Shown: piece after piece, positions 1-64,000 of the stretch
How positions within the stretch are numbered: position 1 is the stretch's first letter
Layout: each line of letters opens with the position of its first letter
Source of the DNA: a bacterium
Lineage (GTDB): Bacteria; Fidelibacterota; Fidelibacteria; Fidelibacterales; Fidelibacteraceae
Length of the DNA stretch: 64,000 nt
NCBI GenBank assembly: GCA_963676395.1
Contig: OY781066.1
Coordinates: 1,216,001-1,280,000, forward strand
Reading direction: 5' to 3'
Made by a program: the position numbers and the translations under genes
Notes under the pieces: model-generated
What the model was told of the DNA's origin: nothing
Seen by the model: the letters and a program-made list of their open reading frames with translations, nothing else
Database searches by the model: none

Positions 1-8
1 TCAAAAAT

Positions 9-1271
9 TTGGATGTAAATTCTTGCAGTATGGGGACGATATACTGCAAAAATTTCACACCTTATTTAGAGGTTTTCGAACCACGCACTGCATATATTTC
101 AGAGTTAAGGCTTCAATATGTCTGGAAGCAAATTCTTTGGAATAATCCTTTAGAGGACGATCGAGGTAGGAGTATTCGCGTGCTTTCCGTTGGAAGACAT
201 AATCATAGCGATGGTCCGGATTTTTTGGATGCACGCATAACGATAGATGGAAAATTAAGCATTGGAGATATCGAGATTCACTTTAGAGCATCCGATTGGT
301 ATGCCCATAAACACCAATTGGATGAACGATATAACAACTGTATTCTGCATGTTGTTTTTCAAGATCCCGGCTCTTCGGCTATTGCCAAAACACAAAATGG
401 AGCAAGGCTACCTGTTTGTTATATTCCATTAGATGATGTCTATGATTATGAAGCTCCCGGTTCCTGTCGGATATTTAAGGCCAACAAGGAGTCATATTAC
501 AAATTATTATTTAAACGAGGATGGGATAGATTTAATAAAAAAGTAAAATATTTTTACGAGAACAGATCCCGGTTTCCTCGTGATGTGATGCTTTACTGGG
601 GGTTGTTTAAAGGCAGCGGTTATAGATATAACGAAGAAAATATGATCAAGCTATTTCTACGCTTTCCATGGGCGGCATTTTGTGATCAATTATTGGATAA
701 GAATGATATTCATCCTATGCTTAATGAATTAGCAGGGTTTACAAATTTTAATCATGATGAAAACAGAATTAAGTGGACGTATTCAAGAACACGACCTGCT
801 CATTTTCCCGAAAGACGCATAGCGTGGTTAGCAAACTTAATGTATAAGAATTATCGTTCTTCACTTTGCGATATTATATATGAGAATTGTAAAAATAAAA
901 ATACAGTTAAACCGGTCAGGGATATATTGTTTAATACACGTTTGTTAAATATCCCGGGACCCGGTATACAATTGGAAATAATACTCAATACCGTGTTGCC
1001 CTTGCTTGAATCTATTCGCATGGAAAACAAAGATAAGGATTCTATGAAATTATTGATAAAAAATTTTGTGGAATCCGCAAAGATGCCTCATGTATATGGT
1101 GTGGTGCGGCGATTTCACGACAAACATGGGATTTCCCAAAATGATATAGAACAAAGATCCTGGATTGTTTCTCAAGGAGTTTTGTCAATTCATGAACACT
1201 ATTGTTCTCAAGGAGGGCAATTAAAATGTCCGATTTGTTTAATGAATGAGGATAAAGTAACTCAACATTGA
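9..1271 (+). CDS. DUF2851 family protein
   Basis: Has E-x-x-LQYVW, N-x-x-x-GPDF, GDIEIH-x-x-x-SDWYAHKH-x-x-D-x-x-YNNCILHVV and R-P-A-H-F-P-x-x-R motifs, plus a C-terminal C-x6-C-P-I-C, all typical of DUF2851. Exact start is uncertain. Confidence 0.85.
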   Translation: MDVNSCSMGTIYCKNFTPYLEVFEPRTAYISELRLQYVWKQILWNNPLEDDRGRSIRVLSVGRHNHSDGPDFLDARITIDGKLSIGDIEIHFRASDWYAHKHQLDERYNNCILHVVFQDPGSSAIAKTQNGARLPVCYIPLDDVYDYEAPGSCRIFKANKESYYKLLFKRGWDRFNKKVKYFYENRSRFPRDVMLYWGLFKGSGYRYNEENMIKLFLRFPWAAFCDQLLDKNDIHPMLNELAGFTNFNHDENRIKWTYSRTRPAHFPERRIAWLANLMYKNYRSSLCDIIYENCKNKNTVKPVRDILFNTRLLNIPGPGIQLEIILNTVLPLLESIRMENKDKDSMKLLIKNFVESAKMPHVYGVVRRFHDKHGISQNDIEQRSWIVSQGVLSIHEHYCSQGGQLKCPICLMNEDKVTQH

Positions 1272-1383
1272 ATATTTATTAAGGAAAATGATATTAAGAG
1301 TTAATCTTATCACTTTCAACTGCCAATAGACTCCACGTATTTTTTCATTTTTTCACTGCCGAAAAATCCCTACATTTCAAATT

Positions 1384-1881
1384 ATGAAAAACTACTATTC
1401 AAGTACAGAATGGGCGACTCTAAAACAGCTTGTTGATGAAAAAAAAAATATGGGTGAGAAGCTGGTTTTTACCAATGGTTGTTATGATATTTTACATCCC
1501 GGACACCTTGCGCTTCTTAGTTTTGCAAAGAAACAAGGTGAATTCGTTGTGCTTGGTTTAAATAGCGATGAGAGTGTACGTCGTTTAAAAGGTAAATCTC
1601 GTCCTGTGAATTCTGAGATTATTCGTGCAAAAAATCTTTTAGATACAGCTTTAATTGATGCTGTGGTCGTGTATGAAGAAGATACTCCGCAGGAAATTAC
1701 CGATTATTTTAAACCGGATATTTTAATTAAGGGTGGTGATTATAGCATTGAGACTATCGTTGGTGCACCTGAAGTTGTCGCGCGAGGTGGAGAAGTACTC
1801 ATATTTCCCTTGTTGCAAGGACATTCAACAAGTAGAATAATTGAGGAAGAGAGAAAAAACAAAGAAACAAATCAATTTTAA
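1384..1881 (+). CDS. rfaE2: D-glycero-beta-D-manno-heptose 1-phosphate adenylyltransferase (RfaE domain II)
   Basis: FTNGCYDILHPGH (HxGH), GLNSDESVRRLKG-x-x-RP, PDILIKGGDY and STS motifs. Confidence 0.9.
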   Translation: MKNYYSSTEWATLKQLVDEKKNMGEKLVFTNGCYDILHPGHLALLSFAKKQGEFVVLGLNSDESVRRLKGKSRPVNSEIIRAKNLLDTALIDAVVVYEEDTPQEITDYFKPDILIKGGDYSIETIVGAPEVVARGGEVLIFPLLQGHSTSRIIEEERKNKETNQF

Positions 1882-1883
1882 GG

Positions 1884-2783
1884 GTGTTGTTGTTTATGAT
1901 GAAACGAAATATTCAAAAGACGATCTTTGCATTTATAATGCTTCTTGTATTTAGCATTCCAAGTCTTTATGCCGCGGATGTTATGAAAATCTTGGAAGGT
2001 TATGGTCGTGATTCAATTTCAACATTTTCCACGCAGCACGCACAATCTGAAGCAGCAAAAGTCTTTAATTTACTTTTGGAATCCAATGGCGAGATAACCG
2101 CCGAAAAATCTGAAGAATATTTGAATAAAAGTCAATCTCCAACAATGAAAGCATATTTGGCAGTGATATTGGCAGATTATGCTTTTGTAAATTATAATTT
2201 TGACAGTGGCTTGCGTTATTTAAAACGAGCGGTTGAGGAATACGATGACATCAGAAATGATAGTTATTATCGTCTTGTTTTATCACGGGCGCAAAAAGCT
2301 ATTCTTGAATCACCGGGGAAATCAGGAGATCGGAAGGCGTCGGTTTTAGATAACTACTCACCTCGTGCCTATACAAAAGCTCCCAGTATAAAGAAGCAGG
2401 ATGTTAAAGCGGTTCAAGAAGCAAAAAAAACGATACCCAAGCCCGCAGAAAATATGGTTATACAAAATGAAGAATCTCAAAACCCACTTGAAACAAAACC
2501 TGTAGAACAAGATAAACCCACAACGTCTCCCGAGGTAGTAAAAACCATAAATTATCGTATGCAAATTGGAGCTTTTGGTGTTCAAGAAAACGCACTGAGA
2601 AAGCAGGTGTTTTTTGAAGAATTTGGGTATCCGGTACACATTGAACATAGAAAATCAAACGGAAAGACACTGTATTTGGTTCAGGTTGGTGAGTTTGTTA
2701 CTTATCAAGAGGCCAAAGCGGGATTATCTCGCCTTAAATCAAGCTTTCCTTCCGAAGATGGAATTGTTGTAAAGGTAAAATAA
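1884..2783 (+). CDS. SPOR domain-containing exported protein
   Basis: Signal peptide, then a low-complexity linker, then a C-terminal SPOR domain (YRMQIGAF...NA...YLVQVGEF...EA). Start may be ATG 1896. Confidence 0.8.
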   Translation: MLLFMMKRNIQKTIFAFIMLLVFSIPSLYAADVMKILEGYGRDSISTFSTQHAQSEAAKVFNLLLESNGEITAEKSEEYLNKSQSPTMKAYLAVILADYAFVNYNFDSGLRYLKRAVEEYDDIRNDSYYRLVLSRAQKAILESPGKSGDRKASVLDNYSPRAYTKAPSIKKQDVKAVQEAKKTIPKPAENMVIQNEESQNPLETKPVEQDKPTTSPEVVKTINYRMQIGAFGVQENALRKQVFFEEFGYPVHIEHRKSNGKTLYLVQVGEFVTYQEAKAGLSRLKSSFPSEDGIVVKVK

Positions 2784-2785
2784 TA

Positions 2786-5140
2786 ATGAAATCATATCGT
2801 ATTTTAATATTGCTGTTGTTAACAAGCATTACTTTGGTATATGCCATTGTTGGGGATTGGGTTTCGTATGGGTCAAAATTAACCCAATGGGATTTATATT
2901 TAGTTGATGGAAATATTAAGTCGGCTTCTCACGGCGGTACCGTGATGTTCAACCCTGATAATGAGGTGTTTATTAATGACCCTTTCGCAGATAAATTAGC
3001 TCATATAGATATTCTTTCGATGTATATAAATACTGATGGTAGTCAGTGGTATTCATATGCTTCGGGGGTAAAAGGTATTTCGTGCTTGAATCCCAATGGT
3101 AATAATGAATACTTTGATCTTGATTTTTCTCAAGGAAATGCCTTTGCCGGAAGAGACGGTCATGTGTTTTTATTGTATCAACCCGATCTAACGCCTCAAT
3201 TGGCACATTTTGTTAAATATCGTGAGAGTTATATTTACCACGATTCATATAATCAATTTCCGGGTAATCCCACACAGATTTATGATCTTCAAGTATTAGG
3301 TGATAGTTTGTTTTTGTCTACAGATGTTGGCTTGATTAAAGCCTGGGTTGGCAATACAAATCTAAAACCGCAAAGCGCATGGGAGAGCGTTGTTCTAGAA
3401 ACAAATGGACTCCCCATTGCCCTGGGTGGTGTTAATGATACTCTTTATTGGGCGGATGATAGTAGTAAGATATTTAAGTATGCAGAGGGTGTTTCTAGTG
3501 AAATAATGTCATTTACCGGCGAGGTTGTAGATTTCAATATTAAGGATAATGGTTTGAGTTTTGCTTCAACGTCAGGTGTATATGACTTAATTGACGAATC
3601 AAGAGTATATCAAGCTCAAACAAATATTACAGGTATTTTGTTTGAAGGTGATACTTTATGGGTTGCAGAAGAGGGTAAGGGACTTTGCCGGATTTTACCT
3701 TCGGCTCAAGCCGGTAAGCGCTTTATTCCCAATACTATGAATGATCTTACTGCAAATTCTTTGGAGATTGATGTTGACCATAAGGTTTATGTATCAGGAT
3801 TGGAAGGTGTTGCGATTCTAGATGGTGATAGTTGGCACAATTTGGTATATTCGCCATATGTAGAAGAGATACATGATAAAATTCATTCGGATAAATATTC
3901 TGCAGACACATTAAATATTGCCTATCACGGTGGTTCAGGTGAAAGATTGGTTTATGATGCCATGATTTCTTCTTCGGGGAAACTGTATTCAACCATAACT
4001 CATTGCAGAATTAAACCGGTTCCCGGGCAGTCGGAGAACGCAAAAGGGCCGGGTGCATTATATGAGATTGATTTAAATGATTATTCAAACTACGAAGCCT
4101 ATGATACAACGAATAATATGTTCGAAGGAACTCAAGGTCTGGGAGCAGGTTCTGAGTCGTATTTGATAATGGGTGGTATTGCAGAGTACAATAAAAATAT
4201 CTATGTGTTAAATCGACATACCCTTCTTGGAGAAACACTGGTACGCCTGAGTCCTAATGGAAATGTTCGCCGATATTCAAAAGAAGATTCAAATGACTAC
4301 CTTCAGGTATTGGCGAGAGAAATGGTGGTCGACAGATTCGGTAGGATATGGATAGCTAATCAGGCCAGACAGGAAGATGTTCCCCGGACAGACGGAGGTA
4401 TTACGGTTTATGATCCCAATAGTAATAATTGGGCGATTTTAAACACTTATGATGGATTAATATCTAATGATGTTTATTCTCTGGATGTTGACCCTCTGAC
4501 CGGTAATATTTGGGCAGCAACCGCTGCCGGCGTCCAGATGATTTACTTGCCGTCATCAATTTCATCTACAACTGATTTTACTCTTAACCCCGAGATATCA
4601 GGTTTGGATAATATGGTTCCCGTTAAGATCAGGATTGATTCTCAAAGCAATAAATGGATTATAACTCAAAGTCAGGGTGTTCAAATTTATATGTCAAATA
4701 ACCGTTATTATAATGATGGAGCCGGTTTGAAGACGGAAAACTCCGGACTTCTTGATAATGTGGTTTTTGATGTGGTTTTCGATTCAAAAAACGGGTACGC
4801 ATATTTACTTACTGCTTCCGGATTGAATCGATTTGAAATAGCATGGACAGAAGAACAGGGAAGCATGGATGATGTCATTGTTTTTCCACAACCGTTTAGG
4901 CCGGGTGTAGACCCGTATATTGCATTTGATGGATTAGCAGAGCAGAGCCATGTTCGCATTACAAGTATTGATGGTCGGGTTATTCATACATTTGATTCCG
5001 ATTCAGAAAACAATTTCGAAAAACAGGTTGTTTGGGACGGGAAGCTGGCAAATGGTGAATATATTTCTCGCGGTGTTTATTTAGCTTTTGTTACAAATAT
5101 TGATGGATTAAAAGCCAGCGTAAAATTTGCCGTAGAATAA
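2786..5140 (+). CDS. PorZ-like beta-propeller protein with C-terminal T9SS-type/FlgD-Ig sorting domain
   Basis: Signal peptide, VGDWVSY N-terminus, Reg_prop-like repeats (GLISNDVYSLDVD...GNIWAAT; DSQSNKWI) and C-terminal VFPQPF...WDG...GVY. Confidence 0.7.
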   Translation: MKSYRILILLLLTSITLVYAIVGDWVSYGSKLTQWDLYLVDGNIKSASHGGTVMFNPDNEVFINDPFADKLAHIDILSMYINTDGSQWYSYASGVKGISCLNPNGNNEYFDLDFSQGNAFAGRDGHVFLLYQPDLTPQLAHFVKYRESYIYHDSYNQFPGNPTQIYDLQVLGDSLFLSTDVGLIKAWVGNTNLKPQSAWESVVLETNGLPIALGGVNDTLYWADDSSKIFKYAEGVSSEIMSFTGEVVDFNIKDNGLSFASTSGVYDLIDESRVYQAQTNITGILFEGDTLWVAEEGKGLCRILPSAQAGKRFIPNTMNDLTANSLEIDVDHKVYVSGLEGVAILDGDSWHNLVYSPYVEEIHDKIHSDKYSADTLNIAYHGGSGERLVYDAMISSSGKLYSTITHCRIKPVPGQSENAKGPGALYEIDLNDYSNYEAYDTTNNMFEGTQGLGAGSESYLIMGGIAEYNKNIYVLNRHTLLGETLVRLSPNGNVRRYSKEDSNDYLQVLAREMVVDRFGRIWIANQARQEDVPRTDGGITVYDPNSNNWAILNTYDGLISNDVYSLDVDPLTGNIWAATAAGVQMIYLPSSISSTTDFTLNPEISGLDNMVPVKIRIDSQSNKWIITQSQGVQIYMSNNRYYNDGAGLKTENSGLLDNVVFDVVFDSKNGYAYLLTASGLNRFEIAWTEEQGSMDDVIVFPQPFRPGVDPYIAFDGLAEQSHVRITSIDGRVIHTFDSDSENNFEKQVVWDGKLANGEYISRGVYLAFVTNIDGLKASVKFAVE

Positions 5141-5152
5141 TAATAAATTATA

Positions 5153-5887
5153 ATGGAAACTGTGGAAAAGATCATTGGGTCTCATTTATATATGATAGAT
5201 GAGATTGATTCTACAAACAAAGAGTTATTAGAAAATGTTCAAAAGTATGAACACGGTTCATTGCTTTGTGCAAAAAAACAGAATGCCGGCAGAGGACGCT
5301 ATAAGCGAGAGTGGAAGTCACAAGAAGGTGGCTTATATTTCTCATATATCTTGAAAGATCAACAGAGTATAACAAATATTTATCCTATGGTTCTGCTTAC
5401 TGCATTGGCTGTCGTTCGATCAATATCATTTTGTTCGATCAAAGGTATTGCTATAAAGTGGCCAAATGATATCTATGTAAACCATAGAAAGCTTTGTGGT
5501 ATATTGGCAGAATCGGTGAGTATGGGAAATAAGAGTCATGTTGTCGTTGGTGTGGGGCTTAACGTGAATAATCACGTTGCAAACTTGGAAGATTTGCGCC
5601 ATCCGGCTGTTTCACTGAAAGAGTGCAGTGGCGCGACTGTTGATGTTTTTCAGGTGTTGGAATATATTATCGAAGAGCTCAATAGCCTTTATTTCCTATT
5701 TAAGCAAGAAAGATTTTCAGAGCTATTACCTGAATTGAATCGCTATTTATATTCAAAGGATTCCCAAATCGAAATACAAACTCCTTCTGGAAAAAAAACA
5801 ATAATACCTTTAGCTTTTACAAATGATGCGAAATTACACTGTCTTGAAAGCGGGAAAGAGATAGATTTATTTATGGGTGAATTTTAA
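5153..5887 (+). CDS. birA: Biotin-[acetyl-CoA-carboxylase] ligase (class I, no HTH)
   Basis: IDSTN, QNAGRGR, IKWPNDI, KLCGILAE and VGVGLNV motifs. Confidence 0.95.
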   Translation: METVEKIIGSHLYMIDEIDSTNKELLENVQKYEHGSLLCAKKQNAGRGRYKREWKSQEGGLYFSYILKDQQSITNIYPMVLLTALAVVRSISFCSIKGIAIKWPNDIYVNHRKLCGILAESVSMGNKSHVVVGVGLNVNNHVANLEDLRHPAVSLKECSGATVDVFQVLEYIIEELNSLYFLFKQERFSELLPELNRYLYSKDSQIEIQTPSGKKTIIPLAFTNDAKLHCLESGKEIDLFMGEF

Positions 5888-5938
5888 TATTGTTGTGACC
5901 AGAAAAACTGCTTTTAAATGGAATAAGAATTACGCCCT

Positions 5939-7144
5939 TTAATTTTTTGTTTTTATAGACATAGTAATCATTGCCAAAAGAGCAATTATGCCAAAACATG
6001 TTCCAACGAGCACAGACCCATTAAAACCATCGCCGGGTACTAAGCTAAACAATAATAGCACTGCAGAAAACAAAATTCTTCCCAATAAGCTTTTGGTAGA
6101 ATAATATGTGGCCCTAAGAGTTGGCGATAACTTGTGAGTTGTGCCGGCGCGAACTATCGGATTGCTGATGGCTGATGGCAATCCGCGTAATATGAGCAAG
6201 AATATGATAATATAAGAATCTCTTATTGCCATGATAGAAATTGCAAGAGTTGAGATCAATGTTAGAACGATCAAAGCGCCCTTGGTTCCGAGATAATTTT
6301 GGATCTTTATAGATCGTTTAGCAAAGAAGGAGGCTATAATCATCGAAAGTGTAGTGTGAAACCCCAGGATCAAAGGGCTTGCTTCGGTGAGTTTAAAATT
6401 ATTAAAATTTCCCAGCATTGAATTGATATACACTTGATAAAGTTCGTAAGGAATATGATTTAATACAGTAAGTAAAACCGTAAAGACAAATAGATAACGA
6501 AGCATAGGATCGCGGAGTTTTTTAATGACTTTCTTAATCTGTAAAAAGGGTTTTTCAGGTGCTTCCTTTTGTGGATTTGCTTGATCAGGATCGACCATTA
6601 ATATTACCATACATAAAGATAGAAAAGCAAAGATCATAGATAAAGCATAGGCAATTTGAAATTCACTTAACCAAGCAAAGAAACCACCGACTATGGCTGC
6701 TAAGCCAATAGATAATAATCCGTTTGAGGAAAGTCGCGCTTCCCTTTCTCCGTATTCTGAGCCTTTACCAATGGCAGAAAGTAGTCCATAATGAAGTGAA
6801 GTATCAGTCCCGGAGGCGAAGGAAAAACCGATCGCCAGGAAGAATTGTGCGATAGCGAACATGCTAAATGACCCACCAAGAAAGAATAAAAAATATGAGA
6901 TTGTCAAGCTTGTGCTTGAGATCAGAAGGGTTTTCTTCCTTCCAAAAAAATCAGAGAAATATCCCGAAGGCACTTCAAGTAAAAAGACAGAAGCATAATA
7001 AATAGCTTCTAAAAGAAAAACTTGTTTAAGGGTAACTACGCTCGAGAAATAAAGAACAAACAGTGGTGTCCAAAAATAAGCTCGTGTAAAGATTACATAC
7101 CAGGAATATGCTTTAAGAGATTGATTAATGGTTGTTTTATCCAG
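5939..7144 (-). CDS. MFS transporter
   Basis: EVPSGYFSDFFGRKK is MFS motif A, with many TM helices. The frame stays open 57 codons upstream of the tracked start (LDKTTINQSLKAYSWYVIFTRAYFWTPLFVLYF...LLEVPSG), giving the missing first TM helices. Probable CTG start at 7144. Confidence 0.85.
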   Translation of the reverse strand: MDKTTINQSLKAYSWYVIFTRAYFWTPLFVLYFSSVVTLKQVFLLEAIYYASVFLLEVPSGYFSDFFGRKKTLLISSTSLTISYFLFFLGGSFSMFAIAQFFLAIGFSFASGTDTSLHYGLLSAIGKGSEYGEREARLSSNGLLSIGLAAIVGGFFAWLSEFQIAYALSMIFAFLSLCMVILMVDPDQANPQKEAPEKPFLQIKKVIKKLRDPMLRYLFVFTVLLTVLNHIPYELYQVYINSMLGNFNNFKLTEASPLILGFHTTLSMIIASFFAKRSIKIQNYLGTKGALIVLTLISTLAISIMAIRDSYIIIFLLILRGLPSAISNPIVRAGTTHKLSPTLRATYYSTKSLLGRILFSAVLLLFSLVPGDGFNGSVLVGTCFGIIALLAMITMSIKTKN

Positions 7145-7159
7145 GTACTAACTCACAGG

Positions 7160-7345
7160 TTATTTTTTGTTGTTATTTCTGAAGCCTTCACTCAGTCGTC
7201 CAAGGGTTATAAATATAACCCCCAATACTATCAGAGAGATCCCTAACGCAATGTTGGCTGCTAAGATAAAGACAAAACCAACAGCCATAATAATAAATCC
7301 CATTCCGGCAAAAGGTCTGGGATCATCTTTTTTTTGATTGCTCAC
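7160..7345 (-). CDS. Small two-TM membrane protein
   Basis: 61 aa with two hydrophobic helices. AAGGAG SD lies upstream of the GTG start, and the gene sits directly ahead of the MFS gene. Confidence 0.65.
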   Translation of the reverse strand: MSNQKKDDPRPFAGMGFIIMAVGFVFILAANIALGISLIVLGVIFITLGRLSEGFRNNNKK

Positions 7346-7489
7346 GATGTACTCCTTATATTTCTATTGCCAGAAATAATTATCATTAATTCCAAATCCT
7401 CAAAGATTTAATCTCTATCTCTCAAAAAAACCACCATAATTTTAATTAATAATTGTTGTTCTGTCTTTGGTTAAATTAATTAAAAATAA

Positions 7490-10108
7490 TTATGGCATAT
7501 AATCAAGGATGTTGTTCATGATATCATCCATTTTTGATGCGTTTTTACCTCCGGCTGTTGCCATGTGAGGTTTACCGCCACCGCCACCGCCAAGAGCTTT
7601 CCCCAATTCTCTAACGATATTTCCAGCCTTAAAACCTTCTTTTACAAGATCGTCGCTGATTACACATAATACTTGCGGAGTATCTTTGATTATTGTCCCA
7701 AAAACAACCAAACCACTTTTCATTTTTTCTCTAACTTTGTCTCCAAGTGTTTTTAGCTGATCCATGTTTTCAACTTCAATTTGGTTGACAAAGAGAGGTT
7801 TTTCTTTGTAGTTAACTTCATTGATGAGATATGCGTCAATATCAAGAGTAAGTAATTTTGATTTGAGCTCCTCGTTCTCTTTTTCAAGAATGCGGGCGCG
7901 TGATATCATTTCATTGACTTTTTCTGATATTTTGTCCTCGGATAGCTTGAGGTCGTCTTTTAATGTTATCACAAGCTCTTGCTGTTCCTTTAGATATTTC
8001 AATGCAGTAGAACCGGTGATTGCTTCTATACGTCGTACACCGGACGCGACTGACGTTTCGTTAATAATAATAAATAAACCAATATCGCCGGAACGTTTGA
8101 CATGAGTACCGCCACAAAGCTCTTTAGATACATTACCTATGTTGACAACGCGTACATTATCGCCATACTTTTCCCCAAATAATGCTTGAGCTCCAGAACT
8201 TATGGCTTCATCATAGCTCAGAAGTTCCGTTTCGACTTTGTAGTTTTGCATGATTAACGTATTGATATGCTCTTGAAGTTCCAGCTGTTGGCCGGCACTT
8301 ACTTTTTCGAAATGAGTGAAATCAAATCTTAAATATTCGGGACCTACAAAAGAACCTGCTTGATGCACATGATCACCTAACATGTTTCTTAGTTCAGAGT
8401 GAAGCAGGTGAGTTGCTGAGTGATTACGTGCAGTATCGCGTCGGAGGCTTTTTTGTACTTCAAGTTTTGCGGAAATAGATTTAGTACTACTGTCGACAGG
8501 AGAGCCTTCAACAATATGTACAATATCGTCGTTCATTTTTTTTGTATCAACAATAAGATGTTCAACGCCGCTATCAACATTGTCTTTTTGCAATGTCATT
8601 TTACCTTTGTCGCCAACCTGTCCTCCCGATTCGGCGTAGAAAGGAGTGTTTTCGAACACAAGATATGTAAGCTTATCGTCAATGGCATATTTAATCAGTT
8701 TGGTTTCCAATTCGTATGTTTCATAACCGGCAAATTCTGAGCTTTTATCTTTTTCCAGGATGATCCAATTCAACTCGTTGGAACTCTTCATGCTGAACTT
8801 TCCAGCCGCTCTAGCCCGTTCGCGTTGTGCTTTCATAAGATCGAGGAATTCTTCTTCGTTTACGTCTAATCCTTTTTCTTCTGCAAGAAGGCGAGTTAAG
8901 TCAACCGGAAAACCATAGGTATCATACAAACGAAAGACTTCTTCGGAATCCAAAACCTTTGAGCTGGATTTTTTTGCTTGTTTAGCTATCTTTTCGAAAA
9001 GCTCAAGTCCTTTGTCGAGAGTATTTCCGAAAGATTCTTCTTCGGATTTAATAATCCTTTGGATATGGTCGCGTTGCTTTGCAATTTCCGGATAGATATC
9101 ACCAAGTATGCGAACAACAGCGGGTACCAATCTGTAAAGAAAAGGTTCTTTTAGTCCAAGTTCACGACCAAAGCGGGCGGCACGTCTAAGAATGCGACGA
9201 AGAACATACGCGCGGCCTTCGTTGCCGGGTATGGCACCATCTGCAATGGATACCGATAACATACGTATATGGTCGGCAATCACGCGGTGGGGCATACCTT
9301 TGTCACCTTCTTCATAGGCAACGTTTGAAAGTGTTTCGATTTGTTCAATGATAGGAATGAATAAGTCTGTGTCGTAATTTGATTTCTTTCCATTCATTAC
9401 TGCGACAATGCGCTCAAATCCGGCACCGGTATCAATATGCTTTTCTTTTAGAGGATTTAAGTTTCCATCCTTATCGCGGTCGTATTGCATAAAAACCAAG
9501 TTCCATAATTCCATGTATTCCGGATTGTCTGCGTTAACCTGAGTCGGGTCTTGGTTCTCAATATCATTGCCTGAATAATAATGAATTTCAGAGCAAGGAC
9601 CGCAAGGGCCGATATCACCCATTGACCAGAAGTTATCTTCTGCACCGCATTTTAGCAAATGATCGGGCTCTAAGTCCGGGATGGTATTCCAGATTTCGTA
9701 AGCTTCATTATCCTCAGTATAAACGGAGGCATAAAGTCGTTTGGGGTCAAGTTTCCAAACTTTTGTAAATAATTCCCAGGCCCATTGAATCGCTTCTTTT
9801 TTATAGTAATCACCAAAACTCCAAGATCCAAGCATTTCAAAAAAAGTATGGTGGTAATGATCGCGTCCCACGGCTTCAAGATCGTTATGTTTTCCGCTGA
9901 CACGAATACATTTCTGTGAGTTAACTGCTCGTTTATAAGGAGCTTTTGTTTCGCCTAGGAAAAAAGGTTTAAACTGGTTCATCCCCGCATTGGTGAAAAG
10001 CAGGGTAGGGTCGTTTTGCGGTACCACCGGAGCAGAGGCGACGAATTTATGTTTAAGCTTTTGCTCAAAGTATTCAATGAATTGTTTTCTGATCGTTTTT
10101 GAGTCCAT
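7490..10108 (-). CDS. alaS: Alanine--tRNA ligase
   Basis: DPTLLFTNAGMNQFK, HHTFFEMLG, editing motifs HSATHLLH and ELCGGTH, C-terminal GGGGGKP. Start placed at ATG 10108 (MDSKTIR) after an AAGGA SD. Confidence 0.98.
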   Translation of the reverse strand: MDSKTIRKQFIEYFEQKLKHKFVASAPVVPQNDPTLLFTNAGMNQFKPFFLGETKAPYKRAVNSQKCIRVSGKHNDLEAVGRDHYHHTFFEMLGSWSFGDYYKKEAIQWAWELFTKVWKLDPKRLYASVYTEDNEAYEIWNTIPDLEPDHLLKCGAEDNFWSMGDIGPCGPCSEIHYYSGNDIENQDPTQVNADNPEYMELWNLVFMQYDRDKDGNLNPLKEKHIDTGAGFERIVAVMNGKKSNYDTDLFIPIIEQIETLSNVAYEEGDKGMPHRVIADHIRMLSVSIADGAIPGNEGRAYVLRRILRRAARFGRELGLKEPFLYRLVPAVVRILGDIYPEIAKQRDHIQRIIKSEEESFGNTLDKGLELFEKIAKQAKKSSSKVLDSEEVFRLYDTYGFPVDLTRLLAEEKGLDVNEEEFLDLMKAQRERARAAGKFSMKSSNELNWIILEKDKSSEFAGYETYELETKLIKYAIDDKLTYLVFENTPFYAESGGQVGDKGKMTLQKDNVDSGVEHLIVDTKKMNDDIVHIVEGSPVDSSTKSISAKLEVQKSLRRDTARNHSATHLLHSELRNMLGDHVHQAGSFVGPEYLRFDFTHFEKVSAGQQLELQEHINTLIMQNYKVETELLSYDEAISSGAQALFGEKYGDNVRVVNIGNVSKELCGGTHVKRSGDIGLFIIINETSVASGVRRIEAITGSTALKYLKEQQELVITLKDDLKLSEDKISEKVNEMISRARILEKENEELKSKLLTLDIDAYLINEVNYKEKPLFVNQIEVENMDQLKTLGDKVREKMKSGLVVFGTIIKDTPQVLCVISDDLVKEGFKAGNIVRELGKALGGGGGGKPHMATAGGKNASKMDDIMNNILDYMP

Positions 10109-10143
10109 TATTTTCCTTTTCTGTTCCAATTACATTTCGTTGA

Positions 10144-10174
10144 CAAATGTAGTTAAAGAAATGATTAAATGCAA
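10144..10174 (-). promoter_or_regulatory. Putative alaS promoter
   Basis: Minus strand TTGCAT-N17-TACATTTG, about 35 nt upstream of the start. Confidence 0.6.
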
Positions 10175-10345
10175 TTAATTGCCTTTTATGAGTAGATAAC
10201 TTTTTACACTGGATAACATGGAAAGCGGGGGGATATGTTCTAACAGGATAACAAGATTTATATGATAAAGAGCTATACAAAATAGCATGAAACACTTAGT
10301 ATTGATAAATTATTATATCAAACTATCTCGTAATGATGTAGAAGT

Positions 10346-10391
10346 AAGAAATCCCGTCATGGATATGCTCCGACGGGATACGGGATTTCTT
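10346..10391 (-). terminator. Hairpin downstream of the ABC permease gene
   Basis: 12-bp perfect inverted repeat AAGAAATCCCGT...ACGGGATTTCTT. Confidence 0.6.
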
Positions 10392-10433
10392 TGGATAAGG
10401 TTTAAACCGAGTTATTGTGTTGAGGCCCAAAAT

Positions 10434-11249
10434 CTATATGTCTTTAGCTCGTAGTTTATATATGTAGGATCCACCTGCAAAACAGATGGCAGCAAATAGG
10501 AGACCAAGAAGAAAATTAGGATTACCTGTAACGATAGAGAATTTGATTTCATCAATTTCGTCAAGACCCATTGATCCCACCATTTTACCCAAGCTGATAA
10601 AAACACTGGGCAATGTTATTTTGAATTTGAAAATAGCTTCAATGATTGCAAAAATTCCTTCAAGAAGTCCCAAGGTCGCCGTACCTAAAATAAGTGCATT
10701 GTTTTTAAATATGGCTGAAAAGAGAAAGCAAAGTGATCCAAAAACAACAACGACTTTTAAATATGTTAGCCATCCTAAAAAACAGCCCCATAGTGCGTGT
10801 CCTAGAAAAAAACCACCACTGGAAATTGCAATTACAATGCTCAATATCAAAGAAAAGATAATCCCAAGGCCAAGCAAAAGAACAGAACTGCCAAATAGGT
10901 GCATTAAATATTTTGCCCCGGTAACTTTCCAGAAAGATACAGGTTGTGAGCGAAAGAAAAGATCTGATCCCAACTGGCGTTCGCGGTTTAGACTGCTTTG
11001 TGTTATAAGCGCAACGAATGCCCAAAAGATTGTACCCAAACCAAACATCGTTCCATACATGCCAATGAGGTTGCCTTCTTTTGTGTTATCAGTACCATAC
11101 ATGATTATATCAGGTCTTTCGATGATCCAGGCAACTAACAATGCTATTATTGATAGAATCGTTAGGCCGGCAACGATCCATACAGGCCACCAATAGAGAT
11201 GTTTTCTTTTTTGATATTCTGAAATAAGTAGTGTTTTAAACTGTTTCAT
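10434..11249 (-). CDS. ABC-2 type transporter permease
   Basis: About six TM helices with ER...DLFFRSQPVS...KY, an ABC-2 permease pattern. Start moved to MKQFK (ATG 11249, GGAG SD), overlapping the ATPase stop. Confidence 0.85.
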   Translation of the reverse strand: MKQFKTLLISEYQKRKHLYWWPVWIVAGLTILSIIALLVAWIIERPDIIMYGTDNTKEGNLIGMYGTMFGLGTIFWAFVALITQSSLNRERQLGSDLFFRSQPVSFWKVTGAKYLMHLFGSSVLLLGLGIIFSLILSIVIAISSGGFFLGHALWGCFLGWLTYLKVVVVFGSLCFLFSAIFKNNALILGTATLGLLEGIFAIIEAIFKFKITLPSVFISLGKMVGSMGLDEIDEIKFSIVTGNPNFLLGLLFAAICFAGGSYIYKLRAKDI

Positions 11250-12084
11250 GGTTTTCTCCTTCTCGGCCAAGCATGGCAACGAAGATATCTGAAACAGAAG
11301 GAATAATGCCTTTGGCTTTTTTATTAACGATTCCTCTGACTTTCCCAAAACTTTTAACAATAGAGCGAGCTCCCATTTTTCGCAGCTCATTTTCTTTGTC
11401 TGAGGGTAGTTCAATAATCGACCATTCTTCTTTCAGTTTGTCCATGTCCTGATGAAGTACAATACTACCATTATCAATGAATATTACATCATGAAGAATA
11501 TTTTCTACTTCGGCTACCTGGTGAGTTGAAATAATTACTGTTTTGTTTTCATCGAAAAATTCACCAAGTAGAAGATCGTAAAATTCTTGTCTAAATACGA
11601 TATCCAAGCCAAGGGTTGGTTCATCAAGAAGCAGGACGTCGACATCTTTGGCGAGTGTAAGAAGTAAATAAAGTTTGGTTTTCATTCCCTTGGAAAGAGT
11701 TTTGACTTTTCGGTTACTGGGTAATTCGCTTTTCTCGAATAAATGTTCGGCTTTTTCTTTGTTGAAACTTGGGTTGATACCTGCAACGTATTCTAATGTT
11801 TCACGAACCGTTAAGCGTGGATCTAATCCACTTACATCCGGGATGAACGCAACCTTTTTATGTAATTCATAATTCCAGTCTTTTACATTTTTGTTGAAAA
11901 ATTCGATTTCTCCATCATAATTCAGGAAATCTAACATACATTTTAGCAGGGTAGATTTACCCGCGCCGTTTTTACCTAAAAGACCAACAATGCGCCCTTT
12001 GGGTATTTGCAGATTAATATCATCAAGCGCTTGTACCTGGCGGTAACGCTTGCTGAGTCCTTTGATGTTTATGATGTTATCCAT
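11236..12084 (-). CDS. ABC transporter ATP-binding protein (YtrB-like)
   Basis: Walker A GKNGAGKS, signature LSKGM, Walker B LLLDEP, H-loop STH. Confidence 0.95.
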   Translation of the reverse strand: MDNIINIKGLSKRYRQVQALDDINLQIPKGRIVGLLGKNGAGKSTLLKCMLDFLNYDGEIEFFNKNVKDWNYELHKKVAFIPDVSGLDPRLTVRETLEYVAGINPSFNKEKAEHLFEKSELPSNRKVKTLSKGMKTKLYLLLTLAKDVDVLLLDEPTLGLDIVFRQEFYDLLLGEFFDENKTVIISTHQVAEVENILHDVIFIDNGSIVLHQDMDKLKEEWSIIELPSDKENELRKMGARSIVKSFGKVRGIVNKKAKGIIPSVSDIFVAMLGREGENHETV

Positions 12085-12211
12085 TTATAATCCTAATTTT
12101 TTAATATGTGAATGATTTAGAGTGTAAAGGTCTTTGTGAGGGATTAAGGCCGGGGTTTTGGCGGTGTATTGATTGCTCGCTTCTCAAAACTCTACTTAAC
12201 CTTCATCCCTT

Positions 12212-12268
12212 TTATCCACGAATAGCACGAATGGATAGATGATGACGATAGTTGATAGTGGTTTTCAT
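12212..12268 (-). CDS. Putative 18-aa peptide MKTTINYRHHLSIRAIRG
   Basis: ATG preceded by a GGAGAG SD just after the gntR stop, in the intercistronic gap. Too short for the ORF track. Confidence 0.45.
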   Translation of the reverse strand: MKTTINYRHHLSIRAIRG

Positions 12269-12287
12269 TATTATGTCTCTCCGTTGA

Positions 12288-12656
12288 CTATTTAATAAAT
12301 TGTTTTTTGATCATTTTACACAGTTGATCTTCTGTTATGTTTAGCATTTTGGCCTGTTTGATCATGTCCGGGATGGTCACATCTTCAAATTCGATAACAG
12401 CGGATTCGGTTAAGACATCCTGTGCCGGATCGGTGACGAAGTAACCCCGTCCGCGCTGCTTTTCGAGTAAACCCTCATTAACAAGAAGCTGTGTGGCGTT
12501 TAAAATAGTCTGGGGGTTTAATCTATACTCAGCGGACAGCTGGCGCACGGAGGGGATAGCTTCTCCGCTTTTGAGCGCCCCGGACATGATCGATTCTCTA
12601 ATGAGATCGGCCAATTGGAGGTATATAGGTTTTGAACTGTTGAAGTTAATACTCAT
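12288..12656 (-). CDS. GntR family transcriptional regulator (YtrA subfamily)
   Basis: KPIYLQL...IPSVRQLS...NPQT...EGLLEKQRGRGYFV wHTH with a short C-terminus, followed by ABC genes. Start at ATG 12656. Confidence 0.93.
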   Translation of the reverse strand: MSINFNSSKPIYLQLADLIRESIMSGALKSGEAIPSVRQLSAEYRLNPQTILNATQLLVNEGLLEKQRGRGYFVTDPAQDVLTESAVIEFEDVTIPDMIKQAKMLNITEDQLCKMIKKQFIK

Positions 12657-12692
12657 GTGTTCTCTTTCTGGTTTTATAACACTTCTATTCCA

Positions 12693-12733
12693 GTGTTCTA
12701 CATAAGTATAACACCAATACACAAAACATGCAA
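12693..12733 (-). promoter_or_regulatory. Promoter with overlapping YtrA-type operator
   Basis: Minus strand TTGCAT-N17-TATACT with extended TG. The 22-bp imperfect palindrome GTGTTATACTTATGTAGAACAC (12693-12714) covers the -10. Confidence 0.8.
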
Positions 12734-12974
12734 GAAAAAAATAAAAACCACAGAATTATTTAGAAGTTCATTTATTGTATGGTTTTTGTAGGGGTTTTAT
12801 GTGAAAATAGAATTATATATTTAGGATTTAACGCTGTGCTTTGGGGATGATATTATAATTTTACTTATGCTTAGATGAACCGGGAATCACCCTCAATATA
12901 TTGTATATATACAAGAGTGCCACCACAATTCAAAATGTCTTACTCAAATGATATAGCTAATACTTAAAATATGC

Positions 12975-13005
12975 TTGCATTTCAGCGATTTATAGCTCAT
13001 ATTTC
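12975..13005 (+). promoter_or_regulatory. Putative rpmH operon promoter
   Basis: TTGCAT-N17-CATATTTC upstream of the AAGGAG SD. Confidence 0.55.
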
Positions 13006-13043
13006 AAGGCTTTGTCTGAACAAAAGTGATAAAGGAGAACAAG

Positions 13044-13187
13044 GTGAAAGAAACATATAATCCCAGTAACAGAAAACGTAAGAATAAACACGGTTTTCGT
13101 AAACGCATGGAATCTGCTTCTGGGCGAGCAGTACTTGCACGCAGAAGAAAAAAAGGACGGAAACGTTTAACAGTTTCTGATGAATAA
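13044..13187 (+). CDS. rpmH: 50S ribosomal protein L34
   Basis: Translated by hand: [50 protein letters not shown] start with SD, directly before rnpA. Absent from the ORF track. Confidence 0.97.
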
Positions 13188-13512
13188 TTCTTCGCTGAAG
13201 AAATCTGAGATCTTAAGAGATAAACAAGAGATCTCGCGCTTATTTGACAATGGGGAATGGAACAAGGGACGCTTCGTTAATGTTGTAAAGTTATCTAATG
13301 ATAAACGAAAAGTTCTGTTCGCCACCGCGCGCCACTTTAAAGGCGCAGTCTTACGAAACAGAGGGAAACGCTACCTAAGAGAGTGCTATCGCAACAATAA
13401 GGAATGGTTTTCCTCTTTGTGTATATATGGATTAATTTTAAAAAAAATTCCTCGATATGAGCCCTTAAAAGCAATTGAGGAAGATCTGCAAAGACTACTT
13501 CAGGATGTTTAA
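13180..13512 (+). CDS. rnpA: Ribonuclease P protein component
   Basis: AVLRNRGKR (RNR motif) and rpmH-rnpA-yidD-yidC synteny. Confidence 0.9.
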
Positions 13513-13732
13513 AAAAATATTTCTTGTTATGATCCGCTTTTATCAGCGAGCTATCTCGCCATATTTGGGGCGTTCCTGCAGATTTTATCCCACTTGCTCA
13601 CAGTATACCTATGAAGCAATTCAAGAATACGGTGCATTAAAAGGCTCCTGGCTTGGATTGAAAAGAATAATAAAGTGCCACCCTTTTCATCCGGGCGGCT
13701 ATGATCCGGTTCATAAACATGACCACCATTAA
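13505..13732 (+). CDS. yidD: Membrane protein insertion efficiency factor YidD
   Basis: YQRAISP...[10 protein letters not shown]...[16 protein letters not shown]. Start at ATG 13505. Confidence 0.96.
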
Positions 13733-13743
13733 AGGAGTTCATT

Positions 13744-15504
13744 TTGGATAAAAGAACAATTATGGCTTTTGTGGTAATTGGTATTATCATCATTTTAATG
13801 CCTTATTATCAGCAATGGCTTAATCCCACGGACCCCGCAGCTCAAGCAGCGGCAGATTCTATTGCTGTTGTACAGCCGATAGTTGAAGCACCCGCCCCAA
13901 CACCTCCCAAAGATTATCAACGACCACAAACTGATCTTCGTAGCCTATCGGGTGATTCGGATATAAAAGAAGTTGTCATTGCAAACGATAAGTACAATAT
14001 TGTATTGTCCAACCTCGGTGGAGGAACTATTCGTGAATACGAATTGGTGGAATACAAAGATCGTGATGGCGGTAATGTTCGTCTGCTTGCTCCCGATGCT
14101 GGAGCAAACTTGAATGTGGAATATACAAATCTTTATCAGGATCCTTCAAGCCTTGAGTATGTTGCTTTTGATTGCCCTCGTTTGGAGAATTACGATGATG
14201 GCGATACACTTTGGATTGATAGCGAAACCATATTAAGCTTTGCAATTCAAACACAGGACGGCATTAAAGTAGAGAAAACATTTACGTTTTATCCGGAGCG
14301 TTATGATTTTGTACTTGATGTTGCATTGCAGGATTACCTGCAAAAAATGGCGGGTTTGCGTTATGCATTAAAATGGGAAAATGGCTTTGCCGTGACCGAA
14401 AAAGATGCTGCTGATGATATTATGTATAGTGGTGTATATGCTTTAATGGGTGAAGAGCTTGTTAAAATCGAAGGTCGCCGTGCTAAGAACGGAGAAGGAA
14501 CTGTTCAAAATACAGATGGTCGTACAAATTGGCTTGCATTCAAATCTAAATATTTTACGGGTTTTATAGCGCCTGTCGGTAAACAAGGCATCCGCTCTGA
14601 GCTTGCAATGAGCAAAGATAAGACCTCTAGAGATTTCGATCTGGCTTTGGATATGGGACTTTCAAAAGCAGGTTATCAAGTTGATACATATACTATTGGT
14701 GTTGTACCTGCAGAAAAAAAATTACTGGATTCATATGGCATTGGCTTAGATAAAACATTGAACCGTGGTGGAGCCCTTATTCGTCCATTTGCAGTAGGTC
14801 TACACTGGTTAATGAAATTCCTTTATGGTCTTATTCCTAATTATGGTGTTGTTATCCTCCTGATGTCCATCATCATTAAGATCGTTACTTTTCCGTTAAC
14901 GCAAAAGTCATACTCTTCAATGAAACGCATGCAACTTGTTCAACCTAAGATCAAGGAATTGCAGGAAAAGTATAAAAATAACCAACAAGTACTTCAACAG
15001 AAGACTATGGAGTTATATAAAGAAGAAAAGGTCAACCCCATGGGGGGGTGTCTGCCGATGTTACTTCAATTGCCTTTATTGTATGGTTTGTTTATTGTTT
15101 TTCGTACAGCTATTGAATTTCGCGGAGCTCCATTCATGCTATGGATGCAGGATCTATCGGCACCTGATTCATTGTTCTCTTTCGGAACCAGTATCCCATT
15201 GTTGGGAACAGAGTTTAATATTTTACCAATCTTGATGACAGTATTAATGGTTGTTCAACAAAAAATGACAGGCACTGCCGGAGGAACAGGACAGCAAGCA
15301 CAACAACAAAAGATGATGCAGTGGATGATGCCTGCTATGATGTTCTTTTTGTTCTATCGCTTCCCCTCAGGTTTGGTTTTATACTATCTAACCTTTAATG
15401 CTTTGACTATCCTTCAACAAAAATTCCTTATTAATACTAAGGTGGAAAAGGATTTTGCGGCAACACATCCCGGACCGGTTGTAAAGGCAAAGAAAAAGAA
15501 ATAA
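13744..15504 (+). CDS. yidC: Membrane protein insertase YidC
   Basis: N-terminal TM, periplasmic domain, NYGVVI, SMKRM, NPMGGCLP, WMQDLSAPD and PSGLVLYY. Confidence 0.97.
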   Translation: MDKRTIMAFVVIGIIIILMPYYQQWLNPTDPAAQAAADSIAVVQPIVEAPAPTPPKDYQRPQTDLRSLSGDSDIKEVVIANDKYNIVLSNLGGGTIREYELVEYKDRDGGNVRLLAPDAGANLNVEYTNLYQDPSSLEYVAFDCPRLENYDDGDTLWIDSETILSFAIQTQDGIKVEKTFTFYPERYDFVLDVALQDYLQKMAGLRYALKWENGFAVTEKDAADDIMYSGVYALMGEELVKIEGRRAKNGEGTVQNTDGRTNWLAFKSKYFTGFIAPVGKQGIRSELAMSKDKTSRDFDLALDMGLSKAGYQVDTYTIGVVPAEKKLLDSYGIGLDKTLNRGGALIRPFAVGLHWLMKFLYGLIPNYGVVILLMSIIIKIVTFPLTQKSYSSMKRMQLVQPKIKELQEKYKNNQQVLQQKTMELYKEEKVNPMGGCLPMLLQLPLLYGLFIVFRTAIEFRGAPFMLWMQDLSAPDSLFSFGTSIPLLGTEFNILPILMTVLMVVQQKMTGTAGGTGQQAQQQKMMQWMMPAMMFFLFYRFPSGLVLYYLTFNALTILQQKFLINTKVEKDFAATHPGPVVKAKKKK

Positions 15505-15530
15505 ACGATAAATATTATTATGACATAGAA

Positions 15531-15558
15531 AAAGCCTCGGGTATTGATCCGAGGCTTT
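15531..15558. terminator. Bidirectional intrinsic terminator
   Basis: AAAGCCTCGG-8nt-CCGAGGCTTT between the convergent yidC and ADH genes. Confidence 0.75.
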
Positions 15559-15591
15559 ATTTATTTAGGTATTGAAAGGTCGCGACCTTAT

Positions 15592-16749
15592 CTAAATACA
15601 CTTTTTATATAAGGCGATAATCTCTTCTTTCCCCATTTCTTTAGGTCCGCCTATTTTTCCATGTTTATTTCCTGCGGCACGAATAACAGAGTCGGCAAGT
15701 TCCGATAATTTATCTGTTGGAAGATCAAGGTCGGCGAACATAAGGTCACGATCAATACTCTGTAACCATTTTGTGAATGCTTCAATTCCCTCATCGGCAT
15801 TTGCAACCGAAGCATCAAAAACTTTCCCGAAGTCAATAATTTTTTCTGCTAGCATGCTTTTAAACAATTCAAGGTATTTTGGAAAAAGCATAGCTAATCC
15901 ACGACCGTGAGAAATATCATACATTCCGCTAAGTGCATGTTCTATAGAATGAATAGGGAAAGGGCCTTCGCGTCCGGCGTCATTGATGCCGACAAGAGCA
16001 AGAGTAGAAGCCCATGTAATGGTTGAGCGGGCATCCTTATCTTTGGGGTCATTTTTTAATCTACGTAGAGAATCGACAACGGCTTTAACAATAGATAATG
16101 TTATTCCATCATTTAATATAGCATCTTCTCCCGAGGAAAAGTATGCTTCAGTTACATGGGTTATAATATCTACAGCACCATCATAGAGGTATTCGGTAGG
16201 AACACTGGCATTGAGTTCCGGATCGATAATTGAAACAAGGGGTTTTGAGCCGAAGCACACAAATGGAGCTTTATCTAATGTTTCATCATTGGTAACAACG
16301 CCATATGCATTGCCCTCAGAACCTGTAGCTGAAAGAGTGGGGATGCAAATGACCGGCAGTGAATCATGTACTGTTTTATGACCTGCCGTGTAATTCCAGA
16401 TAGAACCATCAAGTTTAGCGATTATAGCAATACCTTTTGCTGCGTCCATGGAAGAGCCACCACCAATTCCGATAATGGCATCTACATTCAGGTTCTTGGC
16501 AAGACGACCACCTGCATTAATCATGGATACCCTGGGGTTAGGCGTGACTTTGTCGTAAACGTCTGCTCTGACACCCACTTCTTCAAGTTGGTTTAACAAC
16601 TCATCCAAGTAGCCGTTTTTAATTACAGATCCGGAAGAACAAACGATTAACACTTTTAGCGCATGTTTGCGAATCTCTTTTCCGGCACGTTTAAAAACAC
16701 CATGACCGAAAACAAACTTTGTAGGCATATGTAAAACAAATTCATGCAT
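15592..16749 (-). CDS. Iron-containing alcohol dehydrogenase (butanol dehydrogenase-like)
   Basis: PNPR, GGGSSMDAAK, PTLSATGSE, and metal ligands D...H, H-x-x-EH and HG. Confidence 0.92.
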   Translation of the reverse strand: MHEFVLHMPTKFVFGHGVFKRAGKEIRKHALKVLIVCSSGSVIKNGYLDELLNQLEEVGVRADVYDKVTPNPRVSMINAGGRLAKNLNVDAIIGIGGGSSMDAAKGIAIIAKLDGSIWNYTAGHKTVHDSLPVICIPTLSATGSEGNAYGVVTNDETLDKAPFVCFGSKPLVSIIDPELNASVPTEYLYDGAVDIITHVTEAYFSSGEDAILNDGITLSIVKAVVDSLRRLKNDPKDKDARSTITWASTLALVGINDAGREGPFPIHSIEHALSGMYDISHGRGLAMLFPKYLELFKSMLAEKIIDFGKVFDASVANADEGIEAFTKWLQSIDRDLMFADLDLPTDKLSELADSVIRAAGNKHGKIGGPKEMGKEEIIALYKKCI

Positions 16750-16960
16750 TTTATGTCTCCTGTTGATTATTTTAAAATTTAAGAAAAAATATTTCTTTTT
16801 GACAAGGATAAAGCCAAAAAGCTAAACAGGCAAATTGTGGTGATACTGCCAAGATCGCAGTCATGCTAAATAATCTTGAGCGTAAATTTAATGCTATAGA
16901 AAAGATATATTTGTGTTTTAATAATGATATGGTAAATTAGGCCAAACAAAAAGGACCTAT

Positions 16961-17647
16961 ATGTTTACATTATTACCGGCATTTAAATATGGTTGGCAGG
17001 AAATGCAAAAGAAGCTGGGGCTTTTTCTGATTTTAACATTGATCTTTTCGGCGGGAGATATTGGTTCTTCGTTTTTGTTGAAAGATGTAGTGATTGATGA
17101 AAATATGAGCATATTTCAAATGGCGGAAGCAATTCCATCGAATTATATGCTTTATCTGGCGGGTATCAGTTTTGTATTGGTCATATTAAATTTCTTTGTT
17201 GTTGTGTTTGTGTTGGCTGGCTTAAGAGGGGTTCAACCCATGACTTACTTTAGAATGAAGGTAAAATTATTCCCCGCATATATTCTATTGATGATAATAA
17301 AGATAATCGTGATTGGTATTGGATTGATGTTGTTTATTATTCCGGGGCTTATTCTTCTTCTTGCCTTATACTTTATGGAATATTTGTTAATCGATAATGA
17401 GGTAAAAATCTTTGATACATTTAAAGCCAGCTGGGAAATGACTCGTGGATATCGCACCGGTATATTCTTTTTTGAACTCAATTTATTTGTTATTGGGATG
17501 TTTCTAAGCTTTCCTCAAAGCTTTTGGCCAGATACGATAATGACATATGCTATTATGATATTTATTAATGTTGCCTGGCTGCCTTTTTCCTGGAATGCAC
17601 AGGGGTGGATCTATCAAATGATTTCGCAGAGATCATTTGAAAAATAA
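16961..17647 (+). CDS. Hypothetical integral membrane protein (DUF975-like)
   Basis: Hydrophobic, with an LFIIPG...SWEMTRG pattern. Confidence 0.6.
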   Translation: MFTLLPAFKYGWQEMQKKLGLFLILTLIFSAGDIGSSFLLKDVVIDENMSIFQMAEAIPSNYMLYLAGISFVLVILNFFVVVFVLAGLRGVQPMTYFRMKVKLFPAYILLMIIKIIVIGIGLMLFIIPGLILLLALYFMEYLLIDNEVKIFDTFKASWEMTRGYRTGIFFFELNLFVIGMFLSFPQSFWPDTIMTYAIMIFINVAWLPFSWNAQGWIYQMISQRSFEK

Positions 17648-17796
17648 CAAACAAGATCTTACACACAATAAACAAATGAATTTATTGTGTGGCATTTGGT
17701 TTTGTGGGCTCTGATATCACTTTTATTTTTTGCAATTTTACGTTATACTTAATCACTGAGGGAAACCTTAATTAGAACCCAATTCAAGGAGCAACC

Positions 17797-19284
17797 ATGG
17801 ATACATATGGCTGGTTGTCATTATTACCCCCACTCTTAGCTATCGGTTTGGCTATTAAATCACGTCAGGTGTTTTTATCTCTCGGTGCCGGTATTTGGTT
17901 TGGTTGGACGATCTTATCTTCGTGGAACCCCATTAAGGGTGCTGCCGGTATGTTAAATTCTATTGTTATGGTATTTCAAGATCCGGGCAATACTCGTGTG
18001 ATTATTTTCTCTGCATTGGTCGGTTCACTTATTGCTTTAACTCAGCGATCCGGTGGAATAGATGGCTTTGTAGAGTATATTATTAACAAGAAATGGATCC
18101 GTTCACGTAAAGGTGCTAATTTTTTAGCGTGGTTTTTGGGAGTTGTGATTTTTATTGAGTCCAGTATTAAAATCCTGGTTGTTGGCTCTGTTTGTCGCCC
18201 GCTTTATGATAAGATGGGAATATCTCGTGAGAAATTATCTTATATTGCCGACTCTACATCAGCCCCGATCTGTATGTTGATCCCTTTGAATGCATGGGGG
18301 GCATTTACTATTGGATTATTGGCAACACAAGGTGTTGAAAATCCCACACAGGTATTAATCGGTTCTATACCCTTAAATTTTTATTCTATCATTGCTGTGT
18401 TAACAGTGTTGTTTTTTATACTCACCCCCTTTGATTTTGGTAAAATGAAAAAAGCCGAAAAACGCGTGCGCGAAGAAGGCAAGATTTTGCCGGACAATGC
18501 GACTCCGATGATGGATGAAAATCTAACCGGATTAAAACCAAAGGGTGGAATCAAGAAGTTGGCAAGAAATATGATTGTTCCCATTCTTGTAATGAGTATG
18601 TTTATGCCTATCGCTTTAGTGATTACGGGCCTGCAAAGTCTTTCGACAGCTGCTATGACTAAAATTACACTTGGGATGGCGTTAAAGGATGTTGGGCTTC
18701 TAGGTGTTCTTGCCGAGGGTTCTGGATCTACAGCCGTTTTCTGGTCCGTTATGCTGGCTATTGTTGTTGTTAGTCTTATGACTCGTTTTCAAAAAGCATT
18801 AAGTGGGAAAGAGATCATGGAGCTTATATTAAAAGGGGCCGGAGGTATGATTTCTTTGGCTTTGTTAATGATGTTAGCATTCTCACTGGGATCTACGTGT
18901 AAGGTTTTAGGTACCGGTGCTTTTGTGGCTCAGGGACTTTCAGGTACGCTTCCCGCGAGTTTGGTGCCACTCATTGTTTTTTTAGTTGCTGCATTTATTG
19001 CCTTTTCAACGGGCACAAGTTTTGGTACATTTGCACTGATGATTCCCTTGGCTGTTCCTTTGGCCTTGGACTTGGGTGTATCAATGCCTTTGGTAGTTTC
19101 TGCCGTATTGGGTGGGGGTGTTTTCGGTGACCACTGTTCACCGATATCGGACACTACCATTGTGGCGTCGATGGCCTCGGCTTGCGATCATATTGATCAT
19201 GTGAACACGCAGTTACCCTATGCTTTGATCTCTGCGGGAATTGCATCAATAATATATTTAGTTGTAGGACTACTTACTGTATGA
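17797..19284 (+). CDS. Na+/H+ antiporter NhaC family protein (likely amino-acid transporter)
   Basis: SLLPPLLAI, SREKLSYIADST, FSTGTSFGT and FGDHCSPISDTT...DHIDHVNTQLPYA. Confidence 0.92.
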   Translation: MDTYGWLSLLPPLLAIGLAIKSRQVFLSLGAGIWFGWTILSSWNPIKGAAGMLNSIVMVFQDPGNTRVIIFSALVGSLIALTQRSGGIDGFVEYIINKKWIRSRKGANFLAWFLGVVIFIESSIKILVVGSVCRPLYDKMGISREKLSYIADSTSAPICMLIPLNAWGAFTIGLLATQGVENPTQVLIGSIPLNFYSIIAVLTVLFFILTPFDFGKMKKAEKRVREEGKILPDNATPMMDENLTGLKPKGGIKKLARNMIVPILVMSMFMPIALVITGLQSLSTAAMTKITLGMALKDVGLLGVLAEGSGSTAVFWSVMLAIVVVSLMTRFQKALSGKEIMELILKGAGGMISLALLMMLAFSLGSTCKVLGTGAFVAQGLSGTLPASLVPLIVFLVAAFIAFSTGTSFGTFALMIPLAVPLALDLGVSMPLVVSAVLGGGVFGDHCSPISDTTIVASMASACDHIDHVNTQLPYALISAGIASIIYLVVGLLTV

Positions 19285-20135
19285 CCCGAGATATTAGATA
19301 CGAAATACAACCCTATGTAAAGATTTCCAGACCGGCAAACTTGCTTTTGGTTGCAATGGTGGTTTTAATTACCGCAACTTTATTTACACCTTTTCCCAAT
19401 GTTTGGCGTGTGTTATTGTCCATAATGACGGTTGTATTTATAACCGCTGCCGGTAATACACTGAATGATCTTTGTGATATTGAAATAGATAAGATCAACA
19501 AACCCGAACGCCCACTGCCTTCCGGTAATTTGAGCGAAGAAAGCGCTAAAGGTTTTATGATCGCCATGTTTGTTTTGGGTAATCTTTCTGCTTTGGTTTT
19601 GGGTTTTTGGTCTCTGTTTATTTCACTTTTTGTTGCCACACCTCTTTTGATCTGGTATGCCTATCGTTTGCGTCACATTGCTTTGATTGGCAATGTTCTT
19701 GTCGCTTTTTTGTCAGCAATGACGTTTATTTTTGCGGCTCAAGCTTATGGAAGCATGAGCCTTGGATACATACCGGCTGTTTTTACTTTTATTATTTCCG
19801 TCGCACGCGAAGTGATAAAGGATCTTGAAGATGTTGAAGGCGATAGTGCGAATGATAGTAAAACCTTACCTGTCATCATTGGTGAAACTCCAACACGTAT
19901 TCTTGCTGCAGTAATTGCTATTTTTATTCTACCAATTTTACCTTTTCCTTTTATTACGGGAATGTATGGAAAATGGACGATCATTGTAGGTTTGATTGGT
20001 GTAGTTTTACCTCTAATGGCTGTTATTGTTCAATTAACGCAAATAAAACGAGAAATAGATTATCACCAAATTGCTTTTATTTTAAAGATTATTATGTTTA
20101 TCGGGCTTTTTGCTATATTTCTGGGAAGATTCTGA
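19281..20135 (+). CDS. UbiA-family prenyltransferase, digeranylgeranylglyceryl-phosphate synthase-like
   Basis: RPAN, NDLCDIEIDKINKPERPLPSG and REVIKDLEDVEGD...TLP motifs of the DGGGPS-like clade. Confidence 0.85.
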   Translation: MTRDIRYEIQPYVKISRPANLLLVAMVVLITATLFTPFPNVWRVLLSIMTVVFITAAGNTLNDLCDIEIDKINKPERPLPSGNLSEESAKGFMIAMFVLGNLSALVLGFWSLFISLFVATPLLIWYAYRLRHIALIGNVLVAFLSAMTFIFAAQAYGSMSLGYIPAVFTFIISVAREVIKDLEDVEGDSANDSKTLPVIIGETPTRILAAVIAIFILPILPFPFITGMYGKWTIIVGLIGVVLPLMAVIVQLTQIKREIDYHQIAFILKIIMFIGLFAIFLGRF

Positions 20136-20196
20136 TGAGTAAGAGATAGGTGGTAAAGAGCAGGTAAACCAGTGAAAAGGTTTGATAAAAAAACAT

Positions 20197-20222
20197 AAAT
20201 GCGGGTCTGAATGTCCGCATTT
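20197..20222 (+). terminator. Probable terminator hairpin
   Basis: AAATGCGG...CCGCATTT inverted repeat downstream of the ubiA-like gene. Confidence 0.5.
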
Positions 20223-20348
20223 CTTATATCAAGAATTGTAATTTGTTCATAAATAATTTCGATAATTATTTATTTTTCGTCTGTCTATCCCTATATTCAC
20301 AACGAAATGAATTTAATTTTACTAATCAAATGAAAGGATGTAAGTAAA

Positions 20349-21896
20349 ATGATCAAAGCAAGTGTAATTCTTCATTACTGTAAAGACAAAGAATTCAGTG
20401 AAGAACACCTAAAAGCTCAGGTTGATGGTTTAGCCGGTCAAACCTGTGGCGATATTGAAACTATCGTAATTTCATGTGATCCTAAAGAAGCTGTAGAAAA
20501 ATTTGCCGCTCTTGAACCAAAAACTGTTGAAAGTAAACATGATTATGCTGTAGATATGAACGCAGCATTGTCTCTTGCAACAGCGGAATGGATCCTTTTG
20601 ATAGATAATCGTGATAATCCTGTTATGATGAAAAAAGCAGCAATTGATGGTTTCCTGCTTGGAGTGGAACGTCAAGAAGATGCCGGTCTTTTTTATACAT
20701 CATATGAACTTGAAGATGGCGGCGAAGTAAAAGAAATTCATCTTCTAGATCATCATATTGGTCGTGTTCGTGATAACCAAGATTACGGAAAAGTATTTTT
20801 TGTTAAAAAAGCCGCTCTGGAAGCGATTGGCGGTTTTGACGAATCTGTAAAATATAATCAACTATATGATATGAGACTTAAGGTCTCAGAAAAAAACAAA
20901 TTGTATCGTATTGCCAACCGTTACAGCGGTTCTTTTTACAAAGTTGTTGCCGCAGGCAAGAAAGCGGATGTATTTGATTATTTGAAAGCAGGAAAAGACA
21001 TTCAGCTTGAAGCTGAAAAAGTCGTGACAGAACACTTAAAACGCATTGGTGCTTATATGGCTCCCGGTGTTTTAATGCCTCGCAAAGAAGAACATGAAGA
21101 TGTATCTACTTTAAAAGCAACGGTGATCATTCCTGTTGGTAATCGTCCTGAATTTATCGGTTCTGCGATCGAAAGTGTACAGCGCCAAACCGTTCAAGAC
21201 ATTGAAGTTCTTGTCATGGTAAACGGTGGTGATGATGATCCTACTTCAGATGTTGTTCGTCAATATATGGAAGGTGGCGATAAATTTGATGCTGCTAAAC
21301 CTGATGTTCGTTTGGTTGTGCTTGATATTAATTCTATTGGTATGTGCTTGAACCTCGGTTCAAAAATGGCTCGCGGTAAATATTATGTACAGTTGGATTC
21401 GGACGATCAATTGATAGAAGATGCTGTAGAAAAAGTATTGGCTGTTTACGAAAGTGATCCTGAGATTGGTATGGTTATCGGATCTTATGAAGTTTGGGAA
21501 AAACATGCAGATGGCTCTATCACTCGCGTAGATGATATTCCGGTTGTAACACATGACGAATGGACAGACGACAATGGCCGTAATAACCTACTTCGTATCA
21601 ACGGTGCCGGCGCTCCTCGCACAGCTCGTATTGAAGTGATCAAGAATGCCGGTTATTTCAGTATCAATGATGATCCTTATGCACGTAACTATGGTGAAGA
21701 TTACGAATTGGTTGGTAAAATCGCCGACATGTATAAAATCGGTCGTGTTTGGGATCCTATTTACAAAGTTGTTCGTCATGCCGGTGGTACAGACCATAGC
21801 ATCGACCAGAACACGGTAGATCGTAATGACAATGCTAAAGATTGGGTTCGTATGGAAGCTATCTTGCGTCGTCAGAAATTTAATGCCAATCGGTAA
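20349..21896 (+). CDS. Two-domain family 2 glycosyltransferase
   Basis: C-terminal GT2 with TVIIPV, AIESV, YYVQLDSDD, NGAGAPR and YGEDY, preceded by a degenerate N-terminal GT-A domain. Confidence 0.88.
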   Translation: MIKASVILHYCKDKEFSEEHLKAQVDGLAGQTCGDIETIVISCDPKEAVEKFAALEPKTVESKHDYAVDMNAALSLATAEWILLIDNRDNPVMMKKAAIDGFLLGVERQEDAGLFYTSYELEDGGEVKEIHLLDHHIGRVRDNQDYGKVFFVKKAALEAIGGFDESVKYNQLYDMRLKVSEKNKLYRIANRYSGSFYKVVAAGKKADVFDYLKAGKDIQLEAEKVVTEHLKRIGAYMAPGVLMPRKEEHEDVSTLKATVIIPVGNRPEFIGSAIESVQRQTVQDIEVLVMVNGGDDDPTSDVVRQYMEGGDKFDAAKPDVRLVVLDINSIGMCLNLGSKMARGKYYVQLDSDDQLIEDAVEKVLAVYESDPEIGMVIGSYEVWEKHADGSITRVDDIPVVTHDEWTDDNGRNNLLRINGAGAPRTARIEVIKNAGYFSINDDPYARNYGEDYELVGKIADMYKIGRVWDPIYKVVRHAGGTDHSIDQNTVDRNDNAKDWVRMEAILRRQKFNANR

Positions 21897-21936
21897 TCGG
21901 TGATCGGTAATCGGTAGCCTGTAATCAGTGATTGGA
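21888..21936 (+). repeat. Heptamer tandem repeat (RATCGGT)n
   Basis: aatcggt aatcggt gatcggt aatcggt agcctgt aatcagt gattgga. The repeat supplies the GT2 stop codon. Confidence 0.8.
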
Positions 21937-21949
21937 AAATATATCGCAG

Positions 21950-22006
21950 GGGCTCGACACCTGTCCATCGTAGCTTTAGCGAAGATGGATGTCGAGCCCT
22001 TTTTTT
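21950..22006 (+). terminator. Intrinsic terminator with a nested hairpin in its loop
   Basis: GGGCTCGACA...TGTCGAGCCC followed by T7. The loop contains TCCATC-GTAGCTTTAGCGAA-GATGGA. Confidence 0.75.
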
Positions 22007-22027
22007 GTTTTTCAATTAACTACATTG

Positions 22028-22045
22028 GGCGATTCGTGAATCGCC
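22028..22045. repeat. REP-like palindrome
   Basis: GGCGATTC-GT-GAATCGCC followed by AGTAC, a degenerate CTAC end. Confidence 0.55.
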
Positions 22046-22084
22046 AGTACAGATTCAGGATTTGAAGATTAAATGTGTTATCAA

Positions 22085-22218
22085 TTGCCCCTAGCTTTAG
22101 CTGGGGGAAAGAGAATCCCATGAACGCGGGCTTTAGTCCGGAAATTATTACACCAATTTTATTCTGGACTAAAGTCCGAATGAGAGAAATCGCAACCACG
22201 GGCTGAAGCTCATGGAAA
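22085..22218. repeat. REPIN/MITE-like nested palindromic element
   Basis: Outer hairpins CCCCTAGC-TTTA-GCTGGGG and CCACGGGC-TGAA-GCTCATGG flank the inner inverted pair GGGCTTTAGTCCGGAA...TTCTGGACTAAAGTCC. Confidence 0.6.
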
Positions 22219-22310
22219 TTAATGTTACGGAGAGCTATTAAATCTCAGAATAAATCTTTTTTTTATAAATATTGCAGTAAATTATTATGCTCGTTAAATC
22301 GAAAGGGCTA

Positions 22311-22922
22311 ATGATGAATAAGAAAATACTATTATTGATTTTACTGCTTTGTGTAACATTTGTTTTTGCAGCTGAGTATTCGGTTGAATTTTCATTATTA
22401 TCTGGAGTACAAAGAATGCGATCAGATAATTTAGCTTTTAATTTTCATGATTATCATGAAGGAGCCGAACCTGAATTATTGAATCATAATAAATTGTTTT
22501 TCAAACCCGGTGTTGCAATATTTTATAAAAGTACTGGTTTGTATATTAGCACATCGAATCCTTTGGGACATTATTACTTTAATAGATATTGGATGTTTTC
22601 GGGTGGTTTAAAACAAAGTTTTAGTATTTCGGAAAAATCATCACTTGGTATTCATGTTGGTAGCACTTGGCATAGTGTTGATGCAGCAATACACTCTTTT
22701 TTAGAATTTTTTACTAGTGTTAAATATACCTCCTTGCCGGGATTGGATGTGGGAATTGAATATAAACACAAAGTTCTTGAAAGTGTAAGTATAGTTTTAG
22801 GTATTAATTATAATTACAACAAGCAATACTCAACGATTGGTGGGCCAATATATATTGAGGATCCTCAGTTCTATTTTCAAACCATATCACTTAATGCGGG
22901 TATAAGTTACACACTGTTTTAA
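22311..22922 (+). CDS. Hypothetical outer-membrane beta-barrel protein
   Basis: Signal peptide, alternating aromatic beta-strands and terminal GISYTLF beta-signal. Start likely ATG 22311 or 22314. Confidence 0.6.
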   Translation: MMNKKILLLILLLCVTFVFAAEYSVEFSLLSGVQRMRSDNLAFNFHDYHEGAEPELLNHNKLFFKPGVAIFYKSTGLYISTSNPLGHYYFNRYWMFSGGLKQSFSISEKSSLGIHVGSTWHSVDAAIHSFLEFFTSVKYTSLPGLDVGIEYKHKVLESVSIVLGINYNYNKQYSTIGGPIYIEDPQFYFQTISLNAGISYTLF

Positions 22923-23019
22923 ATTAATCTGTTCAATAGCCTTGGGTAATTAGAAGCGAGAACCCTTACTACATCCGTCGATCGACGAACGCAGTAGGTC
23001 AGGTAGGTCATTTACCGGC

Positions 23020-23047
23020 GTAAGGAACGGTCTAGACCGTTCCCTAC
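23020..23047. repeat. GTAG-type REP-like palindrome
   Basis: GTAAGGAACGGTCTAGACCGTTCCCTAC is a near-perfect palindrome with GTA(G)/CTAC ends. Confidence 0.65.
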
Positions 23048-23169
23048 AAATATTAGATTCTGAATCAAAATAGGATGACGGATAATAGCATACTAGTTAA
23101 CCAGATCTTATCCCGTATATCCCCTAATCCCGTCTAAATAAATATCCCGTCTAAATCTCAATTGACAAA

Positions 23170-23200
23170 TTGCATTTATACTGAAATCATTGTACCTTTA
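23170..23200 (+). promoter_or_regulatory. Putative promoter of the ROK-like/PSP1 operon
   Basis: TTGCAT-N17-TACCTTTA with a TG extension. Confidence 0.5.
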
Positions 23201-23239
23201 CGGGATATTTTTAGGTAAATAAACGATAATGGAGATAAA

Positions 23240-24433
23240 ATGTCAAAAACACTACTGATCGGTATCGACGGAGGAGCATCAAAGGTAAGCGGATGGACAA
23301 CCGTCATTAACGAAGACAATACATTTAATTTGGGTGAACTTAATGTGGTTAAAGAGTATCGCCATTATAAAGAGCACATGCCTTCATTTAAACCTGTAAA
23401 TATTTTGGTTCAATTGGGTGAAATGAATGAAAACGATATTGATCTTACTCCGGAAGAACAATTACACGGAAAATCATATATGTATGCCACAGCTGATGTT
23501 ATCATTGAGTTGGCGGAAAAAGTTGGTGCAGACAGAGTGATGGTAGGTATTGGTATGCCGGGTTTGAAATCTGCTGATAAGCGCGGTATCGTTGCTTTGG
23601 CAAATGGCCCGCGTATGCCGGAATACTGTAAAATCGTTGAAGCTCGTGTAGAAGAAGCTGGGATTAAAATGGAAAAACCAATTCATCATCTAGGATCTGA
23701 TGCGGATTATTGTGGGATTGGTGAGGAATACAGTTCAAACGGTTTATTTTCAAATGCGGAAAATTCATATTATTTAGGTGGTGGCACCGGCGTTGCGGAT
23801 GCTATGAAGCTTAAGGGTGAATTGTTACCTTTTGACAATGCAAAAACTTGGATCGCAAAAGCATGGGAAATGAAAAACAGTGAAGGTAAATCAATGGAAC
23901 GCTTTGCTTCTTCAAGCGGTATCCAAGCGATCTATTCTGAATTTTCGGGAGTTAGTGTAGCCGAACTTAATGCTACAGATATATATCCTCCTCAGATCAT
24001 GGCCTTATTTGATGAAGATGCCAATGCAAAAAGAACCTTTAATGATGTTGCATACAATATTGCAAAATTGCTCTTTGAACGCATTGTAACCATTTACAGC
24101 GGTTGGCATCACTTTTTTGAATTTGTAAATTCAAACCGTGCTGATTTGAGTGAAAAACATTCTTACAGAAACACACTGCTTGATAGTATTATCATCGGTC
24201 AAAGACTAGGTGATCTTCTTGAGGCATCTAAAGGAAAAGGCGTTTTCTTTGAACCTTGTATGGAGTTTTTAACAAAGTTTATTGTGGAATCTCCTTATCT
24301 TGATGCAAAATTTAAGAATCATTATTTGAAAGATGAAAAATTCAATGAAGATCTTATTTTGACTTCAAATCTTCGTGAAGCTCCGGCTATCGGCGCAGGT
24401 GTTGATGCCTATTTAACCTATCAGGGAGAATAA
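23240..24433 (+). CDS. Divergent ROK/ASKHA-fold sugar-kinase-like protein
   Basis: IGIDGGASK phosphate-1 loop, VGIGMPG, GSDAD...GE, GGGTGV, ERFASSSG and AIGAG. Lacks the ROK Zn-binding cysteines. Confidence 0.65.
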   Translation: MSKTLLIGIDGGASKVSGWTTVINEDNTFNLGELNVVKEYRHYKEHMPSFKPVNILVQLGEMNENDIDLTPEEQLHGKSYMYATADVIIELAEKVGADRVMVGIGMPGLKSADKRGIVALANGPRMPEYCKIVEARVEEAGIKMEKPIHHLGSDADYCGIGEEYSSNGLFSNAENSYYLGGGTGVADAMKLKGELLPFDNAKTWIAKAWEMKNSEGKSMERFASSSGIQAIYSEFSGVSVAELNATDIYPPQIMALFDEDANAKRTFNDVAYNIAKLLFERIVTIYSGWHHFFEFVNSNRADLSEKHSYRNTLLDSIIIGQRLGDLLEASKGKGVFFEPCMEFLTKFIVESPYLDAKFKNHYLKDEKFNEDLILTSNLREAPAIGAGVDAYLTYQGE

Positions 24434-24436
24434 ACC

Positions 24437-25333
24437 ATCAGCGAGCAATTAATTAAATTATCCTTCAAGGGAAACCGGAAGGAGTATTATAAAAACCCAT
24501 TGAATTTTCCTGTGGTTAAAGGCGATTATCTTATCGTTGAAACCGACAAAGGTTATGATATGGGGGAAGTTACGGCTGTAACGGATACATTTGAACCGAA
24601 AATCAATATATCACAATTTGAGATCATTCGCAAAGCGGTCAGAAACGATTTTAATATTCTTGAAAAAAATCGAGAGGATGAAAAACGTATTCTTGCCGAA
24701 AGTAAGACTAAAATCAAAGAATTGGGACTGGTTATGAAACTAATGGATGTTGAATACCAGTTAGATAAAAAGAAATTATCTTTTTATTATACCGCCGAAG
24801 AACGAGTTGATTTTAGAGAGTTGGTTCGAATCCTGGCAGGTATGTTCAGGACAAGAATCGAAATGCGTCAGATTGGCGTCCGCGATGAAACAAAGCGTCT
24901 TTGCGGGGTCGGATCCTGTGGTATGCCTTTATGTTGTGGTGCATTTCTTGAAAATTTTGACCCTGTGAGTACGCAAGTAGCCAAAGATCAAAGTTTACCG
25001 ATGAATCCGGTAAAGCTGAGTGGTCAATGCGGAAAGCTTAAATGTTGCTTGCTTTACGAACATGGTTTTTATGTTGATGAATTACAAAAACACCCGCCGG
25101 TTGGTGAACCCTTGATCAAGGATAAACGAAAAGGTTATATCCAGAAGGTTGATATTTTTACCGGTATTGTGACGTGTGATTTCGAAGATGATACCAGAGA
25201 ATTCATTCCTTTGGATGAGCTAAAAATATACTTGGCAGAAGCTCAGAAAAAAGGATTAAAGAAATTGACAAATGTGCTGAATGATCTAATGCATCATGAA
25301 GCACATGAAATGAAGAAAATTGAAGATAAGTAA
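24437..25333 (+). CDS. ricT: PSP1/RicT (YaaT) family regulatory Fe-S protein
   Basis: RVDFRELV, RIEMRQIGVRDE, GSCG-x-x-LCC and KLSGQCGKLKCCL-x-YE. The frame extends upstream through FKGNRKEYY to ATC 24437, behind a GGAG SD. Confidence 0.92.
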   Translation: MSEQLIKLSFKGNRKEYYKNPLNFPVVKGDYLIVETDKGYDMGEVTAVTDTFEPKINISQFEIIRKAVRNDFNILEKNREDEKRILAESKTKIKELGLVMKLMDVEYQLDKKKLSFYYTAEERVDFRELVRILAGMFRTRIEMRQIGVRDETKRLCGVGSCGMPLCCGAFLENFDPVSTQVAKDQSLPMNPVKLSGQCGKLKCCLLYEHGFYVDELQKHPPVGEPLIKDKRKGYIQKVDIFTGIVTCDFEDDTREFIPLDELKIYLAEAQKKGLKKLTNVLNDLMHHEAHEMKKIEDK

Positions 25334-25361
25334 GGAAAATATAAAAAAATATAGATTTAAG

Positions 25362-25392
25362 AACGGAGCCAAAAAGGCTCCGTTTCTTTTTT
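25362..25392 (+). terminator. Intrinsic terminator
   Basis: AACGGAGCC-AAAAA-GGCTCCGTT followed by a T-rich tail. Confidence 0.85.
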
Positions 25393-25427
25393 CTTTTTAC
25401 TTTCGTCTTTATTCTTTAATTTAATTC

Positions 25428-26012
25428 ATGTTAAGCATTGGACTAAGCGGCGGATTGGGATCGGGAAAATCTTTTGCGACGAAGATCTTTTATGAGCAGG
25501 GCGCAAACATCCTGAATGCCGATGATATAGCTAAAAATCTTATTCGAGTAAAACCTGAATTGATAGACCAAATTAAACATGAATTTGGTGATGATTGTTA
25601 TCTGGATGGTGAACTGCAAAATACTATTCTTGCCGAGCGAGCATTTAAGTCCCCGGAATCTCTTTCAAGACTAAATGCGATTTCTCATCCTGCATTAAGA
25701 AAGCATTTAGAAAAATATATCCAAGCTTTTAAACCGGTGCCCGGGGTTTTAATAATTGAGGTTGCAATTTTATATGAAGCCGGGTTTGAAGATATATTTG
25801 ATAAAATATTATTGGTTACGGCTGATGAAAACGTACGATTACAGCGAGCTCTGGCAAGAGGTAAGATCAGCGAGAAAAGCATTCGGGAACGCATGGCACT
25901 ACAGATGCCCGAATATGAAAAGCGAAAGATCGCAGATTATATCATAGAGAATAATGGGGATGAAGACGAATTAAGAGAGAAGTGCCTGGAGGTCTGGAAA
26001 GTTTTTAAATAA
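25428..26012 (+). CDS. coaE: Dephospho-CoA kinase
   Basis: IGLSGGLGSGKS, ADDIAK, LNAISHP, LYEAG and ADYIIENNG. Confidence 0.95.
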   Translation: MLSIGLSGGLGSGKSFATKIFYEQGANILNADDIAKNLIRVKPELIDQIKHEFGDDCYLDGELQNTILAERAFKSPESLSRLNAISHPALRKHLEKYIQAFKPVPGVLIIEVAILYEAGFEDIFDKILLVTADENVRLQRALARGKISEKSIRERMALQMPEYEKRKIADYIIENNGDEDELREKCLEVWKVFK

Positions 26013-26026
26013 CAATTAATACAAAA

Positions 26027-26060
26027 ATTGTACCGAAGCAAAGTATTGCGTCGGTACAAT
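26027..26060. terminator. Hairpin between convergent genes
   Basis: ATTGTACCGA...TCGGTACAAT, preceded by an A-run (U-tract on the minus strand). Confidence 0.7.
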
Positions 26061-26075
26061 GCTATATGTATTTAA

Positions 26076-27758
26076 TTATGTTTTTTCAGCATTTTTGCCA
26101 AAAACAAAGATCAGGGCAAGTACAGCCAATACGCCAATGACTAATGAAAAATACACAGGTAAACCAAGTGCCGAGGGGATAAGACAACCTAAAATGCTGA
26201 TACCTGCGACGGGAAGAGCATAACCAAGTTGAGTATTAACATGTGCAATATGATCGCATCCGGCTCCCATAGATGAGAGAATGGTTGTATCTGAAATGGG
26301 CGAACAATGGTCGCCAAAAATAGCTCCTGTTAAAACAGCTCCAATATTCATGTATAAAAATGCGGGTTCCGGTGAAACGGCATAGGCTAGAGGAATGGCT
26401 AAAGGCATAAGAATTCCCATAGTGCCATATGAGGTTCCTGTTGCAAAAGAGATCAAGGCACCTAGTATAAATATTATTGTTGATAGCAAAAATGGCGGTA
26501 TTTGTCCCGAAATAACCCCCACCAAAAAATCAGCGGTACCAAGTTTTCCGATTACTCCACTAAGTGACCAAGCGAGGATGAGGATGGTTACTGTAATGAC
26601 CATAGTACCGGCACCCTTAATCCAGGTGTTTACGGCATCTTTGAGAGAGTAAATCTTTTGTTTCCATCCCATGAATATAGCTATAAGTGACGCAAGTACC
26701 GCTGCTTGTGTTAAGGCAATACTGGCATTGGATTCTGCAAAACACTCACGAAGAAAGGCAAAGGAAAACCCAGATTGCAGAATTGCAATTTGTTGAAGGC
26801 TATCACCGGTCATTATATTTTGATAGCCATTATAGAATAATGCGGCAAAAGCCCCGATGATAAGTGTAAGGACAGGTACAAGAGCGTTGGATATTTTTAA
26901 ATTGTTTTTGTCGGCGACCTCTAGCTTTTCAGTGTCTACGGCAGACATGACATTGGCATCATCAGCGTGGACTTTTCCTTCAAGACGTGCCCGTTGCTCT
27001 GCTTTAAGCATGGGACCAAAATCTCTTCGTGATTTTGCTGAGATAAATATAAATACAAGGATCAATAGGGAATAATAACGATAGGGAATGGTATTGATGA
27101 AAACCGAATAAGCATTCGCTTCTATACCCAACGCCATATAACCTTGTTTGATTAAACCCAGTTCATATCCGATCCAAGTTGAGATCAGGGCGATATCGGC
27201 AATGGGTGCGGCAGTGGAATCAATAATAAATGCCAGTTTTTCGCGAGAGACTTTCATCTTGTCAGTCACGGGACGCATAATGGGACCAACCGTAAGCAGG
27301 TTTGCATAATCGTCAAAGAAAATAAATATACCCATTAGCCAAGTATAGATCTGAGCCGAAGCGGCAGATTTTGCAGATTTAGATAATTTTTCAGCAATGG
27401 CACGAGTGCCGCCCATAACTGCAACTAAAGCGATCAATCCACCAATGGTAAAGGTTTGCACAACAATACCTGCATTCCAGGAGTCCGAAAGGGCTACAAC
27501 AAATTCTTGTGTCATCAAAACAAATCCACGGATGATTGCAGTCAGCTTTGGACCTGTTTGGAGTACAATCATATAGGCACCGGAAAAAATCCCAATAAAA
27601 AGTGAAACAACTACATTTCGTGTAACAAAAGCCAGGGTAATGGCGATAAGAGGAGGCATAATGCTCCATAATTGCCAGCCATCGCTGTAATGAGGTGCCA
27701 AGATTGGCATGAGAATTAGAAATAGGAGCAGAATGATCAAGGTCAGGATTCGTTTCAT
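26076..27758 (-). CDS. Na+/H+ antiporter NhaC family protein
   Basis: IFFDDYAN, SREKLAFIIDSTAAP, FATGTSYGT and FGDHCSPISDTT. Confidence 0.92.
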   Translation of the reverse strand: MKRILTLIILLLFLILMPILAPHYSDGWQLWSIMPPLIAITLAFVTRNVVVSLFIGIFSGAYMIVLQTGPKLTAIIRGFVLMTQEFVVALSDSWNAGIVVQTFTIGGLIALVAVMGGTRAIAEKLSKSAKSAASAQIYTWLMGIFIFFDDYANLLTVGPIMRPVTDKMKVSREKLAFIIDSTAAPIADIALISTWIGYELGLIKQGYMALGIEANAYSVFINTIPYRYYSLLILVFIFISAKSRRDFGPMLKAEQRARLEGKVHADDANVMSAVDTEKLEVADKNNLKISNALVPVLTLIIGAFAALFYNGYQNIMTGDSLQQIAILQSGFSFAFLRECFAESNASIALTQAAVLASLIAIFMGWKQKIYSLKDAVNTWIKGAGTMVITVTILILAWSLSGVIGKLGTADFLVGVISGQIPPFLLSTIIFILGALISFATGTSYGTMGILMPLAIPLAYAVSPEPAFLYMNIGAVLTGAIFGDHCSPISDTTILSSMGAGCDHIAHVNTQLGYALPVAGISILGCLIPSALGLPVYFSLVIGVLAVLALIFVFGKNAEKT

Positions 27759-27759
27759 A

Positions 27760-29595
27760 TTATTTTACCAGTATGAGTTTTTGAGTATCCTTTAAATTGC
27801 CATTTACAGAAAGTGAACATATATAAATTCCGGCAGGGAATAATGAGGCATCCCAAATTATTTCATGTTTGCCTTTTTCGACATAGCCATTGAATACTTT
27901 ATTGACCAGTTTTCCATGTATGTTATATATGTTGATAACAGAGTAACCCCTTTCTTCATACTCCATACATAATTTTGTTGATGGATTAAAAGGATTGGGA
28001 TAAGCCTGTATCATATCAAAGTTTTCCGGTGTGCTGCTTTCAAGTGAGGTTAATACCTTAGGTCGTGTAACTTGGATGTCATCAATCGTTATATAGCCAT
28101 CGGATTGATCATAAAAAAATCCAAGATATACATTTTGATTTTTATAGGGTCTTAGAGAATAGCTATATTCGTTCCAGTTTGAATTGGTTGGGGAAATTGT
28201 ACCTAGTAAATGTGAAAATGAAGAACGGTTAGTGTCTGTAGTGGAAAGATAAATCGAGCATTGTCTTCCCGAATTAAGCATATATGCCCACATGCTTAGC
28301 ATAGAATTGTTGTGGTTTGGAACTTGAAATTTAGGTGAGATCACCCATTGTTCATTTCCGTCAAATCCATAGGACATTTCACCGCTTCTTGCAAGATCGT
28401 AGCCACTTTGATCGGCATAAAATCCTCCACCATCATATATCCAGCCGGCCTCCAATCCCTCAAATCCTGTATGGAGATAACGAGTTAGATCGTCGTTGTT
28501 TGCTTGGATATTAAAAATACCTGCTTGATAATCAGAAAAATCATAACCGCTGGTTGCCTGGAGATATGATAAAGAAAACCACCCGTTATAAGCGCCGCCC
28601 CAACCCCAATTGACATGATATTTAGTTCCACTGTCGGTATTGTAACCATCAAGTATGAAGGCATGTCCACCATCACCTTGACCTCTATAAGGTATGGGCC
28701 TTCCCGCATTGAGTTCTGATTTAAGCAGAGCATCCCATTCACTGCTTGTATAGTTGACCTTTTCTTTTAATTCCATGGATGGCGAATAATCAAAATGTGA
28801 TTTTAATGCGAACATCATATCTTCATAGGCCGAGGAAGAAGCGCCCGGTTGGAACTCCATTTCTACAGACGTTGCGCATTGTAGCAAGAATTTAGAAACA
28901 TCTTCTTTTTGATCCATAGGAACGGTTAAATATCCATATTCATCACAAAGTGAATCGGGCATATTATCATAATCATATTCTGAAGTATCGTAATCTGCAA
29001 ACATATGTGTGTTGGTTGTTTCACTATAATACCAACGTTTACCATACCCTCGACTGGGATGTTGGTAATAATTCATGATCTGCCCCATGACAACAGCAAC
29101 ACAACCGACTAAGGCTTTTTCATCAGAGTGCCCCGGGAGTACAAAATTGGGAAACTTTGAGTTATAATGAGGTGATTGATTCCAAAAAGATGTGATTAGC
29201 GGGCTTACATCTGCATGAACATTGGTTTTTTGGAGTGAGGGATTTTCGCTATAGTTCCAGTCGCTGTGAGTATTGGTATATGAATCAGATACATGATCCA
29301 TTTGAAGATTATAATACTTGCATTGTTCTTGAAAAGCCGGGTTTTCGCCTTTGGCGGCATTCTTGAGAGAGTAAGCAAGAATAGCGGGAAAACGATCATC
29401 GTTTGAAGTTAATACAAACCCTTTGTTTTTGAAATGTGTTAACAAGAGACCATCTCCGATCTTCTCACTAGAAGAGATGATCTTGTTTGGGAAATGATAT
29501 TTTATCAATGAATGTAGTTGTTCTCGATCAACAGTTTTGGCAAATAAAAGAGATGTAATGCCAAGCAGACATAGGATAATGTAAATTTTTTTCAT
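27760..29595 (-). CDS. C10 (streptopain-family) cysteine protease with propeptide, adhesin-like domain and T9SS-type C-terminal domain
   Basis: WNQ-x-P-x-YN, GCVA (catalytic Cys), GHAFILDGY (catalytic His), HVNWGWGG, ISP...IDDI domain and YPNPFNP...WDA...GIY C-terminus. Start at MKKIY (29595). Confidence 0.92.
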   Translation of the reverse strand: MKKIYIILCLLGITSLLFAKTVDREQLHSLIKYHFPNKIISSSEKIGDGLLLTHFKNKGFVLTSNDDRFPAILAYSLKNAAKGENPAFQEQCKYYNLQMDHVSDSYTNTHSDWNYSENPSLQKTNVHADVSPLITSFWNQSPHYNSKFPNFVLPGHSDEKALVGCVAVVMGQIMNYYQHPSRGYGKRWYYSETTNTHMFADYDTSEYDYDNMPDSLCDEYGYLTVPMDQKEDVSKFLLQCATSVEMEFQPGASSSAYEDMMFALKSHFDYSPSMELKEKVNYTSSEWDALLKSELNAGRPIPYRGQGDGGHAFILDGYNTDSGTKYHVNWGWGGAYNGWFSLSYLQATSGYDFSDYQAGIFNIQANNDDLTRYLHTGFEGLEAGWIYDGGGFYADQSGYDLARSGEMSYGFDGNEQWVISPKFQVPNHNNSMLSMWAYMLNSGRQCSIYLSTTDTNRSSFSHLLGTISPTNSNWNEYSYSLRPYKNQNVYLGFFYDQSDGYITIDDIQVTRPKVLTSLESSTPENFDMIQAYPNPFNPSTKLCMEYEERGYSVINIYNIHGKLVNKVFNGYVEKGKHEIIWDASLFPAGIYICSLSVNGNLKDTQKLILVK

Positions 29596-29832
29596 ATTTA
29601 GACCTCGTTTCAGGTTAAATAAGTTAAGTCGAATATAAAATGTATACAATTGAAAATTGTTTTTGTTTTAAATTTTATATACTAAGAATGATTATTTCGG
29701 TAACCATAATTATTGTTTTTTGCATTAGATATTATGTGGATAATACTCTGCTTTAAACGTGTTGTGCATAAAAATTTGCACATTTACAGCTTAAATTCAA
29801 GGCTATTGACAAGATTTTGATTATATTTTTTC

Positions 29833-30702
29833 ATGTACAAACACATCAAATGTAAAACTGCATTGAACAAACTTAACAGTCGATACTTGCCGTATCACTG
29901 GGATTTAAATGTTTATCGTGGTTGCTCACATCATTGTCAGTATTGTTATGCATTGTATTCGCATAATTATCTTAATGACAGTGATTTTTTTGGGGATATT
30001 TATATTAAGGAAAATATTGCCGATGCCTTGGAGCAACAGCTGAAAAAGAAAAGTTGGAAACATGAGGTTATTAATTTAGGAGGTGTTACAGATTCTTATC
30101 AGGCAATTGAAAAGAATGAAGAGCTGCTTCCGGACATATTGAAATTGTTGATTAAATATCGTACTCCTGTATCGCTAACAACAAAATCTAACTTGTTGTT
30201 AAGAGATAAAGATCTGTATTTGGAACTCGCAGACGTAGCTGGTGCAAGTGTTGGGATATCGGTGACTACATTTGACGAAGAACTTCGCAAGAAAATTGAA
30301 CCGGGTGCAATGTCAACATTAGATCGCTTTAAAATTTTATCAGAGTTCAACGGAACAGCGGTACGTACGGGTATTCTTGCAATGCCAATCTTGCCTTATT
30401 TGACGGATTCTAAAGAAAACCTTGAAAGGATGTTTTTGCTGACACAAGAATTTGGCGGTTCGTTCGTTATCCCGGGTATTTTAAATTTACGTGGTCCAAC
30501 GCGAGGACATTTTTTAAATTTCATTAGAAGTACATTTCCGGAGTTTTATCAGCTCTATGTGGCCTATTATACAGGGAAGGGTGACAAGAAAGCCTATCGT
30601 GAGAAATTATACGCAAACTTGTCTCAGTTAAGAAAAAAATATAAGTTAACATCTAAACCGTGGAAACTGGCGGCCGAACCGGCTCAGATGGAGCTGTTTT
30701 AA
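29833..30702 (+). CDS. Radical SAM protein, SplB-like DNA-repair family
   Basis: NVYRGCSHHCQYCYA, TDSYQ, TKS, IEPGA. C-terminus QMELF. Confidence 0.9.
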   Translation: MYKHIKCKTALNKLNSRYLPYHWDLNVYRGCSHHCQYCYALYSHNYLNDSDFFGDIYIKENIADALEQQLKKKSWKHEVINLGGVTDSYQAIEKNEELLPDILKLLIKYRTPVSLTTKSNLLLRDKDLYLELADVAGASVGISVTTFDEELRKKIEPGAMSTLDRFKILSEFNGTAVRTGILAMPILPYLTDSKENLERMFLLTQEFGGSFVIPGILNLRGPTRGHFLNFIRSTFPEFYQLYVAYYTGKGDKKAYREKLYANLSQLRKKYKLTSKPWKLAAEPAQMELF

Positions 30703-30711
30703 ATTGAGGTA

Positions 30712-31281
30712 ATGATGAAAAAAAGATGTGATTGGTGTGGAAATGATCCTTTATATATTCAATATCATGATAAAGAGTGGGGTTTGCCTTTGCATGATGA
30801 TCGTCTATTGTTTGAGTTTTTGATCCTCGAAGGTGCTCAGGCGGGTTTAAGCTGGATCACGATTCTTAAAAAAAGAGATAATTATCGAAAAGCATTTGAT
30901 TTTTTTGATTGTGAAAAAATTGCAGCTTATACTGAAAAGGATGTAGAGCGCCTGATGCAAAATTCGGGTATTGTGCGAAATCGTTTGAAAATAAATTCCA
31001 CTATTAGAAATGCCCGAGTAGCAATCAAGATCAAGGAAGAGTTTGGATCCTTAGATAATTATTTTTGGACTTTTGTAAATCATGCACCTATTCAAAACAG
31101 TTTTATAAGCATGGTCGAAATGCCTGTTAGTACAGGACTTTCAGAAATTATTAGTAAAGATCTGAAAAAGCGTGGAATGAATTTTGTGGGTCCGACTATC
31201 ATTTATTCTTTTATGCAAGCGATTGGTATGGTAAATGACCATATTGTTGATTGCTTTCGATTTGAAGAAGTTGGTAAATGA
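30712..31281 (+). CDS. tag: DNA-3-methyladenine glycosylase I
   Basis: RC-x-W, YHDKEWG, LEGAQAGLSW, IVRNRLKI, FVGPT and NDH-x-x-x-C. Confidence 0.97.
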   Translation: MMKKRCDWCGNDPLYIQYHDKEWGLPLHDDRLLFEFLILEGAQAGLSWITILKKRDNYRKAFDFFDCEKIAAYTEKDVERLMQNSGIVRNRLKINSTIRNARVAIKIKEEFGSLDNYFWTFVNHAPIQNSFISMVEMPVSTGLSEIISKDLKKRGMNFVGPTIIYSFMQAIGMVNDHIVDCFRFEEVGK

Positions 31282-31466
31282 TAACATTGTTATCTCAACA
31301 TGATACCGACATTTGAGATGAAAAATCTTATTCAATAATTTTAGATTTTAATCGAAACTAACTTGGGTCATTGATTGCCAAGCCAATATTTTTCGAACTT
31401 TACTTTTTGCTTTTGCCTTGATATGTTTATATTCATCCGTAATGTTTAATTAAATGGAGGGAAAAC

Positions 31467-32771
31467 ATGAAAAACACATTACGTACTCTAATTTCATTAA
31501 CAATCTTGCTAAGTGCTTTTTCTTTTGGGGAAGAAGGAGAGTTTGTAAAAACCGGTGTTAATGTGGGCCCTTTGCCTTCAGTTGCTTTTAGCTCTGATAC
31601 GGGCTTTCAATATGGTTTGTTGGCAAATATCTTTTTCTATGGCGATGGCGAGATATATCCGGACTATTACCATAACTTATATGTCGAGTGGAATCGCACG
31701 ACTAAAGGTGCCGGTCTGGCACAGGTTACCTATGATTCAAAATATTTGATCCCCGGTGTTCGTGTAACTGCAGATCTCAGTTATATTGAAAAAAATGCAT
31801 GGGGATTTTATGGGTTTAACGGTGCGGAATCTCAATATAATGACAGCTGGGTTGACGCCGCTGCTGTTGATTATAAAAACACACTATATTATGCCATGAA
31901 ACGAAACAATCTTCGTATAACTGCCAATTTTCAGGGGAATATTACAGATGAAAAATTTCGTTGGTTTGGTGGATTGGGTTACTTGAATTTTGATGTTGCG
32001 TCAGCATCCACGACCAATGCTTGGGATACAACCAAATATGCAAGCTATTCAACACTGTATGATGATTTTGTCGAATGGGGCGTTATCGACTCTTTGGAAA
32101 TGGATGGCGGTCCGGCAACCTATGTTAAAGCGGGCATCGTTTATGATACGCGTGATAACGAAGCTTGCCCAATGAGTGGAATTTGGGAAGAAGTGATTTT
32201 GACCTATGCTCCTACTGTTGCCGGTTTAAATGAAAGCGGTTGGTTGCAGTTAGCTGCTATCCATCGTCAGTATTTAACGCTTGTGCCGGATAAATTGTCG
32301 TTGACATATCGTTTGGGGTATCAGGGTATTATTGCAGGTAAGCAACCCTTTTATCTTCAGGGCAATATGCCGGACTCAAGAAACAATCGCGACGGTCTCG
32401 GCGGAAGTAAAAATGTTCGAGGTATCATGGGGTCTCGCTTGGTTGGTGATGGTTATGTTTATGCAAACCTGGAAGCTCGCTTGAAAATTGTAAGATTCAA
32501 TTGGATCGGTCAAAGCTGGTACTTTGGTATTAATCCTTTCCTTGATGCGGGAATGGTCGTTCAACCTTATGAATATGATAAGACAGGTATTCCTTCGGAC
32601 GAAATTGATAATTATCTGACAGGAAATAATGAAACCATTCACTTGTCATATGGCTTGGGTATTAAACTGGCCATGAATGAAAATATGATTCTTTCCGTTG
32701 ATTATGGGTTTGCGGGAAGCCCCAATGACGGTAGTACGGGGCTTTATATTGGTCTCGGTTATCTCTATTAG
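31467..32771 (+). CDS. Omp85/BamA-TamA superfamily beta-barrel without POTRA domains
   Basis: Signal peptide, P-x-VAFSSDTG barrel start, YDTRDN-x-x-x-P-x-x-G, GG-x-x-NVRG loop-6 motif, and terminal GLGYLY. Confidence 0.82.
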   Translation: MKNTLRTLISLTILLSAFSFGEEGEFVKTGVNVGPLPSVAFSSDTGFQYGLLANIFFYGDGEIYPDYYHNLYVEWNRTTKGAGLAQVTYDSKYLIPGVRVTADLSYIEKNAWGFYGFNGAESQYNDSWVDAAAVDYKNTLYYAMKRNNLRITANFQGNITDEKFRWFGGLGYLNFDVASASTTNAWDTTKYASYSTLYDDFVEWGVIDSLEMDGGPATYVKAGIVYDTRDNEACPMSGIWEEVILTYAPTVAGLNESGWLQLAAIHRQYLTLVPDKLSLTYRLGYQGIIAGKQPFYLQGNMPDSRNNRDGLGGSKNVRGIMGSRLVGDGYVYANLEARLKIVRFNWIGQSWYFGINPFLDAGMVVQPYEYDKTGIPSDEIDNYLTGNNETIHLSYGLGIKLAMNENMILSVDYGFAGSPNDGSTGLYIGLGYLY

Positions 32772-32777
32772 ACTATC

Positions 32778-33143
32778 ATGAAATATTTATTTATAGCGAT
32801 GGGCGGTGCTGTAGGTGCCGTCCTTCGTTTTTCAGTCTCAGCTTTACTTAACCAAGTTGCAACGTCCAGCTTTCCATGGGGAACGTTGAGCGTAAATCTT
32901 ATAGGTTCTTTTGTGTTAGCCTTACTGGTTTCTGTGACGGGCGGAGAACAAAATGCATGGTATTTTTTTCTTGCGGTTGGGGTGCTGGGAGCGTTTACAA
33001 CTTTTTCAACCTTTAGTGTTGAAACCTTTAATCTTATAAATACTGCAGGGTTGGGTATGGGCATCCTGAATATGGTCGCAAATCTTGTTGGGGGATTGGG
33101 ACTGGCTCTAAGTGGATATTTGATTGGGAATCTGATAAAATAA
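32778..33143 (+). CDS. crcB: Fluoride efflux channel Fluc
   Basis: GGAVGAVLR, FPWGTLSVN and GVLGAFTTFSTF-x-x-E. Confidence 0.95.
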   Translation: MKYLFIAMGGAVGAVLRFSVSALLNQVATSSFPWGTLSVNLIGSFVLALLVSVTGGEQNAWYFFLAVGVLGAFTTFSTFSVETFNLINTAGLGMGILNMVANLVGGLGLALSGYLIGNLIK

Positions 33144-33339
33144 TTTAACAACTTTGGACTTTACCCCAAGTTTGTTGATATAAGCTTAAAAATATTATTT
33201 ACTACTATTGCTTTCAGCTGAAAATTGTCATAATTTAATTGTGCTAATTATAAAATAAGCAGTAGCAATATTTGGGCCACTACCGGAGGACAAACGGGGT
33301 GGCGCGTTTTACATTAAGGGAAATTTAAGGAGTGGTACA

Positions 33340-34458
33340 ATGGCAAAATACCGCATTGGATGGATGCCTGGAGATGGTGTTGGCAATGAAGTTATGGAAG
33401 CAGCCAAGATTGTTTTAGACAAGCTTGAACTCGACGCAGAGTTTGTTCATGGTGATATCGGTTGGGAATACTGGAAAAGCGAAGGTGACGCGCTTCCCCA
33501 AAGAACTATCGATATGCTTAAGACAGTAGATTGTGCACTTTTTGGTGCTATTACCTCAAAACCCAAAGAAGAAGCAGAGAAAGAGCTGAAACCCGAATTG
33601 CGTGGTAAAGGCTTGGTTTATTTTTCTCCCATTGTACGTCTTCGTCAGCTTTTTAAACTGCATACCAATATGCGTCCCTGTAAAGCTTACAAAGGAAACC
33701 CCTTGAACTATAAAGATGATATTGACATCACAATATTTCGTGAAAACACCGAAGGTATGTATGGTGGTGTGGAATTTCACCCTCTTCCTCAGGAAATCTA
33801 TGATGTCTTAGATAAAAATCATCCTAAGATGAAAAAATTCAAGGATGCCGGTCTGGAAAATATAGCCCTCTCTACTCGTGTGATGACTCGCCAAGGTTGC
33901 GAGAGTATTGTTCGTAACGCCTTTGAATTTGCTAAAGAATATGGCAAGAAAGCCGTGACTGTTTGTGATAAACCAAATGTATTACGTGAAACCGGTGGTT
34001 TAATGATCCGTACAGCGCGTGAAGTTGCAAAAGACTATCCGGGCATTGAACTATGGGAAACGAACATCGATGCTCAATGTATGTGGTTGGTTAAAAATCC
34101 CGCAAATTACGAAGTGATCGCGGCCGAAAATATGTTTGGTGATATTTTGTCTGACCTTTCTGCGCAGTTGGTTGGTGGGCTTGGTTTTGCGTGTGCTGCC
34201 AATATTGGTGACGATCTTGCCGTGTTTGAACCTACACATGGTTCTGCTCCCAAGTATTATGGCCAATATAAAGTTAATCCAACGGCAATGATCTTGACCG
34301 TGAAAATGATGTTGGATTGGTTGGGTGAAAAGGATATGGCCGATAAGCTTGAAAAAGCGGTGGCTGATGTGATCGAAGAAGGCAAGGTTCGCACCTATGA
34401 TCTGGGTGGAACAAATACTTCGCTTGAAGTTGCTGAAGCCGTTGCAGCAAAATTATAG
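33340..34458 (+). CDS. Isocitrate/isopropylmalate dehydrogenase family protein
   Basis: PGDGVG-x-EV, RENTEG, K-x-N, NMFGDILSD, FEPTHGSAP and T-x-DLGG. Substrate cannot be assigned. Confidence 0.93.
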   Translation: MAKYRIGWMPGDGVGNEVMEAAKIVLDKLELDAEFVHGDIGWEYWKSEGDALPQRTIDMLKTVDCALFGAITSKPKEEAEKELKPELRGKGLVYFSPIVRLRQLFKLHTNMRPCKAYKGNPLNYKDDIDITIFRENTEGMYGGVEFHPLPQEIYDVLDKNHPKMKKFKDAGLENIALSTRVMTRQGCESIVRNAFEFAKEYGKKAVTVCDKPNVLRETGGLMIRTAREVAKDYPGIELWETNIDAQCMWLVKNPANYEVIAAENMFGDILSDLSAQLVGGLGFACAANIGDDLAVFEPTHGSAPKYYGQYKVNPTAMILTVKMMLDWLGEKDMADKLEKAVADVIEEGKVRTYDLGGTNTSLEVAEAVAAKL

Positions 34459-34467
34459 ATTTTATTC

Positions 34468-34497
34468 GATAGCCTTGGGTTTTAGCTCAAGGCTATT
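34468..34497. repeat. TAGCCTTGG-family palindrome (REP-like/terminator)
   Basis: GATAGCCTTGGG-TTTTAG-CTCAAGGCTATT, with a near copy at 37382-37410. Confidence 0.7.
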
Positions 34498-34584
34498 CTG
34501 TTTTATTTAAAATATTAATAATAGTTTGGTATATGCTCATTAGTCTTTTTTATATTATATCAATATTTAAATAGAGGATGCCTT

Positions 34585-35997
34585 ATTAATATCACAGTTA
34601 TTAGCGGAAGCCCACAAGGAAAGTATAGTATTACTTTGCAGTCTTTAGAATACATTAGAGAATTTGACAAGAGTGATAATAATTATGAAATCCATCATGT
34701 AAGTAAAAAGATCATGATGTTAGAAAAAGATGAAGCAAGGTTTCAAGAAGTTTTTGATTCTATGGTTCGAGCCGATATGATATACTGGGTATATCCTGTG
34801 TATTCTTCTTTTGTACCATATCAATTGTTGCGTTTTATCGAAATGGTTTATCAACATCCTGAGCTTGATAAGTTAAAGGGTAAGTATTCTTCCCAAATTG
34901 TAACCTCCATGAATTTCTATGATTATATTCCCAATATTTATATGCGACAGGTCTGTGAGGATTGGGGTATGAATGTCATTCCCGGTCATTTTGCAAATAT
35001 GACAGACATGGTATTTAAACATGGTCAAAACAGCTTGGATGTTTTTGCAAAAGAGATTCAATATCATGTTGAAAGTAATTTTAAATCTGTAAGGGATTAT
35101 GCCCCTACCGTGTATGAGTCCAAAACATATATTCCCGAAGAGATCACAGCGTGTGATCACAATTCAAATTATAAGATATCTTTAATCACGAACAATTTAG
35201 ATCCTGAGTCAAATCTTGGGAAGATGATAGATGTTTTTATAAAGATGACTCCCAATCCGGTCACAGTGCTGAATTTACATGAGCTTGATATTAAAACTGG
35301 ATGTTTGGGGTGTTTGCATTGTACGATGCAGGAAGGGTGTTCGATAAAGGATGATCATCGAAAGATATTTGATGAGCATATTTGGGGTTCCGATTGTGTG
35401 ATCTATGCTGTTGAGATAGAGAATCATGCTCCTAAAAGCATTTGGAAAAAATTCGAAGATCGACATTTTAGTAATGGACATAGGGTTAGTGTTGATGTAA
35501 AGCCGGTTGGATTTCTTTTTTCCGGTCCGATCAGCCAGGAAAGTAATTTAAGGGAAATGTATGAAGCTCGAGGAGATGTAGGGCATTCGTTTCAATTAGA
35601 TTCCGTCAGTGATGAAGGTGATAGTGAACTTATCACAGAATCAATTAAAACACTTAGCAAAAAGATGATGTGGGCCTTAGAGAATAAGGCATCTCGCCCT
35701 CAAACATTTTGGGGTATAGCCGGTATTAAGATATTTAGGGATATGATCTATACAATGAAGGGTTTAATGCGAGATGATCATAAATATTATAAGAAAAATA
35801 AATTATATGATTTTCCTCAGAATAAAAAAGGGATGATCATCTTTTCGTATATTCTCGGTTCTTTTATGTCTATTAAAAGAATTAAGAAGAAAATTTTACC
35901 CAAATTGAGCAGTTCAAGAATTAAGATATATCAGCGCGTGATCGGAATGAAGAAGAGCTCACAGCTTAAGGGGCGAGAGTTAGAGATAGGAATGTAG
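34585..35997 (+). CDS. NAD(P)H-dependent oxidoreductase with tandem flavodoxin-like domains (iron-sulfur flavoprotein-like)
   Basis: The frame extends upstream to (I)NITVISGSPQGKYSIT, the FMN-binding loop. The second domain has CLGCLHC-x5-C. Probable ATT start at 34585 behind GAGGA. Confidence 0.85.
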   Translation: MNITVISGSPQGKYSITLQSLEYIREFDKSDNNYEIHHVSKKIMMLEKDEARFQEVFDSMVRADMIYWVYPVYSSFVPYQLLRFIEMVYQHPELDKLKGKYSSQIVTSMNFYDYIPNIYMRQVCEDWGMNVIPGHFANMTDMVFKHGQNSLDVFAKEIQYHVESNFKSVRDYAPTVYESKTYIPEEITACDHNSNYKISLITNNLDPESNLGKMIDVFIKMTPNPVTVLNLHELDIKTGCLGCLHCTMQEGCSIKDDHRKIFDEHIWGSDCVIYAVEIENHAPKSIWKKFEDRHFSNGHRVSVDVKPVGFLFSGPISQESNLREMYEARGDVGHSFQLDSVSDEGDSELITESIKTLSKKMMWALENKASRPQTFWGIAGIKIFRDMIYTMKGLMRDDHKYYKKNKLYDFPQNKKGMIIFSYILGSFMSIKRIKKKILPKLSSSRIKIYQRVIGMKKSSQLKGRELEIGM

Positions 35998-36201
35998 TGG
36001 CGCGGTGCGGTATAATATATAACAAGGTGGCTTAAGAGCCGCTCGTATACGATTAAACAACAATAATAGCCTATGGTGAAGCGGGGAAGCCGAAGGTTAT
36101 TGGTGTTACCTCAATATTTTAAATAACTAACACATGTTGCTTCGTAAATTGTGATATTTAAACAGAGGGTCACAAAATATTAAAAATATTAATAAAAGCG
36201 C

Positions 36202-36231
36202 TTGATATAATTAATATAATTAAATATAATT
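36202..36231 (+). promoter_or_regulatory. Promoter overlaid with three ATATAATT direct repeats
   Basis: TTGATA-N17-TATAAT, with ATATAATT at 36205, 36214 and 36224. Confidence 0.65.
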
Positions 36232-36249
36232 GGCTTGGAGGAAAAAATA

Positions 36250-36630
36250 ATGAATGAATGGAAAAAACTGACAGAGATGACTGAAGGGAAAGAATTAAAA
36301 GTACTGAAGGTGGAAGAGCCTGAAAGCGGTATTCGAATTGAAGGTGAATTTAAGCTACCGCCTTTAGCAAGATTGAGCGCTGAAGACCAATTGTTTGTTG
36401 CCGTCTTTTTAAAAGCTCACGGTTCCATCAAACAAATGGAAAAGGTATTTGGAATATCATATCCAACGGTGAAGAATCGACTGAATAAAATCGTATCTAA
36501 GTTGGATATTGTAAATATAGATGTAAGCATTGAAGAAGCGAATGACAGAGAGGGCTCACGCTTAAGCATTCTTGAAAAATTGGAAAAAGGTGAAATAAGC
36601 ATGGATGACGCCCTGAAAGGATTGAAGTAA
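36250..36630 (+). CDS. DUF2089 family HTH protein
   Basis: IEGEF...L-x-x-EDQLF...GSIKQMEK-x-x-GISYPTVKNRL plus a C-terminal SHOCT-like ILEKLEKGEIS. ATG 36250 follows GGAGG. Confidence 0.88.
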   Translation: MNEWKKLTEMTEGKELKVLKVEEPESGIRIEGEFKLPPLARLSAEDQLFVAVFLKAHGSIKQMEKVFGISYPTVKNRLNKIVSKLDIVNIDVSIEEANDREGSRLSILEKLEKGEISMDDALKGLK

Positions 36631-36631
36631 T

Positions 36632-36913
36632 ATGGGGATTCGTATTGTTTCAAAAGGTCCGAAGCAATCTTTTCGTTTAAGCTTACCGGGAATACTGATT
36701 CTATTAATTTTGTTGCTGTTTTTGCCGTTGATTTTATTGCTAATAATATTCACGGCAATAGGGTTGTTTATTTGGAATTTAGTGCCCGGACAACACTTAC
36801 AGGCACGCGCATACACGAAAATAGTACTTGCTGTTCCCACAATATTTTTTGCCATGCGTGGTCTTACGGTTGATGTTGAATCTGAAGATCTTGATATAAA
36901 AATAAACTTTTAG
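36632..36913 (+). CDS. Hypothetical membrane protein
   Basis: Tightly spaced between DUF2089 and the SHOCT-like gene, with a long hydrophobic segment. Confidence 0.6.
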   Translation: MGIRIVSKGPKQSFRLSLPGILILLILLLFLPLILLLIIFTAIGLFIWNLVPGQHLQARAYTKIVLAVPTIFFAMRGLTVDVESEDLDIKINF

Positions 36914-36924
36914 GAGATATAAAA

Positions 36925-37356
36925 ATGAACGAAGAAAGATTAAAAGTATTGAATATGATCGCAGAGGGAAAGATCTCTGTCGAAGAAGGGGGTAAACTTC
37001 TTGATGCCTTGGATAAAAATGAAGCTAAAACAGACACAAGCGAAGATTTGATCGAAACCGTAAAAAAGGCGGGAATTAATTATCTTTATGTCGATATCAA
37101 TCCTAAGAATGAAAGTGCTAAAGAAAAAGTTCATGTCAAGGTTCCTTTGGCTCTGGTTAGAGCCGGCGTAAATATTGCTTCTATGCTGCCGGGTGATGTT
37201 CAGGAAAAAGTAAATTCTGCCATGGATGAAAAAGGTATGAGCTTTGACCTATCGTCTATTAAGCCGGAGAATATTGAAGAACTGATTCAGGCCCTTGAAG
37301 AGATGGAAGTGAATATCGATTCCGAAGATCATGCGGTTAGGGTTTATTGCGCGTAA
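36925..37356 (+). CDS. SHOCT-like (YvlB/LiaX N-terminal-like) domain protein
   Basis: MNEERLKVLNMIAEGKISVEEG-x-KLLDAL and V-x-VKVPL-x-L; a usual DUF2089 partner. Confidence 0.78.
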   Translation: MNEERLKVLNMIAEGKISVEEGGKLLDALDKNEAKTDTSEDLIETVKKAGINYLYVDINPKNESAKEKVHVKVPLALVRAGVNIASMLPGDVQEKVNSAMDEKGMSFDLSSIKPENIEELIQALEEMEVNIDSEDHAVRVYCA

Positions 37357-37381
37357 GCAGATGACCGAAATAGATTCTTTT

Positions 37382-37410
37382 GATAGCCTTGGTTTAAACC
37401 CAAGGCTGTT
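37382..37410. repeat. TAGCCTTGG-family palindrome between convergent genes
   Basis: GATAGCCTTGG-TTTAAAC-CCAAGGCTGTT. Confidence 0.7.
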
Positions 37411-37418
37411 CATATTTA

Positions 37419-38285
37419 TTAAAACAATTCCCCTTGTAATTCAATCTCTCTATAAAACTCCATTTTTGTTGCCAATCTCAATTCTTTACATTTCATTTGA
37501 TATACATCGTAGAGTTTTTTGGCGTTGGGAGAGGAACATCCGTATTCGTTAGCGAATTCTTGAATATACTTTTCTTTTACTCCGGGAAAGTGCTTATCCA
37601 ATTGCTCGTAGTACCACTCTCGCTGTCCTTGTCGCTGTGTCATGCCGGGCCACATAAGCACATAATTGGCTCCGGATTCTTTTGCCTTATGGATCAATGA
37701 TACAATATTATCCAATGAATCCGTTAGAAAGGGCAAGACAGGCGAGATCAGTACACCGCAATAAATACCCTTTTGCGAAAGTTGATGAATGGCTTTGAAC
37801 CTATCGGATGATTTGGGTGCGGAAGGTTCAATTTTCTTGCTTAATTCATCATTCGATGTGGTGATCGTAATGGAAACAGCCGCATAGATTTTTGAGATGT
37901 CTTTCAGGAGGTCAATATCACGAGTAACGAGATCGCTCTTGGTAATAATATGTACCGGAAATTGAAATCGTTTAAGCTGTTCGAGAGCTTGTCGTGTTAA
38001 TTTTAATTCTTTTTCAACCGGCATATAGGGGTCATTCATGCTACCGGTGCCAACGGTTCCTTTCTTTCGTTTGGAAGGCAGTTCTTTTTTGAGCAGATCA
38101 ATGGCATTTTCTTTTACGCGGATATCTCTAAGGTCGCCCAATTGATAACACTCGGATCTGGAATCACAATAGATACATTGGTGCTGACAACCTCGATACA
38201 AGTTCATATTGTATACAATACCAAAAGGGTCATAGCCTGAGACTTTGAGCTTAGATAGGATGGTTTTAGATTTAATGTAACGCAT
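37419..38285 (-). CDS. Radical SAM protein, SplB-like DNA-repair family (second paralog)
   Basis: NLYRGCQHQCIYCDSRS, GSMNDPY, ITKS, IEP. C-terminus QGELF. Confidence 0.9.
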   Translation of the reverse strand: MRYIKSKTILSKLKVSGYDPFGIVYNMNLYRGCQHQCIYCDSRSECYQLGDLRDIRVKENAIDLLKKELPSKRKKGTVGTGSMNDPYMPVEKELKLTRQALEQLKRFQFPVHIITKSDLVTRDIDLLKDISKIYAAVSITITTSNDELSKKIEPSAPKSSDRFKAIHQLSQKGIYCGVLISPVLPFLTDSLDNIVSLIHKAKESGANYVLMWPGMTQRQGQREWYYEQLDKHFPGVKEKYIQEFANEYGCSSPNAKKLYDVYQMKCKELRLATKMEFYREIELQGELF

Positions 38286-38380
38286 TTTAATGGTATATAT
38301 AATGTACAGGAAGGTTTATATCACCAAGGTTTTGTATAGCAAAGTGTAATCGTCTCCCCAAAATAATTTTACTTAGAGAA

Positions 38381-39409
38381 CTACCATTTACCTTCTTTTA
38401 GAACTGTTTCAACCATTGCAAGATAGTTTTCAGGTTTGACATATTCGGGGATAGAGTTTGAAGAACCGGCACACCAGCCACCACGACCTTTAGCGATCTC
38501 AATAAAATTTCGCGTCAAGTTGCGAATTTCGTCGGGCGTAGCACGACAGAGCTGATCGACATCAATACCACCGCAGAGACAAAGTTTATCACCTACGCGA
38601 TCCTTAAGCTCGCCCATATCCATAGAAATTGGTTCGACCGGGTGCAGACTTGTGATACCAATAGTGTCAATAAGATCAGGCATTACATCGTAAAGTACGC
38701 CATCCGAATGGTAGATAAATGGGATACCGCGATCTTTGGCTAGTTTTCCTATTCGTTTAAGGTAGGGGAAAAGATTTTCACGCAAGAAGTCCGGTGATAC
38801 CATTAGACCTGATGAATATGCGATATCGTCACTGTACCATAAAACTTTTACATGGTCCATGCTGGCCATGGTTTCAAACATAGATACAACCAATTCACCC
38901 ATTTTATCAAACATGGCAGTGATCAATTCGGGATCTTCATACATTTTCATGGAAAAATTTTCGAAGCCCATCATTTCCCAGACTGTAGTATAAATGTCAC
39001 CATATTGTCCAATAATACCCATGTCATCCGGAATGAGTTTTCCGGCCTCTTCGAGGCGCGAATATTCCAGATCATCTTTTTTTACCCAATTGTAAGTTTC
39101 AAAAGATTTCCAATCCGAAACGACACCATCATGTTCGGATGACCAAGAGCGATCCGGAGCTACATTTGCATTTTTAGCTACTGAACGATTTGTATCAATA
39201 TTGATGCCGGGTTGAACTTTGATAAAATCATATCCCATTGCGCGCATGAATTCGATTTCATCTTTGACAGATATAATAGGCTTACCCATTATCTTTTCGC
39301 GCATTTCAGGGTGGATCCCCAGTTCAATGAGAGGAATATAATCATTAGTTTTATTGAAAAGGGTTTTTTGAAAATGTTCAAAATCCGGTTTTTTTAAATG
39401 TGAAAACAT
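38381..39409 (-). CDS. Uroporphyrinogen decarboxylase family protein (MtaA/CmuA-like methylcobamide methyltransferase fold)
   Basis: MGFENF...YEDPE, DDIA, HSDG, LHPVEP, LCGGID and SSNSI. Adjacent to a corrinoid protein. Confidence 0.85.
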   Translation of the reverse strand: MFSHLKKPDFEHFQKTLFNKTNDYIPLIELGIHPEMREKIMGKPIISVKDEIEFMRAMGYDFIKVQPGINIDTNRSVAKNANVAPDRSWSSEHDGVVSDWKSFETYNWVKKDDLEYSRLEEAGKLIPDDMGIIGQYGDIYTTVWEMMGFENFSMKMYEDPELITAMFDKMGELVVSMFETMASMDHVKVLWYSDDIAYSSGLMVSPDFLRENLFPYLKRIGKLAKDRGIPFIYHSDGVLYDVMPDLIDTIGITSLHPVEPISMDMGELKDRVGDKLCLCGGIDVDQLCRATPDEIRNLTRNFIEIAKGRGGWCAGSSNSIPEYVKPENYLAMVETVLKEGKW

Positions 39410-39418
39410 AAGCTCTCC

Positions 39419-40096
39419 TTAAGCTGCACTAATGCCCAGCATGCGTTTTGCCTCTTGTACGGCTTGATTTGCATTTTTGGCATAACCTTCTGCACCAATT
39501 TCTTTTGCAAATGCCGGTGTTACGGGAGCACCGCCGATGAAAACTTTGTTGGTTAGATTGTTTACTCGTAGCAGATCAATAACTCCCTTCATGTTTTTCA
39601 TGGTAACGGTTAAAAGTGCGCTCATCCCAATGATTGCATTGGGATTATTCTTGGCTGCTTGTAGAAATTTTGCTGCCGGCACATTAATTCCAAGATCTTC
39701 TATCTCGAAACCCGCGCCTTCCAACATCATGCAAACCAGATTTTTACCGATATCATGCAAATCTCCTTGAACGGTTCCAACAATAACTTTTCCTAAGATC
39801 AGATCAGAATCTTCCATGAGTTGTGGTTTGATCAACTCAAGTCCGGACTTCATAGCTTTAGCAGAAAATAACATTTCAGGTACAAAGATCTCGTTATTTT
39901 CATAGCGTTGTCCTACGATGCTCATGGCTTCTATTAAACTTTTACTTAGAATATCTTCGACCGAAATATTGTTTTGTAGCGCTTGCTCGGTTATTTCTTT
40001 TACACCCGGTTGACCTTCCATGTCCTTTGGAAATTTCGAGGTTGCGTCGATATGACCCTTGACCACGCATTCTTTGATGGATTCAAGAATGTTCAT
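39419..40096 (-). CDS. Corrinoid (B12-binding) protein of a methyltransferase system
   Basis: Cap domain FVPEML, GTVQGDLHDIGKNLV (DxHxxG), MSALLT and IGGAP. Confidence 0.93.
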   Translation of the reverse strand: MNILESIKECVVKGHIDATSKFPKDMEGQPGVKEITEQALQNNISVEDILSKSLIEAMSIVGQRYENNEIFVPEMLFSAKAMKSGLELIKPQLMEDSDLILGKVIVGTVQGDLHDIGKNLVCMMLEGAGFEIEDLGINVPAAKFLQAAKNNPNAIIGMSALLTVTMKNMKGVIDLLRVNNLTNKVFIGGAPVTPAFAKEIGAEGYAKNANQAVQEAKRMLGISAA

Positions 40097-40402
40097 AATT
40101 TCTCCTTAGTCGTTCTGCATGTAAATTTATTGTTTGTATGTATAAGTATCAACGAAAAAGGGTTGAAAAAACGAGTTAATCCAATATGATTTTTAAAGTG
40201 CATTTACCTGTGAATTTATCTATCTTTGCGTCGTTGAAAATAATTGACATAAATTAAAAAAATAAAACAATAAACAAATGTATATTAGAATATTGGGAAT
40301 CAAAAACATAACTCTTTAGCTTTACCGAAAATCAATTCAACAAATTGTTAATGATAACTTATCTGAGTTTAAAACACTACCACGCTGTTATTGGAGACTA
40401 AA

Positions 40403-41614
40403 TTGACGTACACAACTGATGAAATTAATAAAACCGTAAACACCAATCCCAAAGATAAACAAGCTTTACTAAACAGTATATTGAATATCGTGTTGCAAAA
40501 AAAAGTTCTACTGTTAGTTGGTTTTGTGTTGATTTTGGTTTCTTGTGAGCTGATTCCGTATTCGGAAAAAGCTGTTCAAGCATATGATGGATCTTTGAAT
40601 TGGGAGTGTATTCAGGAAGATGCCGGGTTTTCAAATCGTATTGATTTGGCTGCCACTTCATTTAATGGTGCGCTTTGGGTGTCGGGGGGATATGATATCA
40701 GTCAATTTTCCAAAGATCCATATATGGAAGATCTTTGGACAAGCTCTGATGGTATAAATTGGACTTGTGTAAGTGACAATGCACCTTGGAAAGGTCGGCG
40801 GGGGCATGAAATGTTAGTCTTTAATGGTGCCATGTATATCATGGGTGGCTTTACTGTTGATGAGAAAACAGGATATAGAGAATATCGAAATGATATATGG
40901 AAGACCACGAATGGAACCGATTGGGAAGAGTTGTGTGATTCAGCCGAATGGGCACCACGCTTTCAGCATAGTATTGTGGAGGCCGATTTGGGAGATGGAA
41001 GTTTTCTTTACTTAATTGGCGGTGCGGGAATGCAGGATAATGTCAGCGGGCGATATGCTATGAAATATTACAATGATGTATGGAAGTCCGAAGATGGAGT
41101 AACATGGACTGAGATAATTACTTCGGAGGACTTTGGAATGCGTTCCGATGCGGGAGTTGCTTATGATAATAATACCGGTAGATTAATTGTTTATGGTGGT
41201 TTGCACTCGGCCGGTTTTGATGATTCGGCAGATGGGGTGTACAATAATCATCCTACAGAGTTTTGGGAATCTGTATGGTATACCGAAGATGGAAAAATTT
41301 GGAATCATCAGGAAGTGGATATTTCTTGTTTTAGGGCTTCAGAGAAAATCGTTTCGTACGATGGTGATCTTTGGCTTATGCCCGGACGGCGCTCTGAAAT
41401 AGATGATATAGATTATGCTAATAATAGCAAATATTATGGTACATGTATTTATGAAGCAATCGATACAAGCGCATGGGTCTGGGATTCCGAAGGATCAGGA
41501 GTTGGTGCTCGTTTTGGTTATGCTGCTACGGTTTTTAATAATAGGATATGGATTATTGGTGGGCAAACTTCCGATGAAGGACCCGATAACGATATTTGGA
41601 CAGCTTTCAGATAA
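40403..41614 (+). CDS. Kelch/BNR-repeat beta-propeller lipoprotein
   Basis: Lipobox LVSC and repeated GG...NDVW-x-S-x-DG-x-x-W. Start is uncertain: TTG 40403 after GGAG, or GTG near 40490. Confidence 0.75.
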   Translation: MTYTTDEINKTVNTNPKDKQALLNSILNIVLQKKVLLLVGFVLILVSCELIPYSEKAVQAYDGSLNWECIQEDAGFSNRIDLAATSFNGALWVSGGYDISQFSKDPYMEDLWTSSDGINWTCVSDNAPWKGRRGHEMLVFNGAMYIMGGFTVDEKTGYREYRNDIWKTTNGTDWEELCDSAEWAPRFQHSIVEADLGDGSFLYLIGGAGMQDNVSGRYAMKYYNDVWKSEDGVTWTEIITSEDFGMRSDAGVAYDNNTGRLIVYGGLHSAGFDDSADGVYNNHPTEFWESVWYTEDGKIWNHQEVDISCFRASEKIVSYDGDLWLMPGRRSEIDDIDYANNSKYYGTCIYEAIDTSAWVWDSEGSGVGARFGYAATVFNNRIWIIGGQTSDEGPDNDIWTAFR

Positions 41615-41634
41615 TAAAGCAAACAGGAATAAAA

Positions 41635-42603
41635 ATGAAAAAAATTATTACAATAATATTAGGCGCTGTGCTTCCATTTGTTGTTTTGGCTGCGATTACT
41701 TCATATTCAATACCACTGAAAGAAAATTGGATTTTTACACCCTATAGTTCTGATCATTTGTATCCGACATATTTGGCAGATCCTTTAGGAGTTCGTTTCG
41801 AGGCTTCATATCGTACTGTCACTTATTCTGATATTGATTTTTCTGATGAGATAAATGAAAACGGTTCTTATGAAAACCGATTTGACATTTATCCTGGTGT
41901 TCGTTTATCATTGTTTCGTTTAATGAATACTGAAACCGGCATGGGGTTTGAAACCGAAATTGGACTTATGACTCCGGTTTATATGCGTGGTTCAAATTTT
42001 GATCTTATTGGAATGGATGGTATTTATTATTTAAGATTTAATGCACAAATAAATTCATGGCTACACTTAAATCTTTCAAAACACCATATCTGTACACATG
42101 TGGGTGATGAGTTCACATCGGGAAGAGTAGATTCACCAACCGATATAGATCCTTCATTAATGACTCTGCCCGTTTTAGATGATTTTCGATTTGCTACATC
42201 CTTACGACCTTTGAATTTTCTTGAAGATTGGGGCCTTGATATTCTTACTTGTTATGCAGAAGTTGGATGGTTTATGCCGGGTTCGGATTTTTTAGGCGGT
42301 CGATCAAATTATCCTGATGTGCAATGTAATTTAAATTTTCTTTATGGTGCTCAGCTTGAGTATGATTTACCCTCATGGGGTAAACACATCGGTAGTTTAT
42401 TTGCAGCCGTGAATATCAGCACTTATCAACAAAATGCTTATGCAAAAAATTTATCTATCATGGCCGGTTGGATTATTCCTCAAAACAAACCCGGTAAAAG
42501 ATTAAGATTTGCCTATCAATACTACAATGGACGAAATTTAATGAATCAATATTATGACCGAAAAGAGAAATTTAATTCTTTCTGTATCTCAATGGATCTA
42601 TAA
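41635..42603 (+). CDS. DUF1207-like outer-membrane protein
   Basis: Signal peptide from MKKII, plus YLADP, H-x-x-x-H-x-GDE and YYNG-x4-QYY, which recall DUF1207. Confidence 0.65.
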   Translation: MKKIITIILGAVLPFVVLAAITSYSIPLKENWIFTPYSSDHLYPTYLADPLGVRFEASYRTVTYSDIDFSDEINENGSYENRFDIYPGVRLSLFRLMNTETGMGFETEIGLMTPVYMRGSNFDLIGMDGIYYLRFNAQINSWLHLNLSKHHICTHVGDEFTSGRVDSPTDIDPSLMTLPVLDDFRFATSLRPLNFLEDWGLDILTCYAEVGWFMPGSDFLGGRSNYPDVQCNLNFLYGAQLEYDLPSWGKHIGSLFAAVNISTYQQNAYAKNLSIMAGWIIPQNKPGKRLRFAYQYYNGRNLMNQYYDRKEKFNSFCISMDL

Positions 42604-42703
42604 TAAGATTGTAATATCAGATAACGTTAAATAAAAATATTTCAATCAAGCTTATGTTTTTATAACTTTTGTGTGAATAAACAATGATTTAAAGGAGTAA
42701 TAA

Positions 42704-44206
42704 ATGAAACGATTAAAAGATTTACTATCAGATATAAAGAAACTTGAATCAGCGGCTTCTGTTTTGCATTGGGATCAAGAGACCTATATGCCTGAAGGCG
42801 GTGGTGCTTTTCGTGCAGAGGTTTTGGCTTATATGAGCTTGATGCATCATCAAATGGCGACAGGTCAAAAACTAAAGGATGAACTTTCACGTCACATTAA
42901 TCTTGAAACGGGAGAGATCGTAAATATTACACTCAGCGAGGAAGAAAAACGCTTAGTATATCTTCTTTGGAAAGATTTAAATAAACTGTCTGTTTTACCT
43001 GAAGAGTTTGTTGAAGAAATGTCTAAGCATACTTCTGCCACTCAGCAAGCATGGTTTAAGGCAAAGCAAGCGAATGACTATTCGGCATACGCACCATTTT
43101 TAGAAAAAATGATCAAGCTTAAAAAACAAGAAGCAGAATATTTAGGATATAAAGATAAACCCTATGATGCTCTTTTGGATAATTTTGAACCAGGTATGAC
43201 AACGGAAAAAGTTGGGAAACTATTTAGTGATCTTAAGCCAAGACTTGTGGCACTTGTTGAAAAAATTCGTGCTGCAGAACAGGTGGACGACAGTCTATTA
43301 CAGCAATCATTTGATACTGATAGCCAATGGAAATTTGGCATGAAAGTTGCCGAAAGAATGGGGTTGGATATGAGACATGCCCGTCAGGATGTTTCGGCCC
43401 ACCCGTTTACTATTGGTTTTCATCCCGAAGATGTTCGTATTACAACGCGTTTGAATGATAAAATGCTTTTGTCTGGATTATTTTCAACAATTCATGAAAG
43501 TGGTCATGCAATTTATGAACAGGGATTGAATAAAGAAGAATTTGGCACACCTTTGGGTGAAGCTGCTTCTTTTGGTATCCATGAAAGTCAATCACGACTT
43601 TGGGAAAATCAAGTTGGTCGATCAAAGGAATTTTGGACTTATGAATTACCAATCCTAAAAGAACACTTTGCACAATTGAAAGAAGTAAAATTGGATGATT
43701 GGTATCGTATGGTGAATACCGTAAGACCTTCATTGGTCCGTATTGAATCGGATGAAGTATATTACTCGTTGCATATTATGCTTCGCTTTGATATGGAAAA
43801 TATGATTATTAACGGTGATGTTGATGTAAATGATATTCCCAAGCTATGGAATGAAAAAATGAAAGAGTACTTTGGTATCGTTCCGGAAACAGATTCCGAA
43901 GGTGTTATGCAGGATGTTCATTGGTCCTTTGGTGGGTTTGGATATTTTCCATCTTATGCTATGGGTAATCTTTACGGAGCTCAGATCCTTGAACAGGCAG
44001 ATAAAGAGATCCCCGGACTTTGGGAAAAGATCAGAGAAGGTGAATTTTTAGCATTGAAAGAATGGTTGAATGAAAAGGTTCATAAACATGGACGATTCTT
44101 TGATCCCGAAGAGTTGATTCAGGCTATCTCTGGAGAGGTCTTAAGTTCTGATCCTTTTATGAATTATTTGGAAAAGAAGTATACGGAGATCTATAACTTA
44201 AAATAA
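42704..44206 (+). CDS. Carboxypeptidase M32 (Taq family)
   Basis: WDQETYMP, HPF, DVRITT, HESGH, HESQSRLWEN, QDVHW and GYFPSY. Confidence 0.97.
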   Translation: MKRLKDLLSDIKKLESAASVLHWDQETYMPEGGGAFRAEVLAYMSLMHHQMATGQKLKDELSRHINLETGEIVNITLSEEEKRLVYLLWKDLNKLSVLPEEFVEEMSKHTSATQQAWFKAKQANDYSAYAPFLEKMIKLKKQEAEYLGYKDKPYDALLDNFEPGMTTEKVGKLFSDLKPRLVALVEKIRAAEQVDDSLLQQSFDTDSQWKFGMKVAERMGLDMRHARQDVSAHPFTIGFHPEDVRITTRLNDKMLLSGLFSTIHESGHAIYEQGLNKEEFGTPLGEAASFGIHESQSRLWENQVGRSKEFWTYELPILKEHFAQLKEVKLDDWYRMVNTVRPSLVRIESDEVYYSLHIMLRFDMENMIINGDVDVNDIPKLWNEKMKEYFGIVPETDSEGVMQDVHWSFGGFGYFPSYAMGNLYGAQILEQADKEIPGLWEKIREGEFLALKEWLNEKVHKHGRFFDPEELIQAISGEVLSSDPFMNYLEKKYTEIYNLK

Positions 44207-44233
44207 ACTACAGGCTTTCAATATAATATCAAT

Positions 44234-44266
44234 AAAGGCTCCGAGTTTTCTTGGAGTCTTTTTTTT
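44234..44266 (+). terminator. Intrinsic terminator
   Basis: AAAGGCTCCGAG-TTTT-CTTGGAGTCTTT followed by a T-run. Confidence 0.75.
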
Positions 44267-44390
44267 AGATTGAATTCTCTGTTGGGGTTGAGAGAGATTT
44301 AGTTTTGGGATTTGTTTATTGATAAACCGAAATAAATTGCAGTATAGATTTATTAGAATGATGCCATCATCAATATTCAATGGTTCTTCG

Positions 44391-45140
44391 TTAATTATCA
44401 GTAATTTTTGAAGAATCACTCAACAAGTTGTTCAAGTCATTCAGCTCTTTCTCGCTCAAATGACGCCATTGACCCAAAGGTATATCCAAATGGATATTCA
44501 TAATGCGATATCGTTCAAGTTTTGTTACGCGGTAACCCAGATATTCGCACATGCGGCGGATCTGCCTATTTAGTCCCTGTGTAAGGATGATTTTAAAACG
44601 AAATTTGTCCACTTGCTCAACATAGCATTCGCGGGTGATTGTATCAAGTATGGGAATACCGGATGACATTTTATTAACAAAGTCCTGAGTAATCGCCGGT
44701 TTTACGGTGACTAAATATTCTTTTTCGTGATTATTGCGGGCTCGGAGTATTTTGTTAACGATGTCACCATCATTCGTTAATAGTATTAATCCGGTGCTGT
44801 CTTTGTCAAGTCGACCAATTGGGAAAATGCGCTCGGGATAATTGACAAAATCAACGATATTATTTTTTTCCCTGCGGGTATCTGTGGTGCAGACAATACC
44901 CTTAGGTTTATTTAATGCAATATAAATACGCTTTTCATTTTGGCGGTTGAGCGGTTTTCCATCGACTAAAACGACATCCTTATCTCCAATTTTGTCACCC
45001 ATTACCGCAATTCTATCATTTATACTGATGCGTTTTTGTTCAACCAGTTTATCTGCTTCACGGCGAGAACAATAGCCGATTTCACTTAGGAATTTATTGA
45101 TGCGAGTGGGTGTGTTTTGCATAAATTTTATGAATATCAC
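44391..45140 (-). CDS. rluF: 23S rRNA pseudouridine synthase F (RsuA family)
   Basis: S4 domain (RINKFLSE-x-GYCSRREAD), LNKP-x-GIVCTT, GRLDKDS and QGLNRQIRRMC. Start is probably ATG 45122. Confidence 0.9.
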   Translation of the reverse strand: MIFIKFMQNTPTRINKFLSEIGYCSRREADKLVEQKRISINDRIAVMGDKIGDKDVVLVDGKPLNRQNEKRIYIALNKPKGIVCTTDTRREKNNIVDFVNYPERIFPIGRLDKDSTGLILLTNDGDIVNKILRARNNHEKEYLVTVKPAITQDFVNKMSSGIPILDTITRECYVEQVDKFRFKIILTQGLNRQIRRMCEYLGYRVTKLERYRIMNIHLDIPLGQWRHLSEKELNDLNNLLSDSSKITDN

Positions 45141-45179
45141 TAGTCTTGGATTTAAACTCCAGGTTATTGATATAGACGT

Positions 45180-45833
45180 CTATTTATCAATTATTTCTAA
45201 TAATTCTTCAGCATGATGCACACCTTGGTCAGCACTCATTTTAACCCATTTACGAGCCGTTTCGATATCGTTATCGTTATTGGCGGTTTCATATAATAGC
45301 TTTCCGAGTAAAAATTGTGGGTAGGGGTGATTACCATTGTTTACACTTTTCTTAAGCCAGGCTATGGCTTGAGAGGTATCTACTTCAACACCTCTGCCTG
45401 TAGAATAGATTTTTCCAAGCATATATTGTGATTGAGAATATTGTTTTTTTCCTGCGCGGATAAACCATTCTCTTGCAACATCCAAATCCCGTTTGGCACC
45501 TCTGCCTGAATAATAGATCATACCCATTTTATTCATGGCAGGTGGATAATTATTGTCGGCAGAACGTTTATACCAATCAAGGGCTTTTTCCATGTCCTTT
45601 TCAAGACCAATGCCATGCTGAGTGTAATATCCCAAATAGTATTTTGCTTCAGCATTACCGGCTTCAGCTGCCAGCTTAAAGCTGTCGATAGCTTTTGCCG
45701 TGTCTGGAACAGTGAGACTGTCGCCTTGCATAAATAGCTTAGCCTGATCCAATAATTTTTGTGTGGGATCTTCTTTTAAACAACCTGTTAGAATGATAAA
45801 AATGGATAAAATGATAAGGGGGGTATGTTTCAT
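45180..45833 (-). CDS. Sel1-repeat lipoprotein
   Basis: Lipobox LTGC and repeated A-x-x-x-LG-x-x-Y-x-x-G-x-G...A-x-x-W. Confidence 0.88.
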   Translation of the reverse strand: MKHTPLIILSIFIILTGCLKEDPTQKLLDQAKLFMQGDSLTVPDTAKAIDSFKLAAEAGNAEAKYYLGYYTQHGIGLEKDMEKALDWYKRSADNNYPPAMNKMGMIYYSGRGAKRDLDVAREWFIRAGKKQYSQSQYMLGKIYSTGRGVEVDTSQAIAWLKKSVNNGNHPYPQFLLGKLLYETANNDNDIETARKWVKMSADQGVHHAEELLEIIDK

Positions 45834-46001
45834 GTTTCAACTCATAGTTTTTGTTTTATATCAATAATCTCGGGTGATGTTATCCCAAGAGTCGTCAGGG
45901 GATATCCCCAATACGAGGTGTCAATATATATATGCTTGAGTTAAAATACAAGACTTCCCGACTGTGAGTGCTAAGATGTAGTGGTTTTCGGACGATTAAA
46001 A

Positions 46002-47489
46002 TTATTCGCTTGCTTGTGTTTGTTTAATGGCTTGCAACCAACCACTATAGAATTTGCTTCGCGTTCGTTCACTCATTTCGGGGTCAAAACAAACGATTTC
46101 ATGTTTGCTACGCTGAAAATCTTTATAACGCCAAAATCCACAAGCTAAACCCGCCAACATAGCTGCGCCAAGAGCGGTAGATTCTAATTGATGTGCCCGG
46201 CAAACGGAACAATTAAGAATATCTGCTTGAAATTGCATAAGAAGGTTGTTTGCGGTTGCACCTCCATCGACATTTAATGCTTTGAGTTTAACACCTGAAT
46301 CTCTTTCCATTGCATTTAATACATCTTTACTTTGATATGCAATAGATTCTAGCGTTGCGCGAATAATGTGATTTGCCGTTGAACCTTGAGTTAGGCCGCT
46401 AAGTGTTCCTCGTACATTTCCTTGCCAATAGGGTGCCCCCAATCCACTAAATGCCGGGACAAAATATACACCTTCGTTATTGTTTATTTGAGCTGCAGCT
46501 GCTTCTGAATCCGCAGCCGTTTTAATTAGCTTTAGATTATCTCTTAACCATTGGATGGCTGCACCGGCAATAAAGACGGATCCTTCCAAAGCATAGTTTA
46601 CCTTTCCGTCAATTGACCATGCTATCGTTGTTAATAGTCCGTTTTGAGACTTTACCGCTTTCGTACCGGTATTCATAAGCATAAAACAACCGGTGCCATA
46701 GGTGTTTTTTGCCGTTCCCGGTTTAAAACAGCACTGGCCAAATAGGGCGGCTTGTTGGTCTCCGGCAATTCCGCAAATGGGTACTTTAATGCCGTTGAAA
46801 TAATCTGGATGCGTGTATCCATAGAATTCAGATGACTCTTTTACTTCCGGTAACATGCTTTCGGGAATACCGAAAAGATCAAGTAATTCCTTATCCCAAC
46901 TAAGATCATGAATATTAAATAGCATGGTTCTTGAGGCGTTACTTACATCGGTAATGTGTAATTCCCCTTTTGTCAATTTCCATATAACCCAAGTATCTAC
47001 GGTTCCAAAGAGTAAATCTCCGTTTTTCGCTTTTTCCTTTGCTTTGTATACATTATCTAAGATCCACTTAATTTTGGAAGCCGAAAAATAGGCATCTAAG
47101 ATCAGACCGCTTTTGTCTTGGATGAGTTTGTCATATCCACGTGTTTTAAGTTGATCGCATTCATTTGCTGTGCGCTTATCTTGCCAAACAATAGCCGGGT
47201 AAATTGGTTCGCCCGTATGTTTGTCCCAAACGATTGTGGTTTCACGTTGATTGGTAATGCCAATCGCAGCTAATTCTCCAGAAGAGATATTTAATTTATT
47301 CAGCACATTTTGGGTTGCTTCTAGCTGAGTGTTCCAAATATCCATTGGATCTTGTTCAACTCTATCTGGTTTTGGATAGAATTGAGGGAATTCTTTTTGT
47401 TCCATTCCAAGAATATTGAAATCATGGTCAAAAATAATAGCACGCTCGCTGGATGTACCCAGATCAAGTGTCAAGATATATGAAGACAT
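46002..47489 (-). CDS. glpK: Glycerol kinase
   Basis: [12 protein letters not shown]-x-[34 protein letters not shown] and VDGG. Confidence 0.96.
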
Positions 47490-47524
47490 GAATATCTCCT
47501 CTCTTTATTCATAATCTTTAGTCT

Positions 47525-48439
47525 TTAAATACGAAATTTGATCCACTCCAATATATCGTTGTATACTACCTGCTTGTTCGTTTCATTCAGGATCTCGTGA
47601 CGAGCACCATGATAGATGCTTAATTCTACATCTTCAATATGCCAATGTCTGTAAGTGTTTGCAACTTTTCTGGGACCTTCACCATTTGCGCCGACAGGAT
47701 CTTGAGAACCGGCGATTACATAAATAGGTAAGGTAAAGCGAATGTGCTCGTTGTTTTTGTATTTCGAGATATATCCCAAGCCGAAGAAAAGGTCTCTAAA
47801 AAATCTTAGAGAACAAATGAAACCGCAAAATGGATCATCGACATATTTTTTAACTTGATCTTTATCGCGTGAAAGCCATGACATTGGACCTTCATTTTTA
47901 AAAGGTTTGTTAAATGAACCAAAGCTCATATTGTCGAAGAATTTTGAAGGCGCTTTGCCGTTTTTAAATAAACTATTTACAAAGGATAGGAATTTTCCTG
48001 CGCCGATAACAGCCGGAGGATTTGCCGCGGTACCCGAAAGGATCACACCGTTGATATCATCGTATTTGGTAATATAGGTTCTGGCAAGAAAAGAGCCCAT
48101 GCTGTGTCCAAGAAGGAAAACAGGTGTCTTTTGATGTTCTTTGTTTATAAGTTCTGTAAAAGTGCGCATATCATCTACGACTTTCATCCAGCCGTTTTTT
48201 TTAGCAAAATAACCGGTATTCTCAAGAGAACCTGCGGTTTTTCCATGACCACGATGATCGTTGGCATAAACCGCGATCTTTTGTTTGTTCATAAAGTTTG
48301 CAAAATCATCGTAGCGATCTGCAAATTCTGCCATGCCGTGCGCAATTTGTAATATTGCAACCGGTTTTTCTTCGGGTAGCCAAGCGTGATAGCTGATGGC
48401 AATACCATCTCGTGAGGTAAACTGATTAGTCTTTTTCAT
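47525..48439 (-). CDS. Alpha/beta hydrolase (lysophospholipase/monoacylglycerol lipase family)
   Basis: HGMAE, DHRGHG, GHSMG, DPV and RHEILNE. Start at MKKTN (48439). Confidence 0.9.
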   Translation of the reverse strand: MKKTNQFTSRDGIAISYHAWLPEEKPVAILQIAHGMAEFADRYDDFANFMNKQKIAVYANDHRGHGKTAGSLENTGYFAKKNGWMKVVDDMRTFTELINKEHQKTPVFLLGHSMGSFLARTYITKYDDINGVILSGTAANPPAVIGAGKFLSFVNSLFKNGKAPSKFFDNMSFGSFNKPFKNEGPMSWLSRDKDQVKKYVDDPFCGFICSLRFFRDLFFGLGYISKYKNNEHIRFTLPIYVIAGSQDPVGANGEGPRKVANTYRHWHIEDVELSIYHGARHEILNETNKQVVYNDILEWIKFRI

Positions 48440-48542
48440 GAAATTCCAATTTTTTACATAAGAAAAATAGCAATTATAATTGGTCATATCAAGATGTAAA
48501 TCGTTAGATGAAGTAGGTAAAGTGAATAGGATCCCATACGAA

Positions 48543-48570
48543 ATAAAGGCTCAACATGTTGAGCCTTTAT
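48543..48570 (-). terminator. Terminator-like perfect palindrome downstream of metK
   Basis: ATAAAGGCTCAAC-AT-GTTGAGCCTTTAT. Confidence 0.7.
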
Positions 48571-48583
48571 AGTTTGTTTGATT

Positions 48584-48611
48584 GTCGAGAACAGACATGT
48601 CTGTTTCCGAC
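48584..48611. repeat. REP-like palindrome
   Basis: GTCGAGAACAGACATGTCTGTTTCCGAC has the same 28-nt architecture as the copy at 23020. Confidence 0.5.
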
Positions 48612-48634
48612 GGTATAATAATCGCAAGTAATGT

Positions 48635-49765
48635 TTACAGATATTTTTTTAGACTATCAACCTTATCTGTTTTTTCCCAGCTAAACTCATTGCGTCCAAA
48701 ATGACCATAAGCGGCTGTAGCTTGGTATATCGGTTTTCTCAGTTCCAGATGTTTGATAATATCTCGGGGAGTCAATGGAAATTCCTGGCGAATAATTTTG
48801 GCAAGTTCATCGTTCCCCAATTTTCCCGTGCCAAAGGTATCAATAAATAGAGATACCGGTTCGGCTTTTCCAATGGCATAGGCAAGCTGAACCTCCGCAC
48901 GCTCGCAAATTTCAGCAGCGACAAGATTTTTAGCAATATATCGCGCCATGTATGCTGCAGAGCGATCAACTTTAGTTGAATCTTTTCCAGAGAAAGCACC
49001 ACCGCCGTGACGGCCGAAACCGCCATAGGTGTCAACGATGATCTTTCGACCGGTAAGACCGGCGTCGGCAACGGGACCACCTTCGGTAAAAGCACCGGTT
49101 GGGTTAATATGGATCTTTGTATTGGCATCTATCATATCACCACAAACCGGTTGTATAACATGTTTTATGATGTCGGCATGTAAAATATCTTGCGTTACGG
49201 ACTTCTTGTGATGATTTGAAATAACGATCGCTTCGAGACGTACTGGTTTATTGTCAGCGTATTCTACCGTGACCTGTGATTTTCCGTCGGGAAACAGGTA
49301 ATTAAGCGTACCCTCTTTACGAACATCGGCTAATTTTCTACTGAGTTTATGAGCCAATGAGATAGGCAGTGGCATGAACTCCTTCGTTTCGTTACAGGCA
49401 TAGCCGAACATCATCCCTTGATCGCCGGCACCTTCGCGATTGACACCCATGCTGATATCGGGAGATTGTTCGGAGATAGATGTCAACACACCGCAATTGT
49501 TGCCGTTAAAGCCGACTTCACCATTATCATATCCAATAGAGGTAAGAGTTTGGCGGGCTATTTGTGGCACGTTAACATATTCGGCTTTGGTTGTCAGCTC
49601 ACCACCAACGATAACATAACCCGTTTTTATAAAACATTCGATTGCAACACGTGCTTCGGGATCTAAGGTTAAAACCGCATCCAATACGGCATCTGAGATT
49701 TGATCACATACCTTATCGGGATGTCCCTCTGTCACTGATTCTGATGTAAAAAATACTTTTTCCAT
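48635..49765 (-). CDS. metK: S-adenosylmethionine synthetase
   Basis: [26 protein letters not shown] and [11 protein letters not shown]...GGGAFSGKD. Start at MEKVFF (49765) after GAGGA. Confidence 0.98.
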
Positions 49766-49828
49766 GTTTTTAATCCTCTTTGACGACGCCTTATATCGTT
49801 TATCATACATCTGAAAAGTTCTAAGGGG

Positions 49829-49920
49829 GAGAGTTCGTTCATTTTTGACCTCTGCGGCCCACATCACTTTGCCACCGTGGCGTTACTCGGTTGGCGTTCC
49901 ATTCAAGGAACTCTTGATGT
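49829..49920 (-). ncRNA. SAM-I/IV-variant riboswitch
   Basis: Minus strand ACAUCA-AGAG-[UUCC..GGAA]-C-GCCAACCG..CGGUGGC-AAAG-UGAUGU gives P1, a short P2 and P3 with the SAM-clan core. A 3' hairpin and a possible GAGU/ACUC pseudoknot follow. Lies directly upstream of metK. Confidence 0.85.
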
Positions 49921-50117
49921 AAGGCAAGAAGATAGTAGCTTTTATTGCCGAAGGCAATAAAAAAGAGACAAGGGGTTAAAAATCAAGAAACAATATATCA
50001 AAGCTCAAGGACTGAGAGAAAATAAAAGTTAATCTTCGGCTCCCCTTAAAGAAATAACACTAAGAAAAAAATCTCGGGTTAAAGCCAAAGACTTTTGGTA
50101 TTTGTATTAATAATGAT

Positions 50118-50239
50118 CTTACAAATAGCTAAAATCACCGGCTTTTTAAAGAATAAATATATACATCGGTTAAAACGATATTTCCACTCATATCAGATCC
50201 ATCCCAGATTACTTGATTTCAGCCGGCATGCTGATCTTG
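50118..50239 (-). pseudogene. Decayed T9SS-type/FlgD-Ig C-terminal domain remnant
   Basis: Minus-strand translation QDQHAG*NQVIWDGSDMSGNIVLTDVYIYSLK, then AGDF after a frameshift. Confidence 0.6.
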
Positions 50240-50320
50240 GGCGTTCCGGTGTTTTAAATTCGATAATTAATAATTGCAGAGTTTTTTGATATGCCTGTAA
50301 CCGACTTCTAAAAAAACTCT

Positions 50321-50485
50321 TTGCATTTTAAGAGGTGCAAAGCTAAATTTACCAAGGATAAATGTTGAGGAAGTTTTATAAGTATATCGTTTTGTTAAAG
50401 GCAGTTGAAAATAGTTAAATCTTAGGACGCAGGCCTTTAGCATTGTAATAGTTTACCGAACGCTAAAGACCGTTCGGTTTTTTTT
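50321..50485 (+). promoter_or_regulatory. Promoter plus leader-peptide transcription attenuator upstream of uppP
   Basis: TTGCAT-N17-TAAATT promoter, leader ORF 50362-50418, mutually exclusive stems, and terminator ACCGAACG/CGTTCGGT with a T8 run 12 nt before the uppP start. Confidence 0.7.
50362..50418 (+). CDS. Putative 18-aa leader peptide MLRKFYKYIVLLKAVENS
   Basis: AAGGA then ATG just after the predicted transcription start. The ORF overlaps the first pairing segment of the attenuator. Confidence 0.5.
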   Translation: MLRKFYKYIVLLKAVENS

Positions 50486-50497
50486 AAAGGGCAATAA

Positions 50498-51301
50498 GTG
50501 GAATATTTAAAGATCATCATTCTTGCAATTGTACAGGGACTTACCGAATTTTTGCCGGTATCATCTTCGGGGCATCTGGCTATCGCCGAATATCTTTTAG
50601 GCATTGAGTCACCGGGTGTTACCTTGGAAGTGTTTTTACATTTTGGTACGTTTTTGTCTGTTCTTGTGATATTTTGGAAAGATATTGCAAAGATCATTAT
50701 TGCTTTTATTGCAAATTTTTGGAAAGTCTGGAAGTACCCGACTGTGATGAAAGAAAACGAAGACTTTGCCATGGGTATTTATATTATTCTTTCGATGATC
50801 CCTGCCGGTATAGTTGGATTTCTTTTCGAAGATCAGATTGCAGGGTTTTTTGATAATATTGTGATGGTTGGCATTGCACTGATTGTTACCGGGACGGTGT
50901 TGTTTCTTACTCAATGGGCTCAAAAGCAGGAAAAACCATTAAAGGGCTGGAAGGCTGTATTAATGGGTGTTTCACAAGCGATCGCTATTATACCGGGTAT
51001 TTCAAGATCAGGTTCAACCGTGTCGACGGGAATGTTCTTGGGGATGAATAGGGAAAAGGTTGCCAAATTTTCTTTTTTAATGGCGCTTCCCTTGATTTTT
51101 GGCGCTACGCTTATGAAAGCTAAAGAGGCTCTTGGTACTGAAGGTTTTGCCTGGGCCGGAATAATTATTGGTACTTTTACTGCATTCTTGTTTGGCTATT
51201 TTGCCGTGAAATGGTTGCTAAAAGCAATTATTAAAGGCAAGTTATATATGTTTGGCTTTTATTGTTTAGCCTTAGGGTTTCTTGCTATTATTTTTGGATA
51301 A
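50498..51301 (+). CDS. uppP: Undecaprenyl-diphosphate phosphatase (BacA)
   Basis: VQGLTEFLPVSSSGH and PGISRSGST. Confidence 0.97.
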   Translation: MEYLKIIILAIVQGLTEFLPVSSSGHLAIAEYLLGIESPGVTLEVFLHFGTFLSVLVIFWKDIAKIIIAFIANFWKVWKYPTVMKENEDFAMGIYIILSMIPAGIVGFLFEDQIAGFFDNIVMVGIALIVTGTVLFLTQWAQKQEKPLKGWKAVLMGVSQAIAIIPGISRSGSTVSTGMFLGMNREKVAKFSFLMALPLIFGATLMKAKEALGTEGFAWAGIIIGTFTAFLFGYFAVKWLLKAIIKGKLYMFGFYCLALGFLAIIFG

Positions 51302-51303
51302 TT

Positions 51304-52299
51304 ATGAGTTGGTTGACTGATCATGAACAAGCGGTTCGCAGAATTAAGAGTGGAAATTTAAGTCCACTGTATTTTCTGTACGGTAATGATTATTACCTTC
51401 GCGACTCTGCGCTTCAAGCCATTCGCGAAGCGATGAGCGCAAAAGGGATTGTTTATGAATATTCTTTTTATAATGCTGCTGAATTAGATGCAGGCGAATT
51501 GCAGAATCTATTGTTTGGAACATCTTTATTTCAGTCTACGAAATGCTCACTGATATCTAATGTTAAAGCATTATTGCCCTCGGCCAGGAAGATACTGAAT
51601 AATTATCTTAAAAATTTCGATCAGGGTAATGTTCTGGTGTTGTCCGCCGATGAGTATGAAGGAAGAAATGCTTTTTATAAGCGTATCCAAGAATCGGCAA
51701 CAACTTTAATGTGCAATTCACCTTTTGAAAATGAGGTTCCGGCTTGGATAAGACAATATGTTACAAAGCTGGATAGAACGATAGATCCACAAGCCGTTAA
51801 TGAACTTCTGCGATATGTGGGGGCGGATCTTGGTAAGCTGAGTAATGAGCTTGATAAGGTTCATATTTATTTACCAGAGGACAAAGTCATTGAACGGGAA
51901 GATATTCGCAAAGTTAGTGGTTTTTCAAAAACGTATTCTATGGATCAATTGCTTGATGCCTTGGGTAAGAAAAATAAGCGAGCGGCTATAGGGATATCTA
52001 AAAATTTATTGGAAAACGGTGCTTCTGAAGTATATCTTTTGATCGCTATCTATCAATTTCTTTGGAAACTTACTATGCTAAAAGATCCTCGATTGGTAAA
52101 TGACTCTGAGTTGGGAAAAAAAGTTCGGATATATCGTCCACGACAACTTGATGAACTGAAAGCCGTCGCTGTACGATATACTCTTGCTCAATTGAGAAGC
52201 GGAATTTCGGCTTTAGTAGCGGCAGACCGCCGGGTTAAAACCTCATCTTGCGATTCACTTTCAAACCTAATGATCACCCTTGAAGGAATACTTGCCTGA
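51304..52299 (+). CDS. holA: DNA polymerase III subunit delta
   Basis: PLYFLYG-x-D-x-Y, SLF, WI...VGADL-x-x-L-x-NELDK and D-x-x-VK. Start at ATG 51304. Confidence 0.88.
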   Translation: MSWLTDHEQAVRRIKSGNLSPLYFLYGNDYYLRDSALQAIREAMSAKGIVYEYSFYNAAELDAGELQNLLFGTSLFQSTKCSLISNVKALLPSARKILNNYLKNFDQGNVLVLSADEYEGRNAFYKRIQESATTLMCNSPFENEVPAWIRQYVTKLDRTIDPQAVNELLRYVGADLGKLSNELDKVHIYLPEDKVIEREDIRKVSGFSKTYSMDQLLDALGKKNKRAAIGISKNLLENGASEVYLLIAIYQFLWKLTMLKDPRLVNDSELGKKVRIYRPRQLDELKAVAVRYTLAQLRSGISALVAADRRVKTSSCDSLSNLMITLEGILA

Positions 52300-52300
52300 T

Positions 52301-52882
52301 ATGGAAAAAGAAAAACTTAAATATACTGATGAAGAACTGGTTAAGCGATTTCAACAAGGCGATCAACGCGCTTACATTGAGTTGGTTAAACGCTATAAAG
52401 ATCGTTTGTTGAACTTTGTTTTTCGTTATTTAAATTCTTATGAACAATCTGAAGATGTTGTTCAGGATACCTTAATGAAGCTGTACACATCGGCGCATAT
52501 GTATCGTGAAATAGCAAAATTTTCTACCTGGATATTTACTATTGCCGCCAATTTGGCGAAATCCGAATTGCGACGACAAAAAAGAAGGCGTGTCATATCT
52601 ATCCATAGCATGGGCTTTGACGATAAAGAATATGAGATTCCTTCGGAAGATTATAGTCCGGAGAAAGAAACAACATCAAATTATGGAGAAAAACAGATCC
52701 AACAGGCTATTGATACTTTACCGGATCAGTTTAAAACAGTGATAATCTTACGAGAGGTTCAACAACTATCATATGAAGAGATCTCCCAAATATTGGGTAT
52801 TTCAATAGGGACGGTAAAAAGTAGGATTAATAGAGGTCGATTAAGATTGCAAAAAATGTTAAAAGAATTAAAGGAACAATAA
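52301..52882 (+). CDS. ECF RNA polymerase sigma factor
   Basis: DEELV...GD-x-x-AY, EDVVQD, FSTWIFTIA-x-N and SYEEI...GTVKSRINRGR. Confidence 0.95.
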   Translation: MEKEKLKYTDEELVKRFQQGDQRAYIELVKRYKDRLLNFVFRYLNSYEQSEDVVQDTLMKLYTSAHMYREIAKFSTWIFTIAANLAKSELRRQKRRRVISIHSMGFDDKEYEIPSEDYSPEKETTSNYGEKQIQQAIDTLPDQFKTVIILREVQQLSYEEISQILGISIGTVKSRINRGRLRLQKMLKELKEQ

Positions 52883-52889
52883 TTTTTTC

Positions 52890-52914
52890 GGAACATTTCA
52901 GTCATTGATTGTTT
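52890..52914 (+). promoter_or_regulatory. Putative ECF-sigma promoter of the anti-sigma gene
   Basis: GGAAC-N16-GTTT in the sigma/anti-sigma gap. Confidence 0.5.
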
Positions 52915-52958
52915 TATAAGTGGCGTTAAGAAAAAAATGACGGAGGTATTGCGTATAG

Positions 52959-53501
52959 ATGGATTGTTATAGTTTTGATAAGATCATGTCTGATTATATC
53001 GATGCTAGTCTGAGCGTAAAACAGAGACAGGAAGCGGATCAACATTTAAGCGTATGTAGTCGCTGCTCAGCTAAGCTTGTTGATATGAAAAGTATACTCA
53101 CAGGATTGAGGGCACTTCCTCAAGCAAAGACAAGCAACGATTTCGAGTCCAAGCTTATGGATCGGATTGCCAATGAAAAAGAGCCGGGAGAAAGTCGTTT
53201 TATCCGCGTTTTTCAGGATTATTCACGACCGATTTCTGTGGTAGCTGCTGTTTTTCTCTTGGTGGCGACATCGATCTTTGTTTACACATCGGTTGTTATC
53301 CCCAATGCAAATGGTTCTTTGCCGACAGCGGAGATAAGATCAACCGCACCTGTAAATACCATGCAGGCACCCATGAATGTTGCAGCTTCAGCTCAGTCGG
53401 CGATGGCAAAGACAAAGTCTGAATCTGTGGTTCCGGATTCCAATAAAACGGAGCTTCCCAATTATAATCAGCAGATTATGATGGTAAATGAGAATAAATA
53501 A
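52959..53501 (+). CDS. Zinc-binding (zf-HC2/ZAS) anti-sigma factor
   Basis: M-x-C...YID...H-x-x-x-C-x-x-C with a single TM helix, downstream of the ECF sigma. Confidence 0.9.
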   Translation: MDCYSFDKIMSDYIDASLSVKQRQEADQHLSVCSRCSAKLVDMKSILTGLRALPQAKTSNDFESKLMDRIANEKEPGESRFIRVFQDYSRPISVVAAVFLLVATSIFVYTSVVIPNANGSLPTAEIRSTAPVNTMQAPMNVAASAQSAMAKTKSESVVPDSNKTELPNYNQQIMMVNENK

Positions 53502-53561
53502 TTTGCAATTGAGGAATTTATCCTTATATTTGCCCGCAATTAAAAGAGCGGAGGAACAAAA

Positions 53562-53753
53562 ATGGCAAGACCACAATCATTCGGAGCTAAGATAGCTAAC
53601 CGTGAAAAGGAAGGTAATACCTGTCCCACATGCGGAGAACAGATTTCATATGTTAAGCATTATGCAAGCGTAAAAACTGCTGCTGACGGTACTAAATTTA
53701 AACAAAAAGTTGTTGGTATCTGCGGTTGCAATAAAAAAGAATATATGGGCTAG
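53562..53753 (+). CDS. Small basic four-Cys protein, DUF4295/bL38-like candidate
   Basis: Own promoter, GGAGG SD and terminator, with CPTC...CGC. The family call is by eye. Confidence 0.7.
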   Translation: MARPQSFGAKIANREKEGNTCPTCGEQISYVKHYASVKTAADGTKFKQKVVGICGCNKKEYMG

Positions 53754-53775
53754 AGCTAAGCTTTTATAAAGATTG

Positions 53776-53800
53776 AACCCCGGCTGTCCGGGGTTTTTTT
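53776..53800 (+). terminator. Intrinsic terminator
   Basis: AACCCCGG-CTGT-CCGGGGTT followed by a T-run. Confidence 0.88.
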
Positions 53801-53981
53801 ATGCGATCAATTTTTAAGTAGAACCTACGTTGTACTTTGTATATCTGTTAATCAGCGATTACACATAAGGCACTTTTCACTTTTACAAGCATTTGTCTTT
53901 CACTATATTAATTAGTCTTTAAAGTATTTTAAATTTACAAGCGGGTATAAAAAGTACCAAAAATTGCAGAAGGAGATAGCG

Positions 53982-54926
53982 ATGAAAAAAATTGTTTTAA
54001 TATTATTATCTTTAATTTTGACAGCTTTGTTGCTTAGTGGTTGTTTTTTGTTTCCAGATGGTGGCAAACGTATAGATGGTATGGTTTTTCTTGAAGGTGG
54101 CGTTTTTACCATGGGAGATGTATGGGATGGTGGAGATACCTTAAGAGTAACGGTATCTTCATTCTATATTGGTGAAAAAGAAGTTCAGATCCATGAAATA
54201 TTGGATTGGCTTAAAGATGAAAATGTCCCGGCAAATGGTGAGATTGACGGCGTTGAAGTTGTAGATTTTGGTAATAATTCATGCTATAATTTTGATGGAA
54301 CAATTTATACTTTTAACTCAAACGATTATTTTAAATCTGAAATGGCCGCAGCAGGAGAGATTTCTTGGGTGGGCGCTTGCTATTTTTGTAATTGGAAATC
54401 AAAACAGGACGGTCGTGATACGGTCTATACTATTAACGGGTCAACAGTAACGGCTGATTTTTTAAAAAACGGTTATCGATTACCCACAGAAGCTGAATGG
54501 GAATATGCGGCAAGAGCCGGAGGCTCAAAAGATAATAAATATGCAGGAACCAATGATGTTGCAGAGCTAATAAATTATGCTTGGTATGATCCAAACTCGG
54601 AAGACTTGGGTACTCAACACGCAAATTATGGTGTTCATGTTCCGGGTGAGAAACTTGATAATGGTGTTGGTATATATGATATGTCAGGTAATTTATTTGA
54701 ATATGTTTGGGATTGGTATGCACGCTTTCCCGCAAGTACACAGCTGAACTATACCGGTCCGATAACAAAACCTCTATTGGCGTTCAAGGTTATAAAGGGA
54801 GGTGGCTGGTGTTATAGTAGTGGATCTCAAACGGTATATTATCGCGGTAATTTAACTGTTTCAACCTTATCCGGGGCCATTATTGGATTCCGCTTAGCAT
54901 GTTCTGCGTGGGATATTGACAACTAA
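53982..54926 (+). CDS. FGE-sulfatase (SUMF1/GldK-like) domain lipoprotein
   Basis: Lipobox LSGC, GGVFTMG, YRLPTEAEWEYAAR, YDMSGN-x-x-E and GFRL. Start at MKKIV (53982). Confidence 0.9.
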   Translation: MKKIVLILLSLILTALLLSGCFLFPDGGKRIDGMVFLEGGVFTMGDVWDGGDTLRVTVSSFYIGEKEVQIHEILDWLKDENVPANGEIDGVEVVDFGNNSCYNFDGTIYTFNSNDYFKSEMAAAGEISWVGACYFCNWKSKQDGRDTVYTINGSTVTADFLKNGYRLPTEAEWEYAARAGGSKDNKYAGTNDVAELINYAWYDPNSEDLGTQHANYGVHVPGEKLDNGVGIYDMSGNLFEYVWDWYARFPASTQLNYTGPITKPLLAFKVIKGGGWCYSSGSQTVYYRGNLTVSTLSGAIIGFRLACSAWDIDN

Positions 54927-54961
54927 GGATTTTTAGACAATAATTGGTTTTTAATTAAAAT

Positions 54962-54987
54962 ATAGCCTCGAGAGATCGAGGCTTTTT
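54962..54987 (+). terminator. Intrinsic terminator
   Basis: AGCCTCGA-GAGA-TCGAGGCT followed by TTTT. Confidence 0.8.
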
Positions 54988-55146
54988 ATATACAAAAAAG
55001 AAAAGTAAAAAATATTATTTAGATGAATATTGTTTAATAAACACATTGATTTGTCCCTTGTTTGTTTCAATGTTGAATATTGAACAAGGACTTCCGATTT
55101 CCGATTACTACTTTTTTTCGACTGTATTATTCCTTATTATTACAAG

Positions 55147-56727
55147 ATGTACAAAAGATCAAAATATTTTACTGTTATTGTTGTTGTTTTTCTGCTTTCT
55201 TGCACTCAGCAGGAGCTTATAGATGATACTCCAAAGAAAAAAGAGATTGAAAAATATCCTACTAAAAGTATTACCCATTTTATGTACGGTGAGATATATC
55301 GAAGTAGTGGAAATTACACTTACGCAAATTTAGAATATAAACGAGCTTTAGAGTATGATACTACCGTGACAATTTTAAATGCCATTGGTGAATCATACAT
55401 TGCATTGGGAAAACCTAATCAAGCTTCGGATTATTTTGAAAAAGCTCTGGGATTGGATCCCAATGACGAAATTGCGGGTTTGAATGTGATAGATCTTTAT
55501 ATGAAGAATCAAAGATACGAAGAAGTGATTCCTCTTTTAGAGGCAAAATTGAAAATTGACCCCGATATTCCAGAATATATGCAGTGGTTGGCTGAAGCTT
55601 ATCGTGGCGTTAAGGATTATGCTTCGTCGATTAGCATTCTTGATAAAATGATAATAATTACTAAGGATTATCCTTGGCCTTATATCTTTGCCGCGGAAGT
55701 CAAGTTGGAAGAAAATAAAATTGCCGAAGCGGCTCCATATTTGGAAAAAGTCGCTCGAAGAGTACCGCAAAACGAAGAACTTTATGAGTTTTGGATAAGG
55801 TCACTCTTTGAAAGTAATAATATTGAGGGAATGCTTTCGGCTTTGGAGTTCTGGCTTGATAAAAAACCTGAAACACTTTCGCCATATTTTTTATATATAG
55901 ATTATCAGCTACGTTTTGAAAAATATGATGAAGCGAATCGAGTATTGGACCATATTAAAGGTCGTTGGCAAGAAGATAGTAGAATTAGCTATTTTCAGGG
56001 GCTATCAAAAATGGTTGAAGATGATGCTGATAGCGTTTGGTTTTATTTTGAGCGTGCACATAAAGCTAAAGATACCACGATGGATCTGTATTTGAATTAT
56101 GGAATATGGTTCTGGGAAAAAGAATATTTTGATAATGCAGATTTGATATGTGATCTTGCGATTGATAAATTTGGCCCCAGCACTCAATGGCTGCATATGA
56201 AAGCCATGATAAATGCGCAACGGGGAAGATATGAAGTAGCCGAATATTTATTAGAGATGGCATTGTCTGCAGATACACTAAATGTTAATATTATGGAAGA
56301 TCTTGCGAATGTTTACGTCGACCTTAACAAAGGTGATCAGAGCGTACATTTGTATGAAAAGGTTTTGGCGGCTTTGCCTGAGAACCGCAGCATTTTAAAT
56401 AATTATGCTTTTGTGTTATCTCGTTTGGATAGAGATCTGGATAAGGCCATGAAAATGGTTAATCAAGCATTGAAAAAAGAAAAAAGTGCCGCATTCTGTG
56501 ATACGAAAGCATGGATATTATATCGGCAGAAAAAATATAAACGAGCGTTGATCTGGATTGAAAAAGCGCTGAAATACCAAGATATAGGTGCGGATTTATT
56601 TTATCATAAAGGTGAAATATTAAAAGCGATGGGCATGATGGATGATGCAAAAGAAGCATATAATAAAGCTTTGTCAATGAACCCTGATTACCCCGAAGCC
56701 ATGAATGCACTGGAGGACATAAAATAA
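55147..56727 (+). CDS. TPR-repeat lipoprotein
   Basis: Lipobox LLSC, multiple TPRs, and C-terminal LNNYA...DT-x-AWILY. Confidence 0.88.
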   Translation: MYKRSKYFTVIVVVFLLSCTQQELIDDTPKKKEIEKYPTKSITHFMYGEIYRSSGNYTYANLEYKRALEYDTTVTILNAIGESYIALGKPNQASDYFEKALGLDPNDEIAGLNVIDLYMKNQRYEEVIPLLEAKLKIDPDIPEYMQWLAEAYRGVKDYASSISILDKMIIITKDYPWPYIFAAEVKLEENKIAEAAPYLEKVARRVPQNEELYEFWIRSLFESNNIEGMLSALEFWLDKKPETLSPYFLYIDYQLRFEKYDEANRVLDHIKGRWQEDSRISYFQGLSKMVEDDADSVWFYFERAHKAKDTTMDLYLNYGIWFWEKEYFDNADLICDLAIDKFGPSTQWLHMKAMINAQRGRYEVAEYLLEMALSADTLNVNIMEDLANVYVDLNKGDQSVHLYEKVLAALPENRSILNNYAFVLSRLDRDLDKAMKMVNQALKKEKSAAFCDTKAWILYRQKKYKRALIWIEKALKYQDIGADLFYHKGEILKAMGMMDDAKEAYNKALSMNPDYPEAMNALEDIK

Positions 56728-57629
56728 TGGATGTGTCAATTGTAGTTCCTGCATATAATGAAGAAGGGACGATAAAAGAACTAGCAAAACAGATACTTGC
56801 TGTTTGCAAGAAAGAAGACCTGAGTTGTGAGATTCTGTTTATTAATGATGGTTCAACAGATGCAACAACACAATACTGTGATGAACTTTCTGAAAAGTAT
56901 GAAAATATTTCACATATTCATTTTCATCGCAATAAAGGAAAAGCAGCTGGGTTGCAAGCCGGTTTCGATGCGGCCGAAGGTGATTTTGTTATTACAATGG
57001 ATGCGGACCTTCAAGATGACCCCAAGGAGATCCCCGGATTGGTTGCTAAATTAAAAGAGGGTTGGGATATTGTTTCCGGTTGGAAGAAAAAGCGGCACGA
57101 TCCTATCACAAAACGCTGGCCGTCAAAATTGTTTAATTGGGCGGCACGAGTAATGTCCGGGATTAAAATCCACGATTTTAATTGTGGTTTAAAAGCTTAT
57201 CGCAAAGAGGTTGTTAAATCTGTTAAAATTTATGGTGAAATGCACCGTTGGATTCCCGTTTTAGCAAAAGTTGAAGGTTTTAAAACCACGGAAATGGTTG
57301 TAACTCATCATCCACGCACATCCGGTGTAAGTAAATATGGTTTCGAACGAACTTTCAAAGGTTTCTTTGATTTTGTGACTATTTTCTTTTTATCTCGTTT
57401 TACAATGCGTCCGATGCACTTTTTTGGTTTTTTCGGCTTGTTGTCGGCGACAGCAGGTGTTGTTGTTGAGATACTTGTGCTAATTTATAAATACGCTTAT
57501 GGACATTCTTTTCAATCGCATTTAGCCATGTTGATATTGGGTGTTTTGCTTATTGTTTTGGGTGTACAGCTTTTTTCGATCGGTTTGATCGGTGAAATGA
57601 TCGTTTATCAATCAAAAAAGAAAAGGTAA
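56727..57629 (+). CDS. Polyprenol-phosphate glycosyltransferase (GT2, ArnC/GtrB-like)
   Basis: VVPAYNEE, NDGSTD, TMDADLQDDP, DFNCGLKAY, HR-x-IP and two C-terminal TMs. Confidence 0.93.
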   Translation: MDVSIVVPAYNEEGTIKELAKQILAVCKKEDLSCEILFINDGSTDATTQYCDELSEKYENISHIHFHRNKGKAAGLQAGFDAAEGDFVITMDADLQDDPKEIPGLVAKLKEGWDIVSGWKKKRHDPITKRWPSKLFNWAARVMSGIKIHDFNCGLKAYRKEVVKSVKIYGEMHRWIPVLAKVEGFKTTEMVVTHHPRTSGVSKYGFERTFKGFFDFVTIFFLSRFTMRPMHFFGFFGLLSATAGVVVEILVLIYKYAYGHSFQSHLAMLILGVLLIVLGVQLFSIGLIGEMIVYQSKKKR

Positions 57630-57631
57630 CA

Positions 57632-58657
57632 ATGTCTCGGTTTCCTTATAGATTTTCAGTTATTGTTCCAACATATAATCGTCTGGATGAGATTAGTGAG
57701 TTGTTGGGTTCTTTGGAAAAGCAATTGTTACCCAAAGAAAAATTTGAAGTGATCATTGTAGATGATGGCTCTACTGACGCTACCGAAGAATATATTCTTG
57801 AAATGATCAAGAAAGAATCATTGAACCTTTCCTTTTACAAGCAAGACCACAAAGGGCCCGGTCCTGCACGAAATACAGGCATGGAAAAAGCCCGAGGCGA
57901 GTATTATGTTTTTGTCGACAGCGATTGTATTGCTCATGAAAATTGGTTAAAAGCTTATGATGATACCCTTGTAAAACCTGTGGCCGGATTTGGTGGTCCC
58001 GATAAAACAAGATCAGATTTTTCACCCTTACAAAAAGCTATTGATTATTCTATGACATCATTTTTGACAACCGGAGGTATACGGGGTTCGTCTAAGAAAA
58101 AGATATCAAAATATTATCCGCGATCATTTAATATGGGCGTTCATGCGGATGTGGTTGCAAAAATCGGTGGATTTGGCACTCTTCGTCACGGTCAGGATAT
58201 TGAGTTTACTCATAGGATCCGTTCACAGGGTGAAACCATCAAAGTATTAGATGCTATTGTATACCATAAACGTCGAACCTCGCTATGGCGCTTTTTTAAG
58301 CAGGTATACAATTGGGGTGTTGCACGTATAAATTTATATAAGATCGATAAAGGAATGTTGGAATTTATACATTTTTTTCCCTTTCTTGCAACCTCTGCCA
58401 TTATTGCTTTTTTGATCTGTCTGGCAATTTGGCCGGCAATTCTTTGGCCGGTGCTTGCAACAGGAGTCGGGGCTTTGCTTCTTATGGCGATACATGGGAT
58501 ATTTAAATTCAAAGATATTCGAGTGTTCATTTTTATTCCTTTTGTTGTACCAATTCAGATCCTTGGTTATGGGCTGGGTTTCGGTGCAGCATTTATTCGT
58601 CGAATTGTATTTGGCGGTGGACAAAAAACAGGATTTGTTAAAAACTATTATAAGTAA
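57632..58657 (+). CDS. Family 2 glycosyltransferase with C-terminal TMs
   Basis: IVPTYNR, VDDGS, GPGPARN, FVDSDC, PRSFNMG and VYHKRR. Confidence 0.92.
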   Translation: MSRFPYRFSVIVPTYNRLDEISELLGSLEKQLLPKEKFEVIIVDDGSTDATEEYILEMIKKESLNLSFYKQDHKGPGPARNTGMEKARGEYYVFVDSDCIAHENWLKAYDDTLVKPVAGFGGPDKTRSDFSPLQKAIDYSMTSFLTTGGIRGSSKKKISKYYPRSFNMGVHADVVAKIGGFGTLRHGQDIEFTHRIRSQGETIKVLDAIVYHKRRTSLWRFFKQVYNWGVARINLYKIDKGMLEFIHFFPFLATSAIIAFLICLAIWPAILWPVLATGVGALLLMAIHGIFKFKDIRVFIFIPFVVPIQILGYGLGFGAAFIRRIVFGGGQKTGFVKNYYK

Positions 58658-58668
58658 TTGGAGTCAAA

Positions 58669-61104
58669 ATGACCGACTTGCAGACAAACAACAAATGGCT
58701 TAAACCACTGATCATTACCTTGGCTTTTCTTTTGCCCTTACTCTACTTTTTTTCACCCATGATCTTTCAAGGTGAGCGACCGGAAGGCATTGATATTTCA
58801 GCTTCCAAAGGGAATACACATTTATATGTAGAATATCAAAAAGATAGCGGAGAAAAAGTATTATGGAATCCTAATATATTTTCGGGTATGCCCATATACC
58901 CACGGATCACTCCGACAGTTATACATGTTGACAGCTTTATTTCTCTGCTTGGTAAACTTATATACTCTTATTTTTGGTATTATCTTCTAGGCGGTTTGGG
59001 CGTTTTCTTTTTACTTCGCTATAGACAAATTCCTTGGTACATAGCCTTGATACCGGCTATTGCTTATATGTTATTGCCTCATTGGATGGCCTTGCTGCAT
59101 GTGGGACACTTTGCAAAACTGCGCGCATTTATGGCAATGCCTTGGTTTATCTTAAGTTTTAATTATCTTTTTGATAAACGTTCATGGATGTCAGTTGGTT
59201 TATTTGCCTTGGCTTTTTCCTGGTTGGTTAGAACCCAACACGTCCAAGTAACCTTTTATGGGATTTTGATCCTGCTGTTTGTTTTTCTTGTTCCTGCCGT
59301 GAGGATGCTTGTTGATAAGAAAAGCAAAGAATTTTTGAGTTTTGCTATGAAATTGGCCGTTGGTATCGTTCTTACCATTGCCGTTTCATCACAACCTTTT
59401 ATTTCACTACAAGAGTATACACCTCATTCAACCCGTGGCGGCAATGCTGTTCAGATGGAAGAGCATCAACTCAGTGCTTCCGAGAATAAAGGTGCCGGTT
59501 TGGATTACGCAACACAATGGTCGTTAGATGCTAAGGGTATTGCCTCGTTTGTTATTCCTCATTTTGCCGGCGGTTTATCACTAGAACCTTATTCGGGTAG
59601 TAAGTATCCCCACTTGAAAGGAAGAGACATCCCCGGGTATTGGGGAAAAATGCCCTTTACCCAAAGCTATGATTTTGTTGGTATTTTGATTCTGATCTTT
59701 GCTTTATATGGAATTTGGGCATATTGGAAAAAGGATGCTTTTGTCAGGGGGCTTAGTGTATTCTCCGGCTTTGCCTTATTGCTTGGTTTAGGGCGCCACT
59801 TTATGCCTTTGTATAAATTGTTTTTTAATGTTGTCCCTTATTTTAACAAGTTTCGCGTTCCTTCTATGATCATGAATATGATCTTTTTGGCTTTGATTAT
59901 TCTTGCTGCCTATGGTATAAAAGCTTTGATCGAAAAAGCCACTAACAAAGAATGGAAAGAGATCGCTATTTTGTTTGGTTCTGCCTTTGGTGTGCTTGCT
60001 TTGATTTATTTGGTCAGCGGTAGTTTTGCATATGAAAAAAACGGTGAACTTGCCCGTTATGGTGTACAAACCATGAATATGATTAAAGGCATTAGAAAAG
60101 AAATGTTGCAGGCTGATCTTGTTAAGGCCATGTTGCTGGTACTCGCAGGAGGTGGTGTTCTTCTTCTTCATGCTTTCCGCAAGATCAAGGTTTCATTTAC
60201 CTATGTTTTAATCGCATTGCTCGTTTCTCTGGAACTTTTTTCAGTTAGTAACCGGGCTTATAAAAATATTCCCCTTGGTAACCCCGTCAGTTTGGAAAGA
60301 AGAGAATTTCGCCAGTCGGATATTACTCGTTATCTTGCAAAACAAAATAAAGACTCAAGAGCGTTTGCATTAGGTAAGGATAGTAACCACTATTCATATT
60401 TTTATCCGACAATTTCGGGTTATTCCGCGATCAAGTTGCAAACAATTCAAGATTTAAGAGAACATTGCTTATATAAAGATGGAAAACTTAATTGGAATGT
60501 TGTCAATATGTTAGGTGGAAAATATATTATTGTTCCAGGCCGTTATCCCGATGCCAGACTTCAGGTTGTTGCAAGTGATGAAGGCAGGGGGGAGATTTTG
60601 TATGAGAACAATTCGGCTTTTCCTAAAGTCTGGCTGGTAGAAAAAACAAAAAGTTTTGATTCGAATGCTGAAATATTGCAATACATGAATACGGCAGAAT
60701 TCAAACCAAAGAATGAAGTGTTATTGTTGAATTCGGGTCAGCAAAGTTATTCGGCCGAAGGCCAGATAAAATTAACATTAAACACTCCCAATAGACTGGA
60801 ATTTGATGTTTCACTAAGCGAAGCTCAATTTGCGGTTTTTTCAGAAATGTATTATCCGGAAGGTTGGAAATTGTTTAAGGGAGAGGAAAAACTAGAGATC
60901 GTTCAAAGTAATTATGCGCTTCGAGGAGCAGAACTACCGGCGGGTGAATATACCTTGGTTATGACCTTTAGCCCTAGATCATATCATGTTGGTATGGGTG
61001 TTGTTTGGATCGCAGATGCTATTATGATCGTTTTAATCTTTGGCTCGATCTTTTTGAATCGTGATAGGCTCTTTAATAGGAAAAAGAAGACGGAAAATGA
61101 ATAA
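58669..61104 (+). CDS. YfhO family (GT-C fold) membrane protein
   Basis: WNP-x-x-FSGMP, STRG, YA-x-x-WS, YWG-x-x-PFT, KFRVP, GYSA-x-KL and FSE-x-YYP-x-GW...NYALRG. Confidence 0.9.
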   Translation: MTDLQTNNKWLKPLIITLAFLLPLLYFFSPMIFQGERPEGIDISASKGNTHLYVEYQKDSGEKVLWNPNIFSGMPIYPRITPTVIHVDSFISLLGKLIYSYFWYYLLGGLGVFFLLRYRQIPWYIALIPAIAYMLLPHWMALLHVGHFAKLRAFMAMPWFILSFNYLFDKRSWMSVGLFALAFSWLVRTQHVQVTFYGILILLFVFLVPAVRMLVDKKSKEFLSFAMKLAVGIVLTIAVSSQPFISLQEYTPHSTRGGNAVQMEEHQLSASENKGAGLDYATQWSLDAKGIASFVIPHFAGGLSLEPYSGSKYPHLKGRDIPGYWGKMPFTQSYDFVGILILIFALYGIWAYWKKDAFVRGLSVFSGFALLLGLGRHFMPLYKLFFNVVPYFNKFRVPSMIMNMIFLALIILAAYGIKALIEKATNKEWKEIAILFGSAFGVLALIYLVSGSFAYEKNGELARYGVQTMNMIKGIRKEMLQADLVKAMLLVLAGGGVLLLHAFRKIKVSFTYVLIALLVSLELFSVSNRAYKNIPLGNPVSLERREFRQSDITRYLAKQNKDSRAFALGKDSNHYSYFYPTISGYSAIKLQTIQDLREHCLYKDGKLNWNVVNMLGGKYIIVPGRYPDARLQVVASDEGRGEILYENNSAFPKVWLVEKTKSFDSNAEILQYMNTAEFKPKNEVLLLNSGQQSYSAEGQIKLTLNTPNRLEFDVSLSEAQFAVFSEMYYPEGWKLFKGEEKLEIVQSNYALRGAELPAGEYTLVMTFSPRSYHVGMGVVWIADAIMIVLIFGSIFLNRDRLFNRKKKTENE

Positions 61105-62041
61105 AGAATCATTAATTCGGGATCTGAAAAAGCTGGGTGTTAAACCCGGTGATCTTTTATATATAAAGGCCTCCATGCGCTCTATAGGAAAAGTGGATGG
61201 GGGTGTGGAAGCTTTTATTGAAGCGGTTTTAGATGTTATCGGTAAAGAGGGTACTTTGGTCGTATCTTCTTTTGTAAAAGTTTACCCGCTTTCATATCTT
61301 AAAAAACATCCTGAGATCGTTAATGATCTCAACACGCATTCTTATGCGGGTGCTGTTGCCAATGTGATCATGAAAATGCCTGATGTTGTGTTTAGTCGTC
61401 ATCCTGTACAAAAGTTTGCCGCTATCGGCCGGCAAGCCGAAGAGCTTATGCTTGCGCATACTGAGAATTCTTATGCTTATGACCCACTCAGACGTATGTC
61501 GGAAATTGGTGGTAAGGGTTTGATTCTTGGTAAAGATGTGATCGGTGTTGGTACGACTCATGTCGCGGTTGGACTCTTGGGATATCAGCAAAAAAGACCC
61601 AAAGTAGGTGTCCGTTTTAAAAATGATAACGGTGAAGTTAAGATATTTTCTCTAGATTGGGCTGGAATGTGCTCAACAAGTATTTATAATATGGTTCCGG
61701 AATACGCTAGAGTCCCCGGGGCCGTGATCTCGGAAGCAAAAGTTGGCAATGCTGATACGAAACTCACAGATATGAAAAAGACGCTTGAGATAGAATTAGA
61801 TTTATTGGGAAATGATCAAAAATATATGGATTGCGGAGATAAAAATTGTTTTCAATGTCAATTGAGTTGGGATTTCTCAAAAGGATCTCCATGGACATAT
61901 TTTTTTAGAAATCTTATTCATTTTAACAAAAAGAATTTAAAACAATTTCTCAATGCATATATAAAGGGTTCAAAACAACCTAAAGAACCATTAAAGGATC
62001 TTAGGTTTATGGGTAAATCGTACCATAAACCTCAAGGATAA
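61097..62041 (+). CDS. AAC(3)-family (Antibiotic_NAT) N-acetyltransferase-like protein
   Basis: L-x-x-LGVKPGD, G-x-EGTLV, S-x-HP-x-x-x-FAAIG and TTH. Start at MNKES (61097). Confidence 0.8.
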   Translation: MNKESLIRDLKKLGVKPGDLLYIKASMRSIGKVDGGVEAFIEAVLDVIGKEGTLVVSSFVKVYPLSYLKKHPEIVNDLNTHSYAGAVANVIMKMPDVVFSRHPVQKFAAIGRQAEELMLAHTENSYAYDPLRRMSEIGGKGLILGKDVIGVGTTHVAVGLLGYQQKRPKVGVRFKNDNGEVKIFSLDWAGMCSTSIYNMVPEYARVPGAVISEAKVGNADTKLTDMKKTLEIELDLLGNDQKYMDCGDKNCFQCQLSWDFSKGSPWTYFFRNLIHFNKKNLKQFLNAYIKGSKQPKEPLKDLRFMGKSYHKPQG

Positions 62042-62082
62042 TAAGGTCAACCTGGATAAACGAATAAATTGTTAGATTTATT

Positions 62083-63411
62083 GTGAACTTTAAGCTTACT
62101 CAAAATCAACTTGATTATGTACTGTTTCATCTTGCATTTGTATTTGAAATTGATTCCTCATTGCGGGAGAAAATCATATATGGATCTGATGAAAAGGGAA
62201 AAATATCTTTTCTACAGAATGATAAAAAATTTGACATAAAGAAGCTATTGTGGAAGGATAATACTCCAATCCTGTTTCCGGGAAATGCAGAGGCGCCTTT
62301 CTATACATTAGAACAAGGTTCCTTGGTGTTTCATCACGATCTTTTAAGATCGGCCTTTTATCTTTTAAGCGGTAAACAAGAATATGATTCAGCCAAGAAA
62401 GATAAGATCGGACGCTTTTCTTATGAATTTTCAATTCAAAAGAAACTAAATATTATTTACCGTCCGGTGGTGAATGAATATTTTGATATCATTGCAAAGG
62501 CTGTTGAAGAATATTGTTTGTTTCATAAGCTTCCTTTTAAACGAAAGCGGTTTTCGGAGAATTTTATTTTCTTTTTGACCCACGATGTGGATCGGGTAGA
62601 TAAATATCATTTTGCAACCGTAAAAAACAAATTTAAAAAAGCCGGTCTATTAAAGGGTTTAATTTGGCTTTGGCGTTGGTTTAACCCATTCTATAGACAT
62701 AATCCTTATTGGTCATTTGATTATTTGAAAAAAACAGAAAAAGACCGAGGTTTTTTATCGACTTATTATTTTTTAAATAAAGATGTCAAACATATCGATA
62801 GTTATTATCGCTTTAAAGACAAGCGTATTAGAGACTTGATGGAGACACTGTTTTTAAGTGGTCATGACATTGGCTTGCACGGTGGCATCAAGACATATAA
62901 TTCTGTAGATCTCATTAAGAAAAATAAAGTAGAACTTGAGCGAGCTTCCGGTAAAACACTGCTAGGAAACAGGCAGCATTGGCTTATGTTTGAGACTCCG
63001 CTTACTATGAAGTGTTTATCGGAAAATGATTTTAGGTATGATACAAGCCTGGGTTTTGCCGAGCACGAAGGCTTTCGTAATTCTTATTGCTTGCCATTTA
63101 AGCTTTATGATTTTGAACAAGATCGCATGATCGATGTGTGGGAATTCCCTTTAATGGTGATGGACACAACTTTGTTCAATTATAGAAAATTAGATTTTAA
63201 TTCTGCAATAGAGGTGGTAAAAGTGATCATTGATGAAGTGGAAAAATATCACGGTATGTTTACTTTGCTTGTTCATCCGGATGCGGTAGATGAAGAAGAA
63301 AGGCCCGGGATTAGAGCCTATTATGAAAGATTATTGGATGAATTTAAGTCCAAAAATGTCGATAATTTGACCGGTGAACAATTATTAGATCTTATGGGAG
63401 AGTTGTTGTGA
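62083..63411 (+). CDS. Polysaccharide deacetylase-like protein
   Basis: QEY...D-x-x-GRF, LTHDVD, IGLHG, RQHWL, YDTSLGFA-x-x-x-GFR, PL-x-x-MD-x-T and LLVH. Confidence 0.85.
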   Translation: MNFKLTQNQLDYVLFHLAFVFEIDSSLREKIIYGSDEKGKISFLQNDKKFDIKKLLWKDNTPILFPGNAEAPFYTLEQGSLVFHHDLLRSAFYLLSGKQEYDSAKKDKIGRFSYEFSIQKKLNIIYRPVVNEYFDIIAKAVEEYCLFHKLPFKRKRFSENFIFFLTHDVDRVDKYHFATVKNKFKKAGLLKGLIWLWRWFNPFYRHNPYWSFDYLKKTEKDRGFLSTYYFLNKDVKHIDSYYRFKDKRIRDLMETLFLSGHDIGLHGGIKTYNSVDLIKKNKVELERASGKTLLGNRQHWLMFETPLTMKCLSENDFRYDTSLGFAEHEGFRNSYCLPFKLYDFEQDRMIDVWEFPLMVMDTTLFNYRKLDFNSAIEVVKVIIDEVEKYHGMFTLLVHPDAVDEEERPGIRAYYERLLDEFKSKNVDNLTGEQLLDLMGELL

Positions 63412-64000
63412 TCATTCATTGCAAGAATCATCATATAGATTTTACTGATTTTAATCATGCCGGTAATGATATCCATGTCCATGTTAGAGGTTATATAATT
63501 CATCATGATAAAATGTTTTTTGGCCATGAATGTGTTTCTTTTGTTTATGAGGATTATTTAACAAAAAACTTTGTACAACGAGTTGAAAAATATAATGGTT
63601 GTTGGCAAGTGATTATTGTTGATAAGGCAAAGAATATATTAACACTCATTAATGACAGGTGGGGTACTTACCCTCTATATCTAAATAAAAGTGATAAAGA
63701 GCTTTTTATATCAGATCAATGGAAAGAACTATTACCGTTTTGCGGTAAAGAAATGGATAAACAAAGTTCATTTGAGATGGCAGCGTTCGGTTATGTTATG
63801 GGGGATAGAACACTTTTAGAGCATGTGAAAGATCTTCCCCCACATGTTGTCTTTGAGTTTGACTTGTCAAAGGGAGATATTAATTCTAAGAAATATGATT
63901 ATTGGCATTTACGTTACAAATATAATAAAGCAAATGAGAAGAAAAAAGAGAGAGAATTTGCTGACTTGTGGAATCGCCAACTTAAAATTTATGCTGAGGG
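63408..64000 (+). CDS. Asparagine-synthase-related protein (5' part, runs off the window)
   Basis: GTG overlaps the upstream stop. The frame reads ...YNGCWQVIIVD...NDRWGTYPLY...GYVMGDRTL, a class II amidotransferase-like N-domain. Absent from the ORF track. Confidence 0.7.
   Translation, partial: MIIHCKNHHIDFTDFNHAGNDIHVHVRGYIIHHDKMFFGHECVSFVYEDYLTKNFVQRVEKYNGCWQVIIVDKAKNILTLINDRWGTYPLYLNKSDKELFISDQWKELLPFCGKEMDKQSSFEMAAFGYVMGDRTLLEHVKDLPPHVVFEFDLSKGDINSKKYDYWHLRYKYNKANEKKKEREFADLWNRQLKIYAE

What the first reader, a model, noticed from the sequence alone, without database searches (positions are those of the whole stretch)
50321..50497. Leader-peptide attenuator upstream of the uppP-holA-ECF sigma operon
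Seen: a promoter (TTGCAT-N17-TAAATT), an SD plus 18-codon ORF MLRKFYKYIVLLKAVENS (50362-50418), and three mutually exclusive pairings. 1:2 is TGTTAAAGGC (50393-50402, inside the ORF) with GCCTTTAGCA (50433-50442). 2:3 is GGCCTTTAGCATTGTAA with TTACCGAACGCTAAAGACC (50432-50471). 3:4 is the terminator ACCGAACG/CGTTCGGT plus T8. Known: this is the architecture of ribosome-mediated attenuators such as trp/his and antibiotic-induced leaders. Inference: a ribosome stalled over segment 1 would free segment 2 and allow read-through into uppP (lipid-carrier recycling, bacitracin resistance). holA and an ECF sigma follow with 1-2 nt gaps and would be co-regulated. I know of no described attenuator for uppP. 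Because holA is essential, read-through must be leaky or an internal promoter must exist.
Basis: partly seen in the sequence, partly recalled or inferred. Interest (0 to 1): 0.85.

Follow-up and report, generated by a model that had tools for sequence, protein, structure and literature searches.

The report
Conserved attenuator RNA before uppP operon
The stretch before the uppP gene is a real, conserved RNA switch that can stop transcription early, but its small reading frame is not conserved; it is a copy of a leader found before an outer-membrane protein gene in the same group of uncultured bacteria, and no catalogue lists it.

Summary
The ~135-nt leader is conserved before uppP in 18 other genomes of the genus, a Marinimicrobia/Neomarinimicrobiota lineage. 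It is not specific to uppP. A paralogous leader precedes a PorV-like outer-membrane protein gene in this genome and across the family, and folP in one genome. Compensatory changes support the 1:2 hairpin and the terminator. The 2:3 antiterminator stays complementary in 38 of 43 leaders and is more stable than shuffled sequence. It is therefore a transcription attenuator, and no Rfam family matches it. The 18-codon ORF is not conserved. In uppP leaders the frame runs from 1 to 40 or more codons and stops anywhere, and 0 of 25 paralogous leaders have such an ORF. What is conserved is an SD-like box 22-27 nt before an invariant segment 1, plus a UUGA motif. My reading is that read-through needs a factor sitting on segment 1. 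A docked ribosome or 30S subunit, a Nus/BoxA complex or an unknown protein could do this; a sensed leader peptide is unlikely. No RNA data were available.

The parts
50310..50316 (+). A-tract upstream of the -35 box (UP-element-like)
   Evidence: Nearly invariant AAA(AAA) in alignment A1. Its function is inferred.
50321..50349 (+). Promoter: TTGCAT, 17-nt spacer, TAAATT
   Evidence: Sequence read. TTGC.T and TAAATT are nearly invariant in the 16 relatives that have upstream sequence. The consensus scan did not list it. The transcription start near 50355 is inferred.
50350..50485 (+). Leader RNA, as the extent of the covariance-model match
   Evidence: R1 scores 119.4 bits and R2 100.9 bits at G000:C1:1266350-1266485, which is window 50350-50485.
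50354..50373 (+). Two SD-like boxes: AAGGA 50354-50358 and GAGGAAG 50367-50373
   Evidence: An SD-like 4-mer lies 15-32 nt before segment 1 in 42 of 43 family members, against about 6.5 expected from shuffles. The 16S 3' tail is CACCUCCUUUCUA.
50362..50418 (+). 18-codon ORF MLRKFYKYIVLLKAVENS; present here but not conserved
50388..50402 (+). Segment 1, the 5' strand of hairpin P1 (anti-antiterminator); its core GTTAAAGG is invariant across the family
50405..50411 (+). TTGAAAA motif at the start of the P1 loop; TTGA is kept in 42 of 43 leaders, and the BoxA resemblance is weak here
50433..50447 (+). Segment 2, which pairs either with segment 1 (P1) or with segment 3 (antiterminator)
50435..50468 (+). 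Antiterminator hairpin: CTTTAGC with GCTAAAG, plus GTAA with TTAC
   Evidence: It is the MFE of this sub-region at -8.7 kcal/mol, with z = -3.1 and p = 0.01 against 200 dinucleotide shuffles.
50455..50485 (+). Intrinsic terminator: 8-bp stem, 8-nt loop and U8
   Evidence: Stem pairs covary across paralogues: CG:26/UA:18 and AU:23/GC:18.
50486..51301 (+). uppP (bacA) with its RBS AAAGGG and GTG start at 50498
   Evidence: Pfam BacA, E = 8.9e-79. The start position is shared by relatives.
51304..52299 (+). holA-like gene (DNA polymerase III delta), 2 nt after uppP
   Evidence: ORF list. Pfam DNA_pol3_delta_C, E = 1.2e-4, which is below the curated cut-off.
52298..52882 (+). ECF sigma factor gene, overlapping the end of holA
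   Evidence: Pfam Sigma70_r2, Sigma70_r4_2 and Sigma70_ECF.

Best explanation
This is a cis-acting transcription attenuator in the 5' leader of the uppP-holA-ECF sigma operon. It is one of two paralogous copies in this genome; the other precedes a PorV-like outer-membrane protein gene.

Transcription starts a few bases after TAAATT. The first ~40 nt are unstructured and carry SD-like boxes. Segment 1 then pairs with segment 2 to form a stable hairpin (P1). That leaves segments 3 and 4 free to form an intrinsic terminator 12 nt before the uppP start, so the default outcome is termination. If segment 1 is occupied while the 30-nt loop is being made, segment 2 pairs with segment 3 instead (the antiterminator). 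RNA polymerase then reads into uppP.

Shown: the three pairings, their conservation, the paralogy, and the lack of a conserved peptide.

Inferred: what occupies segment 1. My best guess (about 0.3) is a ribosome or 30S subunit recruited by the conserved SD-like box 22-27 nt upstream, acting without any particular peptide. This would tie these growth-related envelope genes to translational capacity. Next (about 0.3 together) are a sequence-specific RNA-binding factor on the invariant GUUAAAGG...UUGA, with a NusB/S10 complex on a BoxA-like motif as one candidate.
For: Conservation of promoter, leader and terminator before uppP in the genus: 17 sequences in A1; 18 of 21 other genus genomes with R1.

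Paralogous leaders, full-length matches of 42-52 bits with R1 and 65-96 bits with R2 (R2 figures cover the PorV-gene leaders of g1, g2 and g4; the folP leader was matched with R1 only, 43 bits). They lie before a PorV-like gene (Pfam PorV 8.4e-31) in genera g1, g2 and g4, and before folP in one g3 genome. 18 of 22 g1 genomes hold two or more matches, normally one before uppP and one before the PorV-like gene.

P1 plus terminator: 92.8% of cells paired against 84.5% in shuffles and 30-44% when slid; 12 of 22 pairs show changes on both sides.

Antiterminator: 91.9% of cells paired against 20-48% when slid. It is the MFE of its sub-region in 38 of 43 leaders. Mean z is -2.1 for uppP leaders (12 of 18 at p<=0.05) and -4.1 for g1 PorV-gene leaders (18 of 18).

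Mean energies for uppP leaders: P1 -16.5, antiterminator -7.9, terminator -10.3 kcal/mol.

Only 12 nt separate the U-run from the uppP start.

No consensus structure forms before segment 2 is made.

An SD-like box lies at a fixed distance in 42 of 43 leaders, against about 6.5 expected. The 16S tail is CCUCCUUUCU.
Against: There are no RNA data: no run on record as RNA holds the stretch. The start site, the termination and the read-through are therefore all inferred.

The fold of the single sequence is not better than shuffles (z = -0.44).

Much of the covariation is one difference between two paralogue groups, inherited by many rows. The alignment was fitted to the model.

The antiterminator has only 1 of 9 pairs with a change on both sides. 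It is absent from all 5 g2 leaders.

In G000, with segment 1 blocked, the full-length MFE still keeps the terminator, so kinetic control must be assumed.

Ribosome docking does not explain why segment 1 is invariant in sequence. 25 of 25 non-uppP leaders have no start codon after the box.

The BoxA likeness is weak in this window: PWM 1.1 bits against 19.7-22.5 for rRNA BoxA, rank 7822 of 4.67 million positions.
Confidence: 0.6

Rival explanations
1. This is a classical leader-peptide attenuator. Translation of the 18-codon ORF, with a ribosome stalled over segment 1 by codon starvation or by an antibiotic, frees segment 2 and allows read-through.
For: The 1:2, 2:3 and 3:4 architecture is that of trp/his leaders. 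In G000 the ORF has AAGGA 3 nt before its ATG and runs through segment 1. 15 of 18 uppP leaders have a start after an SD-like box. Earlier reports of this scan describe Trp, Phe/Tyr and Asn leader-peptide attenuators in this phylum (not checked here).
Against: ORF length runs from 1 to 40 or more codons, in three frames, with stops from -29 to +67 relative to segment 1. Seven leaders read ATG-TGA. Only 9 of 18 ORFs reach segment 1. 3 of 18 have no SD-plus-start at all. 0 of 25 paralogous leaders have such an ORF. There is no codon run and no conserved peptide motif.
Confidence: 0.08
2. This is a Nus-factor (BoxA) switch. NusB/S10 bind a BoxA-like motif that begins in the last bases of segment 1 and runs into the loop. 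The resulting complex either prevents P1 or makes RNA polymerase ignore the terminator.
For: The rRNA operons of 5 genomes of this lineage carry G[AU]U[CA]UUUGAAAA after a hairpin, both in the leader and in the 16S-23S spacer. The motif at the same place in g2 PorV-gene leaders scores 13.2 bits (genome fraction 1.8e-5). The g3 folP leader has GTTCTTTAAAA, an exact match to the published consensus GYTCTTTAANA (PMC5725501 passages). NusB and a SuhB-like inositol monophosphatase are encoded in G000. BoxA elements regulate non-rRNA genes (PMC5725501, abstract and passages). An rrn antitermination complex with SuhB suppresses intrinsic termination in vitro (PMC6614801, passages).
Against: In uppP leaders only UUGAAAA matches, with PWM scores of -9.3 to 2.3 bits (top 0.1-2% of genome positions). 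g1 PorV-gene leaders score -8.5 to 2.9. Many equally good or better sites lie inside genes. The leader motif does not track the rRNA BoxA variants between genera. I reached this idea after trying several others, so chance resemblance is a real risk.
Confidence: 0.12
3. This is an independent small RNA gene with its own promoter and terminator, acting in trans. uppP would then be expressed only by leakage through the small RNA's terminator.
For: There is a discrete promoter and a strong terminator giving a ~130-nt product. The 5' region is conserved and single-stranded, and the RNA ends in a U-tail.
Against: In three different gene contexts (uppP, PorV-like gene, folP) the element sits 12-25 nt before the RBS on the same strand, with no room for a second promoter. 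The terminator loop is kept complementary to segment 2, which a plain small-RNA terminator does not need. A trans role for the terminated leader is not excluded.
Confidence: 0.08
4. This is a fixed dampener. The hairpins set a constant partial termination level, or stabilise the mRNA, and sense no signal.
For: No ligand-type aptamer is evident. Outside the helices only short motifs are conserved. The downstream genes are housekeeping genes.
Against: A mutually exclusive antiterminator, an invariant segment 1 and an SD-like box at a fixed distance are all maintained in paralogues. That is hard to explain without switching.
Confidence: 0.1

Closest known systems
Leader-peptide attenuators of amino-acid operons (trpL, hisL, pheL; recalled textbook systems)
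   Same: Four segments give 1:2, 2:3 and 3:4 pairings, with an intrinsic terminator just before the first gene. Here an SD-led short ORF overlaps segment 1.
   Different: There is no conserved peptide, frame, stop position or regulatory codons. Paralogues with the same switch have no ORF. No Rfam leader family matched.
Protein-dependent attenuators with anti-antiterminator, antiterminator and terminator, such as the PyrR-controlled pyr leaders of Bacillus (recalled)
   Same: There are three mutually exclusive hairpins. The sequence-invariant strand in the first hairpin suggests a bound factor.
   Different: Here the first hairpin is the most stable of the three (-16.5 against -7.9 kcal/mol). 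A factor would therefore have to prevent it, not stabilise it. No binding protein is known.
BoxA / Nus-factor regulated leaders (rRNA operons; the suhB 5' UTR, PMC5725501)
   Same: A BoxA-like motif sits at a fixed place in the g2 and g3 members of the family. The Nus genes are present.
   Different: The match is weak in this window. The suhB case works through translation inhibition and Rho, not through an intrinsic terminator with an alternative hairpin.
STAB-SD 5' stabilisers of Gram-positive mRNAs (recalled)
   Same: An SD-like sequence near the 5' end is not followed by a start codon. This holds for 25 of 25 non-uppP leaders.
   Different: Those elements stabilise mRNA. A role in antitermination has not been described to my knowledge, and it is untested here.
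Undescribed porV/porU leader RNAs noted by earlier reports of this scan in Calditrichia, Ignavibacteria and KSB1 (e1-2438899, e1-5216918, e1-6540994)
   Same: They have their own promoter, a folded leader ending in a terminator, alternative pairings, and a position before a PorV gene.
   Different: I could not obtain those sequences, so homology with the Marinimicrobia family is untested. They are longer (175-215 nt). The uppP copy is specific to this genus.

Membership tests
Leader-peptide (ribosome-mediated) attenuator | Terminator, antiterminator and a 1:2 pairing that are mutually exclusive | tested here: met
Leader-peptide (ribosome-mediated) attenuator | A conserved translated ORF whose coding region covers segment 1 | tested here: not met
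   9 of 18 uppP leaders have an ORF that reaches segment 1. Frames and stops differ. 0 of 25 paralogues have one.
Leader-peptide (ribosome-mediated) attenuator | Regulatory codons or a conserved stalling motif in the peptide | tested here: not met
   The peptides listed share no motif. Seven leaders read ATG-TGA.
Known Rfam cis-regulatory families and riboswitches | A covariance-model match | tested here: not met
   No match on the + strand over 50341-50490 at E<=10. The SAM-I/IV riboswitch in the same run acted as a positive control.
   119.4 bits and 100.9 bits. This is circular for the uppP copies, which built the models. It is independent for the PorV-gene copies under R1 (29.5-52 bits).
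   In G000 the motif GTTAAAGGNNNTTGA occurs only in the two leaders and at one site that looks intragenic.
BoxA / Nus-factor regulated leader | A sequence matching the organism's own rRNA BoxA | tested here: inconclusive
   The window's motif scores 1.1 bits against 19.7-22.5 for rRNA BoxA. g2 members score 13.2 and the g3 member 7.2.
BoxA / Nus-factor regulated leader | NusB/NusE binding and dependence on Nus factors | not testable with these tools
   Only the genes were found: NusB at 113 bits and Inositol_P at 231.6 bits.
Protein-dependent three-hairpin attenuator (PyrR type) | An antiterminator more stable than the anti-antiterminator unless the protein binds | tested here: not met
   P1 -16.5 against antiterminator -7.9 kcal/mol on average for uppP leaders.

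The most novel reading that the evidence does not exclude
The leader family is a growth-coupled antitermination switch. A component of the translation apparatus must occupy the invariant segment 1 region of the nascent RNA for RNA polymerase to pass the terminator. That component would be a 30S subunit docking on the SD-like box, or NusB/S10 on the BoxA-like motif. Synthesis of the main PorV-like outer-membrane protein, of the lipid-carrier phosphatase UppP, and through the operon of holA and an ECF sigma factor, would then be tied directly to ribosome or Nus-factor availability.
Probability: 0.15. Interest if true: 0.8.

Novelty: new variant of a known kind. Interest (0 to 1): 0.6.

Why it matters
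uppP recycles the lipid carrier for cell-wall and envelope polymers. The listings of my two uppP searches and the passages read showed no RNA-level control of it. Here its operon, which also holds an essential replication gene and an ECF sigma factor, sits behind a default-off terminator. It shares that switch with the phylum's near-universal PorV-like outer-membrane protein gene, found in 147 of 151 genomes.

This points to a common, still unknown signal that co-ordinates envelope genes in an uncultured phylum. It also adds a well-defined candidate to the set of attenuators with no known sensor. The switch is small (about 135 nt) and its segments are clearly delimited, so in vitro transcription and reporter tests can be designed directly. 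Earlier reports of this scan note similar leaders before porV in other phyla. If those leaders are related, the element would be a widespread regulator of the cell surface in the Bacteroidota-related (FCB-group) phyla.

Tried and rejected
- **Rfam, permissive thresholds.** Nothing matched on the leader. Only the SAM-I/IV riboswitch of metK on the other strand was found.
- **RNA evidence.** No RNA holder was listed for window 50200-51000. One run of unclassified kind, kept as contigs, holds it. I did not lay reads because contigs cannot show RNA ends.
- **CsrA titration by the GGA boxes.** No CsrA (PF02599) was found in G000.
- **Small-molecule riboswitch.** I judged this unlikely. The P1 loop varies in sequence and length, and no consensus structure forms before segment 2.
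- **A third regulon member.** R2 over 41 genomes added only one 34-bit hit. Two 30-bit R1 hits in G002 are ordinary gene-end terminators. A 22-bit hit in G000 lies inside an ORF.
- **A trans RNA complementary to segment 1.** The motif searches in G000 listed no obvious candidate partner, but I did not map the listed sites to genes.
- **A start codon at the UUG of UUGA after AAAGG.** I rejected this because the spacing to the 16S tail pairing is too short. This is my reasoning.
- **An internal promoter using TTGACA in PorV-gene leaders.** I found no -10 box at the right distance when reading.
- **Cross-phylum homology of the PorV-gene leader.** The search for related loci kept only its best 80 loci, none titled as another phylum. 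The search for homologous proteins listed 120 proteins whose taxon-bearing names were Marinimicrobia/Fidelibacterota except one named Simkaniaceae and one plain "bacterium". Neither gave leader sequences from the other phyla, so this is untested.
- Two rows (L014 start 1, L071 start 3) are slicing artefacts of my script. One search gives the corrected counts.
- **Not used.** I did not run the metagenome-contig scan.

Full report
**1. What is in the window**

- TTGCAT (50321-50326), a 17-nt spacer, TAAATT (50344-50349).
- AAGGA three bases before an ATG at 50362 that opens an 18-codon frame ending at 50418.
- TGTTAAAGGC (50393-50402), complementary to GCCTTTAGCA (50433-50442).
- CTTTAGC (50435-50441), complementary to GCTAAAG (50462-50468).
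- A hairpin ACCGAACG/CGTTCGGT (50455-50462 / 50471-50478) followed by eight T.
- The uppP GTG at 50498, only 12 nt after the T-run.

The downstream genes are BacA/UppP (E = 8.9e-79), a holA-like gene (a weak Pfam match, below the cut-off), an ECF sigma factor and a zf-HC2 anti-sigma factor.

Upstream and divergent lies metK, with a SAM-I/IV riboswitch at 49831-49925 on the minus strand (54.6 bits). That riboswitch also served as a positive control for the Rfam run. The same run gave nothing on the plus strand over the leader at E<=10.

ViennaRNA folds 50355-50490 into the 1:2 hairpin plus the terminator. The consensus scan lists the terminator. Taken alone the region is not remarkable. The fold z-score is -0.44. 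The promoter hexamers match the sigma-70 consensus poorly enough that the scan did not list them.

**2. Conservation**

The genome is a 2.34-Mb single contig of the phylum named Candidatus Neomarinimicrobiota / Marinimicrobia / Fidelibacterota in the record titles of its relatives. UppP was found in 38 of 41 related genomes.

In 17 genomes of the same genus, with UppP 73-89% identical, the 190 nt before uppP align with 75% mean column identity. The following are invariant or nearly so:
- the A-tract, TTGC.T and TAAATT;
- AGGATAAA;
- TTGTTAAAGGC and TTGAAAA;
- GCCTTT;
- the whole terminator with its T8.

Sequence further upstream is unrelated between genomes. In other genera of the family, uppP has no such leader.

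**3. The reading frame is not conserved**

Among 18 uppP leaders, 15 have ATG, GTG or TTG 3-11 nt after an SD-like 4-mer (which corrects two slicing artefacts). The frames differ widely:
- They run from 1 codon (ATG-TGA in seven leaders) to 40 or more.
- They use different frames.
- They stop from 29 nt before segment 1 to beyond the terminator.
- Only 9 of 18 reach segment 1.

The closest relative has no ATG at the G000 position. The invariant nucleotides of segment 1 are read in all three frames. This is the pattern of an RNA-level constraint, not of a coding one.

**4. The element is one branch of a family**

A covariance model of the 16 uppP leaders (R1) found a single strong copy in G000. 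In 151 genomes of the phylum it also found full-length matches of 42-52 bits at other loci. These lie directly before:
- a ~450-aa signal-peptide protein with a Pfam PorV domain (8.4e-31; also Toluene_X) in genera g1, g2 and g4;
- folP in one g3 genome.

G000's own PorV-like gene has such a leader at G000:C1:2048242-2048376. It scores 29.5 bits with R1 with filters off and 79 bits with the family model R2. With R2, 18 of 22 genomes of the genus hold two or more matches, normally one before uppP and one before the PorV-like gene. The g2 and g4 genomes hold one.

The PorV-like gene is present in 147 of 151 genomes of the phylum. In many other families its upstream region also shows an AGGAG-type box near the 5' end and a terminator just before the RBS (read by eye, not modelled). 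The uppP leader therefore looks like a genus-specific duplicate of an older PorV-gene leader.

**5. Structure**

On the 44-row model-fitted alignment, P1 plus the terminator pair in 92.8% of cells. Column shuffles give 84.5% and slid partners give 30-44%. Twelve of 22 pairs show changes on both sides. Examples are the P1 closing pair (CG:18 / UA:18 / AU:5) and two terminator pairs (CG:26 / UA:18 and AU:23 / GC:18).

Three caveats apply:
- The alignment was fitted to this structure.
- One row is a spurious hit.
- Most double changes separate the two paralogue groups, so they represent few events.

The MAFFT alignment of uppP leaders alone, which was not fitted to the model, already gave two compensatory basal P1 pairs (CG:7 / UA:6 and GC:10 / AU:3).

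The antiterminator was not part of the model. It pairs in 91.9% of cells, against 20-48% when slid, but only 1 of 9 pairs has a double change. Its support comes from three other results:
- It stays complementary in paralogues that differ in sequence. The PorV-gene leaders of g1 have a perfect 9-bp CUUAUAACG/CGUUAUAAG.
- It is the MFE of its sub-region in 38 of 43 leaders.
- It is more stable than dinucleotide shuffles. The mean z is -2.1 for uppP leaders, with 12 of 18 at p<=0.05 and G000 at z = -3.1. For g1 PorV-gene leaders it is -4.1, with 18 of 18.

The five g2 leaders lack the antiterminator (0 of 5).

Mean energies for uppP leaders are P1 -16.5, antiterminator -7.9 and terminator -10.3 kcal/mol. 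P1 forms first and is the strongest hairpin, so termination is the default.

**6. What could flip the switch**

No consensus structure forms in the nascent RNA before segment 2 is made. Three features are conserved beyond what the helices need:
- The sequence of segment 1, GUUA(A/U)AG(G/A), stays fixed while its partner varies.
- UUGA follows 3-5 nt later.
- An SD-like box lies 15-32 nt upstream in 42 of 43 leaders (22-27 nt in the rows printed), where about 6.5 are expected from shuffles.

The organism has a canonical 16S tail (CACCUCCUUUCUA) and uses SD-type ribosome-binding sites.

By my estimate from textbook ribosome footprints, a 30S subunit held on the SD-like box would cover the basal half of the P1 5' strand. 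That would give a ribosome-dependent but peptide-independent antitermination. This is an inference.

A second lead is BoxA. The rRNA operons of five genomes of the lineage carry G[AU]U[CA]UUUGAAAA after a hairpin, both in the leader and in the spacer. The motif right after segment 1 resembles it:
- strongly in g2 (13.2 bits, genome fraction 1.8e-5);
- well in the g3 folP leader, which matches exactly the consensus GYTCTTTAANA of PMC5725501 (passages);
- weakly in this window (1.1 bits against 19.7-22.5; rank 7822 of 4.67 million positions).

NusB and a SuhB-like gene are present. Passages of PMC5725501 and PMC6614801 show two relevant points. BoxA elements regulate non-rRNA genes. An rrn antitermination complex can suppress intrinsic termination in vitro.

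CsrA is not encoded in G000. A ligand aptamer is unlikely because the loop is variable.

Because uppP, holA and the PorV-like gene are growth-related, a factor that is present during growth fits the default-off design. This too is an inference.

**7. What is known, and the verdict**

Rfam has no matching family. Five full-text searches gave no paper on such an element:
- Marinimicrobia + riboswitch;
- uppP + attenuator + leader, 0 papers;
- undecaprenyl pyrophosphate phosphatase + riboswitch;
- porV + antiterminator;
- PMC10216114 mentions only the glmS ribozyme (passages).

For some searches I saw the listings only.

Earlier reports of this scan describe undescribed terminator-bearing leaders before porV/porU in Calditrichia, Ignavibacteria and KSB1, and leader-peptide attenuators in Marinimicrobia. 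I could not test a link to the porV/porU leaders, because my two attempts to reach other phyla yielded no leader sequences from them.

No RNA run was available. Transcript ends and regulation therefore remain inferred.

Verdict: this is a real and conserved transcription attenuator.

Noticed in passing
window 49831-49925 (- strand): A SAM-I/IV riboswitch (54.6 bits; gathering score 41.1) lies upstream of metK. The longest metK ORF (GTG 49867) overlaps it, so the true start is probably the ATG near 49765 (MEKVFF...).
   Followed up: partly
G000:C1:2048242-2048376 (- strand; locus L077 2918-3052), outside the window: A paralogous leader with its own TTGACA promoter precedes a 466-aa PorV/PorQ-family outer-membrane protein gene that follows nrdR. 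It has the same segment 1. Its antiterminator is a perfect 9-bp CUUAUAACG/CGUUAUAAG. Its terminator stem has a different sequence.
   Followed up: yes
L236 3050-3560 (- strand) and 1180-1230 (- strand): the G000 rRNA operon: Four or five tandem repeats of a promoter module precede the 16S gene. A hairpin followed by GAUAUUUGAAAA(U/A)..GGGUG occurs both in the rRNA leader and after tRNA-Ile/tRNA-Ala in the spacer, which is the classical boxB-boxA layout.
   Followed up: partly
L067-L070 and L072 (genus g2 PorV-gene leaders): These five leaders keep P1 and the terminator but have no 2:3 antiterminator. They carry the best BoxA-like motif of the family (13.2 bits). In them, segment 1 (ACGUUCG) could instead pair with the terminator's 5' strand (CGAACGU).
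   Followed up: partly
L071 1501-1634 (a genus g3 genome): A family member sits before folP, which is followed by a gene whose N-terminus looks like a diadenylate cyclase (my reading of the sequence, not a search). Its loop motif GTTCTTTAAAA matches the published gamma-proteobacterial BoxA consensus exactly.
   Followed up: partly
window 52959-54926: After the ECF sigma gene come a zf-HC2 anti-sigma factor, a 63-aa ORF with CxxC pairs and no Pfam match, and a lipoprotein-like FGE-sulfatase-domain protein (3.8e-31). This may be the sigma factor's own module.
   Followed up: no
L129-L132, L136, L139, L141 (PorV-gene upstream regions of families f9, f12 and f14): These leaders share AUGGAG(U/A)GCCUAUCGA-(4-nt loop)-UUG(G/A)UA(G/A), which can form a 6-7-bp hairpin with a GNRA-like loop. 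A GAAGAAA/UUUCUUC hairpin and a terminator follow. They may be a divergent form of the same leader. I read this by eye only.
   Followed up: no
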